A stretch of 64,000 nucleotides of DNA from Pseudolysinimonas sp. (GTDB taxonomy: Bacteria; Actinomycetota; Actinomycetes; Actinomycetales; Microbacteriaceae): contig JBHIXX010000007.1 of the NCBI GenBank assembly GCA_041984585.1, positions 1,623 to 65,622 of the forward strand. Reading direction: 5' to 3'. A model generated the notes under the pieces. That model had not been told where the DNA came from. It ran no database searches and was given only the letters and a program-made list of their open reading frames with translations. Below, in pieces: positions 1 to 64,000 of this stretch (positions are counted from its first letter, which is position 1; every line of letters starts with the position of its first letter). The position numbers and the translations under genes were made by a program.

Positions 1-1076
1 TCGGCGCGGTCCTCGAGCGGCAGGAACGCCGCGTCGGCGGCCGTGAGCTGGAAGCCGAGCACGTCGTCTGCGTCGTAGCCGAACGTGTCGGCGAGCAGGC
101 CGATCTCGCGGGTCAGGCTCGTTCCGCTCATCAGACGGTTGTCGGTGTTGACGGTCACGGCGAAGCCGAGCTGGTGCAGCACGTCGAACGGGTGCCCCGC
201 CATCCCCTCCCCCCACGCGGTGAACGCGGCGGTCTGCAGGTTCGACGACGGGCTCGTCTCGAGCACGACGCCGCGGTCCTTCACCCACTGGGCGAGGCGG
301 CCGAGGCTCACGTACTGCGCCTCGTCGTCGCTCGACTCGAGGGCGATGTCCTCGGCGATGCACACGCCGTGGCCGAGGCGCAGCGCGTGCCCGTCGACGA
401 GGGCGCTGCGGATGCTCTCCAGCCCGTCGGCCTCGCCGGCGTGCACCGTCACCGGGAAGCACTCGCGGGCGAGCAGGTCGAACGCGTCGGCGAACCGCGA
501 CGGCGGGAAGCCCTTCTCGGGCCCGGCGATGTCGAAGCCGACTGCGCCGCGGTCCCGGTGGCGCAGCGCCAGCTCGGCGATCTCCATCCCGCGGTCCGCC
601 TGCCGCATGGCGCTGATCAGCTGCCCGGCCCGGATCCAGCCGCCGCGCGCCTCCTCAGCGTCGATCGCCTCGTCGATGCCGGCCTGCACCGCCTCCACGG
701 CGGCGTCGAGGCTCAGGCCGTTGCGCACGTGCTGCTCCGGCGCCCAGCGGATCTCGCCCCAGACGACGCCGTCGGCGACGAGGTCCTCGACGAACTCGCG
801 CGCGATCCGGCGCAGGTGCTCCTCGGTCTGCATCACCGCGATCGTGATGTCGAACGTCTTCAGGTAGTCGACCAGGTTCCCGCTCGAGCACGACCCGAGG
901 AACCAGTCGGCGAGCGCGCCGGGCTCGGTGGCGGGCAGCTCGAGCCCGATCTCGTCGGCGATCTCGATGATCGTCGACGGCCGCAGCCCGCCGTCGAGGT
1001 GATCGTGCAGGGACACCTTCGGCAGCTCCGCGACCGGGATGTCGGAACCGGGCAGGCGGATGTCGGGGACCGTCAT
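1..1076 (-). CDS. add: adenosine deaminase (C-terminal end runs off the window start)
   Basis: Reverse translation from the ATG at 1076 gives MTVPDIRLPGSDIPVAELPKVSLHDHLDGGLRP..., later VHAGE and TVNTDNRLMSGTS, all typical of adenosine deaminase. The frame stays open to position 1. Confidence 0.9.
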   Translation of the reverse strand, partial: MTVPDIRLPGSDIPVAELPKVSLHDHLDGGLRPSTIIEIADEIGLELPATEPGALADWFLGSCSSGNLVDYLKTFDITIAVMQTEEHLRRIAREFVEDLVADGVVWGEIRWAPEQHVRNGLSLDAAVEAVQAGIDEAIDAEEARGGWIRAGQLISAMRQADRGMEIAELALRHRDRGAVGFDIAGPEKGFPPSRFADAFDLLARECFPVTVHAGEADGLESIRSALVDGHALRLGHGVCIAEDIALESSDDEAQYVSLGRLAQWVKDRGVVLETSPSSNLQTAAFTAWGEGMAGHPFDVLHQLGFAVTVNTDNRLMSGTSLTREIGLLADTFGYDADDVLGFQLTAADAAFLPLEDRA

Positions 1077-1181
1077 GCTCCCAGGCTAGGGCCGCGGCAC
1101 CCCGTCGCGACACCGCCCCGCTGCGGGACGGCCCGGCCGCGACCCGCCGAGCCGATCGCGCGCCGCCCGTAGGCTCGAGCC

Positions 1182-2129
1182 GTGCCCCGCCGCATCATCC
1201 TCGACTGCGACCCGGGGCACGACGACGCGGTGGCGATGATCCTCGCGCACGGCGACCCCGGCATCGACCTGGTCGGTGTCACCACCGTGGCCGGCAACCA
1301 GACCATCGAGAAGGTCACCCGCAACGCGCTCGCGGTGGCCCGGGTGATCGGACTCGACGCACCGGTGGCCCGGGGTGCCGCGCATCCGCTGCAGCGTCCG
1401 CTCGACACCGCCGAGGAGACCCACGGCGACTCGGGGCTCGACGGCCCGCGGTTGCCCGAACCGACCCACGCGCTCGACCCGCGCCCCGCCTGGCAGTTCA
1501 TCGTCGACTCGGTGATGGCGGCCGAACCCGGCGAGATCACGCTCGTGCCGACCGGGGCGCTCACCAACATCGCGCTCGCCCTGCGACTCGAACCGCAGAT
1601 CGTCGACCGGGTGCGCGAGGTGGTGCTCATGGGCGGCGCCGTGCACGGCGGCAACTGGAGCCCGACCGCCGAGTTCAACATCCTGGTCGACCCCGAGGCG
1701 GCGGATGCCGTCTTCACCGCCGGATGGCGGGTCACCATGGTCGGCCTCGACGCGACGCACCGGGCGCTCGCCACCCCGCACGTGGTGGAGCGCATCGCGG
1801 AGATCGGCACCGGTCCGGCGCGCTTCGTCGGCGAGCTGATGGAGTTCTTCGCCGAGGCCTACCGCGAGACGCAGGGGTTCGACCACCCGCCGGTGCACGA
1901 CCCCGTCGCCGTCGCCGCCGTGATCGACCCGACCCTGCTCACGCTCGTCCCCACGCCGATCCGCGTCGAGACGCGCGGCGCGCACACCCTCGGCATGACG
2001 GTGACCGACCTGCGCCGCGACTGGCCCGACGACACCCCGACCCGCGTCGCCCTCGACCTCGACGCGCCCCGCTTCTGGGACCTGGTGATCGCCGCGATCG
2101 AGCGGATCGGCGACCCGCCGCTCGACTGA
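1182..2129 (+). CDS. nucleoside hydrolase (inosine-uridine preferring family)
   Basis: 315-aa ORF with a GTG start. N-terminal ILDCDPGHDDAVAM aspartate cluster (DxDxxxDD) is characteristic of IUNH-family ribonucleoside hydrolases. Confidence 0.85.
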   Translation: MPRRIILDCDPGHDDAVAMILAHGDPGIDLVGVTTVAGNQTIEKVTRNALAVARVIGLDAPVARGAAHPLQRPLDTAEETHGDSGLDGPRLPEPTHALDPRPAWQFIVDSVMAAEPGEITLVPTGALTNIALALRLEPQIVDRVREVVLMGGAVHGGNWSPTAEFNILVDPEAADAVFTAGWRVTMVGLDATHRALATPHVVERIAEIGTGPARFVGELMEFFAEAYRETQGFDHPPVHDPVAVAAVIDPTLLTLVPTPIRVETRGAHTLGMTVTDLRRDWPDDTPTRVALDLDAPRFWDLVIAAIERIGDPPLD

Positions 2130-2172
2130 GCCGGACAGCCCGCGACCCCGCGGCCGTCAGCCCCCGCGGCCG

Positions 2173-3465
2173 TCAGCCGACGCGACCGGCGATGAGCGGG
2201 CCGCCGTCGTCGACCGGATCGCCGGCGTCGCCGATCGCCCACGCACCCTCGAGCGACTCCATCGCGCGGGCGAACCTCGCCGGCTCGTCGGCCGACAGGG
2301 TGAACAGCGGCTGCCCCTTCGCCACCGTGTGACCCGGCTTCGCGTGAAGCAGGATGCCGGCCGCGTGCTGCACCGGGTCCTCCTTGCGGGCGCGTCCCGC
2401 CCCGAGCCGCCAGGCCGCGATGCCGAACGGCAGCGCCTCCTGCTTCACCAGCACGCCGTCGCGGTCGGCCGTCACGACCTCCGACTCCTTCGCCACCGGG
2501 AGGTCGGCATCCGGGTCGCCGCCCTGGGCCGACACCATCCGGCGCCACGAGTCCATGGCGCGCCCGTCGGCGAGGGCGGCCTCGACGTCGGCATCCGGCA
2601 CCCCGGCCAGGTCGAGCATCTCGCGCGCCAGGGCGCAGGTGAGCTCGACGACGTCGGCCGGGCCGCCGCCGGCCAGCACCTCGACCGACTCGGCCACCTC
2701 GTTGGCGTTGCCGATGGCGAAACCGAGCGGCACGTGCATGTTGGTGAGCAGCGCGCGCGTGGCGACGCCCGCGTCGTTGCCGAGCCGCACCATCACCTCG
2801 GCCAGCTCCCTGCTGCGCGCCGGGTCCTGCATGAACGCGCCCGAGCCGTGCTTCACGTCGAGCACCAGGGCGCCGGTGCCCTCGGCGATCTTCTTGCTCA
2901 TGATGCTCGACGCGATGAGCGGGATCGCCTCCACCGTCGCGGTGATGTCGCGCAGCGCGTAGAGCTTCTTGTCGGCGGGCGCGAGATCGGCGCCCGCCGC
3001 GCACACCACCGCGCCGACGTCGGCGAGCTGGGCCATGAACTCGTCGTTGGAGAGCTCCGCGCGCCAGCCCGGGATCGACTCGAACTTGTCGAGGGTTCCG
3101 CCGGTGTGGCCCAGTCCGCGACCCGAGAGCTGCGGCACCGCCACGCCGAACGCGGCCACGAGCGGCGCGAGCGGCAGCGTGATCTTGTCGCCCACGCCAC
3201 CCGTCGAGTGCTTGTCGGTGGTGCGCTTGCCGAGCCCCGAGAAGTCGAGCCGCTCGCCCGACGCCACCATCGCGAGGGTGAGGTCGCGGATCTCGTCGGG
3301 GCCCATCCCGCGCAGGAAGATCGCCATCGTCATCGCCGACATCTGCTCGTCGGCGACGTAGCCGCGGGTGTAGGCGTCGACCAGCCAGTCGATCTGCCCG
3401 GTGTCGAGGGCGCCGCCGTCGCGCTTGGTCTTGATCAGGTCGACGACGTCGTAGGGCTCCACCAT
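2173..3465 (-). CDS. deoA: thymidine/pyrimidine-nucleoside phosphorylase
   Basis: MVEPYDVVDLIKTKRDG..., KHSTGGVGDK and SGRGLGHTGGTLDK motifs. I chose the ATG at 3465 because the upstream 97 codons of the 527-aa ORF are Arg/Gly-rich junk. ATGA overlap with the cdd stop. Confidence 0.9.
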   Translation of the reverse strand: MVEPYDVVDLIKTKRDGGALDTGQIDWLVDAYTRGYVADEQMSAMTMAIFLRGMGPDEIRDLTLAMVASGERLDFSGLGKRTTDKHSTGGVGDKITLPLAPLVAAFGVAVPQLSGRGLGHTGGTLDKFESIPGWRAELSNDEFMAQLADVGAVVCAAGADLAPADKKLYALRDITATVEAIPLIASSIMSKKIAEGTGALVLDVKHGSGAFMQDPARSRELAEVMVRLGNDAGVATRALLTNMHVPLGFAIGNANEVAESVEVLAGGGPADVVELTCALAREMLDLAGVPDADVEAALADGRAMDSWRRMVSAQGGDPDADLPVAKESEVVTADRDGVLVKQEALPFGIAAWRLGAGRARKEDPVQHAAGILLHAKPGHTVAKGQPLFTLSADEPARFARAMESLEGAWAIGDAGDPVDDGGPLIAGRVG

Positions 3466-3938
3466 CAGCCGTCCTCCCCCTCCGGGGCCGGCACCGCCGC
3501 CGTCGGGTCGGCCTGCTCCTCGCCGCGGTAGGCGGCGAGCGTGCGCGGCCCGAACGCGTCGGGGATCACCTCGTCGATGGTCTTGATGCCCGACACCGTG
3601 TCGAGCAGCATCCCCTCGGCGGAGTGCTCGAACAACAGCTGTCGGCATCGGCCGCACGGCATCAGCGCCCCGCCGTTGCCGTCGACGCAGGTGAAGGCGA
3701 CCAGCTTGCCGCCGCCGGTCATGTGCAGGCTCGACACCAGCGCGCACTCGGCGCACAGGGTGAGGCCGTACGACGCGTTCTCGACGTTGGCGCCGGAGAG
3801 CACCCGGCCGTCGTCGACGATCGCCGCGACCCCCACCGGGAACCTCGAGTACGGCACGTAGGCGTGGGTGAGCGCATCCCGGGCGACGGCGCGCAGCGCC
3901 TCCCAGTCGATCGCGGCCGAGTCGACGTCGGGCGACAT
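3465..3938 (-). CDS. cdd: cytidine deaminase
   Basis: 157-aa ORF with CAECA and PCGRCRQ zinc-ligand motifs. Confidence 0.9.
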   Translation of the reverse strand: MSPDVDSAAIDWEALRAVARDALTHAYVPYSRFPVGVAAIVDDGRVLSGANVENASYGLTLCAECALVSSLHMTGGGKLVAFTCVDGNGGALMPCGRCRQLLFEHSAEGMLLDTVSGIKTIDEVIPDAFGPRTLAAYRGEEQADPTAAVPAPEGEDG

Positions 3939-3948
3939 CCGGGGGTTC

Positions 3949-5223
3949 CTAACTCTTGATGTACGGCACGCCGTCCGCGGCCGGCGGACGCGACTTGCCC
4001 ACCAGACCGGCCACGGCGAACAGGGTGACCACGTAAGGCAGCATCAGCATGAACTGGCTGGGCACCGGCGAGCCGATGACGCTGAGCGCGTTCTGCAGAT
4101 TCGACGCGAACCCGAACAGCAGCGCCGCCAGGGTCGCGCGCACGGGATCCCAGCGTCCGAAGATCACCGCGGCGAGCGCGATGAAGCCGATGCCGTTGGT
4201 CATGTCCTTGTCGAAGATGCCCGCCTGCCCGAGCACGATGAACGCGCCGCCGGTGCCGGCCAGCGCACCGCTCACCACCACGTTGCGGAAGCGCGTGCTC
4301 GCCACGTTGATGCCGACCGTGTCGGCCGCCATCGGGTGCTCGCCCACCGAGCGCAGGCGCAGGCCCCAGCGGGTGCGGTAGAGCGCGAACGCGACCAGCG
4401 CCACCAGCACGTAGAGCAGGTAGACGAGGATCGTCTGCCGGAAGAAGGTCGGCCCGATCACCGGGATCTGGCTGAGCAGCGGGATGTCGATGCGCTCGAG
4501 CCGCGGCGGGCTGTTGAACGCCTCCCGGTCGGAGCTGAGCCACGACAGGTAGAGGAACCCGGTGAGCCCCGAGACGAGCACGTTGATCACGACACCGACG
4601 ATGACCTGCTCGACGAAGTAGCGCACCGCGAACACCGCGAGCAGCAGACCGACGAGCATGCCCGAGAGCGCCGCGGCGAGGATGCCGGGGTACGGGTTCT
4701 GCGTCATCGACGCCACGGCGGTGGCGCTGAACGCGCCGAGCAGCAGCTGCGCCTCGATCGCGATGTTCACCACGCCGACGCGCTCGCCGATGACGCCGGT
4801 GAGGGCGCCGTAGATGAGCGGCACCGAGAGCAGCAGGGCTCCCGAGAGCAGACCCGGCACCTGGATGGTCGCCCCGGCGCCGGCCCAGGCGAGGAACCCG
4901 ATGGCGGCGAGCACCGCGCCGACGGCGATCAGCCAGAGCGGCACCGCGATGCGCCGCCAGATCATCACCGCGGTGACCACCGCGATCGCCGCGATCGCCA
5001 CGGTCACGACGACCCCGCCCGCGATCGTCGGGTAGGAGAGCACCGGCAGGGCGACGAAGTCGGTCGCGGCCGACAGGTTGAACGAGCTGACCTCGTCGGG
5101 CGCGGTGAGCACGAACAGCACGAGCGAGATCACCGCGACGACCCCGAACACGATGGGGGTCTTCCAGTTGCGGCGGTCGATCCGGTGGCGGGTCGACGCG
5201 GCGCGGGCCAGCACGGCGCTCAC
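3949..5223 (-). CDS. ABC transporter permease (nucleoside/simple-sugar BMP-type importer, second permease)
   Basis: Hydrophobic multi-TM protein VSAVLARAASTRHRIDRRNWKTPIVFGVV...GVPYIKS. The GTG start at 5223 forms a GTGA overlap with the upstream permease stop. The 851-aa ORF in the track is a read-through of this frame. Confidence 0.8.
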   Translation of the reverse strand: MSAVLARAASTRHRIDRRNWKTPIVFGVVAVISLVLFVLTAPDEVSSFNLSAATDFVALPVLSYPTIAGGVVVTVAIAAIAVVTAVMIWRRIAVPLWLIAVGAVLAAIGFLAWAGAGATIQVPGLLSGALLLSVPLIYGALTGVIGERVGVVNIAIEAQLLLGAFSATAVASMTQNPYPGILAAALSGMLVGLLLAVFAVRYFVEQVIVGVVINVLVSGLTGFLYLSWLSSDREAFNSPPRLERIDIPLLSQIPVIGPTFFRQTILVYLLYVLVALVAFALYRTRWGLRLRSVGEHPMAADTVGINVASTRFRNVVVSGALAGTGGAFIVLGQAGIFDKDMTNGIGFIALAAVIFGRWDPVRATLAALLFGFASNLQNALSVIGSPVPSQFMLMLPYVVTLFAVAGLVGKSRPPAADGVPYIKS

Positions 5224-6491
5224 TTGGCCACCTCCGTCGTGTCGGCGCCGCCCGGCGTGCCGGTGACCCCCGGTTTCGCAGCCCGCCGCGAGCGCGGTTC
5301 GGGAAGGCGGAAGATCGCGCGCACGAGCGGCGGGGCGGCGAGGAACAGCACGATGAGCGACTGCACGACGAGCACGATGTCGATCGGGATGCCCTCCGCG
5401 ATCTGCATCGTGTAGCTGCCGGCCTGCAGGGCCCCGAACAGCAGCCCCGCGCCGAAGGTGCCCCACGGGGTGGAGCGGCCGAGCAGCGCGACCGTGATCG
5501 CGTCGAACCCGATGCCCGAGTCGACGCCCTCGGTGAACCCGCTCGGCGTGGTGCCGAGGATCATCGTCGAGATCGCCAGGCCCGAGAAGCCGCCCGCGAC
5601 GAGCATCGCGTAGAGGTAGATGCGCTCCACCTTGATGCCCGCCGACCGCGCGGCGGCCGGGTTGAGCCCCACGGCGCGGAAGCGGAAGCCGAGCGCCGAG
5701 CGCTCGATCAGCCACCAGGCGACGAGTGTCGCCGCGATGACCACCGGGAAGCCCCAGTGCAGCACGAAGCCGTCGCCCAGCAGCGGCGCGAGCACCGCGT
5801 TGTCGTTGGGCGCCGGCGAGCGCGGGTTGAACTGGCCGGGCGCCTGCAGCACCGGGGTGCGCAGCAGGTAGGCGATGAGGTAGAGGCCGACGAAGTTGAG
5901 CATGATCGTCGAGATCACCTCGTGCGCGCCGGTCCACGCCTTCAGCGCCCCGGCGATGCCACCCCAGATCGCGCCGCCGATGATGCCCATCGCGACCGCC
6001 ACGATCGCGTGCAGCACGGGCGGCAGGTCCCAGGCGAAGCTCGCGTAGCCTGCGAAGATCGCGCCGACCAGCATCTGCCCGCGGCCGCCGATGTTGAACA
6101 GCCCGACGCGGAACGCGATGGCGACGCCGAGTCCGGCCGCGATCAGCGGCGTGGCGAACACCAGCGACTGCGTCAGCGGACGGATGCCGACCACGAAGCT
6201 GTCGGCGCGGAAGTTGTAGACGGCCCCCTGGAAGAGCGCGATGTAGGCGCCCGAGATCGAGTCCCAGATGGCCGCGAACGTCGCGCCGGGAGCCGCGAAG
6301 AAGTAGGTGAACGCCTCGTGCACGTCGTCGTCGATGGCGACGATCAGGATGCTGCCGCCGAGCACCGCGAGCAGCACCGAGAGCACGGTGGTGAGCGGCG
6401 GCGCGTGCACGATCTCGTCGAGCGCGCGCTTCCACCGCGACGGCGACGGATCCGCCGCGATCTCGGGCAGGGTCTGCTTGTCGCCGCTCAT
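5220..6491 (-). CDS. ABC transporter permease (BMP-type importer, first permease)
   Basis: 423-aa multi-TM ORF. ATGA overlap with the stop of the upstream ATPase gene. Confidence 0.8.
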   Translation of the reverse strand: MSGDKQTLPEIAADPSPSRWKRALDEIVHAPPLTTVLSVLLAVLGGSILIVAIDDDVHEAFTYFFAAPGATFAAIWDSISGAYIALFQGAVYNFRADSFVVGIRPLTQSLVFATPLIAAGLGVAIAFRVGLFNIGGRGQMLVGAIFAGYASFAWDLPPVLHAIVAVAMGIIGGAIWGGIAGALKAWTGAHEVISTIMLNFVGLYLIAYLLRTPVLQAPGQFNPRSPAPNDNAVLAPLLGDGFVLHWGFPVVIAATLVAWWLIERSALGFRFRAVGLNPAAARSAGIKVERIYLYAMLVAGGFSGLAISTMILGTTPSGFTEGVDSGIGFDAITVALLGRSTPWGTFGAGLLFGALQAGSYTMQIAEGIPIDIVLVVQSLIVLFLAAPPLVRAIFRLPEPRSRRAAKPGVTGTPGGADTTEVAK

Positions 6492-8005
6492 GCCGCCGCC
6501 TCATCCGCGTTGGAGCCCGCCATGATCAGGCCCAGCCTGTCGCGCGGGACATCCGGATCGAGGACGGCCTGCACCTTGCCCTTGTACATGACGGCGATGC
6601 GATCGGCCAGCGCGTAGACCTCGTCGAGCTCGGTCGAGACCACGATCACCGGCAGACCCGCGTCGCGCGCGGCGACGATCTGCGCGTGCACGAACTCGAT
6701 CGAGCCGACGTCGAGACCGCGGGTGGGCTGCGCGATGAGCAGCAGCTCGAGCCCGTCGCGGCTCAGCTCGCGGGCGAGCACCACCTTCTGCTGGTTGCCG
6801 CCCGACAGGGTGCGCACCCGGGCCGCGATGCCCGAGGCGCGGATGTCGAACGCCGCCAGCTTGTCGCGGGCGAAGTCGTCGCGGGCGCCGCGGCGGATCG
6901 AGCCCCACCGCACGAACGGCTCGCCGCGGCTGCGGTCGAGCATCAGGTTCTCTGCGATGGTGAAGTCGGCGACCAGGCCGTCCTCGCGGCGGTCCTCGGG
7001 CACGTAGCCGACACCGGCGTCGAGCACGGCGAGGGTCGACCGGCCGAGCAGCTCGGCGCCGTTCAGCCTCACGCTCCCCTCGACGCGGTGCTCGAGGCCC
7101 ATGATCGCCTCGACCAGCTCGGTCTGCCCGTTGCCCTGCACGCCCGCGATGGCGAGGATCTCGCCCTTGCGCACCTCGAGCGAGACGCCGTCGACGACGC
7201 GGGCGCCGCGCGCGTCGGCCACCCGCAGGTCGTCGACGCGCAGCGCCACCTCGCCCGGGTCGGCCGGGCCCTTGTCGATGGTCAGATCGACCGCGCGGCC
7301 CACCATCATCGAGGCCAGCTCGGCGCTCGACGACTCGGGGCTCGCCTCGCCGACCACCTTGCCGAGGCGGATGACGGTGATGCGGTCGGCGACCTCGCGC
7401 ACCTCGCGGAGCTTGTGGGTGATGAAGACGATCGACGTGCCCTCCGCCTTCAGCTGGCGCAGGATGGCCATGAACTCGTCGGTCTCCTGCGGCGTGAGCA
7501 CCGCGGTGGGCTCGTCGAAGACGAGGATGCCGGCGTCGCGGGAGAGCGCCTTCACGATCTCCACCCGCTGCTGCACCCCGACCGGCAGGTCCTCGACGAC
7601 CGCGTCGGGGTCGAGGTCGAAACCGAATCGGGCCGAGATGTCGTGCACCAGCCGGCGCGAGGCCTCGAGGTCGAGGATGCCGGGGCCGCGCACCGACTCG
7701 TGGCCGAGGGCCACGTTCTCGGCCACCGTGAAGACGGGCACCAGCATGAAGTGCTGGTGCACCATCCCGATGCCGGCCTTCATGGCCTCACCGGGTCCGG
7801 CGAACGCCTTCTTCTCGTCATCGAGAAGGATCTCGCCGCCGTCGGGCTGGTACAGCCCGTAGAGCACGTTCATCAGCGTGGACTTGCCCGCGCCGTTCTC
7901 GCCGAGGAGGCAGTGGATCTCGCCCGGCTCGACCGTGAGGTCGATCGCGTCGTTCGCGACCAGCGCGCCGAAGCGTTTCGTGATCCCTCGAAGCTCCAGC
8001 TTCAC
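6488..8005 (-). CDS. ABC transporter ATP-binding protein with duplicated ATPase domains
   Basis: 505-aa ORF with two Walker A sites (GENGAGKST and GVQGNGQTE) and the LSGGNQQK signature. GTG start preceded by GAGGAG. Confidence 0.9.
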   Translation of the reverse strand: MKLELRGITKRFGALVANDAIDLTVEPGEIHCLLGENGAGKSTLMNVLYGLYQPDGGEILLDDEKKAFAGPGEAMKAGIGMVHQHFMLVPVFTVAENVALGHESVRGPGILDLEASRRLVHDISARFGFDLDPDAVVEDLPVGVQQRVEIVKALSRDAGILVFDEPTAVLTPQETDEFMAILRQLKAEGTSIVFITHKLREVREVADRITVIRLGKVVGEASPESSSAELASMMVGRAVDLTIDKGPADPGEVALRVDDLRVADARGARVVDGVSLEVRKGEILAIAGVQGNGQTELVEAIMGLEHRVEGSVRLNGAELLGRSTLAVLDAGVGYVPEDRREDGLVADFTIAENLMLDRSRGEPFVRWGSIRRGARDDFARDKLAAFDIRASGIAARVRTLSGGNQQKVVLARELSRDGLELLLIAQPTRGLDVGSIEFVHAQIVAARDAGLPVIVVSTELDEVYALADRIAVMYKGKVQAVLDPDVPRDRLGLIMAGSNADEAAA

Positions 8006-8104
8006 GATCGTCTCCTCATCGTTCGATCAGGCTCGCCCAGCGTATCGCCGGACGGCCGAGGGGCCGGCCTCCCGAAGGAGACCGACCCCTCGTGTGTGCG
8101 GGTG

Positions 8105-9203
8105 TCAGCCCGCGAGGTACGACGCGACGGTGATGTCGCCCGCGATGATGCTCGCGGCGAGCGCGTCGAGCGTCGCCTGGAGCTCCGGGTCGACCGAGCC
8201 CTCGAACGAGTGGAACGGCGCGATGCCGACTCCGCCGTTCTCGAGGGTGCCGACGTACGGGGTGAAGTCGACGTCACCGCTGGACGCCTCGATCACGACG
8301 TCGTAGACGGCGGTCGAGATGTTCTTCAGGATCGACGTGAGGAAGTAGTCGGCGTTGGTCGGGTCGGTGACCGTCAGGTCAGCGTCCACACCGATCATCG
8401 CGGCGCTGGAGCCCGCGTCCTCGATCGCCTCGATGGCCGACAGGTAGATGCCGCCGCCGACCGGGGCGAGGATGTCCGCACCCTGGTCGAGGAGGTTCTG
8501 CGCCGCGGTGAACGACTCGGTGCCGGGCGAGAAGACGCCGACGAAGGTGCCGTCCTGGGCCTCGGTGTCCCACCCGAGGACCTGCACGTCAGTGCCGTTC
8601 TCCTCGTTGTAGTACTCGACGCCCTGGGCCATGCCGTCCATGAAGATCGACACGGTCGGGAAGGCCATGCCGCCGTAGGTGCCGACGACGCCGGTCTCGC
8701 TGTAGCTCGCCATCGCGTAGCCGGCGAGGAACGCGGCCTGGGCGGTGTCGAAGATGATCGGCTTGATGTTGTCGGAGTCGGTCGCACCGTCGAAGTCGGT
8801 GTCGGCCGTGTCGTCGACGATCGCGAAGTCGATCTCGGGGTTGGCGATGCCCGCCTCGCTGGTGGCGACGGCGAGGTCGAAGCCGACCGTGATGATGAAG
8901 TCGCAGCCCTGGTCGATGGCGCCCTGCACGTTGGGTGCGTAGTCGTCCTGGGTCTCGGACTCGATGGTGATGGGCTCGACGCCCAGCTCCTCGCCGGCGG
9001 CGATCATGCCCTCGTAGGCGAGCTGGTTGAACGAGTTGTCGTCGAAGCCTCCGGTGCCGGAGACGACACAGGGCAGGAAGTCGAGCGCCTCGCCGCCGTC
9101 GCCGCCGTCCTCGGGCGCGGCCGCACAGCCGGCCAGGACGAGGGCGCTGGTGCCGAGAACCGCGAGACCGGCCAGGCCGGTCCGACGCGAAATGAATGTC
9201 ACG
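8105..9203 (-). CDS. BMP-family (Med/PnrA-like) substrate-binding lipoprotein, probable nucleoside binding
   Basis: GTG at 9203 preceded by GGAGGA. Signal peptide with the lipobox LVLAGC. Body is typical of basic-membrane-protein ABC substrate binders. The remaining upstream part of the 411-aa ORF was rejected. Confidence 0.85.
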
Positions 9204-9292
9204 GTGTCCTCCAAGATGCTGCCCGACCCGGGGCGGAGCGGGCGATTTCGCACCAATCTAGCCAGCCTGCCGAGCAGCGCCGACTGCCGAGC

Positions 9293-9305
9293 GGACTCCG
9301 AGTCC
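9293..9305. promoter_or_regulatory. perfect palindrome GGACTC-N1-GAGTCC upstream of the nucleoside ABC/cdd/deoA operon (candidate operator)
   Basis: GGACTCCGAGTCC reads identically on both strands. It lies about 90 nt upstream of the BMP start and about 32 nt upstream of a possible -10 TAGATT (9255..9260, minus strand). Confidence 0.3.
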
Positions 9306-9421
9306 AAGCTGTTACCGAGTCGCGACGGCGACGAAATCATCCGGAAATGTGACCCGGCGCCGCGGATCGGGTGGCGATCGCGTGGCGTGCCCTACTCGGC
9401 CCGGTCGTGCGGGTGCGGCGC

Positions 9422-10552
9422 TCAGAGCACCTCGGTGCGGCCGCTGAGCTTGAGGGCGTCGACCACGGCCTTGACGCGCTGCGCGTTGGCGCTGGTGGTG
9501 ACCAGCAGAGCGTCCGGGGTGTCCACCACGACGACGTCGTGCACGCCGATCAGCGAGATGACCCGCTCGGTCTGCGAGATCACGACCCCGCTCGACGAGT
9601 CGGCCAGCACACGGGCGTTCTCGCCGAGGATGGCGAGGTTCGCGGCGCCGCCGCCGTGCAGCTTCGCGATCGCCGCGAAGTCGCCCACGTCGTCCCAGTC
9701 GAACGCGCCCGGCACGACGGCGAGGCGCCCGGCCGCCGCCGCGGGCTCGGCCACCGAGTAGTCGATCGCGATCTTGGTGAGCGCCGGCCAGATCCGGTCC
9801 ACCGCGGGGCCGCGGGTCGCCGGGTCGTCCCACGCCGCGGCGAGCTCCTCGAGCCCGGCGACGAGCTGCGGGTGGCTGCGGCGCATCTCCTCGAGCAGCA
9901 CGTCGGCGCGGGAGATGAACATGCCGCCGTTCCACAGGTAGCCGCCGTCGGCGACGTAGCGCTCGGCCGTCTCGGCGTCGGGCTTCTCGACGAAGGCGTC
10001 GACGAGCCGCGCCTGGGGCGCGCCCTCGACGGCGAGCTCGTCACCGACCCGGATGTAGCCGAAGCCGATCGCCGCCTCGGCGGGCTGGATGCCGATGGTG
10101 GCGATGTACCCGGCGTCGGCGACGGCGACGGCCTGGCGCACGGCGCGCTCGAAGCCGGCCTGGTCGGCGATCACGTGGTCCGCGGCGAACGAGCCGACGA
10201 TGACGTCGGGCTCGCGGCGGGCGAGCACGGCGGCGGCGAGCCCGATCGCCGCCGACGAGTCGCGCGGCTCGCTCTCGAGCACGACGTTGCGGTCCTCGAG
10301 CTCGGGCAGCTGCTCCTCCACCGCGGCGCGGTGCGCCCGCCCGGTGACGACCATGATGCGCTCGGGGCCGGAGAGCGGCGCGAGCCGGTCGAACGTGCCG
10401 CGCAGCAGGGTGGTGCCCGATCCGGTCAGGTCGTGCAGGAACTTCGGGGCGTCCGCACGCGACAGGGGCCAGAGCCGGGAGCCGATGCCCCCGGCCGGGA
10501 TGACGCTGTAGAACCGCTCGAGCCCGTGCTGCACGCCGACCACCCTAACCAT
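9422..10552 (-). CDS. manC: mannose-1-phosphate guanylyltransferase
   Basis: VIPAGGIGSRLWPLSR nucleotidyltransferase motif near the N-terminus. Overall length and sequence are typical of actinobacterial ManC. Start is uncertain (ATG at 10552 chosen; the ORF opens at 10606). Confidence 0.8.
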   Translation of the reverse strand: MVRVVGVQHGLERFYSVIPAGGIGSRLWPLSRADAPKFLHDLTGSGTTLLRGTFDRLAPLSGPERIMVVTGRAHRAAVEEQLPELEDRNVVLESEPRDSSAAIGLAAAVLARREPDVIVGSFAADHVIADQAGFERAVRQAVAVADAGYIATIGIQPAEAAIGFGYIRVGDELAVEGAPQARLVDAFVEKPDAETAERYVADGGYLWNGGMFISRADVLLEEMRRSHPQLVAGLEELAAAWDDPATRGPAVDRIWPALTKIAIDYSVAEPAAAAGRLAVVPGAFDWDDVGDFAAIAKLHGGGAANLAILGENARVLADSSSGVVISQTERVISLIGVHDVVVVDTPDALLVTTSANAQRVKAVVDALKLSGRTEVL

Positions 10553-10674
10553 CCGACCGGGGAGGGGGTCCTCCGTTTCTTCACCGACCGTGCACCCGGC
10601 GGACACGTCGGCGTCGCCGGGCCCGCGCGCCCCCCGACCTACCGTGGCCGCAATCGGGAGAGATGGAGGGCGTC

Positions 10675-11817
10675 ATGCGCGTTGCCGTGGTGACCGAGAG
10701 CTTCCTGCCGACCGTCAACGGCGTGACCAACAGCGTGGTTCGCCTGCTCGAGCACCTCGCCGATCGCGGACACGACGCGATGGTCGTCGTCCCCGCCGCG
10801 GGGGCGCCCCGGCGCTACGCAGGCTTCCCGGTGCACGAGATCCCGGCGCTCGCCTACCGCCAATTCCCGGTCGGCCTGCCCAACTCGCAGGTGAGCGGGC
10901 TGCTGGCCGACTTCCGCCCCGACGTGCTGCACGTCGCCGCACCGTTCCTGCTCGGCGCCCAGGCGATCGCCGCCGCCAACCGGATGGGCGTGCCGAGCGT
11001 GGCGATCTACCAGACCGACGTCTCCGGCTACGCGCGCCGCAACCGGCTCGCCGCAGCCAGCGCCTTCGCCTGGCGGCTGGTGCGCTGGATCCACGAGGGC
11101 GCCGACCTCACCCTCGCCCCGTCGACCACCGCGATGAACGACCTGCAGGGCGCCGGCGTCAGCCACCTCGAGCGGTGGGGCCGCGGGGTCGACGTCGAGC
11201 GGTACCACCCGCGTCGGCGCGAGGGCGCGGCCGCCGCCGCCAACCGCGCCGCGTGGGCGCCCGAGGGCGAGGTGCTGCTCGGCTACATCGGCCGCATCGC
11301 CCCCGAGAAGAGCGTGGAGCGGCTCGCCGAACTGCGCGGCATCCCCGGCGCCCGCCTCGTCGTCGTCGGCGACGGCCCCTCGCTGCCGTCGGTGCGACGC
11401 GCGCTCGACGGGATGCCGGTGACCTACACCGGGTCGCTGTCGGGCGACGATCTGGCCGACGCCTACGCGAGCCTCGACGTGTTCGTGCACACCGGCACCG
11501 AGGAGACGTTCGGGCAGACGCTGCAGGAGGCGCACGCGAGCGGCCTGCCGGTCGTCGCCCCGCGCGCCGGCGGACCGATCGACCTCGTCGACACCGGGGT
11601 CGACGGATGGCTCTACGAGCCGGCGATCGACGGCAGTCTGCGCGCCGCGGTCGAGCCGCTCGTCGCCGACCCGGGACTGCGGGCCCGGATGGGCGAGGCC
11701 GGACGCCGTCGCGTGCGCGACCGTTCGTGGGACGCCGTCTTCGGCGAACTGCTCGACCACTACGGCCGCGTCATCGCGGGTCGGGTCGGGCGCAGCATCG
11801 CCACCAGCGGCGCCTGA
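10675..11817 (+). CDS. GT4-family glycosyltransferase (mannosyltransferase-like)
   Basis: MRVAVVTESFLPTVNGVTNSV N-terminus and the C-terminal EETFGQTLQEAHASGLPVVAPRAGG (E-x7-E type) motif. GGAGGG lies 4 nt upstream of the ATG at 10675. Divergent from manC. Confidence 0.8.
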   Translation: MRVAVVTESFLPTVNGVTNSVVRLLEHLADRGHDAMVVVPAAGAPRRYAGFPVHEIPALAYRQFPVGLPNSQVSGLLADFRPDVLHVAAPFLLGAQAIAAANRMGVPSVAIYQTDVSGYARRNRLAAASAFAWRLVRWIHEGADLTLAPSTTAMNDLQGAGVSHLERWGRGVDVERYHPRRREGAAAAANRAAWAPEGEVLLGYIGRIAPEKSVERLAELRGIPGARLVVVGDGPSLPSVRRALDGMPVTYTGSLSGDDLADAYASLDVFVHTGTEETFGQTLQEAHASGLPVVAPRAGGPIDLVDTGVDGWLYEPAIDGSLRAAVEPLVADPGLRARMGEAGRRRVRDRSWDAVFGELLDHYGRVIAGRVGRSIATSGA

Positions 11818-11954
11818 GCGACCGCGGCGCGCCCGCCGGGGTTAGGCCAGCCTGGGCAGCGACGCCTCCGCGGCGGGGATAGGCTGGCTGCATCCGATGA
11901 CGAGCGACCGGCGCGCCACCCGTCGACCGCACCGGAAACCCCAGGAGGAGTGTC

Positions 11955-12386
11955 GTGTCCACCCAGGTTGCGCGCTCGGGAGCTGCGGCCGCCGAGCGGA
12001 TCCGCGCCCCGAAGGCCCCAGCCGGAACCCTGTACCGAGGCCGAGAAGGCATGTGGTCGTGGGTCCTGCACCGGATCACCGGTGTCGCCATCTTCTTCTT
12101 CCTGCTGGTCCACATCCTCGACACCGCTCTGGTGCGGATCAGCCCGGAGGCCTACAACGCGGTGATCGGCGCGTACAAGACGCCGATCATGGGGCTCGGT
12201 GAGGCGGCCCTCGTCGCCGCCATCGGCCTGCACGCGCTCAACGGCCTGCGGATCATCGCGATCGACTTCTTCTCGTTCGGCACCCGCATCCAGCGCGCCA
12301 TGTTCTGGACGGTCATCGTGCTCTGGGTGCTGCTGCTGGCCGGCTTCCTGCCCCGCCACCTGATGCACGTCTTCGGAGGCGCATGA
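11955..12386 (+). CDS. sdhC: succinate dehydrogenase cytochrome b subunit
   Basis: 143-aa three-TM protein directly upstream of sdhD/A/B. GTG start preceded by AGGAGG. Confidence 0.85.
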   Translation: MSTQVARSGAAAAERIRAPKAPAGTLYRGREGMWSWVLHRITGVAIFFFLLVHILDTALVRISPEAYNAVIGAYKTPIMGLGEAALVAAIGLHALNGLRIIAIDFFSFGTRIQRAMFWTVIVLWVLLLAGFLPRHLMHVFGGA

Positions 12387-12826
12387 TGAGCACCACCATC
12401 GACGCCCCCCGCACCCCCGCCCGCCCGCGCCGCCGCGTGAACTGGGAGAAGTGGGGCTGGCTCTACATGCGCGCCTCGGGCGTGCTGCTCGTCGTGCTGA
12501 TCTTCGGCCACCTGCTGGTGAACCTGTTCCTCGGCGACGGGGTGCAGGCCATCGACTTCGCCTTCGTCGCCGGCAAGCTCGCCGACCCGTTCTGGATCGT
12601 GTGGGACCTGCTGCTGCTCTGGCTGGCCCTCATCCACGGCGCCAACGGGATGCGCACGCTGGTGAACGACTACGCCTCCGGCACGCTGCGCCGGGTGCTG
12701 CTGGTCGCGCTCGCGGCGTCGCTCGTCGTGCTCCTGGTGCTCGGCACCCTCGTGCTGACCACCTTCGACCCGTGCCCCGCGGGGTCGCCGGCCGACCTCC
12801 TGCCCGACTTCTGCTCGACGCTCTGA
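12383..12826 (+). CDS. sdhD: succinate dehydrogenase hydrophobic membrane anchor subunit
   Basis: 147-aa membrane protein. ATGA overlap with sdhC. Its position in the operon supports the call. Confidence 0.8.
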   Translation: MMSTTIDAPRTPARPRRRVNWEKWGWLYMRASGVLLVVLIFGHLLVNLFLGDGVQAIDFAFVAGKLADPFWIVWDLLLLWLALIHGANGMRTLVNDYASGTLRRVLLVALAASLVVLLVLGTLVLTTFDPCPAGSPADLLPDFCSTL

Positions 12827-12850
12827 GCACCACCAGGGACTGATCAACAC

Positions 12851-14665
12851 GTGAACAGCACCAGCACGCTCGACTTCCGCGACGGCGAGGTCATCGACGG
12901 CGTCACCTACCACCAGTACGACGTCGTGATCGTGGGCGCCGGCGGCGCCGGCATGCGCGCCGCCATCGAGGCCGCCCCCAAGGCGAGGACCGCCGTCATC
13001 ACGAAGCTCTACCCCACCCGGTCGCACACCGGCGCGGCGCAGGGCGGGATGGCGGCCGCCCTCGCCAACGTCGAAGAGGACTCCTGGGAGTGGCACACCT
13101 TCGACACCGTCAAGGGCGGCGACTACCTCGTCGACCAGGACGCGGCCGAGATCCTCGCCAAGGAGGCCATCGACGCGGTCCTCGACCTCGAGAACATGGG
13201 CCTGCCGTTCAACCGCACGCCCGAGGGTCGCATCGACCAGCGCCGGTTCGGCGGCCACACCCGCGACCACGGCAAGGCGCCGGTGCGCCGGGCCTGCTAC
13301 GCGGCGGACCGCACCGGCCACATGATCCTGCAGACGCTCTTCCAGAACTGCGTGAAGCTCGGCGTCGAGTTCTACAACGAGTACTACGCGCTCGACATCG
13401 CGATGACGACGGTCAAGGGCGTCGAGCAGCCGTCGGCGGTCGTCGCCTACGAGCTGGCGACCGGCGCGGTGCACGTCTTCCAGGCGAAGTCGATCGTCTT
13501 CGCCACGGGCGGCTTCGGCAAGATCTACAAGACCACCTCGAACGCCCACACCCTCACCGGCGACGGCGTCGGCATCATCTGGCGCAAGGGCCTGCCGCTC
13601 GAGGACATGGAGTTCTTCCAGTTCCACCCGACCGGCCTCGCGGGCCTGGGCATCCTGCTCACCGAGGGCGCCCGCGGCGAGGGCGCGATCCTGCGCAACG
13701 GATCGGGCGAGCGGTTCATGGAGCGCTACGCCCCCACCATCAAAGACCTCGCGCCGCGCGACATCGTCTCGCGCTGCATGGTGCAGGAGGTCGCGGAGGG
13801 GCGCGGCGGCGGTCCGCACAAGGACTACGTCTACCTCGACTGCACCCACCTGGGCGCCGAGGTGCTCGAGACGAAGCTCCCCGACATCACCGAGTTCGCC
13901 CGCACCTACCTCGGCGTCGACCCGGTGTACGAGCCGGTGCCGGTCATGCCGACCGCGCACTACGCGATGGGCGGCATCCCGACCAACGTCAAGGCCGAGG
14001 TGCTGCGCGACAACGACACCGTCGTGCCGGGCCTCTACGCCGCCGGCGAGTGCGCGTGCGTCTCGGTGCACGGCTCCAACCGCCTCGGCACCAACTCGCT
14101 GCTCGACATCAACGTGTTCGGCAAGCGCGCCGGCAACAACGCGGTCGAGTACGCGAAGACCGCCGACTTCGTGCCGGTGCCGAAGGATGCCGCCGCCGGC
14201 GTGCTCGAGATGGTCGAGTCGCTGCGGAACGCCAGCGGCACCGAGAACATCGCCGCCATCCGCAAGGAGCTGCAGGAGGAGATGGACCGGAACGCCCAGG
14301 TGTTCCGCACCGACGAGTCGCTCGAGAAGGTGACCCACATCATCGCCGGGCTGCGCGAGCGGTACCGCAACGTCGGCATCACCGACAAGGGGAACCGGTT
14401 CAACACCGACCTGCTCGAGGCGATCGAGCTGGGCTTCCTCCTCGACCTGGCCGAGGTCGTCGTCTACTCCGCCCGCAACCGCAAGGAGAGCCGCGGCGGC
14501 CACATGCGCGACGACTTCCCCGACCGCGACGACGCCGAGTACATGAAGCACACGATGGCGTACCTGTCGGGCGACCCGCACTCGTCGATTGCCGACGACC
14601 ACATCAAGCTCGACTGGAAGCCCGTGGTCATCACGAACTACCAGCCGATGGAGCGCAAGTACTGA
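12851..14665 (+). CDS. sdhA: succinate dehydrogenase flavoprotein subunit
   Basis: 604-aa ORF with the [17 protein letters not shown] fold, [10 protein letters not shown] (covalent FAD His) and [11 protein letters not shown] motifs. Confidence 0.95.
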
Positions 14666-14708
14666 TGGGCGCCCCGCAGAGCATCGCACCGATCGAGAGG
14701 ACCTGCTG

Positions 14709-15500
14709 ATGGTGACGGCGACCGCGACCGAGACCCCCGCCGAGGAGGCGGGCCTCGCCCCGTTCACCGTGACGCTCATCGTCCGGCGGTTCGACCCGGA
14801 GACCATGGACGAGCCGGTCTGGCGCGACTACGACGTCGAGATGTACGCCACCGACCGCGTGCTCGACGCGCTGCACAAGATCAAGTGGGAGCAGGACGGC
14901 TCGCTGTCGTTCCGGCGTTCGTGCGCGCACGGCATCTGCGGATCCGATGCGATGCGCATCAACGGCCGCAACCGGCTCGCCTGCAAGACGCTGATCAAGG
15001 ATCTCGACATCAGCAAGCCGATCTACGTCGAGGCGATCAAGGGTCTTCCGCTCGAGAAGGACCTCATCGTCGACATGGAGCCGTTCTTCGAGTCGTACCG
15101 CCAGATCCAGCCGTTCCTCATCGCGAGCGACGACCCGGAGAAGGAGCGCGTGCAGTCGATCGCGCAGCGCGAGCGCTTCGACGACACCACCAAGTGCATC
15201 CTCTGCGCCGCGTGCACCTCGTCGTGCCCGGTGTTCTGGACCGACGGCCAGTACTTCGGCCCGGCGGCGATCGTCAACGCGCACCGCTTCATCTTCGACA
15301 GCCGCGACGAGGGCTCGCAGGTGCGCCTCGACATCCTCAACGACAAGGAGGGCGTGTGGCGCTGCCGCACGACCTTCAACTGTTCGGAGGCCTGCCCCCG
15401 CGGCATCGAGGTCACGAAGGCCATCGCCGAGGTGAAGCAGGCGGTCCTGCGCGGCAAGCCCGACATCCCCAAGTCGACCCTCAGTCTCACCGTCGTCTGA
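14709..15500 (+). CDS. sdhB: succinate dehydrogenase iron-sulfur subunit
   Basis: Cys clusters CAHGICGSDAM, CILCAACTSSCP and CRTTFNCSEACP. I chose the ATG at 14709, downstream of the sdhA stop. Confidence 0.95.
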   Translation: MVTATATETPAEEAGLAPFTVTLIVRRFDPETMDEPVWRDYDVEMYATDRVLDALHKIKWEQDGSLSFRRSCAHGICGSDAMRINGRNRLACKTLIKDLDISKPIYVEAIKGLPLEKDLIVDMEPFFESYRQIQPFLIASDDPEKERVQSIAQRERFDDTTKCILCAACTSSCPVFWTDGQYFGPAAIVNAHRFIFDSRDEGSQVRLDILNDKEGVWRCRTTFNCSEACPRGIEVTKAIAEVKQAVLRGKPDIPKSTLSLTVV

Positions 15501-15551
15501 CCGCCCGCCGGGGAACGACCACCAGGCACGATTCGCGCCCGGGTGGCCCCA

Positions 15552-15582
15552 GGGGTGGGCGCGACCGCGTCGTGCCCACCCC
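15552..15582 (+). terminator. stem-loop after sdhB (GGGGTGGGC-N13-GCCCACCCC)
   Basis: 9-bp perfect GC-rich stem about 50 nt after the sdhB stop. There is no U tract, which is common in actinobacteria. Confidence 0.5.
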
Positions 15583-15861
15583 GGCACGACGTCGCGCCGC
15601 AGGAGCGGCGGCGCGACAGAACGGCGCGGGAAGGCCCGACCCCGGGGGCTGGGATCCCCGGAGCCGGACCGAGTGCCCTCGGATGGGACGTCGGAGGGCG
15701 GGCCGTGACGGCCTCACTCGGGGAGACCGCGCACCGACCCGTCTATGACGCGGATTCCGTCGATTTCTCGGGAACACGCCGCGGATACCCGGGGACGCCG
15801 CGCCGACGCGCGGGCGAAGTCGACCGACGGCCCGCCCGGGTCGGCCCCGCGGTGACGGGGC

Positions 15862-17451
15862 TCAGGACAGCAGCTGGATGGTGAGGCCGTTGGTCGACGA
15901 GCCGAGCGTGAGCGGCTTGATCAGCCCCTGCACGAGCGCGTCGAGGGTGCCGAGCGTCTTGGCGAGCAGCCCGTCGATGCCGAGCAGGTCGGCGAGGTAG
16001 AGCTTGTCGACGGTCTGCACCAGCTGCAGCGAGGAGACCCCGCCGGGCACCACGGTGACGATGGTGTAGGTGCCGTTGGCACCCACCGTGGTGGTGGCGT
16101 AGACCTGGCCGGCGGCCTGCAGCGACACGTGGGCGCCGGGCGTTCCGGTGCCGCTGAGCGAGAGCTGCACGTCGGTGTTCACGACCCCGCCGCCGGCGGT
16201 ATGGCCGGGCGGCGGCGTCTCGGAGCCGCTGATCGGGCCGACGACCCCGTCGACGAGCGAGTCGACGTCGCCGACGACACCGCCGACCACGCCTCCGACG
16301 CCGTCGTCAACGATCTGCTGCACGCCGTCGGGGTCGTCCTCGGTCGCGGTCGGCTCGCCGCCGCCCTCGCCGTCGCCGGTCCCCCGGTCGGTCTCCTCGC
16401 CCCCGCCGACGGGGCCGGCATCCGCCACGACGGTGGTCGTCCCCTCGTCGTCGGCGGGCAGGGTCGGGGCGACGCCGAGCAGCACGCTGCCGCCGACGAC
16501 GGCGACGATCGCCGCGGAGCCGACGAGGGCGCCCGTGCCGGAGAGCGCACCGAGCGCGAGGCCTCCCGCCACCGGGGCGCTGACGGCGGCGCCGGTCGAG
16601 GCGATGGCCTCGACGCTGGCGGGGAGGTCGGGGATGTCGGTGAGCGCCATCGCGGGGCCGGAGTCCGAGGCGGCGGCAAGGAGGCTGCCGCCGGCGACTC
16701 CGCCGAGGATGAGCGGGAGCATGACGAGGGCGAGGCGCGAGCCGACCTCCTCGACCTCCTCCGACACGATCGTGCACGAGGCGCAGTCGGCCAGGTGCGC
16801 GGCGATGCGGGTGCGGTCCCGGGCGCCGAGCCCATCGCGCGTGTGCTCCCCGAGTCGGGTCATCGTCCAGCGGCACTCGCCGGATGCGGTGGCGTCGTTG
16901 ACGTGCGCCTGCAGCCACGCCTTGCGCAGCCCCTCCCGCGCCCGGTACGAGAGCGCGGCGACGCTGTTTGCGGTGATGCCGAGGATGGGGGCGACCTCGT
17001 GCGGGTCCATCCCCTCGACCTCGGTGTACCAGAGCACGGTCTGCCAGCGCTCCGGCAGCGACCGGAAAGCGCGCGCGGTGAGCGTGCGGTCGAGGGCCCA
17101 GGCGGCGGGATCCTCGGGGATGCGCTCGTCTTCGTATTCCTCGATCACGTCAACATTCACGTCGCGACGGGCGGCTCCCCACGTGCTCGCCAGGTTGCGG
17201 ATGGTCGTGTAGAGGTACGGCCGGAAGGCCCCGGAGGGGCCGCCGCCCGCCAGCACGCTCTTGTAGATCCGCGCGTACGCCTCGGAGACGAGGTCGTCCG
17301 CGTCGATCGACGAGGTGAACCGGCGGGCGACGCGAGCAGCCGGGAGGTAGTGACGGCGCCACAATTCGCCGAAGGCGTCGCGGTCCCCCGACCGTGCGCG
17401 TTCGATCAGCACCGCGTCCGAAGTGGTGAGCTTCGACTCCTGGCTGCCCAT
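15862..17451 (-). CDS. ECF sigma-70 factor fused to a zinc anti-sigma-like domain, TM segment(s) and an extracytoplasmic Ig-like C-terminal domain
   Basis: - Region 2: DAFGELWRRHYLPAARVARRF...YLYTTIRNL.
- Region 4: LPERWQTVLWYTEVEGMDPHEVAPILGITANSVAALSYRAREGLRKAW.
- Then HLADCASC (H-x3-C-x2-C) and the hydrophobic LALVMLPLILGGVAGGSLLAAA.
- Then a Gly/Asp-rich linker and a beta-rich tail.
- The ATG at 17451 was chosen. The upstream 550 codons of the 1079-aa ORF are Arg/Pro junk antisense to yihY and xthA. Confidence 0.8.
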   Translation of the reverse strand: MGSQESKLTTSDAVLIERARSGDRDAFGELWRRHYLPAARVARRFTSSIDADDLVSEAYARIYKSVLAGGGPSGAFRPYLYTTIRNLASTWGAARRDVNVDVIEEYEDERIPEDPAAWALDRTLTARAFRSLPERWQTVLWYTEVEGMDPHEVAPILGITANSVAALSYRAREGLRKAWLQAHVNDATASGECRWTMTRLGEHTRDGLGARDRTRIAAHLADCASCTIVSEEVEEVGSRLALVMLPLILGGVAGGSLLAAASDSGPAMALTDIPDLPASVEAIASTGAAVSAPVAGGLALGALSGTGALVGSAAIVAVVGGSVLLGVAPTLPADDEGTTTVVADAGPVGGGEETDRGTGDGEGGGEPTATEDDPDGVQQIVDDGVGGVVGGVVGDVDSLVDGVVGPISGSETPPPGHTAGGGVVNTDVQLSLSGTGTPGAHVSLQAAGQVYATTTVGANGTYTIVTVVPGGVSSLQLVQTVDKLYLADLLGIDGLLAKTLGTLDALVQGLIKPLTLGSSTNGLTIQLLS

Positions 17452-17556
17452 CCCCCTGATCCATTCCCGGGCCTCTTTCCCTTCTCGGATGGATGAGAAC
17501 CCGGAACACTCGCTGCGTTGCGTGGTCCTCACCAGGAGAGACAGCCCGTTCGGTCC

Positions 17557-17585
17557 ACTATGACGCGAAAACCTCGAATCGTCCA
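17557..17585 (-). promoter_or_regulatory. candidate housekeeping-type promoter of the sigma-fusion gene (TGGACG-N17-CATAGT)
   Basis: On the minus strand: TGGACG attcgaggttttcgcgt CATAGT. It sits in the only AT-richer stretch of the intergenic region, about 105 nt upstream of the ATG. Confidence 0.3.
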
Positions 17586-17718
17586 CCCCACGGCGAGGAA
17601 ACGTCACGTCGACTCCCCGGGCCGTTCGCGCGAGGCGCGGCGACCGAAGCCCTCGTCTGCGCGCGCCTCCCCGCGGCCCGCTCGCGACGGACGGGAGCCC
17701 GACGTAGGCTGGCGCCGG

Positions 17719-18804
17719 ATGTCCCCCCGAGCCCGCCCCGCCGCCGACCCCCGCGTCGACGCCCCCGGCGACGACGCGCCCTCGGGGCTGCCCGCGCCGC
17801 TGCAGCGCGTGGTCGACCGCGTCATGTCGTGGCGCGCGGTGCGCGTGCTGCTGCACTACTCGGCCCGCCGCGGTCCGCTGCTCGCGAGCGGCCTCGCGTA
17901 TCAGGCGCTGTTCGCGGTGTTCGCGGCGCTGTGGGTGGCGTTCGCGATCGCCGGACTGGTCGTGTCGGGCGACATGGTGCTGCAGCAGTCGCTGTTCCGC
18001 GTGCTCAACACGGCGATTCCGGGACTGATCGAGACCGACGACGCCGCCGGGGCGATCGACCCCGACCTGCTGCTGTCGGCATCCGTGTTCGGCTGGACCG
18101 GCGCGATCGCCCTCGTCGGCCTGCTGTTCACCGCGCTCGGCTGGCTGGCCGCCGTGCGCGACGGGGTGCGCGCGCTGCTCGAGCTCCCCGGCAGCCGCAC
18201 CAACCCGGTGCTGCAGAAGCTCGTCGATCTCGCCTTCGGCATCGGGCTCGGCGTCGCGCTCGTGCTCGCGGCCGCCCTGTCGTTCGCCGGAACGAGCGCT
18301 ACCAGCGCGCTGCTCGACCTGGTCGGCATCGGGTCGGACTCGGTGCCGGCGACGATCGCATCCCGCGCGGTGACGCTGCTCGTGCTGGTGGCGCTGTACG
18401 CCGCCGTGCTCACCGGGATGTACCGGGTGCTCTCGGGCGTGGGCCTGCCGCCGCGCTACCTGCGCCAGGGCGTGCTGGTCGCCGGGGTCGGGCTCGCGGG
18501 TCTGACCGTGCTGGGCACGGCGCTGCTCGGCGGTGCGGACCGCAACCCGCTGATCGCGTCGTTCGCGGTGCTCGTCGGTCTGCTCATCTACTTCAATTTC
18601 GCCTGTCAGGTGATCCTGCTGGGCGCCTCGTGGATCGCCGTGGTCACCGACGACGACGACTACGTGCTCGACGAGCGGGTGGCCGAAGAGCGGCTCGAGG
18701 CCGCCCGGCGTCTGGTCGAGGAGCACGCCCCGCCCGGGCCGAAGGCGCGGGGGCCGCTCGGCTGGATCCGGCGGCGTCTCGGGCGCGACGACGACCGCGG
18801 GTGA
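17719..18804 (+). CDS. YihY/BrkB-family membrane protein
   Basis: ASGLAYQALFAVFAALW and the C-terminal LIYFNFACQVILLGASW are typical of the YihY (RNase BN-like) membrane family. ATG at 17719. Confidence 0.8.
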   Translation: MSPRARPAADPRVDAPGDDAPSGLPAPLQRVVDRVMSWRAVRVLLHYSARRGPLLASGLAYQALFAVFAALWVAFAIAGLVVSGDMVLQQSLFRVLNTAIPGLIETDDAAGAIDPDLLLSASVFGWTGAIALVGLLFTALGWLAAVRDGVRALLELPGSRTNPVLQKLVDLAFGIGLGVALVLAAALSFAGTSATSALLDLVGIGSDSVPATIASRAVTLLVLVALYAAVLTGMYRVLSGVGLPPRYLRQGVLVAGVGLAGLTVLGTALLGGADRNPLIASFAVLVGLLIYFNFACQVILLGASWIAVVTDDDDYVLDERVAEERLEAARRLVEEHAPPGPKARGPLGWIRRRLGRDDDRG

Positions 18805-18832
18805 GGTCGGGGGCCGCGGGTAGGCTGCCCGG

Positions 18833-20691
<1,859 letters not shown>

Positions 20692-20722
20692 GCCGCGCCG
20701 ACCGCGCGGACGCGCCCGGCGG

Positions 20723-21763
20723 TCAGGCGCCCGGGCGGGGGATCTCCAGCCAGAGGTCGATCTCGTCGTCGTCGCCCGACGGTCCGAGGGCGCTGGCGCT
20801 GCCGTCCTCCGACGTGCGCAGGCCGACGACGGTGATCGCCACGTCGGAGCCCTCCGGCACCGTGCGCACGATGATCTTGTCGGCGGAGCTGCCGCGCAGC
20901 GCCTCGGCGAGCCGGTCGAGCGCCGCCTCGAGGTCGTCGGGCTCGAGGTCGTCGACGCCGCCCTCGTCGAGCAGCGTGACCGTGGTGCCGCGGCGCCGCG
21001 CGAGCATCACCTGCTCGCGCACGGCGTCGTTGAGCAACCGGCGGCCGCGGATCTCGTCGCGGATGGCGCTCTCCAGGTGCAGACACTCGGCCCGCTGCGC
21101 CGGAGTGAGGTCGCCCCCGGTCTGCTCGATGGTGCGCAGCATCGGCAGCGCCATCACCGAGGTCTGCCCGAGCCGGAACTGGCGCTCGTTGAGGTGCGCC
21201 TCCTGCGCCGCCTGCCACTCGGTGGCCTCCCGCTCGGCGGAGGCGAACCGCTGCGAGTCGCGCACCGCCTTGGCGAGCGCGTTGGTCAGCAGGTGCGCGA
21301 TCGCCACCCAGCCGACGCTGCCCACGACGCCGATCGCGACGACCGCGAACGGGCCCGCCCAGAGCACGGTGTGCACGACGAGGAAGCCGATCGAGGTCCA
21401 GGCGTAGCCGGGCCGGCCGCGCACCGCGGCGATCGTGGCGAGCGTGCCGACCGCGGCGACATACCAGGTGGCGTAGCCGTTGCCGCCCTCGCGGGCGGGG
21501 TCGAGGGTGGTGGTCACCAGCAGCGGCACGGTCACCGAGACGGCGACGGCGAACACCCCGAGCCAGATCGGCATCCGCGGCCGACCGTCGGGGATGAGCA
21601 CCGCCACGGTCGCGATGCCGTAGACGACCATCGCGGCGATCACCCGCCCGGCATCCGACGTGTAGTCGAACTGCAGCGAGTAGAGCCCGAGCAGCACGTG
21701 GTAGCCGGAGAACAGCGCGGCGATCGTGACGATGAACGCGCGCGGGATGCGGCGGGGCCTCAT
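20723..21763 (-). CDS. membrane protein of unknown function, translationally coupled to the upstream histidine kinase (possible degenerate kinase-like partner)
   Basis: 346-aa ORF with about 5-6 N-terminal TM helices, then a charged helical region and a soluble tail with no recognisable ATP-binding boxes. ATGA overlap with the kinase stop at 21760-21763. Confidence 0.6.
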   Translation of the reverse strand: MRPRRIPRAFIVTIAALFSGYHVLLGLYSLQFDYTSDAGRVIAAMVVYGIATVAVLIPDGRPRMPIWLGVFAVAVSVTVPLLVTTTLDPAREGGNGYATWYVAAVGTLATIAAVRGRPGYAWTSIGFLVVHTVLWAGPFAVVAIGVVGSVGWVAIAHLLTNALAKAVRDSQRFASAEREATEWQAAQEAHLNERQFRLGQTSVMALPMLRTIEQTGGDLTPAQRAECLHLESAIRDEIRGRRLLNDAVREQVMLARRRGTTVTLLDEGGVDDLEPDDLEAALDRLAEALRGSSADKIIVRTVPEGSDVAITVVGLRTSEDGSASALGPSGDDDEIDLWLEIPRPGA

Positions 21764-22980
21764 GGCGTCGCCTCCGTCACGCCGGCGTCGAGCTCCGGCT
21801 CGGCCGGCGGATCGGGGTCGGGCCAGAGCAGGGTGACGCGGGTCCCCTCCCCGGGCGCGGAGTCGATGGTGGCGACGCCGCCCGCCGTGGCGAGCCGCTC
21901 GAGGATCGACACCCGCACCCCGAGTCGCGCGGTCGGCACCGCGGCGGGGTCGAAGCCCTGCCCGTCGTCGGAGACGACCACCCGGATGGCGTCGGCCGAC
22001 GACGCGATCTCGACCCGTCGGCGCACGTCGGCGCCGCCCGCGTGCTGCAGGCTGTTGATCATCGCCTGCACGGTGGCCGAGTAGACGGCCTCGGCCGCCG
22101 GGAAGGGCAGCTGCAGCCGACCCGCGCCGGTCGAGGTGACCCGCACCGGCGGTGTCAGGTCGGCCGCCGCCTCGGCGATCCGACCGGCCACCACGCTGTC
22201 GCGCACGGTGACGTCGGAGTCGGGCGCCGCGGCCACGGCGTCACGCAGGAAGCCGATCGCGTTGCCGGCCATCGTCGCGGCGAGCGTCTTCGCCTCGGCC
22301 GTGTACGCCCGTGCCGCGGAGAGCAGCGTGGTGAGCACGCTGTCGTGCACGATGGCGTCGACCTGCACCCGCTCGGCGTCGATGGCGTGCTGGCGCACCG
22401 CGTGCGAGTAGCGCTCGAGGGCGTTCTGCTGGGCGGTGTCCACCCCGACCGCGGCGCCGCGGATGACGACGATCATGATCAGGATCGCGCCGCCGAGCAG
22501 GATCGAATACACCGAGTCGAGCAGCGCCAGCAGCGGATCGGAGCCGCCCCCGGCAGGGGTGATCCGGATGGCGCCGTAGATCAGCGGGACCACGGCGTTG
22601 AAGGCGACGGCGGGCCAGAACGGCAGCGCGTAGGCGGCCTTCGTGGTCGCGATGGTGACGAGGAAGTAGAGCCAGTAGCTCGACGACGACTGCGATTCGA
22701 CGCTCGCGATGGCGAACGGCCAGCTCAGCAGCGCCACGACGAAGAAGCCCGCGAACACGAGGAACGCGGGCCGCACCAGCCGACCGCTGAACGCCGCGAC
22801 CAGGTCGACCAGCAGCAGGAGCATGAACCCGCCGGCGATCGTCCACACCCAGATCGGGTTCATGTTCGGCAGCTGCTCGAGCTGCAGCGGCACCGACTGC
22901 AGGAAGAACACCACACCGATCACCGCCGCCAACCGGGCGATGGCCGAGTCGACCCGCAGCAGGCTCAGCGGGTTCCGCAC
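21760..22980 (-). CDS. sensor histidine kinase (HisKA_3/NarL-partner type, multi-TM N-terminus)
   Basis: H-box-like ERVQVDAIVHDSVLTTLL, N-box-like QAMINSLQHAG, and DDGQGFD...LGVRVSILERLATAGG...GEGTRVTLLWP. Confidence 0.8.
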   Translation of the reverse strand: MRNPLSLLRVDSAIARLAAVIGVVFFLQSVPLQLEQLPNMNPIWVWTIAGGFMLLLLVDLVAAFSGRLVRPAFLVFAGFFVVALLSWPFAIASVESQSSSSYWLYFLVTIATTKAAYALPFWPAVAFNAVVPLIYGAIRITPAGGGSDPLLALLDSVYSILLGGAILIMIVVIRGAAVGVDTAQQNALERYSHAVRQHAIDAERVQVDAIVHDSVLTTLLSAARAYTAEAKTLAATMAGNAIGFLRDAVAAAPDSDVTVRDSVVAGRIAEAAADLTPPVRVTSTGAGRLQLPFPAAEAVYSATVQAMINSLQHAGGADVRRRVEIASSADAIRVVVSDDGQGFDPAAVPTARLGVRVSILERLATAGGVATIDSAPGEGTRVTLLWPDPDPPAEPELDAGVTEATP

Positions 22981-23008
22981 CGCCCGCGACGGCGATGCGG
23001 CGGTGGCG

Positions 23009-23701
23009 CTAATGGCCCGTGCCGTCGGGATCGAGACCCGGCAGGATGCCGTCCTCCACCGCCCGGCGGAGGAGATCCACCTTGGTGGGCGCGGGGCGCC
23101 CGACCTCGACGTACTTCACGCGGATGCGGTCGAGGTACTCCCGCGCCGTCGAGTACCCGATGCCGAGCTGCTCGGCAGCCAGCTTGAGCGGGAGCCCGGA
23201 GGCGTAGAGGTGGAGGATCTCGCGTTCCCGGCGCCCCAGCTGCGCCTTGGCGAAGTCGCGATCGGCGTCGATCGCGCTCGCCCACTCGAGGTTGTTGAGC
23301 ACCTCGCCGCGGGCGACGGTGGCGGCCGCGGCGATGACGGTGCTCGTCGCGGAGGACTTGGGGATGACACCGGCGGCGCCGGCGGCGAGCGCCTCGCGCA
23401 CGAGGGCGACGCGGTCGGCGATGCTGTGCACCAGCACGGCGGCCCCGGCGGCCTGCACCCGTTTGACGTTGTCGGTGACGCTCGACCCGTCGCCGAGCGA
23501 GAGGTCGAGCACGACGACGTCGACCTCGCGGCCCGCGAGCGCGTCGAGCAGGTCGGAGACGGTCGGCGCGACCTCGACGACGTCGAAGCCCTCGTCGGAG
23601 AACGCCGCCTTCAGCCCGAGCCGCACCGACTCGTGGTCGTCGACGACCGCGACGCTCAGCGTCGTGGCGTCCGAGGGCCGCTCCACCTGCGACACAGCCA
23701 T
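23009..23701 (-). CDS. LuxR/NarL-family response regulator
   Basis: Receiver domain (VAVVDDHESVRLGL...VVVLDLSLGDG) plus a C-terminal LuxR HTH (LGRREREILHLYASGLPLKLAAEQLGIGYSTAREYL). Confidence 0.9.
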   Translation of the reverse strand: MAVSQVERPSDATTLSVAVVDDHESVRLGLKAAFSDEGFDVVEVAPTVSDLLDALAGREVDVVVLDLSLGDGSSVTDNVKRVQAAGAAVLVHSIADRVALVREALAAGAAGVIPKSSATSTVIAAAATVARGEVLNNLEWASAIDADRDFAKAQLGRREREILHLYASGLPLKLAAEQLGIGYSTAREYLDRIRVKYVEVGRPAPTKVDLLRRAVEDGILPGLDPDGTGH

Positions 23702-23759
23702 CCGTTTCTCTCCCAGCCCCGGGCGGGCGGAGAGCCCGCTCAGTCCGATTCCGGGAAGT

Positions 23760-25019
23760 CTACCGCCCGGGCCCGCCGTCGCGGCGGAACGCGGCCACCG
23801 CTTCGACGTGGTGCGTGCCGGGGAACAGGTCGAGTGCGCGCAGGGTCGTCAGCTCGTAGCCGTGCCCGGCGAGGAGCGCCGCGTCGCGGGCGAGCGCGAC
23901 CGGGTCGCAGGCCACGTAGACGACGGATGCGGGCCCCGCCGACGCGATCGCGTCGACCACGGCGCGCCCCGCCCCCGAGCGCGGCGGATCGAGCACGACG
24001 GTCGCCGCGCGCAGGCGGGCTCGCTCGGCGGCGCTCGCATCGGCGAGGCCGCCGACCCAGCGCTCGACCCGGGCGGTGACGGCGCGCGCCCCGACCCAGT
24101 CGGCGAGGTTCTCGGCCGCGTGCTCGGTGGCCCGCGCGTCGGACTCGACCGTCGTGATGCGGGTGGCGGGGCCGAAGCGGTCGCCGACGGCGGCGGCGAG
24201 CAGGCCGACGCCGCCGTAGAGGTCGAGGTTCGCGGCGCCGGGGTCGAAGGCATCCGGGTCGATCGCGCCGACCACCGCCTCGGAGAGCGCGGCGGGGGCG
24301 GCGGCGTGCACCTGCCAGAACCCGGTGTCGTCGACGCGGAACTCGCGCTCGCCGACCCGCTCGCGGATGACGGTGGGCTGCTGCGCGTCGATCACCAGCC
24401 GGGCGCCGTCGCCCACGCTCGGGGCGAGCACCTGCACGCTCGCGGCCCCCGGCATCCGGTCGCCGAGGGGCGCCAGGTCGCGCACCGCCGCGACGGCGAG
24501 CGGCAGGTCGGCCACGGGGACGACACGCCGCGAGCGCGCGGCGTAGGGGCCCACGCGGCCGTCGGCGTCGATGTGCAGCCGCTCGCGGGTGCGCCATCCG
24601 GTGCCGTCGGCCGGGCCGGGTAGGGCGTCCACCGTCACCTCGCGGCGGAGCCCCGCCATCCGGTCGAGCGCCTCGGCGAGCACGCGCGCCTTCAGCTCGC
24701 GCTGGTGGGCGAGGGAGATGTGGCCGAAGTCGGCGCCGCCCGGGCGCTCGTCGGGGTCACGGGCGACGTCGGCCTCCGGCCAGACGTGGGGCACGCGGTG
24801 CGGGCTCGGCTCGAGCACCCGCACGGTCGTGGCGCGCCAGAACCGCGGCTTGGAATCGTCGACGATGCGGGCCAGCACCCGCTCGCCCGGGATGGCGTCG
24901 GCCACGAACACGACCCGCCCGTCGAGCCGGGCCACCGAGATGCCGCCGTGCGCGATGTTGGTAGCGTCGAGTTCGACCTCGCGGCCGCGCATCGCGCCCT
25001 CGCCGCTCTCTCCGCCCAT
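23760..25019 (-). CDS. class I SAM-dependent RNA methyltransferase (TrmA/RlmD-like with N-terminal TRAM-like domain)
   Basis: GGISVARLDGRVVFVADAIPGERV (TRAM-like), FWQVH, DLYGGVGLL (SAM motif I), VLDPPRSGAG, and YVACDP...FPGTHHVE. I prefer the start at 25019 because a TAGACT box lies 7 nt upstream. The ATG at 24992 is the alternative. Confidence 0.8.
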   Translation of the reverse strand: MGGESGEGAMRGREVELDATNIAHGGISVARLDGRVVFVADAIPGERVLARIVDDSKPRFWRATTVRVLEPSPHRVPHVWPEADVARDPDERPGGADFGHISLAHQRELKARVLAEALDRMAGLRREVTVDALPGPADGTGWRTRERLHIDADGRVGPYAARSRRVVPVADLPLAVAAVRDLAPLGDRMPGAASVQVLAPSVGDGARLVIDAQQPTVIRERVGEREFRVDDTGFWQVHAAAPAALSEAVVGAIDPDAFDPGAANLDLYGGVGLLAAAVGDRFGPATRITTVESDARATEHAAENLADWVGARAVTARVERWVGGLADASAAERARLRAATVVLDPPRSGAGRAVVDAIASAGPASVVYVACDPVALARDAALLAGHGYELTTLRALDLFPGTHHVEAVAAFRRDGGPGR

Positions 25020-25041
25020 TCCGCCGAGTCTAGGAGCGCCC

Positions 25042-25671
25042 GTGGCGCCGGTCCGCCTGTACCTCGCGTCGACGTCGCCCGCCCGCCTCGCGACGCTGCG
25101 CGCCGCCGGCGTCGAGCCGGTCGCCATCGCCCCCGGCGTGGATGAAGAGGCCGCGGTGGCCGCCGCCGGGCCGCTGAGCCCCGACGCCATGGTGCTGCTG
25201 CTGGCCCGACTCAAGGCGGAGGCGGTGGTCGAGTCCCGCGACGACCTCGACGGGCTCGTGTTCGGCGGCGACTCCGCGTTCGAGCTCGACGGCGCCGTCT
25301 ACGGCAAGCCGCACCGGCCCGAGGTGGCGCGGGAGCGCTGGCGGGCGCAGCGGGGTCGCGCCGGCACGCTGCACTCCGGGCACTGGCTGATCGACGCGCG
25401 CGCCGACGGAACGGGGGCGGCGGTCGGCGTCGCGACGTCGGCCCGGGTCGAGTTCGCCGACGACGTCGACGACGCCGAGATCGAGGCCTACCTCGCCACC
25501 GGCGAGCCGCTCGAGGTCGCCGGGGCGTTCACCATCGACGGCCGCGGCGCCGCGTTCATCTCGCGCATCGAGGGCGACCCGCACACCGTCGTCGGGCTCA
25601 GCATCCCGGCGCTCCGCGTGCTCGTGCGCGACCTCGGCGTGGCCTGGACCGACCTCTGGAACCGGCCCTGA
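25042..25671 (+). CDS. maf: Maf-like nucleoside triphosphate pyrophosphatase
   Basis: [15 protein letters not shown]-terminus and [28 protein letters not shown]-terminus. GTG at 25042 preceded by AGGAG. Confidence 0.85.
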
Positions 25672-25813
25672 CGGCATCCGGTCGCATGTCGGCCCCCGAG
25701 ACGGCGCCGATCGGGCGACTCGCGGGGTTGTGGGTTCCCCAGCAGCCGCGCGCGGGGTTTCTGTCCCGCCCGGACAACCGGGGCCACCCCGCCGACCCCT
25801 AGGCTCGAAGACT

Positions 25814-27577
25814 ATGGCCCCCCGCATCTCCAAGGTCCTGATCGCCAATCGCGGGGAGATCGCCGTCCGCGTCATCCGCGCCGCGCGGGATGCGGGCATC
25901 GGCTCCGTCGCGGTCTACGCCGATCAGGACCGCGACGCGCGCCACGTGCGCCTCGCCGACGAGGCCTACGCGCTCGAGGGCGAGACCAGCGCCGAGACCT
26001 ACCTGGTCATCGACAAGCTGCTCTCGGTGGCGCGCCGCTCGGGCGCCGACGCCGTGCACCCGGGCTACGGCTTCCTCGCCGAGAACGCCGACTTCGCCCG
26101 CGCCGTCATCGACGCCGGGCTCATCTGGATCGGACCGAGCCCCGAGGCGATCGAGCGACTGGGCGACAAGGTGTCGGCCCGGCACGTCGCCGAGAAGGTC
26201 GGGGCGCCGCTCGCCCCCGGCACCCTGGAGCCGGTGACGGGCGCCGACGAGGTGCTCGCCTTCGCCGACGAGGTGGGACTGCCGGTCGCGATCAAGGCCG
26301 CGTTCGGCGGCGGCGGCCGCGGCCTCAAGGTGGCCCGCACGCGCGAGGAGATCCCCGAGCTCTACGAGTCGGCCGTGCGCGAGGCGACCGCGGCGTTCGG
26401 CCGCGGCGAGTGCTTCGTCGAGAAGTACCTCGACGAGCCGCGCCACGTCGAGACCCAGTGCCTGGCCGACTCCGCCGGCACCGTCATCGTCGTCTCGACG
26501 CGCGACTGCTCGCTGCAGCGCCGCCACCAGAAGCTCGTCGAGGAGGCGCCGGCGCCGTTCCTCACCGACGAGCAGCGCGACCTGCTCTACAGCTCGAGCA
26601 AGGCGATCCTCAAGGAGGTCGGCTACCTCGGCGCGGGCACCTGCGAGTTCCTCATCGGCAAGGACGGCACCGTGTCGTTCCTCGAGGTCAACACCCGCCT
26701 GCAGGTGGAGCACCCGGTCTCGGAGGAGGTCACCGGGATGGACCTCGTGCGCGAGCAGTTCCGCATCGCCGAGGGCGGCCTGCTCGACGACGTCGACCCC
26801 GAGAACCACGGCCACTCGATCGAGTTCCGCATCAACGGCGAGGACCCGGGCCGCAACTTCCTGCCGACGCCCGGACCGGTGCAGGTGCTGCGCTTCCCCG
26901 GCGGCCCCGGCGTGCGCGTCGACTCCGGCGTCACCACCGGCGACGTCATTTCGGGCGCGTTCGACTCGCTGCTGGCGAAGCTGATCGTGACCGGCCACTC
27001 GCGCGAGGACGCCATGGAGCGCGCGCGCCGTGCGCTCGACGAGTTCGAGGTCGCGGGCCTGCCGACGGTGCTGCCGTTCCACCGCAAGATCGTGCGCGAC
27101 CCGGCGTTCACCGCCGAGAACGGCGAGTTCGGCGTCTACACCCGGTGGATCGAGACCGACTTCGACAACGACCTCGAGCCCTGGGGCGGCATGTTCCCCG
27201 AGGTCGCGCCCGCCGAGAAGCGGCACAGCGTCGTCGTCGAGGTGGAGGGCAAGCGCGTCACGGTGTCGCTGCCCACCAACCTGCTGCCGTCGACCGGCTC
27301 GGTCTCGGCCGCTCCCCCGCCGAAGCGCCGCGCCGCGGGCAGCTCGACGGTCGCGACGACGGGCGACGCGCTCACGGCGCCGATGCAGGCCACGGTCGTG
27401 AAGGTGTCGGTCGAGGAGGGTGCCAAGGTCGTCAAGGGCGACCTCGTGCTCGTGCTCGAGGCGATGAAGATGGAGCAGCCGATCACCGCCCACCGCGACG
27501 GGATCGTCGCCGGGCTCGACGCGCCGATCGGCACGACCGTGTCGGCCGGTCACCGGCTGCTGCTCATCCAGGACTGA
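25814..27577 (+). CDS. accA: acetyl/propionyl-CoA carboxylase alpha subunit (biotin carboxylase plus BCCP)
   Basis: [17 protein letters not shown]..., an ATP-grasp body, and the C-terminal biotinyl motif EAMKME. Confidence 0.95.
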
Positions 27578-27580
27578 CCG

Positions 27581-27600
27581 CTCGCGGCATCCGCCGCGAG
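27581..27600 (+). terminator. stem-loop after accA (CTCGCGGC-ATCC-GCCGCGAG)
   Basis: 8-bp perfect stem with a 4-nt loop, starting 4 nt after the stop codon. Confidence 0.6.
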
Positions 27601-27626
27601 GACCGTCCCGGCGCGGGCGCCCGGCC

Positions 27627-27646
27627 GCCCCTCCGTTTCTCAGGAG
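27627..27646 (+). repeat. copy A of a short hairpin repeat (GCCCCTCCGTTTCTCAGGAG)
   Basis: About 17-18 of 20 nt match the two arms at 28736 and 28820, with one indel. It overlaps the DUF559 stop codon. Confidence 0.6.
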
Positions 27647-28572
27647 CCGACGGTGCGGGTGTGACGAATGTCTCGCATTGGTACCGGCGGGCCGGTCTCG
27701 CCGGCGGGATCTCCTGAGTGCTGAGCGAGGGCCGCCACGACGCGCGACGCGCACCAGGCCCAGTCGGTCACGATCCGGTCGTAGCTGAGTCGGATGACGG
27801 CGTACCCGCGCGCGACCAGCTCGGCATCGCGCCGGCGATCCTCGTCGAACGCCGCGGGCCCGCGATGGAATCCGGCGCCGTCGACCTCGATCACGAGGCG
27901 CCCGACCACCATGTCGACCCGGCCGACCCCGGCGATCGCGACCTGCTGACGCGGCGCGAGTCCCAGCGCCCCGAGCCGCTGGCGCACGATCGACTCGAGA
28001 CCGGACTGACTCCCTTCCCGAACGGCCAGCGAGCGCACCCGCGCCAGTGCGTCGGCGTCCTCGAGCTCGCGCCGGAGTGCGGAGAGCGGCATCCCCGCCC
28101 CGACCGCGCTGTCGAGACAGGCGATCGCCGTCTCCCGATCCGCCCAGGCAGCCACCTGACGGAGCGCATCGCCGAGGCCGACACGCCAGCACTCCCGGTG
28201 CGGGGCGGTGGGGATCCAGTGCACGATGATCCGCCGGTCCGCGATGTCGGGCCGCCGAGCGTCCCCGACGCCCACGGTGCGCAGGCGCGAGGCGTGGGGC
28301 GGCACCGCGATGTGCAGTTCGTCCCCGTGCCCGGACCAGAGTCCGTGGCTCCCGGCGGCGCTGAGACCGCACAGTCGCCCGCCTACGCGCACCGCGAGGA
28401 TCCCGTCGACGCTCGCATCCGGGCTCGCGTAGTGCGCGCGGCGGACCCGACGGATCTCGCCTCGGCGGACGGCGGAGGCGATGTCGCCACCGTCGACTCC
28501 CCGGCCGAGGATCTGACGGCGCGTGGCGATGCCGCCGAACGAGCGACAGACCGGGGCGACGGCGCGGTGCAT
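27640..28572 (-). CDS. DUF559/endonuclease-like protein with AbiEi-type N-terminal domain
   Basis: The N-terminal ATRRQILGRGVDGGDIASAVRRGEIRRVRRAHYA resembles AbiEi_4-type wHTH domains. The C-terminal GRLVIEVDGAGFHRGPAAFDEDRRRDAELVARGYAVIRLSYDRI is the DUF559 (Vsr-like) signature. ATG at 28572 preceded by GGGGAGGA. Confidence 0.75.
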   Translation of the reverse strand: MHRAVAPVCRSFGGIATRRQILGRGVDGGDIASAVRRGEIRRVRRAHYASPDASVDGILAVRVGGRLCGLSAAGSHGLWSGHGDELHIAVPPHASRLRTVGVGDARRPDIADRRIIVHWIPTAPHRECWRVGLGDALRQVAAWADRETAIACLDSAVGAGMPLSALRRELEDADALARVRSLAVREGSQSGLESIVRQRLGALGLAPRQQVAIAGVGRVDMVVGRLVIEVDGAGFHRGPAAFDEDRRRDAELVARGYAVIRLSYDRIVTDWAWCASRVVAALAQHSGDPAGETGPPVPMRDIRHTRTVGS

Positions 28573-28735
28573 CCCGGCATCCTCCCCGGACGGGTGACCG
28601 CGTGGGCCCCGCTGACGCGCCCGGGGAGTCAGCGCGGCGCCGCCCCATGGGGACGATCGGAGACCGCCCGCGCACGACCTCGCGAGCCTCGCTCCCGGTG
28701 CACGAGTCGAGCCTCGCTGGTGTAGAGGGGTCGGG

Positions 28736-28839
28736 CCTCCCTCCGTGTACAGGAGATCCGGGGGCGGATCCGGGGATATGAGCCCCACCCGCCCCTCCCT
28801 TCGACTCCAGCCCCGCAAACTCCTGAAAACGGAGGGAGG
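28736..28839. repeat. 104-nt element closed by 20-nt inverted repeats (copies B and C of the hairpin repeat)
   Basis: CCTCCCTCCGTGTACAGGAG at 28736..28755 matches the reverse complement of 28820..28839 (CCTCCCTCCGTTTTCAGGAG) at 18/20 positions. The interior carries the direct repeat GATCCGGGG twice (28755 and 28767). Confidence 0.7.
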
Positions 28840-28880
28840 GGAGGGTTCGCCGGCTCCGCACGCGGGCCGCCGCCGCATCG

Positions 28881-28944
28881 CGGGGCGGGGCGAGGCGAGA
28901 CGAGGCGAGGCGAGGCGAGGCGGGGCGAGGCGGGGCGGCGGGCG
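28881..28944. repeat. hexanucleotide microsatellite (CGRGGC)n, about 10 units
   Basis: The tract cggggcggggcgaggcgagacgaggcgaggcgaggcgaggcggggcgaggcggggcggcgggcg lies immediately 3' of the lpdA-like stop codon. Confidence 0.8.
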
Positions 28945-28945
28945 T

Positions 28946-30382
28946 TCAGTCGACGATGTGCAGGGCGCGCGCCGCGTCGGTGATCGACCCCGAGAGCGAC
29001 GGGTACACGCTGAACGCGCGGGCGAGCTGGTCGACGGTGAGCCGGTGCTCGACCGCGAGCGCGATCGGCAGGATCAAGTCGCTCGCCTTCGGCGCGACGA
29101 CGACGCCGCCGATCACGGTGCCCGAGCCGGTGCGGGCAAAAAGCTTCACGAAGCCGTCCTTCAGCCCGAGCATCTTGGCGCGCGGGTTCGCCGAGAGCGG
29201 CAGCTTGCAGATCTCACCCTGGGCGAGGCCCTCCTCGATCTGCTTCTGCGACCAGCCGACGGTCGCGACCTCGGGCTGGGTGAAGATGTTGCTCGTCACG
29301 TTGCGCGGTTCGGTCGGCGAGACCGCGTCGCCGAGCGCGTGGTACACGGCGGTGCGGCCCTGCATCGAGGCGACGGATGCCAGCGGCAGGAAGTCGCTGC
29401 AGTCGCCCGCCGCGTAGATCGACGGCATCGACGTGCGCGCCACCCGGTTCACCCGGATGTGGCCCGAGTCGGTCATCTGCACGCCCGCCTCGGCGAGTCC
29501 GATGCCGGCCGTGTTCGGGATGGCGCCGAGGGCGAGCAGGCAGTGCGACCCGGTCACCTCGCGGCCGTCGGTGAGCTTCACGACCACGCCGTCGTCGGTC
29601 CGCGCGACCGACTCCATCCGGCTCTGGGACAGGATGTCCATGCCCCCGCGACGGAACACCTCCTCGACGACGTGGGCGGCATCCGTGTCCTCGCCGGGGA
29701 GCACCTGCTCGCGGCTGGAGACGAGGGTGACCTTCGCGCCGAGCGCGAGGTAGGCGGAGGCGAACTCGGCGCCGGTCACGCCCGAGCCGACGACGATCAT
29801 GTGCTCGGGCACCGCGTCGAGCGAGTAGAGCTGCGTCCAGCTGAGGATGCGCTCGCCGTCGGGCTTCGCCGACGGGAGCACGCGGGGGCTCGCGCCGACC
29901 GCGACGACGACGGTATCGGCCTCGATCTCGTCGAAGTCGGTGCGGCGCTTTCCGCTGCCGGTCGACACGACCACGCGGTTCGGGCCGTCGAGCCGGCCGT
30001 CGCCGGTCACCACCTGCACCCCGGCCTTGGCGAGCTGCGACTTCATGTCGGCGGACTGCTGGCGGGCGAGCGAGAGCAGGCGCTGGTTCACCGCGGACAG
30101 GTTGACCGCCACCTGCGGGCGCAGCGACCGGCCCGGGTCGGTGCGGGTGTAGAACTGCACGCCCAGGTCGCTCGACTCGGCGACGGCGGTGGCGGCCTCG
30201 GCGGTGGCGATCAGGGTCTTCGACGGAACGACGTCGGTGAGCACCGCCGCGCCGCCGACCCCGGTGCGCTCCACCAGGGTGACCTCAGCGCCGAGCTGGG
30301 CGCCCGCGATGGCGGCTTCGTAGCCGCCCGGACCTCCCCCGACGACGGCGATGCGGTGGGTTCGCTCGAACTGGGAGGCCAT
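28946..30382 (-). CDS. lpdA: LpdA-type NAD(P)H-dependent flavoprotein (pyridine nucleotide-disulfide oxidoreductase family lacking the redox-active Cys pair)
   Basis: IAVVGGGPGGYEAA FAD motif and GSGVTGAEFA NAD motif. GGAAVLTDVVPSK stands where lipoamide dehydrogenases have GGTCLNVGCIPSK. Start is the ATG at 30382. Confidence 0.85.
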   Translation of the reverse strand: MASQFERTHRIAVVGGGPGGYEAAIAGAQLGAEVTLVERTGVGGAAVLTDVVPSKTLIATAEAATAVAESSDLGVQFYTRTDPGRSLRPQVAVNLSAVNQRLLSLARQQSADMKSQLAKAGVQVVTGDGRLDGPNRVVVSTGSGKRRTDFDEIEADTVVVAVGASPRVLPSAKPDGERILSWTQLYSLDAVPEHMIVVGSGVTGAEFASAYLALGAKVTLVSSREQVLPGEDTDAAHVVEEVFRRGGMDILSQSRMESVARTDDGVVVKLTDGREVTGSHCLLALGAIPNTAGIGLAEAGVQMTDSGHIRVNRVARTSMPSIYAAGDCSDFLPLASVASMQGRTAVYHALGDAVSPTEPRNVTSNIFTQPEVATVGWSQKQIEEGLAQGEICKLPLSANPRAKMLGLKDGFVKLFARTGSGTVIGGVVVAPKASDLILPIALAVEHRLTVDQLARAFSVYPSLSGSITDAARALHIVD

Positions 30383-30559
30383 ACCCCGATTCTTGCCGGT
30401 TTCGCGGCTCGCCGCGGACCCGTCGACGATCGGCGACCGGTCCCCGCGTCCGGGCCGCACTCCTTCCCCTCCCCGCGGCCCGTCCCGGTCCCGCGCCGAG
30501 TGCCGATCGGCATCCCGCGACCCGGATGCGGCCCCGCGCCCGCGACGTAGAGTGATCGC

Positions 30560-31384
30560 ATGTCCGCGCACCCCCTCGACGACCCCGCCGCCGACCCGTT
30601 CGAGATCGCCCGCGAGGCGGCCGCCCGCATCGCCGAGATCAGCGGGGTGGAGCGCCACGACATCGCGCTCACGCTGGGCAGCGGCTGGGCGAAGGCCGCC
30701 GACCTGCTCGGCGAGACGGTCGCGACGATCCCGGCCACCGACATCCCCGGCTTCAGCGCACCCGCCCTCGCCGGCCACGTCGGCACGCTGCGCAGCGTGC
30801 GCCTCGTCGACGGGCGGCACGCGCTCGTGATCGGCGCCCGCACGCACTACTACGAGGGCCACGGCGTGCGGCGCGTGGTGCACTCGGTGCGCACGGCCGC
30901 CGCGACCGGCGCGCGCATCATGGTGCTCACCAACGGCGCGGGCGGCATCAAGGAGCACTGGGAGCCCGGCACGCCGGTGCTCATCTCCGACCACATCAAC
31001 CTGACCGCGGACTCGCCGCTCGAGGGCGCGACCTTCATCGACCTCACCGACCTCTACTCGTCGCGCCTGCGCGACGTCGCCCGCGGGGTCGACCCGTCGC
31101 TCGACGAGGGCGTGTACTGCCAGTTCCGCGGCCCGCACTACGAGACGCCCGCCGAGGTGCAGATGGCGAAGGCGATCGGCGGGCACATCGTCGGGATGTC
31201 GACCGCGCTCGAGGCGATCGCCGCCCGGCAGGCCGGGATGGAGGTGCTCGGCTTCTCGCTGATCACCAACCTCGCGGCCGGCATCTCGCCCGAGCCGCTG
31301 AGCCACGCCGAGGTCATCCAGGCGGGCAAGGACGCCGAGCCGGTCATCTCCGACCTGCTCGCCCGGGTGGTCGCGGCGCTGTGA
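30560..31384 (+). CDS. punA: purine nucleoside phosphorylase (trimeric PNP type)
   Basis: LTLGSGW, GHVGTL, VLTNGAGGI and VGMSTALE motifs. Confidence 0.9.
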   Translation: MSAHPLDDPAADPFEIAREAAARIAEISGVERHDIALTLGSGWAKAADLLGETVATIPATDIPGFSAPALAGHVGTLRSVRLVDGRHALVIGARTHYYEGHGVRRVVHSVRTAAATGARIMVLTNGAGGIKEHWEPGTPVLISDHINLTADSPLEGATFIDLTDLYSSRLRDVARGVDPSLDEGVYCQFRGPHYETPAEVQMAKAIGGHIVGMSTALEAIAARQAGMEVLGFSLITNLAAGISPEPLSHAEVIQAGKDAEPVISDLLARVVAAL

Positions 31385-33021
31385 GCGTCGACACCTCGGC
31401 CGCCGAGGCGTGGCAGGCGCAGGACCCGGATCCGCAGACCCGCGCCGAGCTGTCCGCGCTGCTCGACGCCTCACGCGCGGGCGACGCCGCCGCGGCCGCC
31501 GATCTCGCCGACCGGTTCTCGGGCCGGCTCGAGTTCGGCACGGCGGGTCTCCGCGGCGAGCTGGGCGCCGGGCCGATGCGGATGAACCGCGTGCTGGTGG
31601 CGCAGGCCGCCGCCGGGCTCGCCCGCCACCTGCTGGCGCGCGACCCGCATCCGAGCGTCGTGATCGGCTGGGACGGGCGGCACAACTCCGACGTGTTCGC
31701 GCGGGACAGCGCCGAGCTGCTGGCCGGCGCGGGCGTCGCCGTGACGATGCTGCCGCGGATGCTGCCGACCCCGGTGCTCGCCTTCGCGGTGCGTCACCTC
31801 GACGCGAGCGCCGGCATCATGGTGACCGCGAGCCACAACCCGCCGCGCGACAACGGCTACAAGGTCTACCTCGGCGGCGCGGACGCGGGGTCGCAGATCG
31901 TGCCGCCCGCGGATGCCGAGATCGCCGCCGCGATCGCGCAGGTGGCCGCCGGGTCGATCGTCGAGCTGCCGCGTTCCGACGACTACGCGACGGCCGACGA
32001 GGGCGTCCTCGACGCCTACGTGGCGCGCACCGCCGCGCTCGCCGAGACGACCGCGCCGCTGCGCTGGGTCTACACGCCGATGCACGGCGTCGGACTCGAG
32101 ACGACCCGCCTGGTCGCCGCCGCCGCGGGCTTCCCCGCGCCGATCGTGGTGGCCGAGCAGGCCGACCCCGACCCCGACTTCCCCACCGTCGCGTTCCCCA
32201 ACCCCGAGGAACCGGGGGCGACCGACCTCGCCCTCGCGCTCGCGCGCGCCGAGCGGGCCGACCTGGTGATCGCGAACGATCCGGACGCCGACCGGGTCGC
32301 CGTCGCGGTGCCGGATGCCGACGGCTGGCGACAGCTCTCCGGCAACGAGGTGGGCTGGCTGCTCGGCGCGCGCGCCGCGGAGCGCGCCGAGAGCGGCACG
32401 CTGGCCTGCTCGCTGGTCAGCTCCCCGGCGCTCGGCGCGATCGCCGCCGCGGAGGGGCTCGACTTCGTCGAGACGCTCACCGGGTTCAAGTGGATCTCGC
32501 GCGCGCCCGACCTGGTGTTCGGCTACGAGGAGGCGCTCGGCTACCTGGTCGACCCCGACAAGGTGCGCGACAAGGACGGCATCTCGGCGCTCGTCGCGGT
32601 GCTCACGCTGTTCGCCGAGCTGCGCGAGCAGGGCATCTCTCTGGCCGAGCACCTCGACCGGTTCGCCGAGCGGTTCGGAGGGTTCGCGTCGGCGCAGATC
32701 TCGATCCGCGTCGACGACCTCGACGTGATCGCCCGGACGATCGCCCGGCTGCGCGCCGAGCCCCCGGCCGAGATCGGCGGCGTGCCGGTGGAGTCGGTCG
32801 ACGACTTCGCGACCGGGGTGGGCGACTACCCGCGGGCGGACATCCTGCGCTACCGGCTGGCGGGCGGCGCCCGGGTGATCGTGCGACCGAGCGGCACCGA
32901 GCCCAAGCTGAAGTGCTACCTCGACGCGGCCTACGCCGAGGGCGGGGCGGCCGAACGCTGGGCGGGGGCCCGCGCCACGGTCGCGCGGCTCGAGGCGGGC
33001 ATGCGCGAGCTGCTCGCCTGA
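31381..33021 (+). CDS. phosphomannomutase/phosphoglucomutase-family protein (possibly phosphopentomutase-like role)
   Basis: Active-site TASHNPPRDNGYK. GTGA overlap with the punA stop. Confidence 0.85.
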   Translation: MSVDTSAAEAWQAQDPDPQTRAELSALLDASRAGDAAAAADLADRFSGRLEFGTAGLRGELGAGPMRMNRVLVAQAAAGLARHLLARDPHPSVVIGWDGRHNSDVFARDSAELLAGAGVAVTMLPRMLPTPVLAFAVRHLDASAGIMVTASHNPPRDNGYKVYLGGADAGSQIVPPADAEIAAAIAQVAAGSIVELPRSDDYATADEGVLDAYVARTAALAETTAPLRWVYTPMHGVGLETTRLVAAAAGFPAPIVVAEQADPDPDFPTVAFPNPEEPGATDLALALARAERADLVIANDPDADRVAVAVPDADGWRQLSGNEVGWLLGARAAERAESGTLACSLVSSPALGAIAAAEGLDFVETLTGFKWISRAPDLVFGYEEALGYLVDPDKVRDKDGISALVAVLTLFAELREQGISLAEHLDRFAERFGGFASAQISIRVDDLDVIARTIARLRAEPPAEIGGVPVESVDDFATGVGDYPRADILRYRLAGGARVIVRPSGTEPKLKCYLDAAYAEGGAAERWAGARATVARLEAGMRELLA

Positions 33022-33022
33022 T

Positions 33023-33036
33023 CCGCCCCGGGGCGG
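33023..33036. terminator. 14-nt perfect palindrome CCGCCCCGGGGCGG between convergent genes
   Basis: It lies between the phosphomutase stop (33021) and the NlpC/P60 stop (33038). Confidence 0.45.
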
Positions 33037-33037
33037 G

Positions 33038-33739
33038 TCAGGCCGTGGGCCGCACGAACCAGTGGTTGGCGCTGTAGATCGGCCGCACGGCCACGACGGT
33101 GCCGGGACGCGGCGCGTCGATCATCTGCCCGTTGCCCAGGTAGATGCCGATGTGACCGCCGCCGTCCATCACGACCAGGTCGCCGGGGAGCGCCGCCGAC
33201 GGCGCGATCGCCGTCATCCGCCCCTGGGCGCTCGACGAGTGCGGCAGGTAGACGCCGAACTGGGAGTAGACGAACTGGGTGAAGCCCGAGCAGTCGAAGC
33301 CCGACGGGTCGGCGCCGCCGAACCGGTAGGGGACGCCCTGGTACTTCATCGCGACCGCGACGACCGCGTCGAGGCTGAAGTTCGGGTAGGGCGGGTTGGC
33401 GAGGTAGTCGCTCACCGACGGACCCGAGTAGGCCGCGTAGGCGGCGGCGAGCGCCTGGCGGCGCATCTCGGCCGCCGAGGTGGCGTCGTAGTCGTCGCGC
33501 TCGGCGAACTCGACCTCGGCCACCGCGGCCAGGGTCAGGCTCTGCGCGTCGACGGCCACGGCGGCCGTCTCGGCCGGATCGCCCGACCCCGAGTAGGCGT
33601 ACGCGGGAAGCGCGACGGTGCAGAACAGGCCCGGCACGGCGACGCCGAGCACGAGCAGCTTGAGGGCGCCGTCGCGGCGCGAGGCGCGGACGGCGGGATC
33701 GGTGGACGCGGAGTCGCGCCCGGAGAAGGGTGACAGCAC
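33038..33739 (-). CDS. secreted NlpC/P60 (C40) peptidoglycan peptidase
   Basis: Signal peptide ending AYAYS. Catalytic core GVPYRFGGADPSGFDCSGFTQFVY...GDLVVMDGGGHIGIY. Confidence 0.9.
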   Translation of the reverse strand: MLSPFSGRDSASTDPAVRASRRDGALKLLVLGVAVPGLFCTVALPAYAYSGSGDPAETAAVAVDAQSLTLAAVAEVEFAERDDYDATSAAEMRRQALAAAYAAYSGPSVSDYLANPPYPNFSLDAVVAVAMKYQGVPYRFGGADPSGFDCSGFTQFVYSQFGVYLPHSSSAQGRMTAIAPSAALPGDLVVMDGGGHIGIYLGNGQMIDAPRPGTVVAVRPIYSANHWFVRPTA

Positions 33740-33744
33740 GAGGA

Positions 33745-33866
33745 GGATCTCCCGCGTCTCGCCGGCTGTGATCGGCCCATCCCGTGGTTCTCAGGTTCCC
33801 GACGACGGGGGATGGGGTGATGAGACGCCCCGCGTCGGGTCCCGCCCGTGATGCCCGGCGGGACGG
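33745..33866 (-). ncRNA. candidate c-di-AMP (ydaO-yuaA type) riboswitch in the NlpC/P60 leader
   Basis: - The minus-strand RNA has a closing helix CGCCGG...CCGGCG.
- It has two CAUCA motifs and two ACGGG-N-GGG-N-CC motifs (CAUCACGGGCGGGACCC and ACGGGAUGGGCC).
- It has CCGAUCACAGCC near the 3' end. Together these resemble the pseudo-twofold ydaO architecture.
- A possible -10 TACACT lies at 33871..33876. Confidence 0.45.
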
Positions 33867-33992
33867 ATCGAGTGTACGTTCGGCGCCCGCGGGCACCCAG
33901 CCGAGCCGGGCCCTCCCAGCACATTCACGGCGATCCTCCGGCCGCCCTCCGGCGACGGGGACGTCCGGGCGCGACCGCCCCTCCGGGCTCGG

Positions 33993-34008
33993 CGCGGGCC
34001 CCGGCCCG
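33993..34008 (-). terminator. stem-loop after ideR (GCGGGC-CGGG-GCCCGC on the minus strand)
   Basis: GC-rich hairpin about 20 nt past the ideR stop. It separates ideR from the NlpC/P60 leader. Confidence 0.45.
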
Positions 34009-34027
34009 CGGCGGGAACGGCCCGGGA

Positions 34028-35943
<1,916 letters not shown>

Positions 35944-35966
35944 CCCGACGCCGTTAGGCTGACGCC

Positions 35967-36203
35967 GTGCGGCTGTGGCTCCGAGCGTCCGAGAGGCGGG
36001 CGCAACCCGACCCGCTCGCGACCGACGAGCGCGTACCCGTGCTGGTCGGCGGCGGGCTCTGGGTCGTCGCCGCCGTCGTGGCCGCCGTCGTCGCGCCCGA
36101 GGGCCCGGTGCGCGACCTGCTCGTGCCCCTCACCCTGGCGGGCGTGGCGCTCGGACTCGTCCTGCTCGGCTACGTCGTCTTCCGGCGGCGCGGCCAGCGC
36201 TGA
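35967..36203 (+). CDS. small two-TM membrane protein (DUF2530-like)
   Basis: 78-aa ORF with two hydrophobic helices and a basic C-terminus. TAGGCT lies 6 nt upstream of the GTG. Confidence 0.5.
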   Translation: MRLWLRASERRAQPDPLATDERVPVLVGGGLWVVAAVVAAVVAPEGPVRDLLVPLTLAGVALGLVLLGYVVFRRRGQR

Positions 36204-36826
36204 CGCCGCTTCTTCGCGCCCTCGGCCGGGGCGTCGCCCTCGGCGTCCCCGTCGGGGGTCCCACCATCCGCCGCGCCGTCGTCGGCGGCTGCGTCGGCCG
36301 TCGCGTCGTCCGCAGCGGGGGCGTCGGCGGCTGCACCGGTCGCCGCGGAGTCCGCGGATGCGCCGTCGGCCGGACCGTCCAGGTCGGGCTCGTCGACCCC
36401 GTCGCGCTCGACCGAGTCGTCGCCGAGGTCCGTCTCGTCGAGGTCCTCGAAGTCGTCGTCGCCGTCCTCGTCGTCGGCGTCGTCCGCGTCGTCGCCCTCG
36501 AGCGTGGCGTCCGGCTCCCCCGCCGCGGCCTGAGCCGCGCGGTACTCCTCGAGCCGCTGCGCCCACGGGATCCACTCGGGGGCGACCAGCGCGCCGTCTC
36601 CCGGCAGCAGCTCCGCCTCGAGCACCGTCGGGTCGGCATCGTCGACCTCGGCGAGGCTCACCGTCCAGCGCCACCCGGGATACCCGCTCATCCGCGCCGA
36701 GAAGGCGAGCGTCACGACGCCGTCGCCCTCCTCGGCGGCGGCGACCAGCTCGCCCACGTCGCCCTCGGCCGTGATCTCGAGCAGCGCGGCGCGCGCCACC
36801 CGCTCCCGGACCGCGGCGTCAGCCAT
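36170..36826 (-). CDS. DUF3027-like protein with a long acidic C-terminal tail
   Basis: 218-aa ORF downstream of the csp gene and overlapping it. The conserved-looking N-terminal 100 aa are followed by an Asp/Ala-rich tail. Confidence 0.6.
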   Translation of the reverse strand: MADAAVRERVARAALLEITAEGDVGELVAAAEEGDGVVTLAFSARMSGYPGWRWTVSLAEVDDADPTVLEAELLPGDGALVAPEWIPWAQRLEEYRAAQAAAGEPDATLEGDDADDADDEDGDDDFEDLDETDLGDDSVERDGVDEPDLDGPADGASADSAATGAAADAPAADDATADAAADDGAADGGTPDGDAEGDAPAEGAKKRRQRWPRRRKTT

Positions 36827-37199
36827 CGAGGTCGTCGGCCACCCGGCGCAGCACCGCGGCGATCTTCGCGCCGTGGGCGCGGTCGGGGTAGCGGCCCCGA
36901 CGCAGTCCCGCGCCGATGCCGTCGAGCAGCTTCACCAGGTCTTCGACCACGATCGCCATGTCGTCCGCCGACCGGCGGTTGCGCGCGGTGAGGGTGGGGG
37001 CGGCGTCGAGCACGCGCACCGAGAGCGCCTGGGCGCCGCGGCGGCCGTCGGCGATGCCGAACTCGAGGCGGCTGCCGGCCTTGATGACGGCGCCCTCGGG
37101 CACCGCGGACGCGTGCAGGAAGACCTCCTGCCCGTCATCGGACGCGATGAAGCCGAAGCCCTTCTCCGCGTCGTAGAACTTGACCTTGCCGGTGGGCAT
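36819..37199 (-). CDS. cold-shock domain protein with C-terminal extension
   Basis: [29 protein letters not shown] (RNP1/RNP2 motifs) plus an extension of about 60 aa. I chose the ATG at 37199 inside the 210-aa ORF. Confidence 0.85.
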   Translation of the reverse strand: MPTGKVKFYDAEKGFGFIASDDGQEVFLHASAVPEGAVIKAGSRLEFGIADGRRGAQALSVRVLDAAPTLTARNRRSADDMAIVVEDLVKLLDGIGAGLRRGRYPDRAHGAKIAAVLRRVADDLDG

Positions 37200-37224
37200 C
37201 GCCACGACCCCTATCCTTGAAACC

Positions 37225-37491
37225 GTGTCAGACGAGACCCGGGTGCCGCTCAATCGTACCGAACGCGTTCTGGTGTTCATGATCGCCGGCATCCTCGTGC
37301 TGTCGGTCGTGACCATCGTCGTCGTCACCATCCTCACCGCCACGGGCGCCGCCCCGGGCGGCGGCGCGTTCTGGGAGTCGGTGCAGCTGCTCCCGCTCGT
37401 CGGGCTGCCGCTCGCCTTCGTGCTGATCATCGTCTTCCTCGTGCTCAGCACCCTCCGCCGCCGCAGGATCGCCGAAGGTGGCCGCGACTAG
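37225..37491 (+). CDS. small membrane protein, unknown function
   Basis: Two clear TM helices (VLVFMIAGILVLSVVTIVVVTIL and LLPLVGLPLAFVLIIVFLVLS). GTG at 37225 with TATCCT 7 nt upstream. Confidence 0.5.
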   Translation: MSDETRVPLNRTERVLVFMIAGILVLSVVTIVVVTILTATGAAPGGGAFWESVQLLPLVGLPLAFVLIIVFLVLSTLRRRRIAEGGRD

Positions 37492-39316
37492 CGGATCCGT
37501 CCTCGCGCTCGCGGCCCGGCTGCGGGCGCTCCCCGACGACGAGCTGACCCGCCTGGTCACCGCGCGCGGCGTGCGCGCCGGCGGGATCGACGACTTCTTC
37601 GACCTCGCCGAGGCGCTGCTCGACCGCACGTCGGTGCAGGCGGCGCTGGAGCGCCTCGACCGGCCCACGCTCGCCGTGCTGGCCGCGGCCGGCGAACTGG
37701 CGGAGAGCACCGGCGCCCCGACCGCCGACCGGGTCGCCGAGCGGGTCGGCCTCGACGTCGACGACGTCGCCGCCCGGCTGGAGGTGGCGATCTCCGCCGG
37801 CCTGGCGGGCGCCGAGTCGGGTCGCTACGCCCCCTGGGACGCCGTGGTCGAGCAGCTGCGCTCCTGGCCGGCGTTCGGCCTGCCCACGGCGAGCCAGCTG
37901 GCCGATATCCCCGCCCCGGCCGCCCTCGAACGGGTCAGCGCCGCCGACGCGCGGTTCATCGACCGCGGCGCGGGCGACCGGGCGTTCGCCACCGTCGCGG
38001 CCATCACCGACCTGCTGCTCGCGCTGCGCGACGGACCCGCCCGTCGACTCACCCGCGGCGGGGTGGCGCTGCCCGATGCGCGGCGGCTGGGCGAGGCGTC
38101 CGGCGTCGAGCCGGAGGAGGTCGGCATCCTGCTCGACATCGCCGGCCGCGCCGGCCTGGTGTCGCTCGACGGCTCCGGGTGGGAGCCGCTCTCCGCCGCG
38201 GGCGACTGGCTCGCCGCCCCGCGGGTGGACCGCTGGCGCGACCTCGCCGCCGGATGGCTGGCCCGACTCCCCGAGGAGCTGCGCGACCTGCTGCGCGACC
38301 GGGCCCGCGCGGTCTGGGGTGAGGGCCTGCTCGACTACCTGCGCTGGCTCTACCCGGGCGGCGGCGAGTGGATCCGCTCCCGCGCCGCCACCTTCGGCGA
38401 GGAGGCCGACCTGCTCGGACTCGCCGGCTCCTCGACCCCGAGCACTCCGGGCACCGCCCTGCTGCTCGACGGGCCGGATGCCGCCGCCGTCGCGATGGCC
38501 GAGCTGCTGCCGCCCGAGGTCGACTCGGTCTACCTGCAGGACGACCTGACGGTCATCTCCCCCGGTCCGCTGCGCGCCGACCTCGACCTGCGGATGCGGG
38601 GTCTGGCCGACGTCGAGACCCGCGGCGTGGCGACCGGGTTCCGCATCACCGCCGCCAGCCTGACCCGCGCGCTGCTCGCCGGGGAGAGCGAGGCCGGCAT
38701 CCGGGAGTTCCTGTCGGGGGTCTCGGTGACCGGATTCCCGCAGCCGCTCGACTACCTCGTCGCCGAGACGGCGGCGCGGTTCGGCAGTCTGCGCGTCGGC
38801 GCCGAACCCCACGGGGGCAGCTACGTGCGCTCCGACGACCCGACCCTGCTGCGCCAGGTGGCGGTCGACCAGACGCTCGCCACGCTCGGCCTCGCCGACG
38901 AGGGCGACCGCCTGGTGAGCCGGTTCGACGCGGGCGTCGTCGTCACCACCCTCGTCGAGCGCCGGTACCCGGCTGTCCGCGAAGACGCCGCGGGCCGCAT
39001 CGCGACGGCGGGGGCGACCCGCGCCGACCGGGGCGGCGTGCCCGACGACACCGCCGCGATCCTCATCGCCCACGTGCGCGAGGTGGCGACGGCCGAGCCG
39101 GACGACGACCGGGCGTGGCTGGTGCGGCAGATCGAGCTGGCCGCGAAGGGCAAGGTCGCCGTGACCGTCACCGTGCGGATGCCCGACGGCAGCGAGGCCG
39201 AGTACACCCTCGAGCCGGCGGCCGTCGCCGGCGGACGGCTGCGCGCGCGCGACCGCCGGGCCGACATCGAGCGCACGCTCCCGCTGTCGTCGATCGTCGA
39301 CGTGCGCCCCGCCTGA
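37478..39316 (+). CDS. conserved XPB-associated protein (helicase-associated domain type)
   Basis: 612-aa ORF immediately upstream of XPB, with normal actinobacterial composition. Its position matches the conserved partner gene of actinobacterial XPB (recalled as Rv0862c-like). Confidence 0.6.
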   Translation: MAATSGSVLALAARLRALPDDELTRLVTARGVRAGGIDDFFDLAEALLDRTSVQAALERLDRPTLAVLAAAGELAESTGAPTADRVAERVGLDVDDVAARLEVAISAGLAGAESGRYAPWDAVVEQLRSWPAFGLPTASQLADIPAPAALERVSAADARFIDRGAGDRAFATVAAITDLLLALRDGPARRLTRGGVALPDARRLGEASGVEPEEVGILLDIAGRAGLVSLDGSGWEPLSAAGDWLAAPRVDRWRDLAAGWLARLPEELRDLLRDRARAVWGEGLLDYLRWLYPGGGEWIRSRAATFGEEADLLGLAGSSTPSTPGTALLLDGPDAAAVAMAELLPPEVDSVYLQDDLTVISPGPLRADLDLRMRGLADVETRGVATGFRITAASLTRALLAGESEAGIREFLSGVSVTGFPQPLDYLVAETAARFGSLRVGAEPHGGSYVRSDDPTLLRQVAVDQTLATLGLADEGDRLVSRFDAGVVVTTLVERRYPAVREDAAGRIATAGATRADRGGVPDDTAAILIAHVREVATAEPDDDRAWLVRQIELAAKGKVAVTVTVRMPDGSEAEYTLEPAAVAGGRLRARDRRADIERTLPLSSIVDVRPA

Positions 39317-39402
39317 CGCCCCGCCTGACGCCGCGCCCGACGCCGCCCGACGACCGTCGCCGACCCGGCCCGCGGAGCGCGCGCGGGATAGACTGGCCCG
39401 CT

Positions 39403-41043
39403 ATGACTTCCGGGCCGCTGATCGTGCAGAGCGACCGCACCGTGCTGCTCGAGGTGGCGCATCCCGAGGCCGAGGAGGCCCGGCACGAACTGGCCGTCTT
39501 CGCCGAGCTGGAGCGCGCACCCGAGCACGTGCACACCTACCGCATCACGCGGCTCGGGCTGTGGAACGCACGCGCGGCGGGGCACTCCGCGGAGCAGATG
39601 CTCGCCACCCTCGAGCGGTACGCGAAGTTCCCGGTGCCGCAGACCGTGGCCGTCGACATCGAGGAGACGGTGGGCCGCTACGGGCGACTGGTGATCGAGC
39701 GCGACGCCGAGGGCGAGCTGATCATCACCGCCACGGATGCCGCGGTGCTCGCCGAGATCACCCGCAGCTCCAAGGTCGGGCCGTTCCTCGGCATCCGCCG
39801 CTCGTCCACCGAGTGGACGCTGCAGCCGTGGGCGCGCGGGCAGGTCAAGCAGGAGCTGCTCAAGCTCGGCTGGCCGGCCGAGGACCACGCCGGCTACACC
39901 CCCGGCACCCCGCACGAGGTCGATCTCGTGGAGGACGGCTGGGCACTGCGCGACTACCAGCGCACCGCCGTGTCGAACTTCTTCGAGGGCGGCTCGGGCG
40001 TCGTGGTGCTCCCGTGCGGCGCGGGCAAGACGCTCGTCGGCGCAGGCGCCATCGCCGAGGCCGACGCGACCACGCTCATCCTGGTCACCAACACGGTGTC
40101 GGCGCGGCAGTGGAAGGCCGAGCTGCTGAAGCGCACCAGCCTCACCGAGGACGAGATCGGGGAATACTCGGGCCAGGTCAAGGAGATCAAGCCGATCACC
40201 ATCGCGACCTACCAGATCCTCGTCGCGAAGCGGAAGGGCGAGTACGCGCACCTGTCGCTGCTCGACGCCAACGACTGGGGGCTCATCGTCTACGACGAGG
40301 TGCACCTGCTGCCCGCCCCCGTGTTCAAGCTCACCGCCGACCTGCAGGCGCGGCGCCGCCTCGGCCTCACCGCCACACTGGTGCGCGAGGACGGCCGCGA
40401 GTCCGACGTGTTCTCGCTCATCGGGCCCAAGCGGTTCGACGCCCCGTGGAAGGAGATCGAGGCCCAGGGCTACATCTCCCCCGCCACCTGCTTCGAGGTG
40501 CGCGTCGACCTGCCCGCCGACGACCGGATGGAGTACGCGGCGAGCGCGGACGACGACCGCTACCGGCTGGCCGCGACGGCGCCCGCGAAGCTGCGGGTGG
40601 TGAAGGACCTCGTCGCCAAGCACCACGGCGAGCGCATCCTGGTGATCGGCCAGTATCTCGACCAGATCGAGGAGCTGAGCGCCGCGCTCGATGCGCCCAG
40701 CCTCACCGGCTCCACCCCGGTCGAGGAACGGGAGCGGCTCTACCAGGCGTTCCGCGACGGGACGCTGAAGGTGCTCGTGGTGTCGAAGGTCGCCAACTTC
40801 TCGGTCGACCTGCCCGAGGCGACCGTCGCCATCCAGGTCTCCGGATCGTTCGGCTCGCGCCAGGAGGAGGCCCAGCGCCTCGGCCGCCTGCTACGCCCGA
40901 AGGAGAGCGGCATCCCCGCCTCGTTCTACACGCTGGTGGCCCGCGACACGGTCGACCAGGACTTCGCGCAGAACCGGCAGCGCTTCCTCGCCGAGCAGGG
41001 GTACTCGTACACGATCCTCGATGCCAGCGCGCTGGCGGCGTAG
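39403..41043 (+). CDS. xpb: DNA repair helicase XPB (ERCC3 homolog)
   Basis: LRDYQRTAV, Walker A LPCGAGKT, DEVH box (IVYDEVHLLP), LGLTATLVRED, and helicase C motifs (VSKVANFSVDLPEATVAIQVSGSFGSRQEEAQRLGRLLR). ATG at 39403. Confidence 0.9.
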   Translation: MTSGPLIVQSDRTVLLEVAHPEAEEARHELAVFAELERAPEHVHTYRITRLGLWNARAAGHSAEQMLATLERYAKFPVPQTVAVDIEETVGRYGRLVIERDAEGELIITATDAAVLAEITRSSKVGPFLGIRRSSTEWTLQPWARGQVKQELLKLGWPAEDHAGYTPGTPHEVDLVEDGWALRDYQRTAVSNFFEGGSGVVVLPCGAGKTLVGAGAIAEADATTLILVTNTVSARQWKAELLKRTSLTEDEIGEYSGQVKEIKPITIATYQILVAKRKGEYAHLSLLDANDWGLIVYDEVHLLPAPVFKLTADLQARRRLGLTATLVREDGRESDVFSLIGPKRFDAPWKEIEAQGYISPATCFEVRVDLPADDRMEYAASADDDRYRLAATAPAKLRVVKDLVAKHHGERILVIGQYLDQIEELSAALDAPSLTGSTPVEERERLYQAFRDGTLKVLVVSKVANFSVDLPEATVAIQVSGSFGSRQEEAQRLGRLLRPKESGIPASFYTLVARDTVDQDFAQNRQRFLAEQGYSYTILDASALAA

Positions 41044-41109
41044 AGGCGCAGGTCCGGATCGGGCGACCCGCCGCCCGGGTTCAGGCCGCTTTCAGCGAAC
41101 GCGCAGACA

Positions 41110-41814
41110 ATGGGCGGCATGAGCGACGGCCCCCGCATCCTGATCGTCGACGACGAGCCCAACATCCGCGACCTGCTCACGACGAGTCTGCGCTTCGCCG
41201 GATTCGCGGTGCGCGCCGTCGGGAACGGCGCCCAGGCCATCTCGGCGGTGCTCGAGGAGGAGCCCGACCTCATCATCCTCGACGTCATGCTGCCCGACAT
41301 GAACGGGTTCGGCGTGACCAAGCGACTGCGGGCATCGGGCTACACCGCCCCCATCCTGTTCCTCACCGCGAAGGACGACACCGAGGACAAGATCACCGGC
41401 CTCACGGTCGGCGGCGACGACTACGTGACGAAGCCGTTCTCGCTCGACGAGATCGTCGCCCGCATCAAGGCCATCCTGCGCCGCACGATGCAGGAGGAGG
41501 ACGACGCGATCATCCGCGCCGGCGAGCTCACCATGGACCAGGACACCCACGAGGTGTCGGTCGGCGACGTGCCGGTCGAGCTCTCGCCCACCGAGTTCAA
41601 GCTGCTGCGCTACCTGATGCTCAACCCCAACCGGGTGCTCAGCAAGGCCCAGATCCTCGACCACGTCTGGGAGTACGACTTCAACGGCGATGCGGGGATC
41701 GTCGAGAGCTACATCTCCTACCTGCGCCGCAAGCTCGACAGCCACGCGAGCGAGCCGATGATCCAGACCAAGCGCGGCTTCGGCTACATGCTCAAGATCC
41801 CGGCGAAGGCCTGA
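41110..41814 (+). CDS. OmpR/PhoB-family response regulator
   Basis: ILIVDDEPNIRDLL...LIILDVMLPDMNG receiver domain plus a winged-helix C-terminus (LSPTEFKLLRYLM...RGFGYML). The start is 41110 or 41119. Confidence 0.9.
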   Translation: MGGMSDGPRILIVDDEPNIRDLLTTSLRFAGFAVRAVGNGAQAISAVLEEEPDLIILDVMLPDMNGFGVTKRLRASGYTAPILFLTAKDDTEDKITGLTVGGDDYVTKPFSLDEIVARIKAILRRTMQEEDDAIIRAGELTMDQDTHEVSVGDVPVELSPTEFKLLRYLMLNPNRVLSKAQILDHVWEYDFNGDAGIVESYISYLRRKLDSHASEPMIQTKRGFGYMLKIPAKA

Positions 41815-41845
41815 CCGGGCCCCGGACGTCGGGGAGCGTCGACAC

Positions 41846-43621
41846 GTGACCAACCGCGAGGTGGCCGGAGCCGTGCACGCACGGTTCGACCGCTGGTGGA
41901 ACGGGGTGTCGCTGCGCGCCAAGGTCACCGGCGTCGTCGTCGCGCTGCTCGCGTTCGGTCTCACCATCGCCGGGGCCGGCACGATCACCGTGCTCAACAG
42001 CTACCTGCTCGAACAGGTCGACTCGCAGATCGACGGCGCCCTGTCGACCATCGACCAGCCCTTCCAGATCGAGCAGGCCCGCCCCTACGGCGGCGGATCG
42101 GGCATCACCACCCCGTACTACATCGGCGCGATCTCGGCGGACGGCACGATCGTCGCCGACAACCTCGACGAGAGCTACGACGAGGTGCGGCCGGTGCTGG
42201 CCGACCTGACGCTGATCGAGGTCGCCAAGCTCGAGGGCCACCTCACGGTGACCAACGAGGCGGGCACCGCCCAGTGGCGCATCACCGCCGTGCCGTTCGG
42301 GGTGGGCGTCGGCACCGAGCAGGCGACCCTGGTCGTGGGGCGCAGCCTCGGCGACATGAACCGGATCATCGGCCGCTACACCGCGATCTTCCTCGCGTTC
42401 TCGCTCGGTGTGCTGCTGATGAGCGCCGCGGCGGCGCAGCTGCTCGTGACGAGCGCGTTCGCCCCGCTGCGCGACGTGGAGCGCACCGCGGCCCGCTTCG
42501 CCGCCGGCGACTACAGCCAGCGCCTCGGCGGAGCGACCCCGAACACCGAGGTCGGCCGCCTCAACCGCTCGCTCAACACGATGCTCGCCCGCATCGACCG
42601 GGCGTTCGCCGACCGCGACCGCAGCGTTGACCAGATGCGGCGCTTCGTCGGCGACGCCAGCCACGAGCTGCGCACGCCGCTGGTCTCGCTCCGCGGGTAC
42701 GCCGAGCTGTACCGGATGGGGGCCCTCTCCTCGAAGGAGGAGGTCGGCCAGGCGATGGACCGCATCGAGCGCGAGGCGATCCGGATGGGCACCCTCGTCG
42801 AGGACCTGCTCGAGCTGGCGCGCCTCGACGAGGTCGACCGCCCGCTCGAGCGCAAGCCGCTCGACCTGCTGCCGATCGCGCAGGACGCCGTGCTCGACGC
42901 GTCGGCATCCGCCCCGGAGCGCCGGATCACGCTGGTGCTGCCGGGGCCGGCGGATGCCGCGCAGGCGACGTCGGCGTCCGAGCCGACCGAGCCGGTCACC
43001 GTCGTCGACCCGGCCGACGACGACCACCCGGTCGGGGTTCGCGAGCGGGCCGCCCTCGCGCGCGCCGCACGGCGCCCGGGCGCCTCGGCGGGGGCGTTCT
43101 CGTTCGCCGGCACGCGGCTGGCCCGCCTGCGGCGGCGCCGTCCGGATGCCGCGTCGGCGACGGAGCGAGCGGAGACCTCGCCGCTCGGCCCGATCGTGCT
43201 GGCCGAAGAGGACAAGGTGCGGCAGGTGGTGACGAACCTGATGGGCAACGCCCTGCGGTTCACCCCGCCCGACACCCCGATCGAGGTGGTGGTCGAGGTC
43301 GACCGCGACCGCCGGTTCGGCGTCATCTCGGTCGTGGACCACGGCGACGGCATCCCGCCGCAGCTGCGGGAGAAGATCTTCCAGCGCCTGTGGCGCGCCG
43401 ACACCTCGCGCACCCGCGACACCGGCGGCAGCGGACTGGGGCTCGCCATCGTCGCCGGCATCGTGGCGGCCCACCAGGGTCACGTCGAGGTGCTGGAGAC
43501 CCCGGGCGGCGGCGCCACGTTCCGGGTCAGCCTGCCGCAGCCGCCCCTCCCCACCACGGAGACCGAGGCGTCCTCCCCAGCCCCGTCGCGGGGCGGACGG
43601 GGGCGCGCACCGCGTCGCTAG
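41846..43621 (+). CDS. sensor histidine kinase (HAMP-HisKA-HATPase) with a low-complexity insertion of about 80 aa
   Basis: The H box FVGDASHELRTPL, the N box VVTNLMGNALRF and the G boxes DHGDGIP and GGSGLGLAIV are all present. The insertion lies between RRITLVLPG and IVLAEEDKV. Confidence 0.9.
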   Translation: MTNREVAGAVHARFDRWWNGVSLRAKVTGVVVALLAFGLTIAGAGTITVLNSYLLEQVDSQIDGALSTIDQPFQIEQARPYGGGSGITTPYYIGAISADGTIVADNLDESYDEVRPVLADLTLIEVAKLEGHLTVTNEAGTAQWRITAVPFGVGVGTEQATLVVGRSLGDMNRIIGRYTAIFLAFSLGVLLMSAAAAQLLVTSAFAPLRDVERTAARFAAGDYSQRLGGATPNTEVGRLNRSLNTMLARIDRAFADRDRSVDQMRRFVGDASHELRTPLVSLRGYAELYRMGALSSKEEVGQAMDRIEREAIRMGTLVEDLLELARLDEVDRPLERKPLDLLPIAQDAVLDASASAPERRITLVLPGPADAAQATSASEPTEPVTVVDPADDDHPVGVRERAALARAARRPGASAGAFSFAGTRLARLRRRRPDAASATERAETSPLGPIVLAEEDKVRQVVTNLMGNALRFTPPDTPIEVVVEVDRDRRFGVISVVDHGDGIPPQLREKIFQRLWRADTSRTRDTGGSGLGLAIVAGIVAAHQGHVEVLETPGGGATFRVSLPQPPLPTTETEASSPAPSRGGRGRAPRR

Positions 43622-43631
43622 CGTCCGGGGC

Positions 43632-43922
43632 ATGACGCGCTACCAGGTTGACAGCGAGGCGGTCGCTGCGGCGACCACCGGGATCCAGGCGGCGATGGGC
43701 CGCATCCAGGCGGAGGTCGGCGGGCTCCGGTCACGCCTCACCGAACTGCAGGGCTCGTGGAACGGACCGGCCGCGGTCGCGTTCCAGGGCGTGGTCGCCG
43801 ACTGGACCGCGACCCAGGCCCGGGTCGAGGAGAGCCTCGCCCAGATCGGCACCGCGCTCGGCCAGGCGGGGCGGCAGTACGCCGAGATCGAGATGCAGAA
43901 CGCCCGGCTGTTCGGGCGCTGA
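43632..43922 (+). CDS. WXG100-family (ESAT-6-like) protein
   Basis: 96-aa helical hairpin protein with a central W-N-G (LQGSWNGPAAVAF) and a C-terminal Y-x3-E (RQYAEIE). Confidence 0.8.
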   Translation: MTRYQVDSEAVAAATTGIQAAMGRIQAEVGGLRSRLTELQGSWNGPAAVAFQGVVADWTATQARVEESLAQIGTALGQAGRQYAEIEMQNARLFGR

Positions 43923-43940
43923 GCCACCGGGAACGACGAA

Positions 43941-43970
43941 GCGGGCGGCCCCCCGAGGGGGACCGCCCGC
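43941..43970. terminator. bidirectional stem-loop between WXG100 and groEL
   Basis: GCGGGCGGCCCCCC-GA-GGGGGACCGCCCGC forms a stem of about 13 bp with one bulge, between convergent stops. Confidence 0.65.
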
Positions 43971-43992
43971 GTGTCGTCCGAAGACGGGACTC

Positions 43993-45855
<1,863 letters not shown>

Positions 45856-46059
45856 TCAGGCGACCGGGCGCACGCCCTCGGCCTGCGGGCCCTTGGAGCC
45901 GGTGCCGACCTCGAACTGGACCGCCTGGCCCTCCTCGAGGGTCTTGTAGCCGCTCATGTCGATCGCGGAGTAGTGGACGAACACGTCCTGCCCGTCCTCA
46001 GCGGTGATGAAGCCGAAGCCCTTCTCGGCGTTGAACCACTTCACGGTCCCGTTCGGCAT
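45856..46059 (-). CDS. cspA: cold shock protein
   Basis: [34 protein letters not shown] chose the ATG at 46059, which has AGGGAG 9 nt upstream. A long AT-richer leader lies upstream. Confidence 0.95.
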
Positions 46060-46223
46060 CCGTGCCACTCCCTGTCATGCCTGGTGTCCCGAATGGTAGC
46101 CAGCCGAACGGGCCCGATCGGCCCGGAAAGCCGCCCCGACGGGGCCGGGAGGGGAGATTCAACAGAGATTAAACATCCGCGTAACACAGTGGCCGCCGAG
46201 GCCCCGGGGAGACGCCGTCCGGG

Positions 46224-46793
46224 TCAGCCCGCGGGGACGTAGTCGGTGCCGAGGAGGATGGTCACCGGCGCGCCGAGGTACGCGTCCGAGAGCACGATCT
46301 CACCCGCGCCGAGCAGCTCCGCGAGGCCCAGCGCGATGCCCTCGTAATCGGTGGTGTGGTAGAAGATCGTCGTCGTCTCCTCGGTGCGGTTCGAGGCGTT
46401 CGCGCGGGCCGGGTCGGGCCAGTTCGCGGCCTCGATCTGGTCGCCCGCCGTGTTCTGCAGCCCCTGGGTCTCGGTGCCGTTGAGCACCGAGATGGTCAGG
46501 TCGAGGTCGGGGTCGACGGTCGAGGGGTCGGTGACCGGCTCGACGGTCTCGGTCGGCTCGGTCGTCGGCTCACCTGTGGTCTCGCCGGCGCCGAAGCTGG
46601 GCAGGTCGAACTGGAAGGTCGGGTCGTAGCGCGACAGCCCGTAGAGTCCGCCGGCGACGAGGATGCCGGTGGCCAGCGCCGCCCAGGCGAACGCGATCCA
46701 GCCGCGACCGCGCGGGGCGGGCGCACGGTGCGCGCCGACCCGGGTGAGGTCGTCGGGGGTCTCGTCGAAGCGATCGGGCGGGAAGGCGGCCAT
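46224..46793 (-). CDS. LytR_C-domain membrane-anchored protein
   Basis: N-terminal TM (WIAFAWAALATGILVAGGLYGL), a Thr/Pro/Glu linker, then ISVLNGTETQGLQNTAGDQI...TILLGTDY, typical of the LytR C-terminal domain. Confidence 0.75.
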   Translation of the reverse strand: MAAFPPDRFDETPDDLTRVGAHRAPAPRGRGWIAFAWAALATGILVAGGLYGLSRYDPTFQFDLPSFGAGETTGEPTTEPTETVEPVTDPSTVDPDLDLTISVLNGTETQGLQNTAGDQIEAANWPDPARANASNRTEETTTIFYHTTDYEGIALGLAELLGAGEIVLSDAYLGAPVTILLGTDYVPAG

Positions 46794-46799
46794 CCGGTC

Positions 46800-47153
46800 T
46801 CAGTCCTGGTGTCGGTGGGATGCGGTCGTGGGACCGGGTCGTGCGGTTCCGCGCGCCGCGCGGCGGTGGTCGCGGAGGCGCTGCAGCCGCCTCACCAGCA
46901 ACGGGTCGTGCCGGAGGGCGGGCGGCGAATCGAGCACCGCATAGAGCATTTGATAGTACCGAGCTGGGGAGACGCCGAACTCGGCCCGGATGGCGGCGTC
47001 GCGCGACCCCTGCGCCGACTCGCGGGCGCGCTCGAAGGCGAGCAGCCGGCGCGCCTGATCGCCGAGGCCCGCGGCATCCGCGGCCGAGCCGGCGGAGCGA
47101 TCCGCCCGGTCGGCGAGGTCGTGCTCCGGGACGTCGGGGGTGGTGGTCGTCAC
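46800..47153 (-). CDS. DUF3263-like protein
   Basis: LLAFERARESAQGSRDAAIRAEFGVSPARYYQMLYAVLDSPPALRHDPLLVRRLQRLRD. GTG at 47153 preceded by GGAGGAGGA. Confidence 0.7.
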   Translation of the reverse strand: MTTTTPDVPEHDLADRADRSAGSAADAAGLGDQARRLLAFERARESAQGSRDAAIRAEFGVSPARYYQMLYAVLDSPPALRHDPLLVRRLQRLRDHRRAARGTARPGPTTASHRHQD

Positions 47154-47175
47154 GTCGTCCTCCTCCGACCCGAGC

Positions 47176-48207
47176 CTAGGCGGCACCACCGGCGCCACCC
47201 GGATGCCCCGACCCGGAGAGCCACGACATCCGGTCGCCGTGCGGGGCGACGTCGGCGATCGGCTCCTCGTCGAGTGAGAGCACGAAGCCGGTGGGGTCGG
47301 GGCAGTCGAGCCGGGCGCGGCGCTCCGCCACCCGCGGCAGCACCCCGCGACCCTCGAGCGCGACCAGCCGCGCCCCGCGGGCGCGCACCGCGTCGGGGAA
47401 CGCGGCGCGCGCCTCCGGGGCGAGGTAGACGAGGGTGCCGAGCGACGCGACCACGAGCTCGGCGTCGGCGGGGGCGCCTGCCAGCGCCGCATCGAGCCCG
47501 GCGAGGGCGTCGCCGCCCACCACCTCCGGCGGATCGCTCCGCGCGGTGGCGAGCGCCGCGCGGAGCCGGGCGCGGCGATCGGGCCGGTCGGCCGGGATGA
47601 GCGCCTCGAGCCAGGCGGCGTCGGTCTCGGGGTGCAGCGGGTCGAGGTCGAGGCCGCGGCGCCACACGATGTCCGGGAGCCGCCGGGGCGCGGCGCCGAC
47701 CCCGCTCACGACGCACTCGACGAGCGGATCGCCGTCGCCCAGGTCGACGGCAGCCCTGTCACCGCCCGGCGCGACGCCCTCCGCTGCCGCGGCGGAGAAC
47801 CGGTAGCGGTAGCGGTCGGGCAGCAGACAGAGTCCCGCCGACGCGCCCACCTCGAGCAGCGCGATCGGCCCGGCGATGCGCGCCAGCGCGGCGACCAGAG
47901 GCGCGCACCTCCCCACCTCGTTGGTCTGGGTGCGGCGGCGCGACGCCTCGTCGACCAGCCGATCGGCGTGGGCGAGCAGCCACTCGCGGAACGCCGGATA
48001 GCCGCCGATCGGCGCGCCGAGCAGGGTCGCGACCGAGAACACGAGCGACGGCTGCCGACGCTCGCGCGGCAGCCGGTCGAGCACGGCGAGCACCTCCGGG
48101 TCGTCGCGGACCCCGGTCGCCCAGGCGACGTGCAGCGCGCTGTGACCCGCCAGGTCGCGCGTCGCCCGGTCGTACCAGTCGGCGGTCGCGCTGCCGTCGG
48201 ATGCCAT
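47176..48207 (-). CDS. DUF2332-like protein
   Basis: ADWYDRATRDLAGHSALHVAW...TQTNEVGRCAPL...LLEVGASAGLCLLPDRYRY. The ATG at 48207 lies inside the 382-aa ORF. Confidence 0.6.
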   Translation of the reverse strand: MASDGSATADWYDRATRDLAGHSALHVAWATGVRDDPEVLAVLDRLPRERRQPSLVFSVATLLGAPIGGYPAFREWLLAHADRLVDEASRRRTQTNEVGRCAPLVAALARIAGPIALLEVGASAGLCLLPDRYRYRFSAAAAEGVAPGGDRAAVDLGDGDPLVECVVSGVGAAPRRLPDIVWRRGLDLDPLHPETDAAWLEALIPADRPDRRARLRAALATARSDPPEVVGGDALAGLDAALAGAPADAELVVASLGTLVYLAPEARAAFPDAVRARGARLVALEGRGVLPRVAERRARLDCPDPTGFVLSLDEEPIADVAPHGDRMSWLSGSGHPGGAGGAA

Positions 48208-48242
48208 GCGGGCATCCTCGCAGCGCGACCGCCGATCCGAGC

Positions 48243-51008
48243 TCAGGCCGCGCGCCGCCGGAGGAGGACGGCGACCAGGATGGCGACGAGCACCGCGAGG
48301 ACGACGAGCCCGCCGATCACCCACGGCAGCGGGGACGACGCCGAGGCGGGCTCGGCGTCCACCTCCGCACCGTCATCCGTCGTGGCGACCGGCTCGGCGC
48401 AGTCCTCGCCCACGGCGACGACCAGCGTCACCGGGTCGAGCTCGCTGCCCGCCTCGTAGGTGCCGAACGCGGCGGCGCCCGACTCGGTCAGGGTCGCCGG
48501 GATGCCCGCGAGGGTGAGCGACTCGCCCTCGATGACCTCGGCCGCCGCGACGTCGAGGGCGGCGAACTCGATGCCGATCGCCGACACCTCGTCACCCTCC
48601 TGCGTGGTGCCGGTGACATCCAGGAAGAGGATGCCAGTGTCGCCCTCGAGCACGATCCGCGGGTTCGCGATGGTCGTGTCGAGCGCCCCGCCGTGCCCGG
48701 TGAAGCGCACCGACCCGTCGAACGCGAGGTCGGCCAGGGTGCCCTCGGCGGCGAATCCGCCCTCCTCGGTGGTCCAGCCGAAGTTCGGCGTCTCGTAGGT
48801 CGCCCCGTCGGCGACGGTCCACTCGCCGTTGGCGATCGACCCGTCGATGTAGGCGCGGAACGACTCCTTGAAGCCCCAGCTCAGCGCGGCCGCGTCCACC
48901 GGGCAGCCGACCGCATCCGCCGCCGTGATGTCGAGCACGACACCCCGGTCGACCGAGCCCTGGAACGTGAGGGTGTGCTCGCCGGTGAGACCCGACGGCA
49001 GCCGGCCCGACCAGGTGACGACGCCGTCGGCATCCGCGGTCACGTCCTCGGCCAGCACGATCGGGTCCGAGTAGACGACGACCAGGATGCCGTCCTCGTT
49101 CGGCTGGAAGCCGTCCGCCGTGGCGGTGACCTCGCCGCCCTCGGCGGTCCCGCCGGAGACGACGGTGATGCCGGAGTTCGACGGCGGGGTCGCCGCCGGT
49201 CCGCCGGTCGATCCCGTCGACGCCACCGCGAAGGTGTCGAGCGTGAGCGGCGCCCACGCGTCGAGCGTGCGGTTGGTGACCGACAGCCCGTGCGCCGCGA
49301 AGGTGCCCACGCCGTAGTCGCCGCCGAGGCTCATCGCGTTGGCCGGGATCGTCAGCGTGGTCGTGAACGCTCCGCCCGACAGTGCGGATGCCGGAACCCA
49401 GGCGCTGACGATCCAGCCGCTCGAGCCGGGCACCGATCCGGGCTGCCAGGTCGACGACGAGCCGACGACGACGTACACGCCGTTCGCGGCGCCCGCCCCG
49501 GTGTAGCCGCGTCCCGACACGGTGAGGGAGTTCGAGACGGTCGGGTTGACGGTCGACGGGCTCACGCTGAGCGCCACCGAAGCGGGCGCGCCCGGGTCGG
49601 TCGGCGTGCCGCCCCCGCCCCCGCTCCCGCCGTCGTCGACCGCGGCGAAGGTGACCGGGACGAACTGGTCGTACAGGTACGGGTTGTCGGTGTTCGACTC
49701 CGAGAACGCGTGATACAGCCGCACGAACACGCCGCACTGCTCGCCACCATCCGCGGCATCCGCGCACTCGTGCTCACCGAACGACGCCGGCAGATCCATC
49801 TCCACCGAGAACGTCCACCGCCCGTCCGACACCGTGCCCGTCGCCGGAACGTACCCGCCGTACATCGACACCGAACTCACGTACTGCTGCACCGACGACT
49901 CACACGCGTCACCCGTCGCACGACCCGCCGACGACGACCCCGGCGTCTCACCCGGCTCCACACAGAACATCAGGTACACACCCGTCGCGACATCCCCCGA
50001 CGACGTCTCCACCACCGACGGGAACGACCCCGACACCGTCACCGTGTCCCCATCCGCCAGATCCACCGACGGCGACACCTCGATCGAGCCCGAGAGGTCG
50101 GGCTCCGGGTCGCTCTCCGGGTCGGTCTCGGGCCACTCGACCTCGAGCGACACGATCGCGTCGAGGCCGCGCTCGGTGACCGAGCAGCCGTGGGCGCAGA
50201 ACGCGGACACGGAGTAGGCGGTGCCTTCCTGCAGCGTGTCGGCGGGGATCTCGAGCGTGGCCGTGAACGCCCCGTCGGTGATCAGCACGGCCGGAACGAA
50301 GGCCGAGTCGATGAAGTCCTCCGCGTCCGGGGTGCTGCCCGGCGACCACGCCGCGGTCTCGCCCACGTTCACGTAGACGCCGTCGTAGTCGGTCGCGGCG
50401 TCGAAGCCCGACCCGCTGACGGTGACGGTCGCCGCCGCGGTCGGGTCGACCGCGCCCGAGGTCACCGCGAGTGCCGGATCGGCCTCCTCGTCGCCCTCGC
50501 CCGAGCCCTCACCGGAGCCCTCGCCGCCGTCGCCCTCACCGGAGCCCTCGTCGGGCCACGAGACCACGAGCGCGGTCTCGGCGTCGAGGCTGCGGTCGGT
50601 GAGTGAGCAGCCGTGCGCGCAGAACGCCATCACGGAGTACTCGGTGCCCTCCTGCAGGGTGTCGGCCGGGATCGTCAGCGTCGTGCTGAACGCGCCGTCG
50701 ACGATCGAGGCCGTCGGCACGAACGCCGAGTCGATGAACCCCGACGAGGGCGGCGTCGACCCGGGCGACCACATCGAGCTTTCGCCGACGTTGACGTAGA
50801 CGCCCTGGGCGGCCGCGCCGACCTCGAAGCCGGTCCCGCTGACGGTGACGGTCGCCGTCGCGGTCGGGTCGACGGCGCCCGACGGGACGCTCAGCGCGGG
50901 CCCGACGGCGAGGGCCGGGATCGCGGGGATGCCGATGAGGGCGAGGACGGCGCTCAGCAGCAGGGCGAGCAGGACGGCGGCGCGTGGGCGCGCGGGTGCG
51001 TGGGGCAC
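48243..51008 (-). CDS. large secreted, C-terminally membrane-anchored surface protein with three tandem ~115-aa repeats, a Cys-rich domain and an HtaA (heme-transport-associated) domain
   Basis: - GTG start with GGAG 6 nt upstream, and a signal peptide ...IPALAVGP.
- Repeats at aa 38-152, 179-292 and 478-592.
- HtaA signature LSWGFKESFRAYIDGSIANGEW...FDGSVRFTGHGGALDTTIANPRIVL at aa ~705-865.
- The C-terminal WVIGGLVVLAVLVAILVAVLLRRRAA has no LPXTG. Confidence 0.85.
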   Translation of the reverse strand: MPHAPARPRAAVLLALLLSAVLALIGIPAIPALAVGPALSVPSGAVDPTATATVTVSGTGFEVGAAAQGVYVNVGESSMWSPGSTPPSSGFIDSAFVPTASIVDGAFSTTLTIPADTLQEGTEYSVMAFCAHGCSLTDRSLDAETALVVSWPDEGSGEGDGGEGSGEGSGEGDEEADPALAVTSGAVDPTAAATVTVSGSGFDAATDYDGVYVNVGETAAWSPGSTPDAEDFIDSAFVPAVLITDGAFTATLEIPADTLQEGTAYSVSAFCAHGCSVTERGLDAIVSLEVEWPETDPESDPEPDLSGSIEVSPSVDLADGDTVTVSGSFPSVVETSSGDVATGVYLMFCVEPGETPGSSSAGRATGDACESSVQQYVSSVSMYGGYVPATGTVSDGRWTFSVEMDLPASFGEHECADAADGGEQCGVFVRLYHAFSESNTDNPYLYDQFVPVTFAAVDDGGSGGGGGTPTDPGAPASVALSVSPSTVNPTVSNSLTVSGRGYTGAGAANGVYVVVGSSSTWQPGSVPGSSGWIVSAWVPASALSGGAFTTTLTIPANAMSLGGDYGVGTFAAHGLSVTNRTLDAWAPLTLDTFAVASTGSTGGPAATPPSNSGITVVSGGTAEGGEVTATADGFQPNEDGILVVVYSDPIVLAEDVTADADGVVTWSGRLPSGLTGEHTLTFQGSVDRGVVLDITAADAVGCPVDAAALSWGFKESFRAYIDGSIANGEWTVADGATYETPNFGWTTEEGGFAAEGTLADLAFDGSVRFTGHGGALDTTIANPRIVLEGDTGILFLDVTGTTQEGDEVSAIGIEFAALDVAAAEVIEGESLTLAGIPATLTESGAAAFGTYEAGSELDPVTLVVAVGEDCAEPVATTDDGAEVDAEPASASSPLPWVIGGLVVLAVLVAILVAVLLRRRAA
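49233..49577 (-). repeat. intragenic domain repeat 3 (divergent, Cys motif lost: TFAAHGLS)
   Basis: Protein-level alignment: GVYVVVGSSSTWQPGSVPGSSGWIVSAWVPASALSGGAFTTTLTIPANAM...YGVGTFAAHGLSVTNRTLDA. Confidence 0.7.
50133..50474 (-). repeat. intragenic domain repeat 2 (AFCAHGCS motif)
   Basis: GVYVNVGETAAWSPGSTPDAEDFIDSAFVPAVLITDGAFTATLEIPADTLQEGTAYSVSAFCAHGCSVTERGLDA. Confidence 0.8.
50553..50897 (-). repeat. intragenic domain repeat 1 (AFCAHGCS motif)
   Basis: GVYVNVGESSMWSPGSTPPSSGFIDSAFVPTASIVDGAFSTTLTIPADTLQEGTEYSVMAFCAHGCSLTDRSLDA. Confidence 0.8.
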
Positions 51009-51051
51009 GACAGCTCCAGGGGGATGAGCCGGGTAATCCGGCAGGAATGAC

Positions 51052-51070
51052 TTAGCTAAGGCTCAGCTAA
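51052..51070. promoter_or_regulatory. IdeR/DtxR iron box 1
   Basis: TTAGCTAAGGCTCAGCTAA matches the consensus TWAGGTWAGSCTWACCTWA at 16/19 positions, with perfect TTAGCT/AGCTAA arms. It overlaps the putative -10. Confidence 0.75.
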
Positions 51071-51093
51071 CTTCCCTACCCCGGGTTTGTCAA
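51065..51093 (-). promoter_or_regulatory. candidate promoter of the HtaA-domain gene (TTGACA-N17-TTAGCT)
   Basis: The minus strand reads cTTGACAaacccggggtagggaagTTAGCTg. It has a perfect -35 hexamer and 17-nt spacing, and both hexamers are overlapped by the iron boxes. Confidence 0.5.
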
Positions 51094-51110
51094 AGGCAAG
51101 CCTTACCTAA
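51092..51110. promoter_or_regulatory. IdeR/DtxR iron box 2
   Basis: The reverse complement TTAGGTAAGGCTTGCCTTT matches the consensus TWAGGTWAGSCTWACCTWA at 17/19 positions. It abuts and overlaps the -35 TTGACA. Confidence 0.75.
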
Positions 51111-51260
51111 ACAGATCGTTCCACCCGGGTTCGGCGCCGCCCGCGGGCGTTCCGAGGGCGTCACCACCGTCCACCGGGAACGAAACAGAGCCCGCTCCGG
51201 TTGAATGGGGAGACGGGCGAGGGCCGCATCCCCGGCCCCGGACGACGCGGAGGACGCGAC

Positions 51261-51680
51261 ATGGACACCACCGGCAAGCAGTACGCCGTCGACAAGACCG
51301 ACGAGCAGTGGCGCGACGAGCTCGGCGACGAGCAGTACCGCGTGCTGCGCGAGGCGGGCACCGAGCGGGCATGGACGGGCGAGCTGCTCGACGAGCACCG
51401 CTCCGGCCTCTACGCCTGCGGCGCGTGCGGCGCCGAGCTCTTCCAGAGCGGCACCAAGTTCGACTCCGGATGCGGCTGGCCCAGCTTCTACGAGTCGGTG
51501 AAGCCGGAGGCCGTGGAGCTGATCGAGGACACCTCGCTCGGCATGGTGCGCACCGAGGTGCGCTGCGCCAGCTGCGGCTCCCACCTGGGGCACGTCTTCC
51601 CCGACGGCTTCGGCACCCCGACCGGCCTGCGCTACTGCATGAACTCGGTGTCGCTGACGTTCACCGCCGACGAGTCCTGA
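51261..51680 (+). CDS. msrB: peptide-methionine (R)-S-oxide reductase
   Basis: Two CxxC zinc pairs (CGACGAEL and CASCGSHLGHVF) and the catalytic RYCMNS. GGAGGA lies upstream of the ATG at 51261. Confidence 0.9.
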   Translation: MDTTGKQYAVDKTDEQWRDELGDEQYRVLREAGTERAWTGELLDEHRSGLYACGACGAELFQSGTKFDSGCGWPSFYESVKPEAVELIEDTSLGMVRTEVRCASCGSHLGHVFPDGFGTPTGLRYCMNSVSLTFTADES

Positions 51681-51690
51681 GCGGCCGGCG

Positions 51691-52242
51691 ATGAGCCGAC
51701 GGCCGGTCGCGGCCGCGATGGAGCGCCGCCGCTCGCAGCCCGCGGTCACCGACCGGGCCCCGAGCGACCGGCGACTGCGCAAGCTGCTGCGCGCGGCGGG
51801 CGGCGTCGCCGACCACGGCGGACTGCGCCCCTGGCGCGTGATCGCGCTGCGTGGCGACGCCCGCGAGCGGCTCGGCGCGGCACTGGCCGAATCCGCCGGA
51901 CTGACCGGGCCCGCGGCCGCCAAGCTCGCCGCGAAACCGCTGCGGGCGCCACTGCTGCTCGCCGTCGTGGTCAGCCCGAGACCGAGCAGCAAGGCCCCCG
52001 ACTGGGAGCAGGAGGCCGTCGCCGCGGGCGTCGCGCACGCGCTCAGCCTGGTGCTCGACGAGGACGGCTGGGGAGTGATGTGGCGCACCGGCGAGCACAC
52101 CCGCACCGAACCGGTGCACCGGATGCACGGCCTCGCGCCCGACGAGCGGCTGCTCGGCTGGCTCTACGTGGGCGGACGACGCGACGACCGGCGCAAGCCG
52201 CGCAGGCCGATCCGCGCCCGCGACCACCTCACGGCGCTCTGA
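51691..52242 (+). CDS. nitroreductase-family protein
   Basis: RRSQPAVTD...LLRAAGGVADHGGLRPWRVIAL is typical of the nitroreductase fold. 183 aa. Confidence 0.7.
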   Translation: MSRRPVAAAMERRRSQPAVTDRAPSDRRLRKLLRAAGGVADHGGLRPWRVIALRGDARERLGAALAESAGLTGPAAAKLAAKPLRAPLLLAVVVSPRPSSKAPDWEQEAVAAGVAHALSLVLDEDGWGVMWRTGEHTRTEPVHRMHGLAPDERLLGWLYVGGRRDDRRKPRRPIRARDHLTAL

Positions 52243-52254
52243 CGCGCCCCGCGG

Positions 52255-53295
52255 TCAGCTCCGCCGCATCCGGAGCGTCCGCGGCGCCGCCGCGACCAGC
52301 ACCGCGCCGAGCAGCAGCGCCGCACCGACGACGGTCGCCGGGTCGAGGGTGGAGCCCGGCACCGGCGCCAGCAGGTCGAACAGCACGGATGCCGTGAGCT
52401 GCCCGGCGAGCAGCGCCAGCCCCATGAGCAGCACCCCGGTGGTACGGACGATGAGCGCCTGCGCCGCGATGAACACGCAGCCGACGGCGCCGCCCGCGTA
52501 GAGCCACCACTCCCCCGGCAGGTCGGCGCGCCACCCGCCGATGAGCACGTGCACCCCGAACACTAGGGCGAGCACGACCGCGCCGACGAGGAAGTTGGCG
52601 AAGGTCGCGGTGAACGCGGAGCGCGCGACCGACCGCACCTGGCCGTTGACCGCCTGCTGCCAGCCGACCATCAGCCCCGCGACGATCGGGATGACCAGCA
52701 GCAGGAACGGGGCGTCGGGGCGGATGCGCTGCGACACCGCGACGCCCACCGCCACCACCGCGAGCGCCGCGCCGGCGACCCGCGTCGGGGTGGCGGGGGT
52801 GCGCGCCATGAGGGCGAGTCCCCGGTGGTCGAGCAGCAGCGAGCTCACGGTCTGGCCGCAGACGACGCCCACCGTGTAGAGGGCCACGCCGAGCGCGCCG
52901 ACCGTGAGCCCCTGGCCCAGGACGAACACGGCGCCCCCGACGCCGCCCAGCACGAGCCACCACGGGATCTCACGGCGCCGGAGCGCGCCGACCACCCGGG
53001 CGACACCGCGACGGCCGGGACCCCAGAACGGCAGGAGAACGGCCAGCAGCAGGAACCCCGAGCCGAACGAGATGAGCGCCGCCAGGTAGCCGTCGCCGAG
53101 CCGCACCCCGAGTTCGCCGTTGATGCGCGACTGGAGCGCGACGAGCCCGCCGGTCGCGAACGCCGCCCCGAGCGCGAGCGCGAGGCGCGCGGGCGAGACA
53201 TCCGGCGGAGACCCCGGCGCCGCCGGGGCCGGATCGGCGGTCGGCGGATCACCGGGGGTCGCGGGCGCGCCGGAGTCGCTCGGCACGTCGGTCAC
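52255..53295 (-). CDS. DMT-superfamily transporter (duplicated YdcZ/DUF606-like)
   Basis: About 10 TM helices, with two similar halves each containing a ...Q..ING/VNGQ... motif (LQSRINGELG and QQAVNGQVRS). The only in-frame starts are the GTGs at 53295 and 53286, directly after the tRNA. Confidence 0.7.
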   Translation of the reverse strand: MTDVPSDSGAPATPGDPPTADPAPAAPGSPPDVSPARLALALGAAFATGGLVALQSRINGELGVRLGDGYLAALISFGSGFLLLAVLLPFWGPGRRGVARVVGALRRREIPWWLVLGGVGGAVFVLGQGLTVGALGVALYTVGVVCGQTVSSLLLDHRGLALMARTPATPTRVAGAALAVVAVGVAVSQRIRPDAPFLLLVIPIVAGLMVGWQQAVNGQVRSVARSAFTATFANFLVGAVVLALVFGVHVLIGGWRADLPGEWWLYAGGAVGCVFIAAQALIVRTTGVLLMGLALLAGQLTASVLFDLLAPVPGSTLDPATVVGAALLLGAVLVAAAPRTLRMRRS

Positions 53296-53296
53296 G

Positions 53297-53369
53297 AGCC
53301 CCCTGTCGGGATCGAACCGACGACCTTCGCTTTACAAGAGCGGTGCTCTACCAGCTGAGCTAAGGAGGC
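53297..53369 (-). tRNA. tRNA-Thr (anticodon UGU)
   Basis: GCCTCCTTAGCTCAGCTGGTAGAGCACCGCTCTTGTAAAGCGAAGGTCGTCGGTTCGATCCCGACAGGGGGCT folds as a cloverleaf: 7-bp acceptor stem, GCTC/GAGC D stem, CTTGTAA anticodon loop, and GTCGG-TTCGATC-CCGAC T arm. No CCA is encoded. Confidence 0.9.
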
Positions 53370-53458
53370 GCGCCGCCGAGTCTACGAGAGCGCGCGCGGC
53401 GGCACTCCGCGCGACGGGAACCCTGTCGGCGCCCCGAACGCGGCCCCGGCGGGTCGGC

Positions 53459-54367
53459 TCAGGGCTCGACGGTGGGGGTCGGCGTCGGGGTGGGCGTCGA
53501 GTTCTGCACGAACGTCTCCCCCGCCGCCTGCTGCAGGAACTGGCCGAACTCGCCCGGGTCGAACGACGCGGTGTGGAACTGCTGGCCGTCGACGATGATC
53601 GTCGGCGTCGCCGAGATCGACGCAACGTCTGAATCCGGGATCGGGCCGGCCAGCGCGCGGTCGGTCGCCGCGCGCACCCAGTCGACGAAGGTGCGCTGGG
53701 CCAGGCAGGTCTTGATCCGCGCGATGCTGCCGACCCCCGCCTGCTGGGCGCGGTCGAGCATCTCGTCGTCGGTCAGGCCGGGGCTGCCCTCGGCCGGCTG
53801 ATCGGAGAGCAGCGCGAGGGTGAAGTCGAAGAAGTCGTTCGGCGAGTACTCGGCCACGCACGCCGCCGCGTTCGCCGCGCGCAACGAGTACTGGGTGCCG
53901 GCCGACTGGGTGGTGAGCACCGCGATCGGGTGGAACTCCACCGTCGCGCCGCCCTCCTCGACGAGCGACCGGATGAGGTCGCCGTTGCGCTCGATGAAGG
54001 TGCCGCAGTTCTGGCAGAGGTAGTCGTAGTAGATGCGGATGTCGACCACCTCGGGCGGGTTGGTCGCCGCCGGGCGGGGCGTGGCGCCATCCGGCAGCCC
54101 GATCGTCGTCTGCGCGGCGAGGCCCTCGCCGATGCGGATGCCGTCGGTCGCCATGTTGAGCGGGCCGCGTCCGCCGGGGCCGATGCTCACCAGCACGAGC
54201 GCGACGACGGCGATCGCCGCGACGGTTCCGCCGATGATGCTGCCGGCCACGATGAACCGGGTGCGCCGGTCGCGCTTGCGGTGCTGCTCGCGCAGCTCCC
54301 GCGCCCGTTCGCGCGCGGCGGTACGGGCGTCCGCCGGCCGGTCGGGATCGGCGGAAGTCATGGACAC
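53459..54367 (-). CDS. membrane-anchored DsbA-family thiol:disulfide oxidoreductase
   Basis: N-terminal TM (FIVAGSIIGGTVAAIAVVALVLV), a thioredoxin-fold CQNC active site (YYDYLCQNCGTF), and a TPTPTPTPT tail. Confidence 0.75.
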   Translation of the reverse strand: MSMTSADPDRPADARTAARERARELREQHRKRDRRTRFIVAGSIIGGTVAAIAVVALVLVSIGPGGRGPLNMATDGIRIGEGLAAQTTIGLPDGATPRPAATNPPEVVDIRIYYDYLCQNCGTFIERNGDLIRSLVEEGGATVEFHPIAVLTTQSAGTQYSLRAANAAACVAEYSPNDFFDFTLALLSDQPAEGSPGLTDDEMLDRAQQAGVGSIARIKTCLAQRTFVDWVRAATDRALAGPIPDSDVASISATPTIIVDGQQFHTASFDPGEFGQFLQQAAGETFVQNSTPTPTPTPTVEP

Positions 54368-54423
54368 CTCAGAGGGGACGGGACGGGGGAAAATCGGCGC
54401 TCAAATTATCATGCGATACTGGG

Positions 54424-54487
54424 CACCGACTCCGATGACGGAGCCCCACCCATTCACAACGGATCGTCCGGCACGTACCTGCCGGTG
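54424..54487 (+). promoter_or_regulatory. structured 5' leader upstream of the msiK-type gene (possible msiK RNA motif)
   Basis: Hairpins CTCCG-ATGA-CGGAG (54430..54443) and CCGGCA-CGTACC-TGCCGG (54468..54485). Possible long-range CACCG/CGGTG pairing lies just before the AAGGGAAG Shine-Dalgarno region. Confidence 0.3.
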
Positions 54488-54505
54488 AAGGGAAGTAGTA
54501 CAGCT

Positions 54506-55612
<1,107 letters not shown>

Positions 55613-55622
55613 CCCCGTGTCG

Positions 55623-55656
55623 CGAGCGCCCCGTCCGGTCCGCCGGGCGGGGCGCT
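55623..55656 (+). terminator. strong stem-loop after msiK
   Basis: GAGCGCCCCG-t-CCGG-tccg-CCGG-g-CGGGGCGCTC, giving 14 paired positions. Confidence 0.7.
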
Positions 55657-55738
55657 CCCGTCTCCGGTCTCCCACCCGGCCCCGTTCGGTCCTCCGTCCG
55701 CCCGGTCCGCCCCCATCCCGCTCCCGTAGGCTCTCCCC

Positions 55739-57052
55739 GTGCCCCGCGCCCTGTCGATCACCTCGGCGGTCCCCGACCCCGAGCTGCTCGATCTGCCCTG
55801 GGACCTGCCGCTCGAGCTGTGGCCCGACGAGACGATCGCGGCCCTCCCGAAGGGCATCTCGCGCCACCTGGTGCGCTTCGTGCGCCTCGGCGACCACGTG
55901 CTCGCCGTGAAGGAGACCACCGAGGAGATGGCGCGGCGCGAGTACGACCTGCTGCGCCAGCTGCAGCGCATCGACGTGCCGAGCGTCGAACCGGTGGCCG
56001 TGATCACCGACCGCACCGCCGCCGACGGCGAGGCCCTCGCGCCGGTGCTGGTGACGCGCCACCTGCGGTTCTCGCTCCCCTACCGCGCGCTCTACTCGCA
56101 GGCGCTCCGCCCCGACACGGCCACCCGCCTGGTCGACGCGCTCGCGGTGCTCCTCGCACGGCTGCACATCGCCGGCTTCTTCTGGGGCGACGTGTCGCTG
56201 TCGAACACCCTGTTCCGGCGCGACGCGGGCGCCTTCGCCGCCTACCTGGTGGATGCCGAGACCGGTCAGCTGCACGACCACGGCCTGAGCGACGGGCAGC
56301 GTGAGCACGACCTCGAGATCGGGCGGGTCAACATCGCCGGCGAACTGCTCGACCTGCAGTCCGGCGGGCGACTCGACGACGGGGTCGACCCGGTGGAGGT
56401 GGCGGACGGCATCGTCAGCACCTACCACCAGCTGTGGGAGGAGCTGACCGCGTCGGAGTCGTTCCCCGAGACGGAGCGCTGGCGCATCGCGCGCCGGGTG
56501 GAGCGGCTCAACGACCTCGGCTTCGACATCGAAGAGCTGTCGATCAGCCGCGACGACACCGGCGCGAAGGTGCGCATCCAGCCGAAGGTGGTGGATGCCG
56601 GACACCACTCGCGGCGGCTGCTGCGGCTCACCGGGCTCGACGCCGGCGAGAACCAGGCGCGGCGGCTGCTCAACGACCTCGACGCCTACCGGGCACAGGG
56701 CGACCGCGCCCAGCTCGACGAGGAGGTCGTCGCCCACGAGTGGCTCACCAAGGTGTTCGAGCCGGTGGTGCGCGCCATCCCCCGCGACCTGCGCGGCAAG
56801 CTCGAGCCGGCCGAGATGTTCCATCAGCTGCTCGAGCACCGCTGGTACCGCTCGCAGGAGGAGAAGCGCAGCGTTCCGCTCGCCGAGGCCCTCACCTCCT
56901 ACATCGACACCGTGCTGCGCCACCGCCGCGACGAGATGACCGTGATGGGTCCGCCCACCGGCACCTTCACCGCGCCGATCCCGATCATCTCGGGCGCGTC
57001 GACCGGGCCCGTGCCGACCGGGCCGGTGCCGGACTGGCGCGACAAGGTCTGA
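55739..57052 (+). CDS. DUF4032-like protein with lipopolysaccharide-kinase-like N-terminal domain
   Basis: 437-aa ORF with a GTG start. The region HLVRFVRLGDHVLAVKETTEEMARREYDLLRQL...GFFWGDVSLSNTLF...AYLVDAETG resembles Kdo/WaaP/RIO-type kinase folds. Confidence 0.55.
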   Translation: MPRALSITSAVPDPELLDLPWDLPLELWPDETIAALPKGISRHLVRFVRLGDHVLAVKETTEEMARREYDLLRQLQRIDVPSVEPVAVITDRTAADGEALAPVLVTRHLRFSLPYRALYSQALRPDTATRLVDALAVLLARLHIAGFFWGDVSLSNTLFRRDAGAFAAYLVDAETGQLHDHGLSDGQREHDLEIGRVNIAGELLDLQSGGRLDDGVDPVEVADGIVSTYHQLWEELTASESFPETERWRIARRVERLNDLGFDIEELSISRDDTGAKVRIQPKVVDAGHHSRRLLRLTGLDAGENQARRLLNDLDAYRAQGDRAQLDEEVVAHEWLTKVFEPVVRAIPRDLRGKLEPAEMFHQLLEHRWYRSQEEKRSVPLAEALTSYIDTVLRHRRDEMTVMGPPTGTFTAPIPIISGASTGPVPTGPVPDWRDKV

Positions 57053-57115
57053 TCAGACCGAACCCGGCCCGCCGACTTCCCGGCGGACGGATCGAGCCGA
57101 CAGACCGGCCGCGGT

Positions 57116-58441
57116 TCAGAGCAGCGCGCTGACCGGGTTCTCGATCCGCCGCACGAACGCCGCCATCCACTCGGCTGCCACCGCGCCGTCGACGACGCGG
57201 TGGTCCGCGGAGAGGGTGACCGTCATCACCGTGCCGACCACCAGCTCGCCGTCGTCGACGACGGGCTGCTGCTTCGCCGCGGACACGGCGAGGATGCCCG
57301 ACTGGGGCGGGTTGAGGATCGCGCTGAACTCGTCGACCCCGTACATCCCGAGGTTCGATACCGAGAAGCTGCCGCCCTCGAGCTCGTGCTGCTTGATCCG
57401 GCCCGCGCGCGCCCGTTCGGCGAGGTCGGCCACGGCGGCCGCCACCTCGGTGATCGGCATCCGGTCGACGCCGCGGAGCACCGGGGTGAGCAGTCCGTCA
57501 CCGATGGCGACGGCGACCGCGATGTCGGCCTGGCCGAAGCGGACGATGTGGTCCCCGCCCCAGATCGCGTTCGCGGCCGGGACCTCGAGCAAGGCGCCGG
57601 CGACCGCCTTGAGCACGAAGTCGTTCACCGAGATCTTGCGCGGTGCGGCCTCGTTGACCTCGCGGCGCAGCGCGAGCAGACGATCCACCCGGCAGTGGGC
57701 GGTGACGTAGAAGTGCGGCACCGTCGTCTTGCTCTCGGTGAGCCGGCGCGCGATGGCGCGGCGCATCCCGGTGAGCGGCACGGTCTCGCCCTCGGCAGGT
57801 GCCGTCGGCGCGGCGGCGTGAGCCGCCGGAGTCGGCGGAGCCGTCGGAGCTGCGTCGAGGTCGCGCCGCACGATGCGTCCGCCCGGGCCCGTCCCCTCGA
57901 TGGCGTCGAGGTCGATGCCGCGCTCCTTGGCGAGGCGACGCACGATCGGACTCGCGAACCGTCGGCCCGGGTGGGGCCCCTCCGGCGGAGATGACGCCAC
58001 CCGCGTCTCCGCCGGAGGAGTGGAAGCGCCGGTCGCGGAGTCCGCGGACGGCGGGTCGAGTGGGGCCGACGACGCGGCGCGAGCCTCGACGGCGGGCGGC
58101 TCCGCGGAGGCAGCAGCCTCCGACGGGCCGGTCGCGTTCGGCTCGGCGGACTCGTCGGCGCCGGCGGCCGCGAGCGCGGGGCCGATCGCGTCGTCGCCCT
58201 CGCCGTCGGCGAGCAGCACGGCGATCGGCGTGCCGACCGCGACGTTGTCGCCCGCCTCGACGAGCAGGCGGCCGACCGTTCCCGACGCCTCGGCGGCGTA
58301 CTCGACGACGGCCTTCTCGGTCTCGATCTCGGCGATCGGATCGCCCTCGGCGACGCTCTGCCCCGGGCTCGCCAACCAGGACTGGATGGCGGCCTCGGTC
58401 ACCCCGGCGAGGGCGGCGGGCATCCGAACGACGGTGGCCAT
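57116..58441 (-). CDS. 2-oxoacid dehydrogenase E2 (dihydrolipoamide acyltransferase)
   Basis: N-terminal lipoyl domain (IAEIETEKAVVEY), an Ala/Pro linker, an E3/E1-binding domain (ASPIVRRLAKERGIDL), and a catalytic domain (LSADHRVVDGA). ATGA overlap with the E1 stop. Confidence 0.9.
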   Translation of the reverse strand: MATVVRMPAALAGVTEAAIQSWLASPGQSVAEGDPIAEIETEKAVVEYAAEASGTVGRLLVEAGDNVAVGTPIAVLLADGEGDDAIGPALAAAGADESAEPNATGPSEAAASAEPPAVEARAASSAPLDPPSADSATGASTPPAETRVASSPPEGPHPGRRFASPIVRRLAKERGIDLDAIEGTGPGGRIVRRDLDAAPTAPPTPAAHAAAPTAPAEGETVPLTGMRRAIARRLTESKTTVPHFYVTAHCRVDRLLALRREVNEAAPRKISVNDFVLKAVAGALLEVPAANAIWGGDHIVRFGQADIAVAVAIGDGLLTPVLRGVDRMPITEVAAAVADLAERARAGRIKQHELEGGSFSVSNLGMYGVDEFSAILNPPQSGILAVSAAKQQPVVDDGELVVGTVMTVTLSADHRVVDGAVAAEWMAAFVRRIENPVSALL

Positions 58442-60645
58442 CAGCGGGCCCCCATCCCGGCGCGCACCCGCTCGAGGCCGGCGACGACCTCTTCGGTGCG
58501 GGCGATGGCCGCGCGCTCGAGCACCTTCGAGATGCTCGGCGACGCCTCGCTGCCGGTGACCCGCTGCACCGGCTGGTCGAGCCAGTCGAACAGGCGCCGC
58601 TGGATTTCGTCGGCGAGCCAGCCGCCGTACGAGGTGCCCTGCGCCCCCTGCTCCACGATGAGCACCGCGTTGGTCTTCTTGACGCTCGCCTCGATGGTGT
58701 CCCAGTCGATCGACGCGCGGTCGAGCCAGCGCAGATCGATCAGCTCGGCGTCGACGCCGGTCTGCTCGATCGCCTCGAGCGAGTGATGCACCATCGACAG
58801 GTAGGAGATGACGGTCACGTCGGACCCCTCGCGGCGGATCGCGGCGGACCCCGGCGGGATCACGTAGTCGAGGTCCCCCTCGGGCACGCGGTCCGCGCGC
58901 CCGTAGAGGTCCACATGCTCGATGACCAGCACCGGGTCCTCCAACGCCAGCGCGGCGTTCATGAGCCCGACGTAGTCGGCGGCCGTCGACGGGGCGACGA
59001 TGCGCCATCCGGGGCTCGTCGCGAAGATGCCGGCCGGGTCCATCAGGTGCTGGGAGCCGTAGCCCGATCCCATGGCCACCTTGGTGCGCAGCACGAGCGG
59101 CACCGGATTCTCGCCGCCGAACATGTGACGCGCCTTGCCGATCTGGTTGAACACCTGGTCGGCGGCGACCCACATGAAGTCCGGGTACATGAACTCCACA
59201 ACGGGCCGGAAGCGTCCGTCGAGCGCCATGCCGCCCGCGAGGCCGGTGAAGGCGTTCTCGCTGATCGGGGTGCCGAGCACGCGGCCGTCCGCGGCGGTCT
59301 GGTCGCCGAACTTCGCGGCGAGCCCCTTGGTGGCTCCGTTGGTGCCCCCGCCGAGGCGATGCACGTCCTCACCGAGCACGATGATGCGGTCGTCCTGCGA
59401 CATCCGGCGGTCCATGACCCCCGAGACGGCCTCCACATACTTGAGGTCGCGCCACTCACCGTCCATGGCGAGCGGTTCGCCCGCCGTCAGGGACTCCAGC
59501 TCGGAGGCGTCGCCGCGGATGCCGACGTCGACGAATCCCGGATCGGGCCAGAGCTCGGGGCGGATGCGGCGGGTACCCGCCGACTCGGGGTCGGGCTCGA
59601 CGAGTTCACCCACGGCGGCCACCATCGCGGCCTGCGCCTGCTCGCGCACGGCCGCGACCCCGGCCTCGTCGATGTGGCCGAGCTTCATCATCTCGGCGGC
59701 GACGCGGCCGAGCGGGTCGCGGGCGCGCCACTCCTTCTCCTCGTCCTTGCTGCGGTAGCCGAAGGCGCTGCCGGGGTAGGGGCCGTTCTGGTGGAAGAAG
59801 CGGTAGACCTCGGCCTCGACCACGGCGGGGCCGTCGCCGGCGCGCATCCGCTCCGCCGCCTGCTCCATCGCGAGGTGCACGGCGAGCGGGTCCATGCCGT
59901 CGACGCGCCAGGACGGGATCGCGAAGCCCTGACCGCGGATCGAGAACCGCGGGTCGGCCGAGATCTCGTCGGCGCGGGTGGCGACGGCGTAGAGGTTGTT
60001 CTCGATGAAGAACGCGACCGGCAGTTTCCACGTCGCGGCGAGGTTCATCGATTCGAGCACCGAGCCGATCTGGCTCGCGCCGTCGCCGAAGTAGTTGATG
60101 GTGAGGTCGGTCGTGCCGGAGTGCTTCTGCGACCAGGCGTTGCCGGCCGCCATCGCGGCGCCGCCGCCGACGATGGCGTTGGTGCCGAGCGCGCCCGCCT
60201 CGAACCACTGCAGGTGCATCGACCCGCCGCGGCCGCGGCAGTAGCCCTGGGCGAGACCGAGGATCTCGGCCAGGGTGCGCTGCAGCACCTCCTGGATCTG
60301 CGGCGTCACGAGGGAAGCCAGGTCGAGGTGGGGGCCGGCGACGTGGGTGAGCGCTTTCGCGAGGAACTGGTGGTGGCCGCGGTGCGAGCCGTTGACCGCG
60401 TCGCTGGAGCGCAGCCCGATGATCGAGCCGACCGCGCCGCCCTCCTGACCGATGCTGGAGTGGGCGGGTCCGTGCACGAGGTTCTCCCCCGCGAGCTCGA
60501 GCACCGTCTCCTCGAATGCCCGGATGAGGTGCAGCTGCCCCAGCATCCCCGCCAACAGGGCCGGGTCGGCGGCCTTCCAGTCGGCCGCGGTGGTCGTCAA
60601 CTGGATCCAGTCGACCCCGGTCTCGAGTCGTCGCGTCCTCGGCAT
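58441..60645 (-). CDS. fused alpha-beta E1 component of a 2-oxoacid (acetoin/pyruvate/branched-chain type) dehydrogenase
   Basis: The alpha part carries the TPP motif GDGASQIGSVLESMNLAATWKLPVAFFIENN. The beta part (RIIVLGEDV..., TPISENAFTG) continues in the same 734-aa frame. ATG at 60645 preceded by AAGGAAAG. Confidence 0.85.
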   Translation of the reverse strand: MPRTRRLETGVDWIQLTTTAADWKAADPALLAGMLGQLHLIRAFEETVLELAGENLVHGPAHSSIGQEGGAVGSIIGLRSSDAVNGSHRGHHQFLAKALTHVAGPHLDLASLVTPQIQEVLQRTLAEILGLAQGYCRGRGGSMHLQWFEAGALGTNAIVGGGAAMAAGNAWSQKHSGTTDLTINYFGDGASQIGSVLESMNLAATWKLPVAFFIENNLYAVATRADEISADPRFSIRGQGFAIPSWRVDGMDPLAVHLAMEQAAERMRAGDGPAVVEAEVYRFFHQNGPYPGSAFGYRSKDEEKEWRARDPLGRVAAEMMKLGHIDEAGVAAVREQAQAAMVAAVGELVEPDPESAGTRRIRPELWPDPGFVDVGIRGDASELESLTAGEPLAMDGEWRDLKYVEAVSGVMDRRMSQDDRIIVLGEDVHRLGGGTNGATKGLAAKFGDQTAADGRVLGTPISENAFTGLAGGMALDGRFRPVVEFMYPDFMWVAADQVFNQIGKARHMFGGENPVPLVLRTKVAMGSGYGSQHLMDPAGIFATSPGWRIVAPSTAADYVGLMNAALALEDPVLVIEHVDLYGRADRVPEGDLDYVIPPGSAAIRREGSDVTVISYLSMVHHSLEAIEQTGVDAELIDLRWLDRASIDWDTIEASVKKTNAVLIVEQGAQGTSYGGWLADEIQRRLFDWLDQPVQRVTGSEASPSISKVLERAAIARTEEVVAGLERVRAGMGAR

Positions 60646-60708
60646 CGTCGCCACTTTCCTTGCGCTCTGCGGTCGTGGACCGCTCTTGCGGGCGACGGTA
60701 TCCCATGA

Positions 60709-60723
60709 TTGAATCCAATTCAA
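60709..60723. promoter_or_regulatory. palindrome TTGAAT-CCA-ATTCAA in the divergent promoter region (candidate GntR operator)
   Basis: Perfect 6-bp arms in the AT-richest stretch between the E1 gene and the VOC-GntR-ALDH operon. Confidence 0.35.
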
Positions 60724-60800
60724 GCCCTCGGGCTCGCTCAGGTTGCGAATCACCCCGAGATGGGCTGCGGGTTGTATCCACTACGACGAGGAGGTCGTCC

Positions 60801-61328
60801 ATGGCTCCCCTTCCCGGGATGCGCGGCGCCGACCACATCGGCATCACCGTGCCCGACCTCGATGCGGCAGAGCGATTCCTCGTCGACGTGCTCGGAGCCG
60901 TCCCCGTGTACACGCTCGGCGCGAAGCGCGCCGACGACGACTGGATGACGGTGCACCTCGGCGTTCATCCCCGCACCGTGATCCGCGAGATCCGCTTCTA
61001 CCGTCTCGGCACCGGACTCAACCTCGAGGTCTTCCACTACGACGCCGCCGACGGGCAGGCCCCGCCCCCGCGCAACAGCGACCTCGGCGGGCACCACATC
61101 GCCCTCTACGTCGACGACATGGACGCCGCCGAGGCGTATCTCCGGGAGCAGGGCGTCGAGGTGATGGGCGCCCCGGTGGCGAGCGCCGGCGCCTCCGCCG
61201 GGCAGCGCTGGCTGTACTTCCGCGCCCCCTGGGGCCTGCAGTTCGAGCTCGTGAGCTTCCCCGACGGCAAGGCCTACGAGGCGGACGCTAGCGTCAAGCT
61301 GTGGCATCCCGCGAAGCCGACCGAATGA
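60801..61328 (+). CDS. VOC/glyoxalase-family protein
   Basis: ADHIGITVPDLDAAERFLVDVLG...GGHHIALYVDDMDAAEAYL are paired beta-alpha-beta-beta-beta motifs. GAGGAGG lies upstream of the ATG at 60801. Confidence 0.75.
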   Translation: MAPLPGMRGADHIGITVPDLDAAERFLVDVLGAVPVYTLGAKRADDDWMTVHLGVHPRTVIREIRFYRLGTGLNLEVFHYDAADGQAPPPRNSDLGGHHIALYVDDMDAAEAYLREQGVEVMGAPVASAGASAGQRWLYFRAPWGLQFELVSFPDGKAYEADASVKLWHPAKPTE

Positions 61329-62005
61329 GCGCCGTGACCCCCCTGCCTACGGGCACCCTCGACGGCCACGGCGCCGCCGGGGCCCGTATCGCGGCCGGGC
61401 TGCGCGAGGCGATCCTCGCCGGCGAGTACGCGCCCGGCGACCGCATCCGCCAGGAGGACCTCGCCGGGCGCCACGGCGCCAGTCGCCTGCCGGTGCGCGA
61501 GGCGCTGCGGATGCTGCAGGCCGAGGGCTTGGTGACGCTCGTCGCCAATACCGGCGCGTGGGTGTCGAGCCTCAGCCTCGCCGACTGCGAGGAGCTCTAC
61601 CAGGTGCGCGAGCGCCTCGAGCCGCTCCTGCTGCGGCTCAACCTCCCGCTGCTGCGACCCGACGAGATCGACCGGCTCGCCGACCTCGCCCGGCGGATGG
61701 AGCAGACGGAGGACGACGAGGAGTTCCTGCAGCTCGACCGCGACTTCCACCTCTCCTGCTACGGCGCCGTCGAGACCGAGATGCTCGGCGAGACCGTGCT
61801 GCGGCTGTGGAACCGCACCCACCACTACCGGCGGGCGTTCACCCGGGTGTTCCACGCCGAGGGCGACCGCAGCGTGCACCACGAGCACCACCTGCTCGTG
61901 AACGCCATCCGCCGCGGCGATGCCGACGAGGCCGAGCGCGTGCTCGCCGCCCACATCCGCCGCACCCGCCTCGGGCTGGGGCGGCATCCCGAGGTCTTCG
62001 AGTAG
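61325..62005 (+). CDS. GntR-family transcriptional regulator (FadR/FCD subfamily)
   Basis: An N-terminal wHTH (LREAILAGEYAPGDRIRQEDLAGRHGASRLPVREALRMLQAEGLV) plus a helical FCD-like C-terminus with His residues. ATGA overlap with the VOC stop. Confidence 0.85.
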   Translation: MSAVTPLPTGTLDGHGAAGARIAAGLREAILAGEYAPGDRIRQEDLAGRHGASRLPVREALRMLQAEGLVTLVANTGAWVSSLSLADCEELYQVRERLEPLLLRLNLPLLRPDEIDRLADLARRMEQTEDDEEFLQLDRDFHLSCYGAVETEMLGETVLRLWNRTHHYRRAFTRVFHAEGDRSVHHEHHLLVNAIRRGDADEAERVLAAHIRRTRLGLGRHPEVFE

Positions 62006-62060
62006 AGCGGCCGGCCGCACCGCCGGCGCACGGCATCACCACCACAGGAAGGACGTCCAG

Positions 62061-63437
62061 ATGGCCATCGCCGTCGTCAACCCCGCCACCGGCATCACCG
62101 AGCGCGAGTTCACCCCGCACACCGCCGCCGAGGTCGAGGAGCGCCTCGCCGCCGCCCAGTCCGCCTTCGAGGCGCTGCGCGGCACGTCGTTCGCCGAGCG
62201 CGGGGCCTGGATGCGCGCCGGGGCGGACATCCTCGAGGCGGAGGTCGACGGCCTCGCCGCGATGATCACCCGCGAGATGGGCAAGCCGATCGCCGCCTCC
62301 CGCGCCGAGGTGCTCAAGTGCGCCAAGGTGATGCGCTACTACGCCGACCACGCGGAGGAGTTCCTCGCCGACGAGCCGCTCGCCGACCCGTCAAGCGTCA
62401 ACGCGTCGCGCGCGTTCGCCCGCTACCAGCCCCTCGGGGTCGTGCTCGCCGTGATGCCCTGGAACTACCCGCTGTGGCAGGTGATGCGGTTCGCCGCCCC
62501 CGCGCTCATGGCCGGGAACACCGGGGTGCTCAAGCACGCCTCCAACGTTCCCGAGTCGGCGGTGTTCCTGGAGGAGCTGTTCGAACGGGCCGGGTTCCCC
62601 CGCGGCGCCTTCGTGACGCTGCTCATCGGCGCCCGCGAGGTGGCTCCCGTGATCGAGGACCCGCGGGTGCGGGCCGTCACCCTGACCGGCTCCGAGCCGG
62701 CCGGCCGCTCCGTCGCATCGACCGCGGCCGCCCAGGTGAAGAAGGCCGTGCTCGAACTCGGCGGATCCGACCCCTACGTCGTCATGCCGAGCGCCGACCT
62801 CGACGCCGCGATCGCCACCGCCGTGACCGCCCGCACCCTCAACAACGGGCAGTCCTGCATCGCCGCGAAGCGGTTCATCGTGCACACTGACGTCTACGAC
62901 CGGTTCGTCGAGGGCTTCACCGCAGCGATGGGCGCGCTCACCATGGGCGACCCGATGGACGAGTCGGTGCAGATCGGTCCCGTGGCGACCGAGTCGGGAC
63001 GCGACGAGCTCGCCGAGCTGGTTGACGACGCCCGTGACAGGGGCGCCGACATCCTGGTCGGCGGCGAGGTGCCCGACCGGCCCGGCTGGTTCTACCCCGC
63101 CACCGTCGTCGCCGGCGTCACCCCCGGAATGCGGCTGCACCTCGAGGAGGCGTTCGGCCCGGTCGCGACCGTCTATCGCGTCGCCGATATCGACGAGGCG
63201 CTCGCCATCGCCAACGGCACGGACTTCGGCCTCTCCTCCGCGGCGTGGACCACCGACCCGGCGGAGCAGGCGCGCTTCGCGACGGAGCTGGAGGCGGGGG
63301 CGGTGTTCATCAACGGAATGACGATCTCCTACCCCGAGCTGCCGTTCGGGGGGATCAAGAACTCCGGGTACGGCCGGGAGCTCGCCGCGGCCGGAATCCG
63401 GGAGTTCTGCAACCTCAAGACCGTCTGGGAGGGCTGA
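62061..63437 (+). CDS. NAD(P)-dependent aldehyde dehydrogenase (succinate-semialdehyde dehydrogenase-like)
   Basis: VMPWNYPLWQV, LELGGSDP and NNGQSCIAAKRF (catalytic Cys), and PFGGIKNSGYGRE. Confidence 0.9.
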   Translation: MAIAVVNPATGITEREFTPHTAAEVEERLAAAQSAFEALRGTSFAERGAWMRAGADILEAEVDGLAAMITREMGKPIAASRAEVLKCAKVMRYYADHAEEFLADEPLADPSSVNASRAFARYQPLGVVLAVMPWNYPLWQVMRFAAPALMAGNTGVLKHASNVPESAVFLEELFERAGFPRGAFVTLLIGAREVAPVIEDPRVRAVTLTGSEPAGRSVASTAAAQVKKAVLELGGSDPYVVMPSADLDAAIATAVTARTLNNGQSCIAAKRFIVHTDVYDRFVEGFTAAMGALTMGDPMDESVQIGPVATESGRDELAELVDDARDRGADILVGGEVPDRPGWFYPATVVAGVTPGMRLHLEEAFGPVATVYRVADIDEALAIANGTDFGLSSAAWTTDPAEQARFATELEAGAVFINGMTISYPELPFGGIKNSGYGRELAAAGIREFCNLKTVWEG

Positions 63438-63450
63438 CCTCCCGGTCGGC

Positions 63451-63476
63451 GAGCGGCGGCCGATCGGCCGCCGCTC
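63451..63476. terminator. 26-nt perfect palindrome between convergent genes
   Basis: GAGCGGCGGCCGATCGGCCGCCGCTC, between the ALDH stop (63437) and the M24 stop (63493). Confidence 0.7.
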
Positions 63477-63492
63477 GGTACTCGGCCGCCCC

Positions 63493-64000
63493 TCAGTACT
63501 CGTTGGCGACGAACAGCTCCTGCGCCGGGAACTTGGTCAGGATCTCGGTCCCGTGCTCGGTGAGCACGACCTCCTCCTCGATGCGCGCGGCCGAGATCCC
63601 GTCGCTGGCGGGAAAATAGGTCTCCATCGCGAACACCATCCCGGGGCGCAGCTCGACCGGGTCGGCGAACGAGTTGAGGCGCGAGATGATCGGCCGCTCG
63701 TGGAGGCCCAGTCCGAGTCCGTGGGCGAACTGTAGCCCGAAGGCAGCCAGCTCGTTGTCGAACCCGAAGTCGGTCGCCTTGGGCAGCACCGCAGCGACCT
63801 CGTCGGTCCCCACCCCGGGCTTGATCGCATCGATCGCGATGTCCATCCACTCCCGTGCCTTCTTGTAGGCGTCGCGCTGGATCGGCGTCGCGCTCCCGAC
63901 GTTGAATGTGCGGTAGTAGCAGGTGCGGTAGCCGTTGTACGAGTGGATGATGTCGAAGAACGCCTGGTCGCCTGGTCGGATGATTCGGTCCGTGAAATTG
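63493..64000 (-). CDS. M24-family metallopeptidase (Xaa-Pro dipeptidase/creatinase-like), N-terminal part beyond the window
   Basis: The frame is open from the window end: FTDRIIRPGDQAFFDIIHSYNGYRTCYYRTFNVG...HGLGLGLHERP...MVFAMETY...ARIEEEVV, the pita-bread fold motifs. Confidence 0.8.
   Translation of the reverse strand, partial: NFTDRIIRPGDQAFFDIIHSYNGYRTCYYRTFNVGSATPIQRDAYKKAREWMDIAIDAIKPGVGTDEVAAVLPKATDFGFDNELAAFGLQFAHGLGLGLHERPIISRLNSFADPVELRPGMVFAMETYFPASDGISAARIEEEVVLTEHGTEILTKFPAQELFVANEY

Follow-up and report, generated by a model that had tools for sequence, protein, structure and literature searches.

The gene described here encodes a protein that we take, from its sequence, to be an ordinary HtaA-type heme-binding, membrane-anchored surface protein, very likely under iron control. 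We are fairly confident of the picture as a whole, in which an iron-repressed, Sec-exported HtaA/CR surface protein would carry an accessory array of beta-sandwich modules and be followed by genes that have nothing to do with it. From the N-terminus to the C-terminus the modules are a signal peptide, a first copy (R1) of a repeat that we call R, an acidic linker, R2, a four-Cys module, R3, an Ig-like domain, the HtaA domain and a transmembrane anchor (Table 1), and along all 921 residues the sole Pfam match is HtaA (aa 707–862, E 1.8e-44). The cysteines stand at 130/134, 271/275, 349/369/415/425 and 702/870. An identical copy of the protein is found in an NCBI assembly, and a syntenic NCBI contig carries an annotated protein that is 98% identical. 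Much of this layout had been seen in the initial annotation and holds up well: a Sec-type signal sequence comes first, the acidic (GEGS)n linker does separate R1 from R2, the four cysteines of the middle module do lie within residues ~305–455, and an Ig-like stretch, which most relatives also have ahead of their terminal HtaA domain, does precede HtaA. The C-terminus, likewise as first described, has a hydrophobic helix followed by RRRAA and, as read from the sequence, no LPXTG motif. Both the signal-like N-terminus and this C-terminal stretch were recognised by eye, and they point to export and to a C-terminal membrane helix.

Table 1. Features of the HtaA gene, its product and its upstream region.
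Feature	Position	Strand	Detail or basis
CDS of HtaA-domain surface protein	48243..51008	−	921 aa
Sec-type signal peptide, aa 1–34	50907..51008	−	R-rich n-region, hydrophobic core, ALA|V; by eye
R1 repeat, aa 36–152, CAHGC variant	50553..50903	−	pairwise comparison, AlphaFold model
Acidic Gly/Glu/Ser linker, aa 153–176, DEGSGEGDGGEGSGEGSGEGDEEADP	50481..50552	−	read from sequence
R2 repeat, aa 177–293, CAHGC variant	50130..50480	−	in-gene duplicate of R1
Neocarzinostatin-like four-Cys module, aa 304–456 (C349, C369, C415, C425)	49641..50099	−	model, Foldseek
R3 repeat, aa 477–592, consensus AAHGLS form	49233..49580	−	pairwise comparison
Ig-like domain, aa 607–700	48909..49190	−	comparison with relatives, hhalign
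HtaA/CR hemin-binding domain, aa 701–868 (predicted binding)	48405..48908	−	Pfam, PDB alignment
C-terminal TM anchor, aa 893–916, then RRRAA	48261..48332	−	by eye
GGAG ribosome-binding site	51014..51017	−	5 nt before GTG start at 51008; read directly
IdeR/DtxR-like iron box 1, TTAGCTAAGGCTCAGCTAA on + strand	51052..51070	−	4 mismatches to TTAGGTTAGGCTAACCTAA
IdeR/DtxR-like iron box 2, TTAGGTAAGGCTTGCCTTT	51092..51110	−	5 mismatches to TTAGGTTAGGCTAACCTAA

It is the HtaA domain that carries the identification. It had been called a clear HtaA domain from the outset, and rightly, since it scores 152.7 bits against a Pfam cut-off of 24 and keeps the residues of the heme pocket; it also covers profile positions 2–163 of 164 and matches the solved CR domains of Corynebacterium glutamicum and C. 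diphtheriae at E 1e-23. In CR domains the pocket is made up of an axial Tyr in helix alpha1, a Ser four residues earlier, a helper Gly-His and a propionate Tyr (PMC12494546), and all four are present here, as Y720, S716, G771–H772 and Y851. Indeed, S716 and Y720 (in KESFRAYI) align with SFQNYI and SFQSYI of 6jsa and 8smu, G771–H772 (FTGHGG) with ftGHgg of 6jsa, and Y851 with the Tyr in ‘fYeags’ of 8smu; 6jsc departs from 6jsa at one position only, where it has Ala opposite H772. The domain is bracketed by a pair of cysteines, C702 and C870, and lies ~28 residues from the membrane. On these alignments the protein belongs to the HtaA/CR (PF04213) heme-binding family.

The upstream region points in the same direction. 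A scan with the 19-bp palindromic operator consensus, allowing up to 5 mismatches, returned two sites in the whole 64-kb stretch of DNA that was analysed (the window), against 0.07 per strand in shuffled sequence, and both are in the spacer between htaA and msrB, over a putative promoter. Iron box 1, 44–62 nt ahead of the GTG start, overlaps the −10 position, which comes 17 nt past TTGACA, and iron box 2 abuts this same −35-like hexamer at 51,088–51,093. This TTGACA-N17-TTAGCT pattern was picked out by eye and is suggestive only, and a sigma-70 promoter scan of the locus found nothing by its criteria. Iron boxes are also predicted upstream of homologues (with 2 mismatches at locus L005 and 2–3 at L006), and sites with no more than 4 mismatches occur at two of the five HtaA-positive syntenic loci versus one of the 64 that are HtaA-negative, where the lone box is not near the msrB junction but ~4 kb past LytR_C in the downstream direction. 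The HtaA gene is thus very likely iron-regulated, as the initial annotation had supposed when it spoke of an iron-regulated surface protein.

The genes further downstream are a different matter. HtaA had been proposed to form one transcription unit with DUF2332, DUF3263 and LytR_C, and the larger idea, that these four genes make up a single iron-responsive operon and with it an undescribed module for iron or heme acquisition, now strikes us as highly improbable. It is easy to see where the idea came from: the same-strand gaps are indeed 35 nt to DUF2332, 22 nt for DUF3263 and 6 nt for LytR_C, the 35 nt that separate the stop codon of HtaA from DUF2332 contain no terminator-like site, so that co-transcription of HtaA with the genes behind it could take place, and the order is repeated in the relative with the 98% identical HtaA protein. 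However, across 69 Microbacteriaceae loci msrB, (DUF2332), DUF3263, LytR_C and groEL are kept together as a block with or without HtaA; GroEL is found at all 69, DUF3263 at 67, MsrB at 61, DUF2332 at 40 and HtaA at 5, and DUF3263–LytR_C–groEL is near-universal. The HtaA homologues found elsewhere precede ispDF-carD, or HAD and trpS, and DUF3263 resembles the model for the nucleoid-associated protein NapA, although below threshold (73.3 bits, cut-off 160). In addition, none of the HtaA-negative loci has an iron box (≤4 mismatches) at its msrB junction. The neighbours DUF2332, DUF3263 and LytR_C are conserved housekeeping genes that stand outside the heme system, even if there is some read-through, and they can be struck from the list of iron-uptake genes as a false lead.

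A heme importer had been reported as missing from the vicinity, and our tblastn searches with Agromyces HmuTUV agree: the only matches in the window are generic ABC ATPases, and neither HmuT nor HmuU has a homologue there. Linkage to hmuTUV/hmuO, which is absent from the window, is typical of HtaA/CR proteins and does not define them. For example, hmuTUV adjoins the HtaA gene in Agromyces and Demequina relatives and is unlinked in others, HtaA without linked hmuTUV is common in this clade, and in Corynebacterium itself chtA/chtB and chtC are HtaA-domain genes that are unlinked to hmuTUV.

The N-terminal part of the protein is where the real puzzle lies. Self-BLAST returned the identity match alone, and the repeats were therefore compared pairwise by Smith–Waterman alignment with shuffles. 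R1 and R2 share 81 of 116 residues (70% identity, z 63; 76% at the DNA level) and are each other's closest relatives (67%), so that the two-fold repeat first described is real, while ‘near-identical’ overstates a pair that is 70% identical. R3 is ~50% identical to both and is orthologous to the R of a conserved R-Ig-HtaA core; it reads TFAAHGLS, which means that of the three CAHGC-type repeats originally listed, all three are repeats and only R1 and R2 have the CAHGC. That these repeats could not be placed was a fair verdict, since neither Pfam nor NCBIfam yields a family at E ≤ 0.01. Searched against PDB sequences, R1 and an R profile gave nothing meaningful; a match to DsrH (E 0.86) was dismissed as chance. 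The AlphaFold model of R1 (pLDDT 95.9) is an 8-strand sandwich, for which Foldseek offers generic Ig-like matches only (antibody V-domain, CBM, SKICH; TM 0.4–0.53), with no neocarzinostatin among them. As far as profiles and models can tell, R is an unnamed beta-sandwich family outside both libraries.

The four-Cys module gives a much clearer answer and models as a neocarzinostatin-type beta-sandwich (pLDDT 91.5). Enediyne apoproteins make up twelve of its 13 best matches in Foldseek, at probability 1.00 and target-normalised TM 0.62–0.71, the match at rank 8 being a neocarzinostatin chain complexed with an artificial repeat-protein binder. Sequence similarity to that family is faint: the module stays below the Pfam Neocarzinostat threshold (12.2 bits against 25, over the first 20 profile positions only), and its profile reaches E 0.027–0.9 against PDB sequences. 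Its four cysteines are kept in the Cys-type modules of relatives. No enediyne gene cluster appears among the genes annotated around the HtaA gene, its neighbours being msrB, a nitroreductase, YdcZ and DUF2332, and searching the literature for papers on both HtaA and neocarzinostatin brought up unrelated genome-mining work only. What ties the two module types together is profile comparison, in which R aligns with the four-Cys module over 111 columns (hhalign 97.2%, E 3.7e-11; 96.5% in a second run), and a weak R-like bridging module, in protein P0014, reaches 23.9 bits with the Pfam Neocarzinostat profile (PF00960), just under the cut-off of 25. By this measure the R repeats are homologous to the four-Cys, neocarzinostatin-like (NCS-like) module and have its predicted fold in common; the Ig-like domain compares with both at 58–62%. 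We also considered whether R or the four-Cys module might be a diverged HtaA/CR domain, and rejected this at hhalign probabilities of 0.5–4.8%.

The C-x-H-x-C pair of R1 and R2 had been put forward as a metal or heme ligand or else as a disulfide, and it is the disulfide that the R family favours. Both cysteines occur in eight of 338 R copies, never one without the other, in place of a small/hydrophobic A...L pair, and a rare, derived and always complete pair of this kind makes a local disulfide more likely than a site for metal or heme. Since AAHGL is the ancestral state across the family, R3 did not lose its cysteines, as had been thought, and the pair in R1 and R2 is probably a lineage-specific gain that forms a local stabilising disulfide. 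Two other motifs were looked at in passing and set aside: a c-type heme motif reads CxxCH, not CxHxC, and a Thr-Gln ester-bond motif (HxDxxDxxQ) was rejected by eye because the sequence runs H-x5-D-x3-D and has no Gln.

The architecture had been called unusual, and it turns out to be anything but singular. The R family extends to 658 representative proteins, and 104 of the 173 R-bearing proteins examined (~60%) also carry HtaA, in dozens of domain orders in which R, NCS-like, Ig and HtaA modules are permuted. At the orthologous chromosomal site, for example, relatives encode HtaA-only, NN-H-I-H or R7-H-I-H proteins (N, NCS-like; H, HtaA; I, Ig), and in another lineage one HtaA-SLH gene lies adjacent to two R-SLH genes. 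The N-terminal array described here is, to judge from these sequences, one permutation within a combinatorial family.

What might such an array be for? One answer is that it is purely structural, a wall-spanning or adhesive Ig-like spacer with no role in heme, brought together with HtaA by domain shuffling. The generic Ig-like fold would fit this well, as would a copy number that varies greatly at one orthologous locus and can drop to zero, the conservation of mostly structural positions, and the occurrence of R alongside fn3 and SLH repeats where HtaA is lacking. We nevertheless think this answer rather unlikely. Since the HtaA domain adjoins the membrane anchor and the array lies beyond it, the array cannot serve as a stalk to raise HtaA; HtaA is a rare domain in surface proteins, and its presence in 60% of the R-bearing proteins examined looks far above chance; and in the split arrangement the R proteins are still encoded beside the HtaA protein. 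Whether the repeats are a plain Ig-like spacer had in fact been posed at the start, and the answer is divided: an Ig-like sandwich they are, by fold, and it is the strong association with HtaA, fused and as neighbouring genes, that argues against an inert spacer.

The opposite answer is that the R and NCS-like modules themselves bind heme, porphyrin or a hemoprotein, through an NCS-type cleft together with the His that is conserved in the AAHG/RLYH motif, making the protein a multi-site capture-and-relay device with an analogy in the NEAT domains of IsdH/IsdB. The NCS fold is known to serve as a scaffold for small, hydrophobic ligands, and the Foldseek matches include engineered testosterone binders. 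The co-occurrence of R with HtaA and the distal position of the modules would suit such a role, and His132, which aligns with a conserved His of the four-Cys module, is found in 90% of R copies from HtaA proteins versus 58% elsewhere (raw shares, not corrected for phylogeny). However, the split SLH proteins encoded beside an HtaA gene lack that His in their R copies, the invariant R positions are Gly and aromatic core residues, R also keeps company with fn3 and SLH away from HtaA, and the structural matches of R1 are generic Ig-like ones at TM about 0.5. We regard binding by these modules as doubtful. The stronger claim, that they constitute a new class of capture domain that binds a heme source or relays heme across the wall to HtaA, is an outside bet. 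If it were true, the modules would do in Microbacteriaceae what the hemoglobin-binding NEAT domains or HbpA do elsewhere (HbpA being CR-like and not NCS-like in C. diphtheriae), and the ligand cleft of neocarzinostatin would have been re-used for tetrapyrroles.

The reading that we prefer, an iron-repressed HtaA protein with an accessory array, would work as follows. With iron plentiful, an IdeR/DtxR-type repressor would sit on the two operators overlapping the −35 and −10 positions, and with iron scarce the HtaA gene would be expressed. The C-terminal helix would hold the exported protein in the membrane with the HtaA domain a short way above it, where ferric heme would be bound via Tyr720, aided by His772, Ser716 and Tyr851, and presumably handed to an HmuTUV-type importer encoded elsewhere. 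Beyond HtaA the five predicted beta-sandwich modules (R1, R2, NCS-like, R3 and Ig-like), accessory and variable between lineages in number and type, would most likely span the cell wall and help to capture or position the heme source.

To our knowledge nearly all work on CR/HtaA heme uptake comes from Corynebacterium, and this locus indicates that environmental Microbacteriaceae carry HtaA proteins under predicted iron-box control whose outer part is built from unnamed modules. With a name for the R family, hundreds of surface proteins now labelled ‘HtaA domain-containing’ or hypothetical would be better annotated, and the R and NCS-like modules furnish a concrete set of domains for heme-source binding tests.

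Among known systems the closest are HtaA, HtaB, ChtA, ChtB and ChtC of C. diphtheriae and C. glutamicum, with which this protein has in common the CR domain with its four heme-pocket residues, a signal peptide, a C-terminal membrane helix and, as predicted here, DtxR/IdeR-type operators upstream. The host, in contrast, is a non-mycolate bacterium of the Microbacteriaceae, and a single CR domain follows ~600 residues of R, NCS-like and Ig modules, none of which we know of in the characterised Corynebacterium proteins. The Cys pair here brackets the CR domain, whereas a loop disulfide has been described for that of ChtA (PMC12494546). For the four-Cys module the best fold match is the PF00960 group of neocarzinostatin, kedarcidin, macromomycin, C-1027 and actinoxanthin, with which it shares the N-terminal strand motif ‘TVSPSTGL.DG.TVTVSG’ and four cysteines in two nearby pairs, neocarzinostatin itself having two disulfides. 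It is, however, ~40 residues longer and internal to a large surface protein, unlike the free apoproteins of ~110 aa, and in the R repeats the canonical cysteines are wholly lost. Finally, there is a purely functional analogy with IsdH/IsdB of Staphylococcus aureus, in which hemoglobin-binding NEAT domains precede a heme-binding NEAT domain. The folds and families are unrelated, and a transmembrane helix takes the place of the sortase anchoring of Isd proteins, but in both cases beta-sandwich modules are distal to a single Tyr-type heme-binding domain.

The protein encoded by htaA, whose GTG start lies five bases 3' of a GGAG in a window of about 73% G+C, bears out every element of the architecture that the initial annotation had described. 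At its core that reading is right: the product is an HtaA surface protein under iron regulation, its N-terminal repeats are unrecognised, and no transporter is encoded alongside. All three repeats (R1–R3) are indeed present, but the CAHGC motif by which they had been typed is found in R1 and R2 only, and to call these two near-identical overstated an identity of 70% (z 63 against shuffles); R3 shares about 50% identity with each of them. Two NCBI assemblies record the same protein and another 98% identical to it, in each case amid the same neighbouring genes. This protein and those encoded around it have their kin in Microbacteriaceae, including Pseudolysinimonas, Microcella, Agromyces, Salinibacterium, Curtobacterium and others.

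Coordinates of htaA, the elements of its product and other features of the window
Feature	Window position	Strand	Residues (aa)
htaA ORF (GTG start)	48243-51008	-	1-921
Signal-like N-terminus			1-34
R1			36-152
Acidic Gly/Glu/Ser linker			153-176
R2			177-293
Four-Cys module			304-456
R3			477-592
Ig-like domain			607-700
HtaA domain	48405-48908	-	701-868
Hydrophobic helix + RRRAA			893-921
Iron box	51052-51070		
Iron box	51092-51110		
tRNA-Thr (anticodon TGT)	53296-53369	-	
msiK RNA motif	54441-54500	+	
ORF fragments	4037-5266	+	

What are the repeats and the four-Cys module? Neither is recognised by Pfam or NCBIfam, so the remark that the N-terminal repeats are hard to place was a fair one. 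When the four-Cys module was modelled with AlphaFold from an alignment of homologous modules (pLDDT 91.5), 12 of its 13 best PDB structure matches were enediyne chromoprotein apoproteins (neocarzinostatin, kedarcidin, macromomycin, C-1027 and actinoxanthin), with probability 1.00 and a target-normalised TM of 0.62–0.71; the eighth-ranked match is a neocarzinostatin chain complexed with an artificial repeat-protein binder. Searched as a profile against PDB sequences, the module again found the neocarzinostatin family in ten of 13 matches, but only at E 0.03–0.9 and leaning mainly on the N-terminal strand 'TVSPSTGL.DG.TVTVSG', and we therefore describe the fold as neocarzinostatin-like and do not count the module as a member of PF00960. 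R1 is modelled as a sandwich of eight strands (pLDDT 95.9) whose CAHGC motif lies under a short helix, and its structural matches are generic Ig-like only. R and the Cys module match each other over their full length in profile-profile comparison (probability 97.2%, E 3.7e-11, reproduced), and a weak R-like module of P0014, a related protein of 1109 aa, scores 23.9 bits on Pfam Neocarzinostat, so that the two form branches of one superfamily. The identification of the repeats and the Cys module as a single neocarzinostatin-like module superfamily is new here. Kinship of either with the HtaA domain was considered and rejected (profile-profile probability 0.5–4.8%).

An R profile searched against 1.84 billion proteins retrieved 658 representative proteins at E <= 1e-3, 360 of them at E <= 1e-10, and HtaA is present in 104 of the 173 R-bearing proteins examined. 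With N for the Cys module, I for Ig-like and H for HtaA, domain orders include RRRIH, RRIH, NNRIH, RRRRIH, RNNHIH, HRR and many singletons, among them the RRNRIH of the protein in the window. R3 shares 64–66% identity with the R of NNRIH proteins, which marks R3-Ig-HtaA-TM as an inherited core. In HtaA-less proteins, R is combined with fn3 or SLH repeats, and a metagenomic contig of 56.6% G+C (locus L081, 5193-13618) carries three adjacent same-strand genes for HtaA-SLH, R-R-R-SLH and R-R-SLH, a split, S-layer-homology-anchored version of the HtaA and R fusion; no iron box with <=5 mismatches was found at this locus. Fusion in one lineage and adjacency in another are the classic signature of a functional link, which is why we do not take the modules to be inert spacers. 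This strong association of the superfamily with HtaA, both fused and neighbouring, is likewise new. As for anchoring, P0014, which has three HtaA domains, carries an LPXTG sortase signal at its end in place of a TM helix, and thus both modes are used in the family.

The C-x-H-x-C pair had been proposed as either a metal or heme ligand or a disulfide, and it is the latter that is favoured. Across 338 R copies from 173 proteins, both positions are Cys in eight and both are non-Cys in the other 330, with a lone Cys in none, and the usual residues are Ala and Leu (consensus T-[SWF]-A-A-H-G-L-S-x-T-D-R-S-L-D). Such perfect co-variation, together with the replacement of a small/hydrophobic pair, argues against a metal or heme site; it points instead to a disulfide that is local and buried and that a few lineages have gained, its two residues probably positioned i and i+4 around the start of the short helix. 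The CAHGC pair is thus a derived and probably structural feature, a further new point; R1 and R2 are each other's closest relatives, indicating an in-gene duplication after the pair arose. His132, which aligns with a conserved His of the Cys module, occurs in 90% of the R copies that HtaA proteins carry versus 58% of those elsewhere; the R copies of SLH proteins encoded beside HtaA lack it.

The idea that htaA forms one acquisition module with the DUF2332, DUF3263 and LytR_C genes does not survive comparison with relatives. Searching 69 Microbacteriaceae loci around the LytR_C orthologue with the window's proteins recovered GroEL in all 69, DUF3263 in 67, MsrB in 61 and DUF2332 in 40, and an HtaA domain between msrB and DUF2332/DUF3263 in only five, so what is conserved is a housekeeping block, one junction of which htaA occasionally occupies. 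The order YdcZ, nitroreductase, msrB, (DUF2332), DUF3263, LytR_C, groEL holds across genera (window 43993-53295 against relatives' loci L012-L080), and the post-msrB junction is a recurrent site of HtaA genes of very different lengths; relatives have HtaA-only proteins there (three loci), NN-H-I-H or R7-H-I-H, which shows that the N-terminal array grows and shrinks freely. Closer homologues lie elsewhere, either between cysS and ispDF-carD or after msrB and followed by HAD and trpS genes. No terminator-like site was found between htaA and DUF2332, and transcripts may read through, but conservation gives no ground for linking the functions of htaA and the downstream genes. The DUF3263 protein bears a sub-threshold resemblance to the NCBIfam model of the nucleoid-associated protein NapA (73.3 bits, cut-off 160). 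Elsewhere in the window, the tRNA-Thr gene sits just upstream of the YdcZ-family gene, and an Rfam msiK RNA motif (64.5 bits, gathering score 33) lies directly upstream of a gene for an MsiK/MalK-type ABC ATPase (PF00005, OB_MalK, TOBE_2). The plus-strand ORF fragments show an antisense-shadow pattern (codon-position G+C about 0.5, 0.7 and 0.97) with no intact minus-strand ORF passing the filter over the same interval, which may reflect a disrupted gene or an artefact of gene calling; the AT skew of 4001-6000 is unusually high (0.237).

Iron regulation of htaA is well supported computationally. When both strands of the window were scanned with the IdeR/DtxR consensus TTAGGTTAGGCTAACCTAA at <=5 mismatches, exactly two boxes emerged (shuffles, 0.07 per strand), both within the htaA-msrB spacer. 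On the coding strand the upstream box ends within a TTGACA hexamer and the downstream box begins 17 nt further on, at the place expected of a -10 element, a geometry that would be usual for repression; a promoter-scanning tool reported nothing. Homologues in two other genomes have better upstream boxes, with 2–3 mismatches. Boxes with <=4 mismatches occur in two of five HtaA-positive syntenic loci versus one of 64 HtaA-negative ones, where the box is about 4 kb downstream of LytR_C and not at the msrB junction.

The reported lack of a heme ABC transporter nearby was confirmed by tblastn with HmuT, HmuU and HmuV of an Agromyces relative, which found no HmuT or HmuU in the 64 kb window. In Agromyces, hmuTUV and the htaA homologue are divergent and share iron boxes; in Demequina, heme oxygenase and hmuTUV genes lie directly downstream; in the clade nearest the window, the homologue is solitary. 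The CR-domain (HtaA-domain) genes chtA/chtB and chtC of C. diphtheriae are also located away from hmuTUV.

The HtaA domain itself scores 152.7 bits on Pfam HtaA (cut-off 24) and matches solved CR domains of C. glutamicum (6jsa, 6jsc, 6js9) and C. diphtheriae HtaA-CR2 (8smu) at E 1e-23 to 1e-16. In CR domains, ferric heme is ligated by an axial Tyr in helix alpha1 that is hydrogen-bonded by a Gly-preceded helper His, and propionate is held by a Ser four residues upstream of that Tyr and by a C-terminal Tyr (PMC12494546). On alignment to the solved domains all of these positions are conserved (S716, Y720, G771-H772 and Y851), and judged by its sequence this is an intact heme-binding CR domain of the standard kind, with only about 28 residues between it and the membrane helix. 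It is bracketed by Cys702 and Cys870 (GC702PVD ... GEDC870AEP); both Cys occur in 67 of 88 terminal HtaA domains of related proteins and one alone in none, a co-occurrence suggesting that a disulfide holds the N- and C-terminal ends of the domain together. In ChtA, by contrast, the disulfide is in the beta6-beta7 loop, whereas here the Cys pair brackets the CR domain instead.

Follow-up and report, generated by a model that had tools for sequence, protein, structure and literature searches.

Two 19-bp IdeR/DtxR iron boxes lie upstream of the gene for a 921-aa HtaA-domain surface protein in a member of the Microbacteriaceae, at 51052..51070 and 51092..51110 on the minus strand of the window (the whole 64-kb stretch of DNA that was analysed), and are very probably operators of that gene. 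We put at about 0.8 the probability that Fe-loaded IdeR represses the HtaA-type gene and that iron starvation derepresses it, a prediction in which the binding of IdeR, the sign of its effect, the point where transcription starts and the extent of the operon are all deduced from sequence. Induction of the 921-aa protein by iron starvation had been proposed in an earlier, sequence-only reading of this DNA, and it is kept here as the best prediction because the boxes are unique and conserved, the window encodes a cognate IdeR with the expected residues, and the -35 hexamer is invariant.

Two iron boxes in an AT-rich patch

Both boxes have the architecture of a 19-bp palindrome containing four CCTAA-type repeats. 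The proximal box (51052..51070, minus strand), a putative operator situated 43 nt before the HtaA start codon, reads TTAGCTAAGGCTCAGCTAA on the forward strand and TTAGCTGAGCCTTAGCTAA on the gene strand, a symmetric TTAGC...GCTAA variant that agrees with the consensus TWAGGTWAGSCTWACCTWA at 16/19 positions (three mismatches). The distal box, likewise a putative operator (51092..51110, minus strand), reads TTAGGTAAGGCTTGCCTTT on the gene strand, the reverse complement of the forward letters; it agrees with the consensus at 17/19 positions (two mismatches), and it shares its final 2 nt with the -35 hexamer. Direct reading of the letters confirmed the positions and match counts that had been given for the two boxes, as well as the AT-rich patch that was said to surround them, the GC content at 51020-51109 being 0.50-0.55 and that of the whole window 0.73.

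On neither strand of the 64-kb window does any other site come within three mismatches of TWAGGTWAGSCTWACCTWA, and the chance expectation for boxes of this quality, taken from 100 dinucleotide-preserving shuffles of the window, was 0.00. When up to six mismatches were allowed, the search of the 64-kb window returned no match outside 51041-51110, the extra hits being 19-mers that overlap the same two boxes. An independent position weight matrix was also built, from eight DNase-footprinted DtxR sites of C. diphtheriae (PMC524172, Table 1). Scanned over the ~128,000 positions of the window, it ranked the proximal box first (24.5 bits) and the distal box second (21.6 bits), compared with 16-29 bits for the training sites themselves and 6.5 bits for the highest-scoring position beyond 51041-51110. 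Two checks suggested with the sequence-only reading, a matrix ranking of the sites and a search for equally good random matches, have thus been run across the 64-kb window, with the boxes taking the first two ranks and no match of comparable quality appearing elsewhere.

Conservation among related loci

Homologues of the 921-aa protein occur in Microbacteriaceae, Agromyces, Demequina, Sanguibacter and Aeromicrobium, and a comparison set of 80 related loci (1.12 Mb) was drawn from species-representative genomes. Boxes with three or fewer mismatches were found 89 times in these loci, most of them immediately upstream of an HtaA-domain gene, and not once in the same sequences read backwards as a control. 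Of the 70 genes whose 5' end is intact, at least 43 have a box in the 500 bp preceding the first protein match; this is a conservative automatic criterion, and several of the loci that it missed have boxes at the ORF boundary. A box with four mismatches is present at six more of the 70 genes, and 18 of the 43 box-bearing genes possess two separate boxes. The box-bearing relatives belong to Microbacteriaceae, Agromyces and Aeromicrobium; in the same scan, the Demequina loci were mostly without boxes. As the two sites are statistically unique in the window, and similar boxes recur upstream of homologous genes, both are very probably, on this comparative evidence, IdeR/DtxR operators of the HtaA-domain gene.

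One layout is common to 19 loci, in which a distal box is followed by TTGACA (overlapping the box or no more than 8 nt after it), a spacer of 17-19 nt, a TANNNT hexamer situated between the boxes (TAGGGT, TACGGT or TACGTT), a further 4-5 nt, the proximal box, and a short leader. For the closest comparison, the window was aligned with locus L081 and with its four nearest relatives (L007, L008, L010 and L011), giving six promoters in which both boxes and TTGACA are almost fully invariant and the flanks have diverged. A 19-mer identical to the distal box stands at the same place in L008 and L011. L081, a contig of assembly GCA_041941005.1, is 98.2% identical to the window over 9 kb, with both boxes and the -35 unchanged between the two. 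Across lineages the spacing between the boxes ranges from 25 to 62 bp without a constant helical phase, so no evidence was seen for looping or cooperation between them.

The core promoter and an 11-bp deletion

The -35 hexamer, TTGACA, is found at 51088..51093 (minus strand); the aligned sequences of the window, L081, L007, L008, L010 and L011 all have it unchanged, and a TTGACA stands beside the distal box in the 19 related loci that share the layout. This strong phylogenetic footprint fixes the assignment of the -35, which is well supported by the aligned sequences. The putative -10, TTAGCT (51065..51070, minus strand), falls within the bounds of the proximal box; a weak hexamer, it was placed by its 17-nt distance from the -35 (geometry only). 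An alternative candidate, TAGCTG, would have an 18-nt spacer from TTGACA and is likewise a poor hexamer. It had been proposed that the promoter is TTGACA-N17-TTAGCT: the letters and the spacing are indeed present and the -35 has gained support from its invariance in 6/6 aligned promoters, but TTAGCT remains a poor hexamer chosen for its spacing. The related statement, that the boxes sit on the -35 and the -10, holds for the proximal box, which encloses TTAGCT entirely, but only marginally for the distal box, which shares just 2 nt with TTGACA.

A scan of 50800-51500 for consensus sigma-70 promoters gave zero matches, because TTAGCT is a poor -10. A -10-like hexamer, TAGGGA (51073..51078, minus strand), which adjoins the junction of the deletion described below, was rejected as a partner of TTGACA, its distance of 9 nt being too short and the terminal T of TANNNT being missing. 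An Rfam scan of 50800-51500 (E <= 1) found no RNA family, which led us to discard a riboswitch or a small RNA as the explanation.

In the six-promoter alignment, an 11-bp gap common to the window and L081 covers exactly the ancestral -10 hexamer, which in the four nearest relatives reads TACGGT, TACGTT or TACCTT at the gap position. The distance from the -35 to the start of the proximal box is 17 nt in the window; its four nearest relatives have 28 nt here, and most other loci of this layout 23-32 nt. The distance between the centres of the two boxes is 40 bp, compared with 51 bp in the nearest relatives and 55-57 bp in many others. Judged by this alignment, a lineage-specific 11-bp deletion took out the ancestral -10 and shifted the proximal box onto the -10 position.

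Such an event might have left a crippled promoter, in which the operators are intact, transcription is weak or arises from another promoter, and the boxes persist as a partly decoupled relic. The gap does remove exactly the -10 hexamer of the four nearest relatives, and a search by eye for TANNNT hexamers in the intergenic region of the window yielded none at a usable distance from TTGACA, nor is any TATAAT-like hexamer so placed. However, neither the boxes nor the -35 differ between the two strains, and the codon differences between the window and L081 in the HtaA gene (31 synonymous and 18 non-synonymous, for a rough dN/dS of ~0.2) indicate that it is under purifying selection between the two strains; a gene under such selection would have to be expressed. 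Furthermore, the proximal box now starts 17 nt after the -35, where TTAGCT or TAGCTG can serve as a weak -10. Loss of the promoter through the deletion is consequently judged improbable, and repression by IdeR of a promoter that still functions is the reading preferred.

The proximal variant and its presumed reader

The proximal boxes of the relatives have C at position 5 in 17/17 cases and G at position 15 in 16/17, while the distal boxes have the canonical GG/CC at the positions that are varied in the proximal ones. The variant turns the outer CCTAA repeats into GCTAA, and so alters repeat position 1 only. In IdeR of S. erythraea this position is contacted by Gln43, which was argued to be able to bond with any base; changing C to T there in all four repeats left affinity unaffected, and the central repeat naturally carries G at the same position (PMC8464063). 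The same TTAGC...GCTAA variant is seen in TTAGCTTAGCCCTAGCTAA, the site predicted for DtxR at C. diphtheriae iutA (DIP0169; PMC524172), and iutA is repressed by DtxR and iron (PMC13001254). Because of the mutagenesis at position 1 with its Gln43 contact, and the occurrence of the same variant at iutA, the proximal variant is, by analogy with these systems, compatible with IdeR.

As the C to T change at this position had no effect on IdeR affinity, the invariance of the variant may reflect a second constraint. As a reading of low probability, we suggest a conserved two-operator design for the family, consisting of a canonical distal box and a proximal variant kept constant across many Microbacteriaceae genera by that second constraint, within which the deletion in the window would represent a rewiring that kept iron control. 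The constraint might be a tuned site of lower affinity, through which the response to iron would have two thresholds; other candidates are a second regulator and some function around the start site. If true, the loss of 11 bp, about one helical turn, would have fused the proximal operator with the -10 position, a natural rewiring of promoter and operator.

The presumed trans-acting factor is an IdeR/DtxR-family iron-dependent repressor of 230 aa encoded at 34028..34720, 17 kb from the boxes. The sequence-only reading had placed an IdeR homologue there, which Pfam domains and alignment to M. tuberculosis IdeR both corroborate, the gene being on the minus strand. It contains Fe_dep_repress (PF01325), Fe_dep_repr_C (PF02742) and DtxR SH3 (PF18357) domains, corresponding to an N-terminal wHTH, a dimerisation/metal domain and a C-terminal SH3-like domain, and it matches the IdeR proteins of M. 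tuberculosis (1fx7, E = 6.8e-82) and S. erythraea (7b1v, E = 1.4e-77). The alignment to 1fx7 is without gaps over residues 1-104. The DNA-contact residues S37, P39, T40 and Q43 are identical to those of M. tuberculosis IdeR, with R27 and R60 also conserved, as are the Fe-type metal ligands M10, C102, E105 and H106 together with H79, E83 and H98. From these sequence comparisons, the product of 34028-34720 is assigned as an IdeR orthologue with an Fe-type signature and a DNA-reading head identical to that of IdeR.

One or both boxes, and the proximal box in particular, could instead be read by a second factor or by another DtxR-family paralogue, for instance a manganese sensor of the MntR type. 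The near-invariance of C5 and G15 in proximal boxes across many genera would fit such a reader, and the unaffected affinity of S. erythraea IdeR after C to T at the variant position (PMC8464063) hints at an extra constraint. Against this, the proximal variant scores highest with the DtxR matrix, and the same variant is predicted at iutA, a DtxR-repressed gene (PMC524172, PMC13001254); the adjacent Peripla_BP_2 substrate-binding gene of the relatives, with a canonical box of its own, points to iron, and there is no second DtxR-family gene within the 64-kb window. A different reader is thus very unlikely, and the IdeR orthologue is taken as the regulator in what follows.

The HtaA-domain surface protein

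The target gene occupies 48243..51008 on the minus strand, as defined by its Pfam HtaA match and its translation, and begins with a GTG codon; a Shine-Dalgarno GGAG, read from the sequence at 51014..51017 (minus strand), lies 5 nt upstream of this start. The 921-aa ORF with an HtaA domain that had been described proved to carry one such Pfam domain (PF04213), at residues 707-862, with a score of 152.7 bits against a gathering cut-off of 24. The domain resembles solved CR domains from C. glutamicum HtaA (6jsa, E = 8e-24) and C. diphtheriae HtaA-CR2 (8smu, E = 4e-23). Alignment to these places S715, Y719, G770-H771 and Y850 in the CR-domain ligand motifs SFxxY, TGHGG and FxxY, whose residues have been described as a propionate Ser, an axial Tyr (four positions after that Ser), a Gly-His helper and a propionate Tyr (PMC12494546). 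Conservation among 20 aligned homologues reaches at least 90% at Y719, G770, H771 and Y850. Direct reading of the translation shows a signal-like hydrophobic segment at the N terminus, which ends in ALA, and a hydrophobic helix at the C terminus with RRRAA behind it. Together, these sequence features identify the 921-aa product as a predicted secreted and membrane-anchored HtaA/CR protein, with a putative heme-binding role.

A repeat of ~109 aa occurs in three copies, at residues 40-148, 181-289 and 481-589, and is also present in SLH-domain proteins. It has no Pfam or PDB sequence match, and its AlphaFold model (pLDDT 93) is a seven-strand Ig-like sandwich without a PDB structure match at E <= 1e-3. 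The idea that the repeats are cryptic HtaA or heme domains was set aside on account of this lack of a sequence match and the generic Ig-like model, and the repeat is treated, on the strength of the model, as a stalk module and not a heme domain.

Neighbouring genes

On the other side of the boxes, the divergent msrB (SelR domain; 51261-51680, plus strand) starts with ATG, and the distal box is 150 bp away. The suggestion that the boxes could also affect msrB finds little support: they stand with the HtaA gene even in Aeromicrobium and Agromyces, which have no msrB next to it, and many Microbacteriaceae have a GNAT gene between msrB and the boxes. From this gene order, IdeR control of msrB is unlikely.

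Downstream of the HtaA gene and co-directional with it are genes for DUF2332, DUF3263 and LytR_C proteins (46224..48207, minus strand; Pfam matches), which are possible members of the same transcription unit, with cpn60 located beyond LytR_C. In both the window and L081, the successive gaps from HtaA to DUF2332, DUF3263 and LytR_C are about 35, 22 and 6 nt, each gene having its own Shine-Dalgarno sequence, and the only terminator-like hairpin follows LytR_C (46177-46189). Read-through from the HtaA gene into the three genes is plausible, since the gaps are short and there is no terminator until after LytR_C. To this extent the proposed downstream co-regulation is possible; its conservation is another matter, as DUF2332 follows the HtaA gene in only eight loci and HtaA is, in many relatives, split off from DUF3263-LytR_C by a convergent Peripla_BP_2 gene that has a canonical iron box of its own, so that this linkage is not maintained. 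On gene order, co-regulation of DUF2332, DUF3263 and LytR_C is therefore possible in the window, but is not a conserved feature. A third iron box seen in relatives was considered as a control element for DUF3263-LytR_C and rejected, the box being 18 nt upstream of the divergent Peripla_BP_2 gene. A PDB sequence search with DUF2332 returned only noise.

A Pfam scan of ORFs across the 64-kb window revealed no iron or heme gene besides ideR and the HtaA gene; Peripla_BP_2, FecCD permease and heme oxygenase were all absent from the ORFs scanned, which counts against the mechanism proposed below. Linkage to a heme ABC importer (hmuTUV) is typical of the HtaA family, but is not obligatory.

Proposed mechanism

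In the mechanism proposed, Fe2+-loaded IdeR from 34028-34720 would bind both 19-bp boxes, with two dimers on each, so that the distal operator would adjoin and overlap the -35 and the proximal operator would cover the -10 and the transcription-start region. Under iron-replete conditions, bound IdeR would keep RNA polymerase off the promoter of the HtaA-type gene; when iron is scarce, apo-IdeR would leave and the gene would be transcribed, possibly along with the three downstream genes. The published precedent is htaA of C. diphtheriae, which is strongly repressed, with a log2 change of about -7 with iron and with DtxR (PMC13001254).

Activation by multiple IdeR/DtxR sites is known too, from bfrB and ftn, and their presence upstream of a promoter is a hallmark of activated storage genes (PMC13001254), which would allow IdeR to act here as an activator, in the manner of the tandem sites at mycobacterial bfrA/bfrB and C. 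diphtheriae ftn. This is highly improbable, because the boxes bracket the core promoter, flanking and overlapping it, rather than lying upstream; moreover, the target is of the acquisition type, not a storage protein, and its Corynebacterium counterpart is ~100-fold iron-repressed (PMC13001254). Chance matches in an AT-rich intergenic patch, for which the low GC of the patch and nothing else would argue, can be virtually dismissed, since no matches were expected and the boxes have been kept across dozens of genomes while their flanks diverge.

Repression by IdeR, with release under iron starvation, remains the preferred reading. It extends the DtxR/IdeR-HtaA link, on which nearly all work concerns Corynebacterium, to Agromyces, Aeromicrobium and environmental Microbacteriaceae, and suggests that iron-repressed capture of heme at the surface is widespread in non-pathogenic actinobacteria. 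The clean set of conserved operators could be used to construct a lineage-specific IdeR matrix, and in the 11-bp deletion nature has supplied a small test of how the position of an operator relative to the -10 bears on repression. The current understanding of iron regulation is unchanged by the finding.

Comparison with known systems

A literature search for IdeR or HtaA in Microbacteriaceae found nothing relevant. DtxR control of HtaA-family genes is textbook knowledge in Corynebacterium, and the locus appears, with good support from the sequence, to be an ordinary case of an iron-starvation switch of a kind already known, the 11-bp rewiring and the conserved proximal variant being its only, mildly unusual, points.

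The nearest parallels are the C. diphtheriae heme-uptake targets htaA-hmuTUV, htaC, htaB and chtA-chtB, which likewise combine an Fe-dependent repressor of the DtxR/IdeR family with a 19-bp palindromic operator at the promoter, and a membrane-anchored HtaA/CR protein whose pocket residues are Ser-x3-Tyr, Gly-His and Tyr. The window differs from these promoters in having two predicted operators that flank the core promoter, and its protein differs from their products in possessing a single CR domain preceded by Ig-like repeats. Unlike C. diphtheriae htaA, the gene has neither hmuTUV nor hmuO adjacent to it, and its host is one of the Microbacteriaceae rather than a Corynebacterium.

As to the regulator, the IdeR proteins of M. 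tuberculosis and S. erythraea (1fx7/1u8r and 7b1v) share with the predicted orthologue the recognition helix and the metal ligands, and their operators have the same four CCTAA-type repeats; the proximal operator of the window departs from their iron boxes in its GCTAA outer repeats. For this departure the predicted site of C. diphtheriae iutA (DIP0169) provides the parallel, with the same TTAGC...GCTAA variant, although in contrast to the pair in the window it is a single, predicted site, and its gene encodes the substrate-binding protein of a metal ABC transporter. Lastly, the tandem sites of bfrA, bfrB and ftn resemble the arrangement in the window in that more than one box serves a promoter, but they are placed farther out, upstream of the promoter, and serve to switch on storage genes when iron is high, whereas the two boxes described here frame the core promoter of a putative heme-binding surface protein.

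Promoter architecture and its relatives

A search of the collection of species-representative genomes yielded no locus near-identical to the window, the best matches being 53–72% at the protein level, and the only close relative found is the NCBI assembly GCA_041941005.1, a contig of which (L081) is 98.2% identical over 9 kb. The window's organism is a Microbacteriaceae species that is undescribed or unrepresented. Alignment of the HtaA promoter with four related loci (L007, L008, L010 and L011; alignment A2) revealed an 11-bp deletion at window positions 51071–51087, common to the window and L081, which took out the −10 hexamer that ancestrally lay between the iron boxes and reduced the box spacing from 51 to 40 bp.

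The two operators also differ in sequence. The proximal operator has been kept as TTAGCTnAGCCTTAGCTAA, carrying C5 and G15, across many genera (including loci L003, L004, L006, L014, L022, L026, L030, L035 and L036, among others), in contrast to the distal operators, which are canonical. In published mutagenesis, a C to T change at the repeat position altered in the proximal variant left IdeR affinity unaffected (PMC8464063).

Iron boxes at other positions

In many relatives a third, canonical iron box is found downstream of the HtaA gene (L035, 10572–10590; L036, 11084; L004, 11936; L031, 11498; L024, 7155–7160; L025, 11105). In L035 this box precedes, by 18 nt, a divergent gene encoding a Peripla_BP_2-domain lipoprotein, possibly one that binds heme or a siderophore. 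The window has neither the Peripla_BP_2 gene nor its third box, and DUF2332 occupies that position.

Within the window, an iron-box-like 19-mer, GCAGGACAGCCTATCCTCG, is located directly upstream of the ideR start codon (34721–34739). The site is weak, with 7 mismatches and a weight-matrix score of 6.1 bits that ranks it ninth in the window, and is probably not significant; autoregulation of ideR is conceivable.

The Demequina homologues (L043, L044, L053, L055 and L057) are large proteins with several HtaA-type (CR) domains, and no upstream iron box was found at these loci at four or fewer mismatches. Regulation of the HtaA homologues may be different in Demequina.

Repeat module and HtaA paralogues

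In the protein encoded at 48243–51008, a repeat of ~109 residues that lacks annotation is present three times (40–148, 181–289 and 481–589) and is marked by a conserved (A/C)AHG motif; homologues carry up to four copies, and the module also occurs in SLH-domain proteins (P0020–P0029). The repeat has no match in Pfam and no sequence match in the PDB. Its AlphaFold model is an Ig-like sandwich (pLDDT 93), for which no PDB match was obtained at E ≤ 1e-3. Some relatives encode a small, single-CR HtaA paralogue directly upstream of the large gene (L004, 6935–7642; L051, 1135–1869; L074/L075, 6887–7723), with the iron boxes placed between the two.

Neighbouring genes

A GNAT-like acetyltransferase gene lies between msrB and the HtaA promoter in many relatives (L003, L014, L020, L022, L026, L029–L032, L035–L037 and L051), and is absent from this position in the window and its nearest relatives. 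A CCATT(A/C)AAC(T/C)CGG element adjoining msrB (~51195–51210 in the window) is conserved in all of these.

The DUF3263–LytR_C pair (46224–47153) adjoins cpn60 (43993–45621) in the window; in L081 the pair adjoins a cold-shock gene. Any link of this neighbourhood to iron is speculative; its arrangement resembles that of M. tuberculosis Rv0430–Rv0431 (VirR).
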